This document shows positions 1 through 30,397 of a stretch of 30,397 nucleotides of DNA, in pieces. Made by a program: the position numbers and the translations under genes. The stretch comes from Octopus sinensis (taxonomy: Eukaryota). Each line of letters starts with the position of its first letter. Positions within the stretch are counted from its first letter, which is position 1. The stretch is from assembly GCF_006345805.1 (NCBI RefSeq), contig NW_021832618.1, positions 1 to 30,397 on the forward strand, written 5' to 3'. Under the pieces are notes generated by a model. It searched no databases and had not been told where the DNA came from. It saw only the letters and a program-made list of their open reading frames with translations.

Positions 1-11210: not shown

Positions 11211-11541
11211 ACGGCGATCGTTAGCGTGCAGGGAAAAAAATGCTTAGCAATATTTCGTCTGCTAAAGGCGGCGAACTGGCAGAAACGTTAGCACGCCGGG
11301 CGAAATACGTAGCCGTATTTCGTTTGCCGTTATGTTCTGAGTTCAAATTTCGCCGAGGTTGACTTTGCCTTTCATCCTTTCGGAATCGATAAATTAAGTA
11401 CCAGTTACACACTGGGGTCCATGTAATCAACTTAATCCGTTTGTCTGTCCTTGTTTGTCCCCACTGTGTTTAGCCCCTTGTGGGTAGTAAAGAAATAAAT
11501 ATTTCGTCTTGCCATTACGTTCTGAGTTCAAATTCCGTCGA
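11211..11541 (+). mobile_element. SINE B (11267-11497) nested inside an older SINE B
   Basis: Old head fragment 11211-11260, full young copy, then the old body resumes (TGCCATTACGTTCTGAGTTCAAATTCC). AATATTTCGTCT is duplicated at 11249-11260 and 11498-11509. Confidence 0.75.
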
Positions 11542-12461
11542 ATGTCTTTCGTATTTTTAACCTATTAGTGCCCAAATTTCTTTTATTTAATTTATTACCA
11601 AAAGTATTTTTTTATACAACTTTATCTGATACTAAATATATATAAAAAAGTTATTACAATATTTGAAAGACACTCCAGTTTTGATGACTGACTAAATATA
11701 TCTCAGAAAACTACAGTTGTTGCAGAAATATGATGGATTGTCCTTCTGGTCCTAAAAAAAGGCCATGGGCGCTATTGGGTTATGGTCGATCAAATAAGCA
11801 CCAGTTAGGCCCGGGTATATAGTGTTAAAATCACAGAAAAACATCTGCAGCCGGCGAAGGCCTAGCATTGGGGGTGAAATTACTGGATTTAGATATAAGC
11901 TTGTTAACTTCTTGAGTAGCAAGTATCTACATCATCTCATGTCAAGAAAACAACTGTTGCTAGCTGATATAGTTGAACAGGGATAAAAAGATTATTAATG
12001 TTGCATGTCGGTGGTCGGTGGAACATAAATTCATTATTTGTGTCGGAAGCAGTATAAGTTCCAAAATTAGCGATCTGTATAAATACTTAAAGTATATACA
12101 TATGTTGAAAGTCTTCAAATCTGCGGTATTCTTCTTGAGAGAGTACAGTTTCAGATTAATATAATAAAAGTTCTTGTAAACAAATTCAAAATTAGATGTT
12201 TTAAGAAGTTTTCTGGTCTTATCCTTAATTTGTTTTTTTCTGAGTTTATTCTAAATTGTTTCTCTTGAAAACAAAATTTTGCATGTGACGCACAAAGAGT
12301 TTGCCTAATACTTTCTTAATTTGACTAAGTAAGAAACATTCGACGAGGTGCAGGGATGGCTGTGTGGTTTTGAGAATTTTAGGGAAGCAACGAATGGAAG
12401 AAGTCCAGGCTTATCGATTCCTGGGAACTACGATGCTGCGTCTTTCAATCATAATTCTAAA

Positions 12462-12635
12462 TAGCCCTTATCTTTTACTTGTTTCACTTATTGGATTGCG
12501 GCCATGCTGGGGCACCGACCTGAAGTGTTTGATCGAAGAAATAGACCAGAGTAAGTATTTTTCAGTTTGGTACATCTATCAGTATATATTGCCAAACTAT
12601 TAAGTAAACAAACCTTCACCGGTTATCAAAAGTTG
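12462..12635 (-). mobile_element. SINE family A, diverged 3' portion
   Basis: TCTTTTACTTGTTTCAC...GCGGCCATGCTGGGGCACC...GATCGAAGAAATAGACC resembles positions 5-80. Confidence 0.6.
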
Positions 12636-12899
12636 CACACTCGTACACACACACACGCCATCTTGCGGTCACCATATATATATAGTGGCTGCAAGATGGC
12701 GGCGCGGCCGGAGATCGATGGCCAATGGCAAAGGGAGATAATCACCTAGAGTTTTACCTTTAAAACGAGGCTTTTCTCCGCCATATTTGGAACAGGCCTC
12801 AGGCCAGTAGTGTCTGGGGTATGAAGATACGCCGTAAGGCCAAACCCCTTATGGGTGAGAAACTCAGAGTAAACCCATAAACCAGCTTACCCCACTATG

Positions 12900-12931
<32 letters not shown>

Positions 12932-12955
12932 ATATGTGTGTGTGTATGTATATAG

Positions 12956-13107
12956 ACTGTTTCTGTCTACCAAATTCACTCACAAAACATTGTTCGGCAT
13001 AAGGCTATTGTAGAAGAAGACACTTGCCCAAGGTGCCACGCTGTGGAAACGAATTTGAAATCACGTGGTTGGTAAGCAAGCTACTTACCACACAGCCACT
13101 CCTAAGC
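12956..13107 (-). mobile_element. SINE family A, 5' half
   Basis: GTCTACCAAATTCACTCACAA...CACTTGCCCAAGGTGCCACGC...CTACTTACCACACAGCCACTCC. Confidence 0.8.
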
Positions 13108-13170
<63 letters not shown>

Positions 13171-13172
<2 letters not shown>

Positions 13173-13348
13173 CGACGGGCTTCTTTCAGTTTCCGCCTAC
13201 CAAAAATCCACTCACAAACTCACAAAGCTTTAGTCGGTCCGAGGCTATAGTAGAAGACACTTGCCCAATGTTCCACGCAGTGGGACTGAACCCAGAACCA
13301 TGTGGTTAGGAACATGCTACTTACCATACACCCAATCCCCAGCCTATA
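13171..13348 (-). mobile_element. SINE family A, 5' half (second copy)
   Basis: TACGACGGGCTTCTTTCAGTTTCCG...GCAGTGGGACTGAACCCAGAACCATGTGG. Confidence 0.85.
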
Positions 13349-13839
13349 TATTAATGTATTTTTATTAATTTGATTTGCACTTCTTATACCAAAAAAACAA
13401 CAAAAAACCCCAGATGTGTTGTTTTATAAATTTTTTCGCCTTATTCGCATCATTCGCATGTTAATTTCCGTTACTTCATGATATTTTGTCATATATTACC
13501 AAGTTTTACGTTTCTGTTTATGCATTTTTATAATTATTATTTTTATGTTGAATGGAGCCTTTGACTTTGAATTCGTTTTTTTGTGGCCTTATTATTAACC
13601 ATTGACATTTCTCTACCACCCACTGAAGTTTTTGGTTTTCTGTTTTTATCTATTCAATTCAGTATAATTGTACATATATGCATACATGCATTTATATATA
13701 TATTCGTGTGTGCGTGTGTGTATGTATATAGATATATGTATGTATGTATATACATACACATATATATATACATATATATATGTTAGTATATGTATGTATT
13801 ATTATGTATATATATTATATATGTATATATATATTCGTG

Positions 13840-13932
<93 letters not shown>

Positions 13933-14653
13933 TATATATATGTATGTATACACACACATACACATACGTATGAGTGATAATATTTAGGAGTAAGTATAAA
14001 TTATCCTTATTTTTTTTTCAATGAAATATATTGTACATTTCTTGTAAAAGTAAAAAAAAAAAGACAAAACGTAAAAAAAAAACACAAAACAAAATAAAAC
14101 AAAGCAAAAACAGTGAAAATGAGGAAATTTTATTTCAGGGAGTTTCCTGTTTTGAAGCAGCTGAGGGCATAATCAAATTTGAATTTAATGAATCCCTACA
14201 ATCACACCCAACACGTTTCTATGTCGCCCTGAATGTGGTTTTGTCAACCATATTATAGTTATATCTAATTTTCGTAAACAACGCCCGGACTTGGTGACCC
14301 CACGTAGACATCAGTAGCTAGATCAGGGGTAACCGAAGGACCCAGCATGTACGTAGCAACTCGACTTGCTATAAATATCAGCCAAATTTCCAATCGAACA
14401 AAGATGGTGTCTAAAGCTAATGTGATGGGCATGGCTGGAAAGCTTTTTGTCATATGTCTGCCGAATAAAAACCGACCTGAGACTAAACAACCATAGAAAG
14501 AGCAACTGGAGGGAAACATGGAGGAGAGAAGCACAGTGATTTGAAATGGGTTAAGTTAGAAGTGAGAGGTAAAGGAGAGAGACGGAGAGAGGGGGAAAGG
14601 AGATTGTAAGAATAGAAAACGCCTGGCTAGTATAAAAATTGAAGTTAGCGTGA

Positions 14654-15033
14654 TTAGCCGTATTTCGTCTGCCGTTACGTTCTGGGTTCAAATTCCGCCG
14701 AGGTCGACTTTGCCTTTCATCCTTTCGAGGTCGATTAAATAAGTACCAGTTACGCACTGGGATCGATGTAATCGACTTAATCCGTGTGTCTGTCCTTGTT
14801 TGTGCCCTCTATGTTTAGCCCCTTGTGGGTAGTAAAGAAATAGGTATTTCGTCTGCGGCTATGTTCTTAGTTCAAATTCCGCTGAGGTCGACTTTGCCTT
14901 TCATCCTTTCGAGGTCGATTAAATATGTACCAGTTACTCACTGGAGTCGATGTAATCGACTTAATCCGTCTGTCTGTCCTTGTTTGTGCCCTCTATGATT
15001 AGCCCTTTGTGGGTAATAAAGAAACAGATATTT
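14654..15033 (+). mobile_element. SINE B head-less dimer (two 184-bp body units)
   Basis: Units start GTATTTCGTCTGC at 14660 and 14844. Junction AAAGAAATAG|GTATTTCGTCTGC. Confidence 0.9.
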
Positions 15034-15074
15034 TATTATATTTTTAAAATCAATATATTAACTGGACCAATAGT

Positions 15075-15440
15075 CTAGTCTGCTATGAAGAGGATAGAAC
15101 ATCGAAGAGCGATAGAAAGATTTATGCTAGGATTATCCTGACGAGAACATGTTCGAAATGAGATAATTAAAGAACGGAGCGGAGCGGACGATGTGGATCG
15201 CAGAATACCAAAGACATAATTTCTAAGAGGCCGGCCATGTTGCAAGGTTTGCCGACAACAGATGGACCCGTGCAGTTGCCGAATGGTATCCAAGAGATCG
15301 GGGAAGACTACTTTGAAGGCCTCCACGGCGATGGAAAGACGACTTAGTCAAGCAATTTGGGCCAATATGGAAAAAAATTAGGCAACCAAGACATAATTGA
15401 AAGCGCATTGTGATCAGCGATGTATAACAGCATCTGATAG
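15075..15440 (+). mobile_element. RTE/RTEX-like LINE 3' fragment, decayed
   Basis: Translation RRAIERFMLGLS*REHVRNEIIKERSG, then after a shift AGHVARFADNRWTRAVAEWYPRDRGR..RPPRRWKDDLVKQFG. Confidence 0.85.
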
Positions 15441-15683
15441 TCTGGTCGATAGAGTGATACTGTGAATAGGACTAAAATAAACCGATGAGATTTTGAATAA
15501 TATTTGTTTAAATACTTTAAACATTTTACAAGTAATATGGTCGCTAAAAAGTTTTTAAAGAAAATTAATCAAACAAGGAGGGGAAGTGTTCACGATATCT
15601 TCAGGCACTTCCAGACTGGTGAGAAAGAAACGGACTGTGTTCATCTTGGACTGCTATTAGTCTGGGTTTGTATGACTGGGTTT

Positions 15684-15874
15684 GTGAGAGAAAGTTGTGG
15701 CGAAAGAGTCAGCAGAAGTTCGCCATTACCTTCTGCTGGAGCCGCGTGGAGCTTAGGTGCTTCGCTCATAATCACACATATCGCCAGGTCTGAGATTCGA
15801 ACTCGCGATCCCTCAACCGCGAATCCGCTGCTCTAACTACTAGGCCATGTGCCTCCACATTTTGAAGGTATTTA
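15684..15874 (-). mobile_element. SINE family C, 5' portion with 16-nt leader
   Basis: Minus strand: TAAATACCTTCAAAAT-GTGGAGGCACATGGCCTAGTAGTTAGAGCAGCGG...GAGTTCGAATC (tRNA-like A/B boxes). About 90% similar by eye to 16538-16730. Confidence 0.85.
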
Positions 15875-16176
15875 TATGCTATTATAGGTACTAAATTCTC
15901 TTAGAGAATTGCAATCATGAGAAGACAGACAAAGCGAGGTGGTTAGCGCAGGATCTGAGAGTTGAAAAAGAATAGTCTGAGTGGAGAAAGAACGCTTTTA
16001 ATCTTTTATTTTTAAAATAGTTTAAAATGTCCCTACTTAATTATTAGTATTTAAAAAAAATTATTTTTCTTGATCCCTAGGACTCATAAGGTCGATTATT
16101 TTGTCCCTGTGGCGTATAAGAGACTAAAATCACCACATTTTCTCTGGATGGACGCTGGTCCATTGCAGGATTCAAG

Positions 16177-16270
16177 ATCAGCAATTTTGCGGGGATGGAG
16201 ATAAGTCGATTACATCAACTCCGATACTTGACTAGCATTTTATTTTATCGACCTCAAAGGGATGAAAGTT
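16177..16270 (-). mobile_element. Old SINE B variant (alternative tail), fragment
   Basis: CAGCAATTTTGCGGGGATGGAGATAAGTCGATTACATC...TTTATCGACCTCAAAGGGATGAAAG. Same tail type as 19894-19940. Confidence 0.6.
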
Positions 16271-16282
16271 AACCTCACAGAA

Positions 16283-16517
16283 CCTATTTCTTTACTACCC
16301 ACAGGGGGCTAAGCATAGAGGGAACAAACAAGGACATACACACGATTAAGTCGATTACATCGACCCCAGTGCGTAACTGTACATATTTAATCGACCCCGA
16401 AATGATGAAAAGCAAAGTGGACCTCGGCGGAATTTGAACTCAGAACATAACAGAAGACGAAATACCGCTAAGCATTTCGCCCGGTGCGCTAACGTATCTG
16501 CCAGTTCGTCGCCTCAT
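16283..16517 (-). mobile_element. SINE family B monomer
   Basis: Reverse complement matches 2594-2823; ends ...GTAAAGAAATAGG. Confidence 0.85.
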
Positions 16518-16537
16518 TTAGCACCTTTAATAGCATG

Positions 16538-16860
16538 TAAATACCTTCAAAATGTGGAGGCACATGGCCTAGGGGTTAGAGCAGCGGACTCGCGATTGAA
16601 GGATTGCGAGTTCGAATCTCAGACCGGGCGATGTGTGTGTTTATGAGCGAATCACCTAAGCTCTACGCGGCTCCGGCAGAAGGTAAATGGCGAACTTCTG
16701 ATGACTCTTTCGCCACCACATTCTCTCACTCTTTCCTCCTGCATCTAGCAGCTCGCCTGCGACGGACCGGCGTCCCGTCCAGATGGGGAACCTATACGCC
16801 AAGGAAACCGGGAAACCAGCCCTTCATGAGCCAGGCATGGATCGAGAAGGAACAAACAAA
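16538..16860 (+). mobile_element. SINE family C, full length, with V-domain-like 3' module
   Basis: tRNA-like head GTGGAGGCACATGGCCTAGGGG...GAGTTCGAATCTC from 16554. The 3' part CCTGCGACGGACCGGCGTCCCGTCCAG...GGAAACCGGGA resembles the V-SINE core as I recall it. Tail GAACAAACAAA. Confidence 0.8.
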
Positions 16861-17076
16861 TACCTATTTCGTTACTACCCACAAGGGGCTAAACACAGAC
16901 AAGGACAGACAAACGGATTAAGTCGATTACATCGACCCCACTGCGTAACTGTTACTTATTTAATCGAACCCGAAAGGATGACAGGCAAAGTCGACCTCGG
17001 CGGAATTTGAACTCTGAACGAAACGGCAGACGAAATAGCGCTAAGCATTTCGCCCGGCGTGCTAACCATTCTGTCA
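16861..17076 (-). mobile_element. SINE family B monomer
   Basis: Reverse complement matches SINE B. The 3' end reads ...CGAAATAGGTA(TTT), i.e. into the multimer junction sequence. Confidence 0.85.
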
Positions 17077-17181
17077 GAACCAGTTTTAGTAGCGAGAACG
17101 AGACAAGAGTGTAAAACTCACGCCTGCTGAGCTAATAGCTGAAGAGTATTTGGGACTGAAGCTGTCTAGTTTTTTTAACGT

Positions 17182-17568
17182 GGATGGAAGCACTCCGTCG
17201 GTTAAGACGATGAGGGTTCCGGTTGATCCGATCAACGGAACAGCCTGCTCGTGATATTAACGTGTAAGTGGCTGAGCACTCCACAGACACGTGTACCCTT
17301 AACATAGTTCTCGGGGATATTCAGCGTGACACAGAGAGTGACAAGGCCGGCCCTTTGAAATACAGATACAACAGAAACAGGAAGTAGAGTGAGAGAAAGT
17401 TGTGGTGAAAGAGTACAGCAGGGATCACCACCATCCCCTGCCGGAGCCTCGTAGAGCTTTTAGGTGTTTTCGCTCAATAAACACTCACAACGCCTGGTCT
17501 GGGAATCGAAACCGCGATCCTAGGACCGCGAGTCCGCTGCCCCAACCACTGGGCCATTGCGCCTCCAC
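17182..17568 (-). mobile_element. SINE family C, full length, alternative 3' module
   Basis: Minus strand: GTGGAGGCGCAATGGCCCAGTGGTTGGGGCAGCGG...GGTTTCGATTCCC head. Its 3' half differs from that of 16538-16860 and ends ...CGACGGAGTGCTTCCATCC. Confidence 0.85.
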
Positions 17569-18258
17569 TTTCTTAACGTAATTTCTCTACAACTGAATAC
17601 GTTTGATTTGAAATGAGGCTGAATATCTCACTGAATAATTGCGTAGTTGATTAAATAGGTTACTTCACGGATCATTTATATTTAATGTGTATCACCCGGC
17701 ATTTGTGTTTGAACTAAACTGTCATATTTACCTGCTAAGTTTACATAGGATATGACTCTTCAATTCAGTGAAAACTAGCTTGTCTCATCCATCAACATTT
17801 CTAACTTCATACTATTATCATTATAATATTAATTGGGCTAATTAAATGGATTGATAGATATAACAAAGAAGTAATATTCAATAACATTTTAGTTATTAAT
17901 CACAACTTGTCAGCTGGAGCTGTCAGCCTCTACGTTAAATAATGATCTGGAGTGTGAAAAGCCCTCTGAAATGGTCTTTACCTTGGGTGATATATCATTC
18001 TCTCTACCATTTAACCTTCTAACATAGCAGGTGATCAAAGACTGAAACTAGCAATCAAGATAATAATTCTTCGGACTATTAACGTCAAATATAACGCGCT
18101 CACGCACACAGACGCGCGCACACGCACACACACTCACACACTCACGCACACACACAACTGCTTGCAGCGGATCGCGTACACGCATCATACACACACGCTC
18201 GCGAATGATTTAAATATAGGAATATATTGTCATTAGCTCGACATATTCAGATCACACT

Positions 18259-18675
18259 CTGTGTGTGCGTGTATGTGTGTGTGTCTGTGTGTGAGTGTGT
18301 GTGTATGTGTGTGTGTATGTGTGTGTATGTGTGTGTATATGTGTGTGTGTATGTGTGTGTGTATAGTGTGTGTATGTGTGTGTATATGTGTGTGTATGTG
18401 TGTGTGTGTATGTGTGTGTGTATGTGTGTGTGTATGTGTGTGTGTATGTGTGTGTGTATGTGTGTGTATGTGTGTGTATGTGTGTGTATGTGTGTGTGTA
18501 TGTGTGTGTATGTGTGTGTGTATGTGTGTGTGTATGTGTGTGTATATGTCTGTGTGTATGTGTGTGTGTATGTGTGCGTGTGTATGTGTGTGTGTATGTG
18601 TGTGTGTATGTGTGTGTGTGTATGTGTGTGTATGTGTGTGTATGTGTGTGTGTATGTGTGTGTGTGTATTTGTGT
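18259..18675. repeat. Long (GT)n/(GTGTGTAT)n compound microsatellite
   Basis: Directly visible. It produces the five overlapping CV/HT pseudo-ORFs in the track. Confidence 0.95.
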
Positions 18676-19275
18676 TTGCATTAACTAATTTATAATGCCG
18701 TAACTTATTTATAATGCCGTTTAATACGCACACATACACGTACGATGATGGTCATACGTGTTCCTGTGTGCACTGGTCTACAAATAATTTGAAACCAGTT
18801 ATTTACATTTCAACTTCAAACAAAGCAACAGAGTCACTTCTTAAATTTATGGGCGATTTTTCTGCCTTAATGAAACGCCATCAAAGTGTTTTGGAGTTAG
18901 ATTTAAATAACCACGCTAGCAAAATCCATGATATTGCAGTTGGCAAACAAAATCTCTCCCTGGGCATGACAGGACACTTTGTAGCTTTAGTTTCAACATT
19001 CAAATATTAAATCAATCATATTCATCCCAGTTGAACCTGTTTGACAATATGAATCTGCACAATGTGAACTAGTGTACCTACTTATACGTAACACCGTGAC
19101 TTCTGTAGACTTCAAAGTGTCTTGGTGATTATTTGAGAGTTCTGTTACCAAGATATGCTCAAACCATACCCCATCATGACTTGTGAAAGACGCAGGCTTA
19201 TAAGAGAGACAACAATCCCAATTAGAAAATTATAAAACAGTAAATCAATCATCTAAAATATTGGTTTCAAATATT

Positions 19276-19873
19276 GGCGGCGTGCTGGCAGAATCGTTAG
19301 CGCGCCGGGCGAAATGCGTAGCCGTATTTCGTCTGCCGTTACGTTCTGAGTTCAAATTCCGTCGAGGTCAACTTTGCCTGTTATCCTTTCGGGGTCGATT
19401 AAATAAGTACCAGTTACACACTGGAATCGATGTAATCGACTTAATCCGTTTGTCTGTCCTTGTTTGTCCTCTCTGTGTTTGGCCCCTTGTGGGTAATAAA
19501 GAAATAGGTATTTCGTCTGCCGTTACGTTCTGAGTTCAAATTCCGCCGAGGTCAACTTTGCCTGTCATCCTTTCGGGGTCGACTAAATAAGTACCAGTTA
19601 CACACTGGGATCGATGTAATCGACTTAATCCGTTTGTCTGTCCTTGTTTTTCTTCTCTGTGTTTGGCCCCTTGTGGGTAATAAAGAAATAGGTATTTCGT
19701 CTGCCGTTACGTTCTGAGTTCAAATTCCGCCGAGGTCAACTTTGCCTGTCATCCTTTCGGGGTCGATTAAATAAGTACCAGTTACACACTGGGATCGATG
19801 TAAACGACTTAATCCGTTTGTCTGTCCTTGTTTGTCCCCTCTATGTTTAGCCCCCTGTGGGTACTAAAGAAAT
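19276..19873 (+). mobile_element. SINE B trimer: one head plus three body units, 20-bp target-site duplication
   Basis: Head 19276-19323; units start at 19324, 19508 and 19692 (184-bp period). AAATATTGGTTTCAAATATT occurs at 19256-19275 and 19874-19893. Confidence 0.92.
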
Positions 19874-19893
19874 AAATATTGGTTTCAAATATT

Positions 19894-20086
19894 GGCACAA
19901 AGCCAGCAAGGCCGGGAGAGGGGGTAAGTGGATTACAGCGACCTCAGTGATCAACTGGTACTTATTTTATTGACTCCGAATAGATGAAAGGCAAAGTCGA
20001 CCTCGGCGAAATTTGTATTCAGAACGTGACGAAATGCCGCTGAGCATTTCCACCCGTTATGCTAACCATTCTGCCAGCTCACCGCC
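19894..20086 (-). mobile_element. Older SINE B variant, antisense and abutting the trimer
   Basis: Plus strand ...GATGAAAGGCAAAGTCGACCTCGGCG...GCTAACCATTCTGCCAGCTCACCGCC is the reverse complement of the SINE B head and core. Confidence 0.85.
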
Positions 20087-20439
20087 TTAAATCAATTAAA
20101 ATACTGCCAACAGCAAACAGCCTCTTTCGATAGCAATATCAATAATTGAATAATAAAATATCGTCTCCAGAACAGTATGAGACCAATCATTAATAGTGAA
20201 AGTGCCGCTGGGCAAGACTGGGATATGAAGAAAATTAGAGGAAACTTCAAAACGTTTTACTTATTTCTCACTAGGCTTAAGAGTGCTATTTCATCAATTT
20301 ATTCACTGATTGATGTAAATAACATCCTCTAAACGATGCCAAAGAAATTAAGGATATTCTACGGTTGTAACAGTAATTTGGTTTCAGTGATTTCGATGTG
20401 GTTGACTTAGTTTCGATGCCCTGACATAAGATTCGGTGC

Positions 20440-20940
20440 TCCAGACTTCACATTAAACACAACTCAGCAGTGAGCCATGATAGTTTCCCCGCTACTGTTC
20501 TGAAAGAGTGCTGACATTAATTTGAATCTCTGCTTGTTAATCTTTGGGGAAATTTTCTTCAAGCAGGTTATATAACTAAATATTTTCTATCTTAGCCTGT
20601 CAACCCAGTTTTCGAAACGTTGAACAAGTCGTTTGCTGTAAATTATCGTCCGATTTCATTTATCGATTCTAGTTTTAAAATATTTGGGAGGGTAGTGAGA
20701 CCAAGATTTTCTGGAAGGCATCAATCCCCAAAATTCTAGCCAGTATAGCTTTTGATTACGGCAGAGATTATTAAACACTGCTTCTAAATCAGTTAGATGA
20801 CATTTTAAATGGAGAAATTCACCACAAAAAAGATGTCATGTTGTTTGACTTAAGCAAGGTCTTTGAGTCAATCACAACATTCTGTTAAAAAGACTACCCA
20901 GCATTGAACACCATGGAAAACTGCTAAAACACATTTTTTC
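20440..20940 (+). mobile_element. Decayed CR1-like reverse transcriptase fragment
   Basis: NSAVSHDSFPATVLKEC (20461), NYRPISF (20641) and DVMLFDLSKVFE (20832-20867) occur in the same order as the RT at 29870-30300. Many stops and shifts. Confidence 0.7.
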
Positions 20941-21183
20941 CTGGCAGAGAGATCCCGTCGGAGTCTGCCAAAGTTCCCTCAGAGCCTACTTCCATTTAAT
21001 ATTTAAAGGACATCACAAAGGTTATTTGAGTTTTCTGTGCTGTTGATTTGGTTGGGGAAAAATCTGAGGAGCAGTTAACATGTTGAAACGGTCCGTCAGT
21101 AATTTTCCCTACTTTTTTCTTGCTCGTCGAAAGCATGGAAGACGTGTGTTAACATTCGTGTAATTTAATATCACAGCTCCCCC

Positions 21184-21217
<34 letters not shown>

Positions 21218-21236
21218 CTCTCTCTCTCTCTCTCCT

Positions 21237-21276
<40 letters not shown>

Positions 21277-21287
21277 GTGTGTGTGCG

Positions 21288-21508
21288 TGGCAGAAACGTT
21301 AGCACGCCGGGCGAAATGCGTAGCCGTATTTCGTCTGCCGTTACGCTCTGAGTTCAAATTCCGCCGAGGTCGACTTTACCTTTCATCCTTTCGGGGTCGA
21401 TTAAATAAGTACCAGTTACACACTGGGGTCGATATAATCGACTTAATCCGTTTGTCTGTCCTTGTTTGTCCCCTCTGTGTTTAGCCCCTTGTGGGCAGTA
21501 AAGAAATA
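21288..21508 (+). mobile_element. SINE family B monomer
   Basis: TGGCAGAAACGTTAGCACGCCGGGCG...GGCAGTAAAGAAATA, between (CT)n and (TA)n tracts. Confidence 0.9.
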
Positions 21509-21690
21509 TATATAGATACTATATATATATATATATAATATATATATATATATAAATGTAATATGTGACAATTATTCGGTAGCCATATTACATTTACAGA
21601 TAAATTGCTCTATTTACATAATATCGAGGTTTCTTTCTTCTTTTGTTGTCTTAACCATTTTTATCAATATATTATATATATATATATATA

Positions 21691-23262
21691 GGTAAACAGT
21701 AAAATTAATTACAGACATGACAAGAACATGAAACACCACAAGACGACACAAGAACACAGGACGGACATTCGAAGCCCTCAGTCATCAGTCAATACCAGAT
21801 CATCTTAGCATTTCGGCTGATTAATCTTGGAGTTGTTCTCCGATATGGCCAGCCCGCCAAGGGAAATCTAAGCCAAGCGCATTAGATCCCCTGGAAGAAA
21901 GCTTCGAATGTATACAACGAAAGGCGGAAACGATCGAAGTACACAACAAGAAAGAAAACAAAAAAAACAAAAATACAGACTACGTGACACCATAAAAATA
22001 CAAAAACGTAAAAACAATAACGGTAAAAATAAAAAATAAACAACAAAACAAAACCAGGACGTAGGACAAGGTCTTTCGACAGGACGATTTGAGTAGGGGC
22101 TGGCTTGTGAAGTGTGGCCTAAAGGCCACGGGGAGACGAACAAATACGTGTTGCTTCTGAGGCTGCTGAAAACGAAAAGAGCGCTCAACAGCGGCTAGCT
22201 GTCACGTGAGAACAAAAGACAGGAGAAAGGGACAGATGAAAAGGGAGAGAAGGTGGACGAGGGAGGAGAAGAAAGAGACAGATCGAGGGGGCTGAGTGAG
22301 AGAGATAGAGAAACGTAGAAAAGGGGGGGGTACGGATGGAGAGGGAAAGAAAGAAGTGGAATAAGGGAGGAGAGAGAGAGAGAAAAGAGACAGATTAAGA
22401 GTCGTATCAAGCTTGAGAAAAAAATATACTTATCGTATAAGGACAATTTGTGATACGTAGCCGCCGATTATATAGGTAAACAGTAAAATTAATTACAGAC
22501 ATGGACAAGACATGAAACACCACAGAGACGACACAAGAACCCAGGACGGGACATTCGAAGCCCTCAGTCATCAGTCAAGAACCAGAATCATCTTAGCAAT
22601 TTCGGCTGATAATCTTGAGATTGCTCCGATATGGCCAGCCCGCCAAGGGAAATCTAAGCAAGCGCATTAGATCCCCTGGAAGAAAGCTTCGAATGTATAC
22701 AACGAAAGGACGGAAAACGATCGAAGTACACAAACAAATACAGAATACGTGACACCAATAAGAATACAAAAACGTAAAAACAATAACGGTAAAAATAAAA
22801 AATAAACAACAAAACAAAACCAGGACGTGGGACAAGGGTCTTTCGACAGACGATTTGAGTAGGGGCTGGCTTGTGAAGTTGTGCCTAAAGGCCACGGGGA
22901 CGAACAAATACGTGTTGCTTCTGAGGCTGCTGAAAACGAAAAGAGCGCTCAACAGCGGCTAGCTGTCACGTGAGAACAAAAGACAGAGAAAGGGACAGAT
23001 GAAAAGGAGAGAAGGTGGACGAGGGAGGAAGAAAGAGACAGATCGAGGGGGGAGGTGAGAGAGATAGAGAAACGTAGAAAAGGGGGGGACGATGGAGAGG
23101 GAAGAAAGGAAGTGGAATAAGGGAGGAGAGAGAGAGAGAGAAAAAGAGACAGATTAAGAGTCGTATCAAAGCTTGAGAAAAAAATATACTTATCGTATAA
23201 GGACAATTGTGGATACGTAGCCGCCGATTATATAGGAAACAGTAAAATTAATTACAGACATG
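21691..23262. repeat. Tandem repeat: 784-bp unit + 760-bp unit + 28-bp partial third copy, flanked by (TA)n
   Basis: GG(T)AAACAGTAAAATTAATTACAGACATG starts at 21691, 22475 and 23235. Copies are highly similar. Each contains a ~200-bp GA-rich block. Confidence 0.95.
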
Positions 23263-23365
23263 ATATATATTATATATATAATATATATATATTACATACA
23301 CATACATATATATATATATACGTTACGCTTATGAATGTGAAATGGTGTGTTGAAACAGATTTTGT

Positions 23366-23600
23366 TATATTTCGGGATGGTCTCCTCCTGTTCTATTTAG
23401 CCCATTCTCTGAGAACGGACTAAAGAGAATAAGAGGAGACACGTGGAATGGAAGAGTCGCTGAAGAGGTCACGGATGTGTGAAGAAAGCTTTCCAGACAA
23501 TGGACATAAGATAAAATAAGAACAATAACAAGCGAGTGAAGAACGAATATATAGAGCGTGTACTTATTTGGTAAGAAAAAAGTGGCCGTCCCGAAATATA
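23366..23600. mobile_element. MITE with 15-bp terminal inverted repeats and TA flanks (Tc1/mariner-like)
   Basis: TA-TATTTCGGGATGGTC (23366-23382) and GGCCGTCCCGAAATA-TA (23584-23600), two mismatches. Non-coding interior. Confidence 0.6.
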
Positions 23601-24060
23601 AGAATACATTTATATATATATATATATATGCATACACTTATTAATTCTAAATTTTGGATTATGTGTGTAAGTGTGTATAATATGTAAATACTTTTAAATG
23701 TATTGATAGAAAAATGCGCGCGTGTGTATGGATACATGCAGCCTAATCTGACACGAACATGTAAACTTCATAAAATACAGACACAAATATACCAAAATAA
23801 TGCGATACATATATTAAATGTACAATAGTACACAAGAATCACACAGATTCACAGACCATATTTCATAAATCCCAAACTGCAATGCTACTAATCTATTTCT
23901 TTTATCATTTTACATCTTAAATACATAAATAATAAAACAATCGTTTTTATTATTCTGTATATATATATTTATATATTGTCCTTTCATTCGTTCCTTTTTT
24001 TCTTTCGTCTTCTTTGCCCATATTCTTCTCACATCCTTCAGTTCGCACAGTCCTCACTAT

Positions 24061-24750
24061 GAAGTGGCTGTGTGGTAAGTAGCTTGCTTACCAACCACAG
24101 GGCTCAGGGCTCAGTCCCACTGCGTGGCATCTTGGGAAAGTGTCTTCTGCTATAGCCTCAGACCGACCAAAGCCTTATGAGTGGATTTGGTAGACGGAAA
24201 CTGAAAGAAACCTGTCGTATATATGTATATTTATATATTAGGTGTGTGTATATGTTTGTGTGTCTGTGAATTGGCTGACGGAAACTGAAAGAAGTTCGTC
24301 TTTCATATATATATATACATATATATAAGAATTCTTTGCGTAATAAGATAAAATACCAAGGCTGTATAAATATTAGAGTATAATATCTATCTATAAATGT
24401 TCTAATATCTATACAGCCTTGGTTTTTTTTCTTATTACGCAAAAAATTCTTATATACACACGCTGACATAGAACATATATATATATATATATGTATGTAA
24501 GCAAGCATGTATGTATGTATGTATGTATGTATGTATGTATGTATATGTTTGTGTGTCTGTGTTCGTCCCCCCAACATCGCTTGACAACCGATGCTGGTGT
24601 ATTTACATCACCGTAACTTAGCGGTTCGACAAAATACACCGATAGAATAAGTACTAGGCTTACAAAGAATAAATCCTGGGGTCGATTTGCACGACTAAAG
24701 GCGGTGTTGCAACATGGCCGCAGTCAAATGACTGAAAAAATAAATGAATA
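24061..24750 (+). mobile_element. SINE family A interrupted at 24269-24540
   Basis: Head GAAGTGGCTGTGTGGTAAG and tail CAGTCAAATGACTGAAAAAATAAATGAATA. GTATATGTTTGTGTGTCTGTG is repeated at 24248-24268 and 24541-24561 around the interruption. Confidence 0.85.
24323..24474. repeat. Palindromic (foldback) element, copy 1
   Basis: Arms 24323-24377 and 24401-24455 (ATATAAGAATT.TTTGCGTAATAAGA...CCAAGGCTGTATA.ATATTAGA), plus the unique tail ACACACGCTGACATAGAAC. Confidence 0.9.
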
Positions 24751-24900
24751 TATATATATATAATAGCGAGAATTTGAGGTTATAAGAGATAATGGTGTCA
24801 TTGAGACCCAACAGTGTCAGGTAATGCTGAATAAGTGCTATAGACAGACCATAGTTAAGTTCCAGATTCGGTAATATTGCGAATAAAGGGTTCAACGTTG

Positions 24901-25055
24901 GTTCTGTGTCAGCGTGTGTATATAAGAATTTTTTGCGTAATAAGATAAAAAAAACCAAGGCTGTATAGATATTAGAGCATTTATAGATATATATTATAGT
25001 CTAATATCTATACAGCCTTAGTATTTTATCTTATTACGCAAAAAAATCTTATATG
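24901..25055. repeat. Palindromic (foldback) element, copy 2, inverted relative to copy 1
   Basis: GTTCTGTGTCAGCGTGTGT tail followed by the same palindrome. Its spacer is the reverse complement of the copy-1 spacer with three mismatches. Confidence 0.9.
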
Positions 25056-25100
<45 letters not shown>

Positions 25101-25541
25101 CACATGTGTGTATTATAATTTTTGTGATTTGCTGTTCTGTCTTATTGAGAGTTTTCTTTAAAATAAAAGAATGCATTGTATCCGTGAGAGAGACATATTT
25201 TATTTTAGTGTTAAAAGTTAGGGCGGGCTTTAAAAAAACAGAAAACGTCCCTTGACGTTGTATGTGTGTGTGTGTGTGTGTGTGTGTGACAGTGCACATA
25301 CACGCATGTGAGCGCATGCATACGTTCATACATATACACACATACATACATACATACATTTATATATGTGTATGTGTGTGTGTGTGGGTGTGTGTGCATA
25401 CATGAATACCCGCCTACACATATATGTATGTATGTAAACGTTTAAGCAGATATGACTAGACACACACACACATTTATATATATATATATGCATACGTGTA
25501 GATATATATATATAGAGAGAGAGAGATAGACAGACAGATAG

Positions 25542-25574
<33 letters not shown>

Positions 25575-25632
25575 TTGATAGATAAATATATACATATATA
25601 CATACATACATACATCATACATAGATAATAGC

Positions 25633-25678
<46 letters not shown>

Positions 25679-25989
25679 TCAAAAGGAGTGTTATAATACT
25701 AATCCACATATACAATATATATATATATATATTATATACATAGACATACAAACATACATGCATACATACATACATACATACATACATACATACATTCATA
25801 CATTCATACATACATATACATATATATATATATATAGTGACGTATTTTTGCCATTTCAATATGGCTAACCCCTAAGGGTGGATGCTACTGTAGTTTTTAG
25901 CCCCAGGAGGACACACTCCTCCAGCTGGCCATAGACACACTATCTGTGTCCTGTCAGTATTTGCAAAGGGAAGTCATCCTTCCCGTCTT

Positions 25990-26059
25990 CAACTTATGAT
26001 ACACACGGACTCGTGTTTCGAGGTATTGACCTCTCGTCAGCGTGTGACAATCATAGTTG
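25990..26059 (-). ncRNA. Minimal type I hammerhead ribozyme, copy 1
   Basis: Minus strand: CAACTATGAT-TGT-CACACG-CTGACGA-GAGGT-CAAT-ACCTC-GAAA-C-ACGA-G-TC/CGTGTG-T-ATCAT-A-AGTTG. Complete CUGANGA, GAAA and GUC core. Predicted cleavage between plus 26008 and 26007. Confidence 0.88.
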
Positions 26060-26340
26060 TCGCCGAGAATTAGATCTCCTTCACAAATACTTATACTTTT
26101 TCCAGCGCCCACTGTCGCTGATATTGAAAAAGTGAAACAAACAATGATAAATATCAAAGTGAGTTATATACAGTAGCGGTAACACATCGTGACGTATTTT
26201 TGCCATTTCAATATGGCTAACCCCTAAGGGTGGATTCTACTGTAGTTTTTAGCCCCAGGAGGACACACTCTCCAGCTGGCCATAGACACACTATCTGTGT
26301 CCTGTCAGTATTTGCAAAGGGAAGTCATCCTTCCCGTCTT

Positions 26341-26409
26341 CAACTTATGATACACACGGACTCGAGTTTCGAGGTATGACCTCTCGTCAGCGTGTGACAA
26401 TCATAGTTG
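26341..26409 (-). ncRNA. Minimal type I hammerhead ribozyme, copy 2
   Basis: CACACG-CTGACGA(26390-26384)-GAGGTCATACCTC-GAAA-C-TCGA-G-TC/CGTGTG. Predicted cleavage between 26359 and 26358. Confidence 0.9.
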
Positions 26410-26690
26410 TCGCCGAGAATTAGATCTCCTTCACAAATACTTATACTTTTTCCAGCGCCCACTGTCGCTGATATTGAAAAAGTGAAATCAAACAATGATA
26501 AATATCAAAGTGAGTTATATACAGTAGCGGTAACACATCGTGACGTATTTTTGCCATTTCAATATGGCTAACCCCTAAGGGTGGATGCTACTGTAGTTTT
26601 TAGCCCCAGGAGGACACCTCCTCCAGCTGGCCATAGACACACTATCTGTGTCCTGTCAGTATTTGCAAAGGGAAGTCATCCTTCCGTCTT

Positions 26691-26760
26691 CAACTTATGA
26701 TACACACGGACTCGAGTTTCGAGGTATTGACCTCTCGTCAGCGTGTGACAATCATAGTTG
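26691..26760 (-). ncRNA. Minimal type I hammerhead ribozyme, copy 3
   Basis: CACACG-CTGACGA(26741-26735)-GAGGTCAATACCTC-GAAA-C-TCGA-G-TC/CGTGTG. Predicted cleavage between 26709 and 26708. Confidence 0.9.
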
Positions 26761-26888
26761 TCGCCGAGAATTAGATCTCCTCACAAATACTTATACTTTT
26801 TCCAGCGCCCACTGTCGCTGATATTGAAAAAGTGAAATCAAACAATGATAAATATCAAAGAGTATATATATATATATATATAATATGT

Positions 26889-26920
<32 letters not shown>

Positions 26921-26921
26921 T

Positions 26922-26985
26922 TACGATGGGCCTATTTCAATTTCCGTTTCCCAAATCCACTCACATGGCTTTGGTCGGCCCGAGG
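26922..26985 (-). mobile_element. SINE family A, short internal fragment
   Basis: TTTCCGTTTCCCAAATCCACTCACATGGCTTTGGTCGGCCCGAGG matches positions 250-295. Confidence 0.7.
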
Positions 26986-27413
26986 TAAAATGTACGAACG
27001 CTCTTCAAAAAGTCAGCCATAATATTATAACAGTATAAATTTACATAACAAAGCCGGTCCCAAATTTTGCCAATATTCTACGTTTTGCGAAAGTAACAAG
27101 GAAATTTGAACCGCGTATATTACATAATATCCAGAAACGCATTCTCCATTACAAGCATTCTCCCATACATATTCCTACATATCCACCAGTATTCGTACAC
27201 CCACGCGCTCATTCAATTATGCTATGTATGTATGTATCAATATGTAAACTCGTATGCAAACATACATGTATTCACACACACACACACACACACGCACATA
27301 CAAGTTTTTGTTTACACACGAGAGAAAAGAGTACATGTACTTGCGTTTATATATGATAAATATATCATTTGGTGAATGATATTTGTATACTTGTGTGTGT
27401 CATAATACGCCTC

Positions 27414-27463
<50 letters not shown>

Positions 27464-27465
<2 letters not shown>

Positions 27466-27909
27466 CGCAGGAGTGGCTGTATGGTAGGTAGCTTGATAAC
27501 CAGCCACATGGTTCTGGGTTCAGTCCCACTGCGTGGCATCTTGGGCAATTTTCTTCTGCTATAGCCCCAGGCCGACCAATGCCTTGTGAGTGAATTTGGT
27601 AGACGGAAACTGAAAGAAAGCTGTCGTATATTCATATATATATATATATATATTATATATATTATATATATATAACTATATATATATATATATGTATGTG
27701 TATGTATATACTTGTGTGTCTGTGTGTTGGTCCCTCTAGCATTGCTTGACAACCGATGCTGGTGTGTTTTACGTCCCCGTCACTTAACGGTTCGGCAAAA
27801 GTACTGGGCTTACAAAGAATAAGTCCCGGGGTGGATTTGCTCGACTAAAGGCGGTGCTCCAGCATAGCCGCAGTCGAATGACTGAAACAAGTAAAAGAGT
27901 AAAAGAGTA
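27464..27909 (+). mobile_element. SINE family A, full length
   Basis: GGCGCAGGAGTGGCTGTATGGTAG...GGTTCAGTCCCAC head, internal (TA)n, tail GACTGAAACAAGTAAAAGAGTAAAAGAGTA. Confidence 0.88.
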
Positions 27910-28096
27910 TATATATATATATATTATATATATATATATTATATATATATATATGCATACATACAAACATGCATAATACACACATATATATATACATATA
28001 CATATATAATATATATATATATATATATAAAATGTATACTTTATATAGATATCTTAATAAATTGTCTATGTAAATGTATATTTACACGACTGCAAT

Positions 28097-28177
28097 CTGG
28101 CAGAATCGGTAGCATGACGGGAAAATGCTTAGCGGCATCTCGTCTGTTCAGAGTTCAAATTCCGCCGAAGTCGACTT
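28097..28177 (+). mobile_element. SINE B 5' fragment cut off by the LINE
   Basis: CTGGCAGAATCGGTAGC...GAGTTCAAATTCCGCCGAAGTCGACTT, then an abrupt switch to LINE sequence. Confidence 0.75.
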
Positions 28178-28496
28178 AACTTACCTAACTATCCATATGC
28201 CACCTAACTATCCATATGCCAAAAAGGATGGAAACAATGGGATGGACCACGCATCACCTGCCCCAAAACGGAGGTACGCAGATGTGGTGCGTGCCCAAAA
28301 CACCAACGTGTTGTTGAAAGGGCAGCTGCTGAGCAAGAATCTTTTTTGTGCATGGCACAAAAGATTGTACAGCAGCTAACCTGGCTCCATCAATCATCAA
28401 GCCAGCTCGCAGATGGGACTACCCACAGTTCACAAGACCGCCAACAGCAGATGGACCCAGGTGGACACCACTGGCAACAGCATACACCTCACCTCG

Positions 28497-29018
28497 ATGC
28501 TCCTACTGAACATCAGAGGACTACTAACACACAGTAACAGGACAAAAGTCCCGTTCTTGAGAGACTTTGTTGCATGCAATCAAGCCTTATGCATAACACT
28601 TACGGAAACACACCTGAAACCGGACGTAGCGGATGCGGAATTACACATACCACAGTATGTTGTACTACGGACCGACAGAAAAGAAAGGAGTCATGGAGGA
28701 GTTGCTATGTACATCCGTGAGGACCTCACACCCCAGGTCCTTTTGTCATACTCAAACTCGGTGTGTGACACACTAATTGTACACATAAGGCAACTTGATG
28801 TAGTTGTGTGTGCTACATATCGCCCTCCAGATGCCCCAAGCCATATGGGCAAGTTTGAAGACTGCCTTTTAAAAATAGAAGAAGTTCTAGACACACTAGA
28901 ACAGCACATAAGTGTACTTCTCATGGGAGAGTTCAACCTGCCCAATGTCAGATGGCCCGAGGGCCTTTCTCTCCCAGGAATGACACGATGTGAACGGGGA
29001 CAGGCGAGGCCCTCCTGA
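28497..29018 (+). pseudogene. LINE ORF2 APE endonuclease domain (frameshifts at its 3' end)
   Basis: MLLLNIRGL, LCITLTETHL, RTDRKERSHGGVAMYIRE, CATYRPPD, LLMGEFNLP; then after a shift MEQVILHPTRAGNT. ATG at 28497 is in frame with track ORF 28413..29018. Confidence 0.9.
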
Positions 29019-29714
29019 ACCTCATCAACACCCAGTACATGGAGCAGGTAATACTCCACCCAACCAGGGCAGGTAACACACCTGTCCTCTGCTTCACAAT
29101 AATATGGATCTCATCCATAATGAAAGTGACACCGACACTACTCTCGGATCAACATGGTAGAGCTGACTATGTACGGGCCAAAGGAAAGCATGGACATGCA
29201 GCCTACAAGAAGCTCTCAGAATCTTTCCAGCTTGAACTTCAATAAGGCAACTGGAACAAATTGAGAAAGAGATCCTCAAACAAAACTGGCCTGAATGTCT
29301 CTCCTCGCCGGACATCGACATGAAACTCCAACAATTCATGTCTGTAATGCAAGCCATATGCTACAATATGTCCCAGAGAGAAAGGCCACTGTACACAAGA
29401 ACAAAATCCCCAGAGAGAGGAAAATTTTAATGAGACGGCGTACAAAAATTTCAAATCGCCTAAACAACAAATTGAAAGCAGTAAAAAGTCCCGCCTGAAA
29501 ATAAAACTGTTGGAAATTGAAAATTGTCTGCAACTCTCCCATGAAAAGGAAAGAGCAGACAAAGAAACCTGGGCTATAGACAACATAAAAACTAACCCCA
29601 GAGCTTTCTACGGGTATGCCAAAGAAACAGCTACGGTGCACTGTAGGATAGGGCCACTCCTTGAAAAGGATGGCACACTCACAGGAAAACCAATGAGGGT
29701 AAGTGAAATACTGA

Positions 29715-30397
29715 ATGAACAATTCAAGTGTTTTCACTCCACTCCTTAGGCATTTCCAAATCAGCAATCCAACTGACTTCTTTACCACTGCAGATATAAA
29801 ATCAGAGGCGGCGACGATAAATTACATCGATATAAAGGAAGACGATGTAATAAAAGCTATAGATGAAATGAAAACAGACTCAGCTATTGGCCCCGATGGA
29901 TTCCCGGCAATCCTCCTAAAAGCATGTAAAAGAGTCCTAGCAAGACCACTGCAGTTCCTCTTTCAGAGCTTCCTTGCAGCTGGCAAACTTCCAAGAAAAC
30001 TGAAGGAAGGTAAAATATGCCCTATTCATAAAGGAGGTAGCAGAGCGGAGGCCAAGAACTACAGACCTATCTCTCTCACCTCACACATCAGCAAGGTCAT
30101 GGAACGAATAGTTAGAAGGAACTAATCACCTTCCTTGAAAATGACTTGCTGCCTGACACCCAACATGGTTTCCGACCAGGAAGAAGCTGCTTAACTCAGC
30201 TCCTACAACACTATGACTGGGTGCTGAAACAACTGCTCAACAACTCAAATGTGGAAGTCATATATCTCGACTTTGCAAAGCCTTCGATAAAGTCGATCAT
30301 GGAATGATATGTCACAAACTGCGTGATCTTGGCATAGTTGGAAAACTGGGAGAATGGCTTCATGACTTTCTGAAGAATAGAAGTCAGGTGGTAGCAG
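29715..30397 (+). pseudogene. LINE ORF2 reverse transcriptase domain (N-terminal part, frameshifted)
   Basis: SAIGPDGFPAILLK, PIHKGGSRAEAKNYRPISLTSHISKVMERIV; shift; QHGFRPGRSCLTQLL, IYLDFAK; shift; FDKVDHGMICHKLRDLGIVGKLGEWLHDFLKNRSQ. Confidence 0.93.

What the first reader, a model, noticed from the sequence alone, without database searches (positions are those of the whole stretch)
25837..26860. Retrozyme-like array: three ~351-bp units, each with an intact minus-strand hammerhead ribozyme
Seen: three head-to-tail, nearly identical units (two substitutions and several 1-nt indels by eye). Each reads on the minus strand CACACG-CTGACGA-GAGGT(CAAT)ACCTC-GAAA-C-NCGA-G-TC/CGTGTG. Stem I extends past a UGU/U internal loop by about 10 bp, and no core nucleotide is mutated. 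Established: tandem type I hammerhead repeats of a few hundred bp define metazoan non-LTR retrozymes and Penelope-like-element terminal repeats; their transcripts self-cleave to monomers that can circularise. Inference: a minus-strand transcript would release monomers of 351 nt (26358-26008) and 350 nt (26708-26359). These would be non-coding, possibly circular RNAs mobilised in trans, plausibly by a Penelope-like RT. I do not know of this family being described in this lineage, but I cannot check that.
Basis: partly seen in the sequence, partly recalled or inferred. Interest (0 to 1): 0.92.

Follow-up and report, generated by a model that had tools for sequence, protein, structure and literature searches.

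The report
Octopus tandem repeat carrying hammerhead ribozymes
A three-unit, 351-bp tandem repeat in an octopus genome carries an intact self-cleaving hammerhead RNA motif in every unit, which makes it a new example of an already described class of small non-coding mobile elements ("retrozymes"), not a new kind of thing.

Summary
TRF finds a 351-bp repeat at 25837-26860 with 2.9 copies and 98% identity. Each unit has a complete type I hammerhead on the minus strand. A structural descriptor finds exactly these three in the window and none in 300 shuffles. Rfam RF00163 matches all three over its full length at 32.2, 28.7 and 25.7 bits. That is significant but below the 34-bit gathering cutoff, so default annotation misses them.

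The ribozyme has the canonical metazoan design: helix I of 6 bp, then an internal loop and 10 more bp; helix II of 4-5 bp; helix III of 2 bp capped by a palindromic UCGA loop. Two copies cofold spontaneously into a double hammerhead.

The unit is non-coding, 43% GC and strongly self-paired on the ribozyme strand. It sits in a (TA)n microsatellite. The host is an octopod.

Every sequence-level criterion for a non-LTR retrozyme (Cervera and de la Peña 2020) is met. Cleavage, circular RNA, copy number and mobilisation by Penelope-like elements remain untested. I found no paper describing retrozymes in cephalopods.

Verdict: a real feature, a new member of a known kind, of moderate to low interest.

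The parts
25837..26860 (-). Tandem array of 2.9 units of a 351-bp non-coding repeat. The sense strand, which carries the ribozyme, is the minus strand. The right edge may extend to about 26872, where the unit's own TATATA run merges with the flanking (TA)n.
   Evidence: TRF; unit alignment; self-blast of the unit against the window
26691..26760 (-). Hammerhead copy C, with helix I extended. The Rfam match is 26747-26703 and cleavage falls between 26709 and 26708.
   Evidence: RF00163 32.2 bits, E 8.5e-6; descriptor hit; coordinates
26341..26409 (-). Hammerhead copy B. Loop 2 is one nucleotide shorter (CAU). The Rfam match is 26396-26353 and cleavage falls between 26359 and 26358.
   Evidence: RF00163 28.7 bits; descriptor hit
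25990..26059 (-). Hammerhead copy A. Loop 3 reads ACGA instead of UCGA, which breaks the palindrome. The Rfam match is 26046-26002 and cleavage falls between 26008 and 26007.
   Evidence: RF00163 25.7 bits; descriptor hit; coordinates
26359..26708 (-). Predicted 350-nt monomer released by cleavage at copies C and B.
   Evidence: Arithmetic from the cleavage sites; MFE -120.5 kcal/mol, z -6.5; circular MFE -115.1, 63% paired
26008..26358 (-). Predicted 351-nt monomer released by cleavage at copies B and A.
   Evidence: MFE -114.7, z -5.05
26709..26860 (-). 5' partial unit of 152 nt, starting at unit position about 199 (sense numbering from the cleavage site) and carrying hammerhead C.
25837..26007 (-). 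3' partial unit of 171 nt, ending at unit position about 169-171. It has no ribozyme downstream.
25578..25836 (.). Left flank: (ATAC)n/(AT)n compound microsatellite abutting the array.
   Evidence: TRF; sequence
26861..26917 (.). Right flank: (TA)28 microsatellite abutting the array. The array therefore sits inside TA-rich simple sequence, which hides any target-site duplication.
   Evidence: TRF; sequence

Best explanation
This is a short genomic array of a non-LTR retrozyme in an octopod genome. A retrozyme is a non-autonomous, non-coding retroelement whose unit carries a canonical type I hammerhead ribozyme.

Shown by computation here:
- The array and the three intact ribozyme motifs, with their helix geometry.
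- A catalytic fold that is not the lowest-energy fold of a single motif but is the lowest-energy fold of two motifs together (a domain-swapped double hammerhead built on the palindrome ACUCGAGU).
- A strongly self-paired monomer, more stable on the ribozyme strand than on the other strand.
- No ORF with homologues, and no autonomous element next to the array.

Inferred from the literature on the family:
- The minus strand is transcribed, probably by read-through.
- Neighbouring units pair as double hammerheads, or act more slowly as single motifs. [quoted passage not shown]
- The 350/351-nt monomers are circularised by an RtcB-type tRNA ligase.
- The circle, in which the single ribozyme prefers an inactive fold, is stable. 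It can be copied by the reverse transcriptase of a Penelope-like element.
- Copying round a circle gives a multimeric cDNA. This would explain an insertion of 2.9 units whose ends (unit positions about 199 and about 169) do not coincide with the cleavage site, and which lies in a (TA)n microsatellite.
For: - Array.
- Three full-length RF00163 matches with significant E-values.
- Descriptor: 3 hits in the window against 0 in 300 shuffles.
- Helix I: 6 bp, then a UGU/U loop, then 10 more Watson-Crick pairs, recovered by unconstrained folding.
- Helix III: a 2-bp hairpin costs +2.2 kcal/mol, while an intermolecular 8-bp helix gives -12.1.
- Single motif: the catalytic fold is -18.3 against an MFE of -24.6.
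- Two motifs: the unconstrained cofold MFE is the double hammerhead, at -53.6 and -53.9 against -48.7 and -49.2 for two separate monomers.
- Strand asymmetry: sense-strand z-scores are -6.5 and -5.05, the antisense z-score is -3.8, and the MFE difference is about 22 kcal/mol.
- Coding: the longest ORF inside the array is 67 aa, and concatenated unit ORFs have no homologues among 5.8 billion proteins.
- GC content is 43%.
- No ribozyme on the plus strand.
- Host is an octopod.
- Literature: the family definition and the mussel precedent, with the same 2-bp helix III plus a palindromic tetraloop and units of about 350 bp (PMC7229834). The canonical versus minimal PLE hammerhead design (PMC4209133). 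Recently active Penelope families in Octopus vulgaris (PMC13282606). Retrozymes related to PLE pseudo-LTRs (10.64898/2026.07.22.740005).
Against: - Only one locus was seen. No second copy turned up in 88 kb of other octopod DNA or in the viral and metagenome collections. Multicopy, dispersed status, which is what makes it a mobile element, is therefore unproven.
- The three units are 98% identical, so there is no covariation or selection signal. Two of about nine differences fall inside the ribozyme, both in loops.
- All Rfam scores are below the gathering cutoff.
- Target-site duplications cannot be read in the microsatellite.
- No PLE is in the window.
- There are no expression data.
- The nearest-neighbour energies ignore the tertiary contacts that decide hammerhead activity.
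Confidence: 0.8

Rival explanations
1. A local tandem duplication, or a small satellite-like repeat, that happens to retain a hammerhead inherited from an older element. It is no longer, or never was, mobilised, and it is not expressed as circular RNA.
For: Only one locus was observed, and no copy was found in 88 kb of other octopod sequence. A tandem array of 2.9 units could also arise by slippage or unequal exchange. No target-site duplication is readable. Copy A has lost the helix III palindrome and copy B a loop 2 base.
Against: The core is intact in all three copies. The RNA is strongly self-paired with a strand bias towards the ribozyme strand. The array ends are offset from the cleavage site and lie in a microsatellite, as expected for a cDNA copied from a circular or multimeric template. 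Historical 'satellites' with hammerheads (newt, cave cricket, Schistosoma) have been re-read as retrozymes (PMC7229834).
Confidence: 0.12
2. A fragment of an autonomous Penelope-like element: its pseudo-LTRs in tandem, with the RT/GIY-YIG ORF deleted.
For: PLE pseudo-LTRs carry type I hammerheads and form partial tandems. PLEs prefer microsatellite targets (PMC8557442). Retrozymes are phylogenetically close to pseudo-LTRs in Xenopus. Octopus has recently active Penelope families.
Against: None of 146 window ORFs hit RVT_1 or GIY-YIG. Nothing lies between the units. The ribozyme has the canonical design (helix I 6 bp, helix II 4-5 bp, helix III 2 bp plus a palindromic loop). It does not have the minimal PLE design (helix II 7-8 bp, helix I 4-5 bp, no helix III; PMC4209133).
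Confidence: 0.06
3. A chance match to the hammerhead consensus inside an ordinary tandem repeat.
For: Rfam scores are below the gathering cutoff. The three copies are one evolutionary event, not three independent observations.
Against: The whole-window E-value is 2e-4 for the best copy, already multiplied over 4227 families. There were 0 descriptor hits in 300 shuffles, about 18 Mb in all. Ten extra Watson-Crick pairs extend helix I outside the model. Loop 2 (UCAAUA) resembles the family consensus (CAAAUA).
Confidence: 0.01
4. An integrated copy of a free-living viroid-like or satellite-like circular RNA, not a genome-resident retroelement.
For: It has the small size, the hammerhead, the self-paired structure and the multimeric head-to-tail arrangement typical of rolling-circle replicons.
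Against: A ribozyme is present in one polarity only. It is a type I hammerhead of the metazoan genomic design. It is embedded in octopod repeats and microsatellites. No match was found in the viral or metagenome collections.
Confidence: 0.01

Closest known systems
Non-LTR retrozyme of the mussel Mytilus galloprovincialis (construct Mg353; Cervera and de la Peña 2020, PMC7229834)
   Same: The host is also a mollusc. Tandem units are about 350-390 bp, AT-rich and non-coding. There is one type I hammerhead per unit, and helix III is 2 bp capped by a palindromic tetraloop (AC-GCGC-GU there, AC-UCGA-GU here). The predicted RNA is highly self-paired.
   Different: There is no detectable sequence similarity outside the core. 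The mussel motif lacks most of the conserved loop 1 and loop 2 nucleotides, whereas loop 2 here resembles the canonical one. The mussel element has about 5000 copies, shown self-cleavage (kobs about 0.1 per min) and abundant circular RNA. None of these is known for the octopod element.
Amphibian retrozymes / newt satellite 2 (HHR_Amex1 and HHR_Amex2, 330 and 350 bp units)
   Same: The unit size is similar. They have a canonical type I hammerhead with a weak helix III and a palindromic loop. They cleave efficiently only as dimers, which matches the double-hammerhead MFE found here.
   Different: Amex1 has a 1-bp helix III. Copy number is about 1e5. Sequences are unrelated. The host is a vertebrate.
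[quoted passage not shown] 2017)
   Same: They have type I topology, act as dimers, and occur in tandem. They are the likely source of the reverse transcriptase and possibly of the retrozyme itself.
   Different: The PLE motifs have helix II of 7-8 bp, helix I of 4-5 bp and essentially no helix III. They flank an RT/GIY-YIG ORF. Here the design is canonical and no ORF is present.
Plant LTR retrozymes (Cervera et al. 2016, PMC4918200)
   Same: They are non-autonomous, hammerhead-processed, circular-RNA-producing retroelements.
   Different: They carry type III hammerheads inside 350-bp LTRs. They have PBS and PPT motifs, 4-bp target-site duplications, 600-1000 nt circles and Ty3/Gypsy mobilisation.

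Membership tests
Hammerhead ribozyme, type I (RF00163) | Conserved catalytic core: C3 U4 G5 A6 N7 G8 A9, G12 A13 A14, A15.1-U16.1, H17, and the G10.1-C11.1 pair | tested here: met
   All three copies read CUGACGA...GAAA...GUC with G10.1-C11.1.
Hammerhead ribozyme, type I (RF00163) | Three helices around the core, with helix I open and helices II and III closed | tested here: met
   Helix I is 6 bp plus a 10-bp extension. Helix II is 5 bp (or 4 bp with a 6-nt loop). Helix III is 2 bp plus a tetraloop. The descriptor gives 3 hits against 0 in 300 shuffles.
Hammerhead ribozyme, type I (RF00163) | Rfam curated gathering score (34 bits). This is an annotation cutoff, not a biochemical criterion. 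| tested here: not met
   Scores are 32.2, 28.7 and 25.7 bits, with E-values from 8.5e-6 to 1.2e-3 locally. The matches are full length and significant but sub-threshold, so default pipelines skip them.
Hammerhead ribozyme, type I (RF00163) | Site-specific self-cleavage after position 17 | not testable with these tools
   This needs in vitro transcription of monomer and dimer constructs.
Canonical metazoan type I hammerhead (as opposed to the PLE minimal hammerhead) | Helix I about 6 bp to loop 1, helix II about 4 bp, and helix III 1-2 bp capped by a palindromic 2-4 nt loop (PMC4209133) | tested here: met
   Helix I has 6 bp before the UGU/U loop. Helix II is GAGG/CCUC with an optional U-A pair. 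Helix III is AC/GU with a UCGA loop. ACUCGAGU is a perfect palindrome in copies B and C.
Non-LTR retrozyme (Cervera and de la Peña 2020) | Head-to-tail repeats of about 150-450 bp | tested here: met
   Period 351, 2.9 copies.
Non-LTR retrozyme (Cervera and de la Peña 2020) | A type I hammerhead in every unit, all in the same polarity | tested here: met
   Three of three ribozyme positions are intact on the minus strand and none on the plus strand.
Non-LTR retrozyme (Cervera and de la Peña 2020) | No protein-coding capacity and no LTRs | tested here: met
   The longest ORF inside the array is 67 aa. There are no homologues and no terminal repeats other than the units themselves. PBS and PPT motifs were not searched for specifically.
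Non-LTR retrozyme (Cervera and de la Peña 2020) | GC below 50% and a stable, highly self-paired predicted RNA | tested here: met
   GC is 43%. MFE is -120.5 with z -6.5, and 63% of bases pair in the circular fold.
Non-LTR retrozyme (Cervera and de la Peña 2020) | Many dispersed genomic copies, with target-site duplications where visible | not testable with these tools
   No eukaryotic genome collection can be searched by DNA here. There are 0 copies in 88 kb of octopod loci, which is uninformative. The flanks are (TA)n, so a duplication cannot be read.
Non-LTR retrozyme (Cervera and de la Peña 2020) | Expression as linear and circular RNA of unit length | not testable with these tools
   No transcriptome data are available here.
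Non-LTR retrozyme (Cervera and de la Peña 2020) | Co-occurrence with Penelope-like elements in the same genome | not tested
   This rests on literature only. There are 31 recently active PLE families in Octopus vulgaris (PMC13282606). No PLE is in this window.
Penelope-like element (terminal repeats) | Repeats flank an ORF encoding an RT and a GIY-YIG endonuclease | tested here: not met
   A Pfam scan of 146 window ORFs gave only a LINE-type APE endonuclease at 28380-29015, with no RVT_1 or GIY-YIG.

The most novel reading that the evidence does not exclude
This is the first member of a cephalopod retrozyme family. It would still be active in Octopus, producing abundant circular RNAs of about 350 nt whose cleavage is gated by double-hammerhead formation in multimeric transcripts, and it would be mobilised by the recently active Penelope families of the genus. 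Because the circles are long, nearly double-stranded RNAs, they would also be candidate substrates of the very active cephalopod RNA-editing machinery. That last point is pure speculation.
Probability: 0.35. Interest if true: 0.45.

Novelty: new member of a known kind. Interest (0 to 1): 0.3.

Why it matters
Retrozymes are a recently recognised source of abundant small circular RNAs in animals, and their link to Penelope-like elements is still being worked out. A cephalopod family would extend the known host range within molluscs. It would offer a clean natural example in which the active fold is favoured only in multimers. It would also add an unannotated repeat class to octopus genomes, where two thirds of the DNA is repeats and a recent detailed annotation does not mention ribozymes. 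There is a practical point too. All three ribozymes score just under the Rfam gathering cutoff, so standard non-coding RNA annotation of cephalopod genomes probably undercounts such elements. None of this changes what is known about how retrozymes work.

Tried and rejected
1. Exact-pattern scans for the ribozyme (24 specified bases, variable loop) in JGI metagenome contigs and IMG/VR, and for helix I plus the core in metagenomes, gave 0 hits. These collections hold essentially no octopod DNA, so this says nothing about copy number.
2. A protein-level search with five concatenated unit ORFs, meant to catch other copies through spurious gene calls, gave no hit.
3. An exact look-up of the neighbouring LINE ORF found nothing on record.
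4. I fetched 88 kb of Octopus sinensis, Argonauta hians and one other assembly around LINE relatives. They contain no retrozyme unit and no hammerhead.
5. Comparison with the published coral, mussel and axolotl retrozyme constructs found no similarity.
6. A hammerhead-like core at 15138-15158 (+), with complementary AUUAUC/GAUAAU flanks, was rejected. It has no U16.1/H17 and no Rfam hit even at E <= 10.
7. I searched for a PLE in the window through a Pfam scan of 146 ORFs and found none.
8. The supplement of the Naiad/PLE paper is not held, so no octopus PLE sequence could be obtained to compare pseudo-LTRs with the unit. I ran no further search on a PLE motif recalled from memory.
9. The many miRNA-family 'hits' in the e-value scans are low-complexity (TA)n/(CATA)n hairpins far below their gathering scores, and I ignored them.

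Full report
**1. The observation**

Tandem Repeats Finder reports a single array at 25837-26860. It has period 351, 2.9 copies, 98% matches and 1% indels. I aligned the two complete units (26358-26008 and 26708-26359, minus strand) with the two partial end units. They differ at about nine positions, and most of the differences are single-nucleotide indels.

Each unit contains, on the minus strand, CACACG-CUGACGA-GAGGU-CAAU-ACCUC-GAAA-CUCGAG-UC followed by CGUGUG. Copy B (26396-26353) has CAU instead of CAAU in loop 2. Copy A (26046-26002) has ACGA instead of UCGA in loop 3. No core position is changed.

**2. More than chance?**

- At Rfam's gathering thresholds the window has no hit at all.
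- With e-value reporting, RF00163 (Hammerhead_1) matches all three sites over the full model (1-45). Scores are 32.2, 28.7 and 25.7 bits against a gathering score of 34. E-values are 8.5e-6 to 1.2e-3 for the 1.3-kb scan and 2e-4 to 0.029 for the whole window.
- These are the only Hammerhead_1 matches in the window, and no other ribozyme family matches the array on either strand.
- I wrote a helix-aware descriptor: 6-bp helix I, CUGANGA, helix II with G10.1-C11.1, GAA, helix III with A15.1-U16.1, and H17. It finds exactly these three cores and none in 300 dinucleotide-preserving shuffles of the window on both strands.
- Outside the Rfam model, helix I continues after a UGU/U internal loop with 6 + 4 further Watson-Crick pairs. 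Unconstrained folding recovers this.

The three copies are one evolutionary event, but that one event is clearly not a chance motif.

**3. Anatomy of the ribozyme**

- Helix I has 6 bp up to an internal loop.
- Helix II is GAGG/CCUC, plus a possible U-A pair. The loop UCAAUA resembles the family consensus CAAAUA in the Infernal alignment.
- Helix III is only A-U and C-G, capped by UCGA.

This is the 'canonical' metazoan type I design described by Cervera and de la Peña. That design has helix I of 6 bp, helix II of 4 bp, and helix III of 1-2 bp with a small palindromic loop. It is not the minimal design of Penelope-like elements, which has helix II of 7-8 bp, helix I of 4-5 bp and no helix III (PMC4209133).

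The energies point to action as a dimer:
- As a hairpin, helix III costs +2.2 kcal/mol. The palindrome ACUCGAGU of two copies gives an 8-bp helix worth -12.1 kcal/mol.
- For a single 78-nt ribozyme segment, the catalytic secondary structure (-18.3) is not the minimum-energy fold (-24.6).
- For two segments, unconstrained cofolding returns the domain-swapped double hammerhead as the minimum. The values are -53.6 and -53.9 against -48.7 and -49.2 for two separate monomers.

This predicts efficient cleavage in multimeric transcripts and a quiescent ribozyme in the monomer or circle. That is the behaviour shown experimentally for newt and axolotl repeats (PMC7229834).

One caution applies. The mussel retrozyme has the same 2-bp helix III with a palindromic tetraloop (AC-GCGC-GU) and still cleaves as a monomer at about 0.1 per minute. 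Nearest-neighbour energies also ignore tertiary contacts. Monomeric activity is therefore not excluded.

**4. Products**

C17 is at 26709, 26359 and 26008. A minus-strand transcript would yield:
- a 5' piece ending at 26709;
- monomers 26708-26359 (350 nt) and 26358-26008 (351 nt);
- a 3' piece starting at 26007.

The monomers are strongly structured. MFE values are -120.5 and -114.7 kcal/mol, with z-scores of -6.5 and -5.05 against dinucleotide shuffles. In the circular fold 63% of bases are paired. The complementary strand folds about 22 kcal/mol worse, with z -3.8. This asymmetry is what one expects if RNA structure matters on the ribozyme strand.

**5. Coding capacity and surroundings**

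- The longest ORF inside the array is 67 aa. A search with the concatenated unit ORFs found no homologue.
- The unit is 43% GC.
- The array is embedded in simple sequence. (ATAC)n/(AT)n lies on the left up to 25836, and (TA)28 lies on the right from 26861. No target-site duplication can be read.
- In sense orientation the insertion begins at unit position about 199. It begins at about 187 if the unit's own UAUAUA, which merges with the flanking (TA)n, is counted. It ends at about 169.
- The ends are therefore offset from the cleavage site, and two cleavage junctions are intact inside the array. That fits a cDNA copied from a circular or uncleaved multimeric template. It does not fit one copied from a cleaved linear monomer. 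This is inference. Later unequal exchange could also have shaped the array.
- Just right of the microsatellite lies a fragment of an interspersed repeat that occurs several times in the window.
- A Pfam scan of 146 window ORFs found only an APE-type endonuclease of a decayed LINE at about 28.2-30.4 kb on the plus strand. It found no RVT_1 or GIY-YIG. No Penelope-like element lies within the 30 kb.

**6. Host**

The LINE fragment's best protein relatives are annotated in Octopus sinensis and Argonauta hians. Loci fetched from the O. sinensis assembly share the window's SINE-type repeats at 85-94% identity. The window therefore comes from an octopod, probably the genus Octopus.

**7. Other copies**

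I could not establish copy number:
- The metagenome and viral collections contain no exact match to the ribozyme or to helix I plus the core.
- 88 kb of octopod DNA from five fetched loci contain neither the unit nor any hammerhead.

None of these is a meaningful sample of a genome of about 2.8 Gb.

**8. Comparison with what is known**

Non-LTR retrozymes are defined as tandem repeats of about 150-450 bp with a type I hammerhead in each unit. They have no ORF, LTR, PBS or PPT, GC below 50% and highly self-paired RNAs. [quoted passage not shown] A 2026 preprint shows that Xenopus retrozymes are related to PLE pseudo-LTRs.

Every sequence-level criterion is met here. The criteria on dispersal, expression and co-occurrence could not be tested.

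The closest described relative by host and design is the mussel retrozyme, with units of about 350-390 bp and the same helix III design. There is no sequence similarity to it or to the coral and axolotl elements. This agrees with the statement that these repeats are species-specific.

For cephalopods I found:
- a count of 235 Hammerhead_1 Rfam hits in the giant squid genome paper;
- statements on PLEs in cephalopods.

No paper in the searchable library combines retrozymes with octopus or cephalopods in substance. A detailed 2026 repeat annotation of Octopus vulgaris lists 31 recently active PLE families but does not mention hammerheads or ribozymes.

**9. Verdict**

It is best filed as a new member, in a lineage apparently not yet described, of a known kind of element.

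The mechanism rests on strong precedent but is untested for this sequence. It comprises read-through transcription, hammerhead cleavage preferentially as a double hammerhead, ligase-mediated circularisation, and reverse transcription by a PLE enzyme. A specialist would find it expected, not surprising, so the interest is modest.

Noticed in passing
window 14660-15033 and 19324-19874 (+); single units at about 2642-2828, 21326-21508 and 16857-17037 (-): A 184-bp unit is repeated head to tail (2 and 3 copies, 91-95% identity). It begins inside the tRNA-like head of a SINE whose full head is visible at 19280-19325. The same unit occurs once in an Octopus sinensis locus (L001 10438-10625) at 92-94% identity. 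No ribozyme or tRNA is called in it. Why the SINE body is multimerised here is unexplained.
   Followed up: partly
window about 28208-30397 (+): A decayed non-LTR retrotransposon (APE endonuclease plus the start of an RT) with frameshifts and stops runs off the window end. Its best relatives are in Octopus sinensis and Argonauta hians, which is what identified the host. It is preceded at 28090-28175 by a fragment of the tRNA-like SINE head.
   Followed up: partly
window 15130-15168 (+): The sequence AUUAUC-CUGACGA-GAACAUGUUC-GAAA-UGA-GAUAAU looks like a hammerhead core with a complementary helix I. It lacks U16.1/H17 and a helix III, and it has no Rfam match even at E <= 10. I judge it a chance look-alike.
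   Followed up: yes
window 3-421, 24063-24268 (-), 27669-27926 (-), 26899-26985: These are several copies of an interspersed repeat, each adjoining (TA)n or (CATA)n microsatellites. They are 85-89% identical to multiple sites in Octopus sinensis loci L001 and L002. The retrozyme array lies in the microsatellite next to one such fragment.
   Followed up: partly
L001 7751 (+) and 14039 (-) (Octopus sinensis CM016884.1): A repeated element carries ACAC-CUGAUGA-AGGCU...AGCC-GAAA-U-GUGU in two inverted copies. It resembles a hammerhead core but has G at position 17, and there is no Rfam hit at the gathering threshold.
   Followed up: no
window 19900-20090: An inverted copy of the SINE lies directly after the three-unit 184-bp array, giving a long inverted repeat around 19880.
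   Followed up: no
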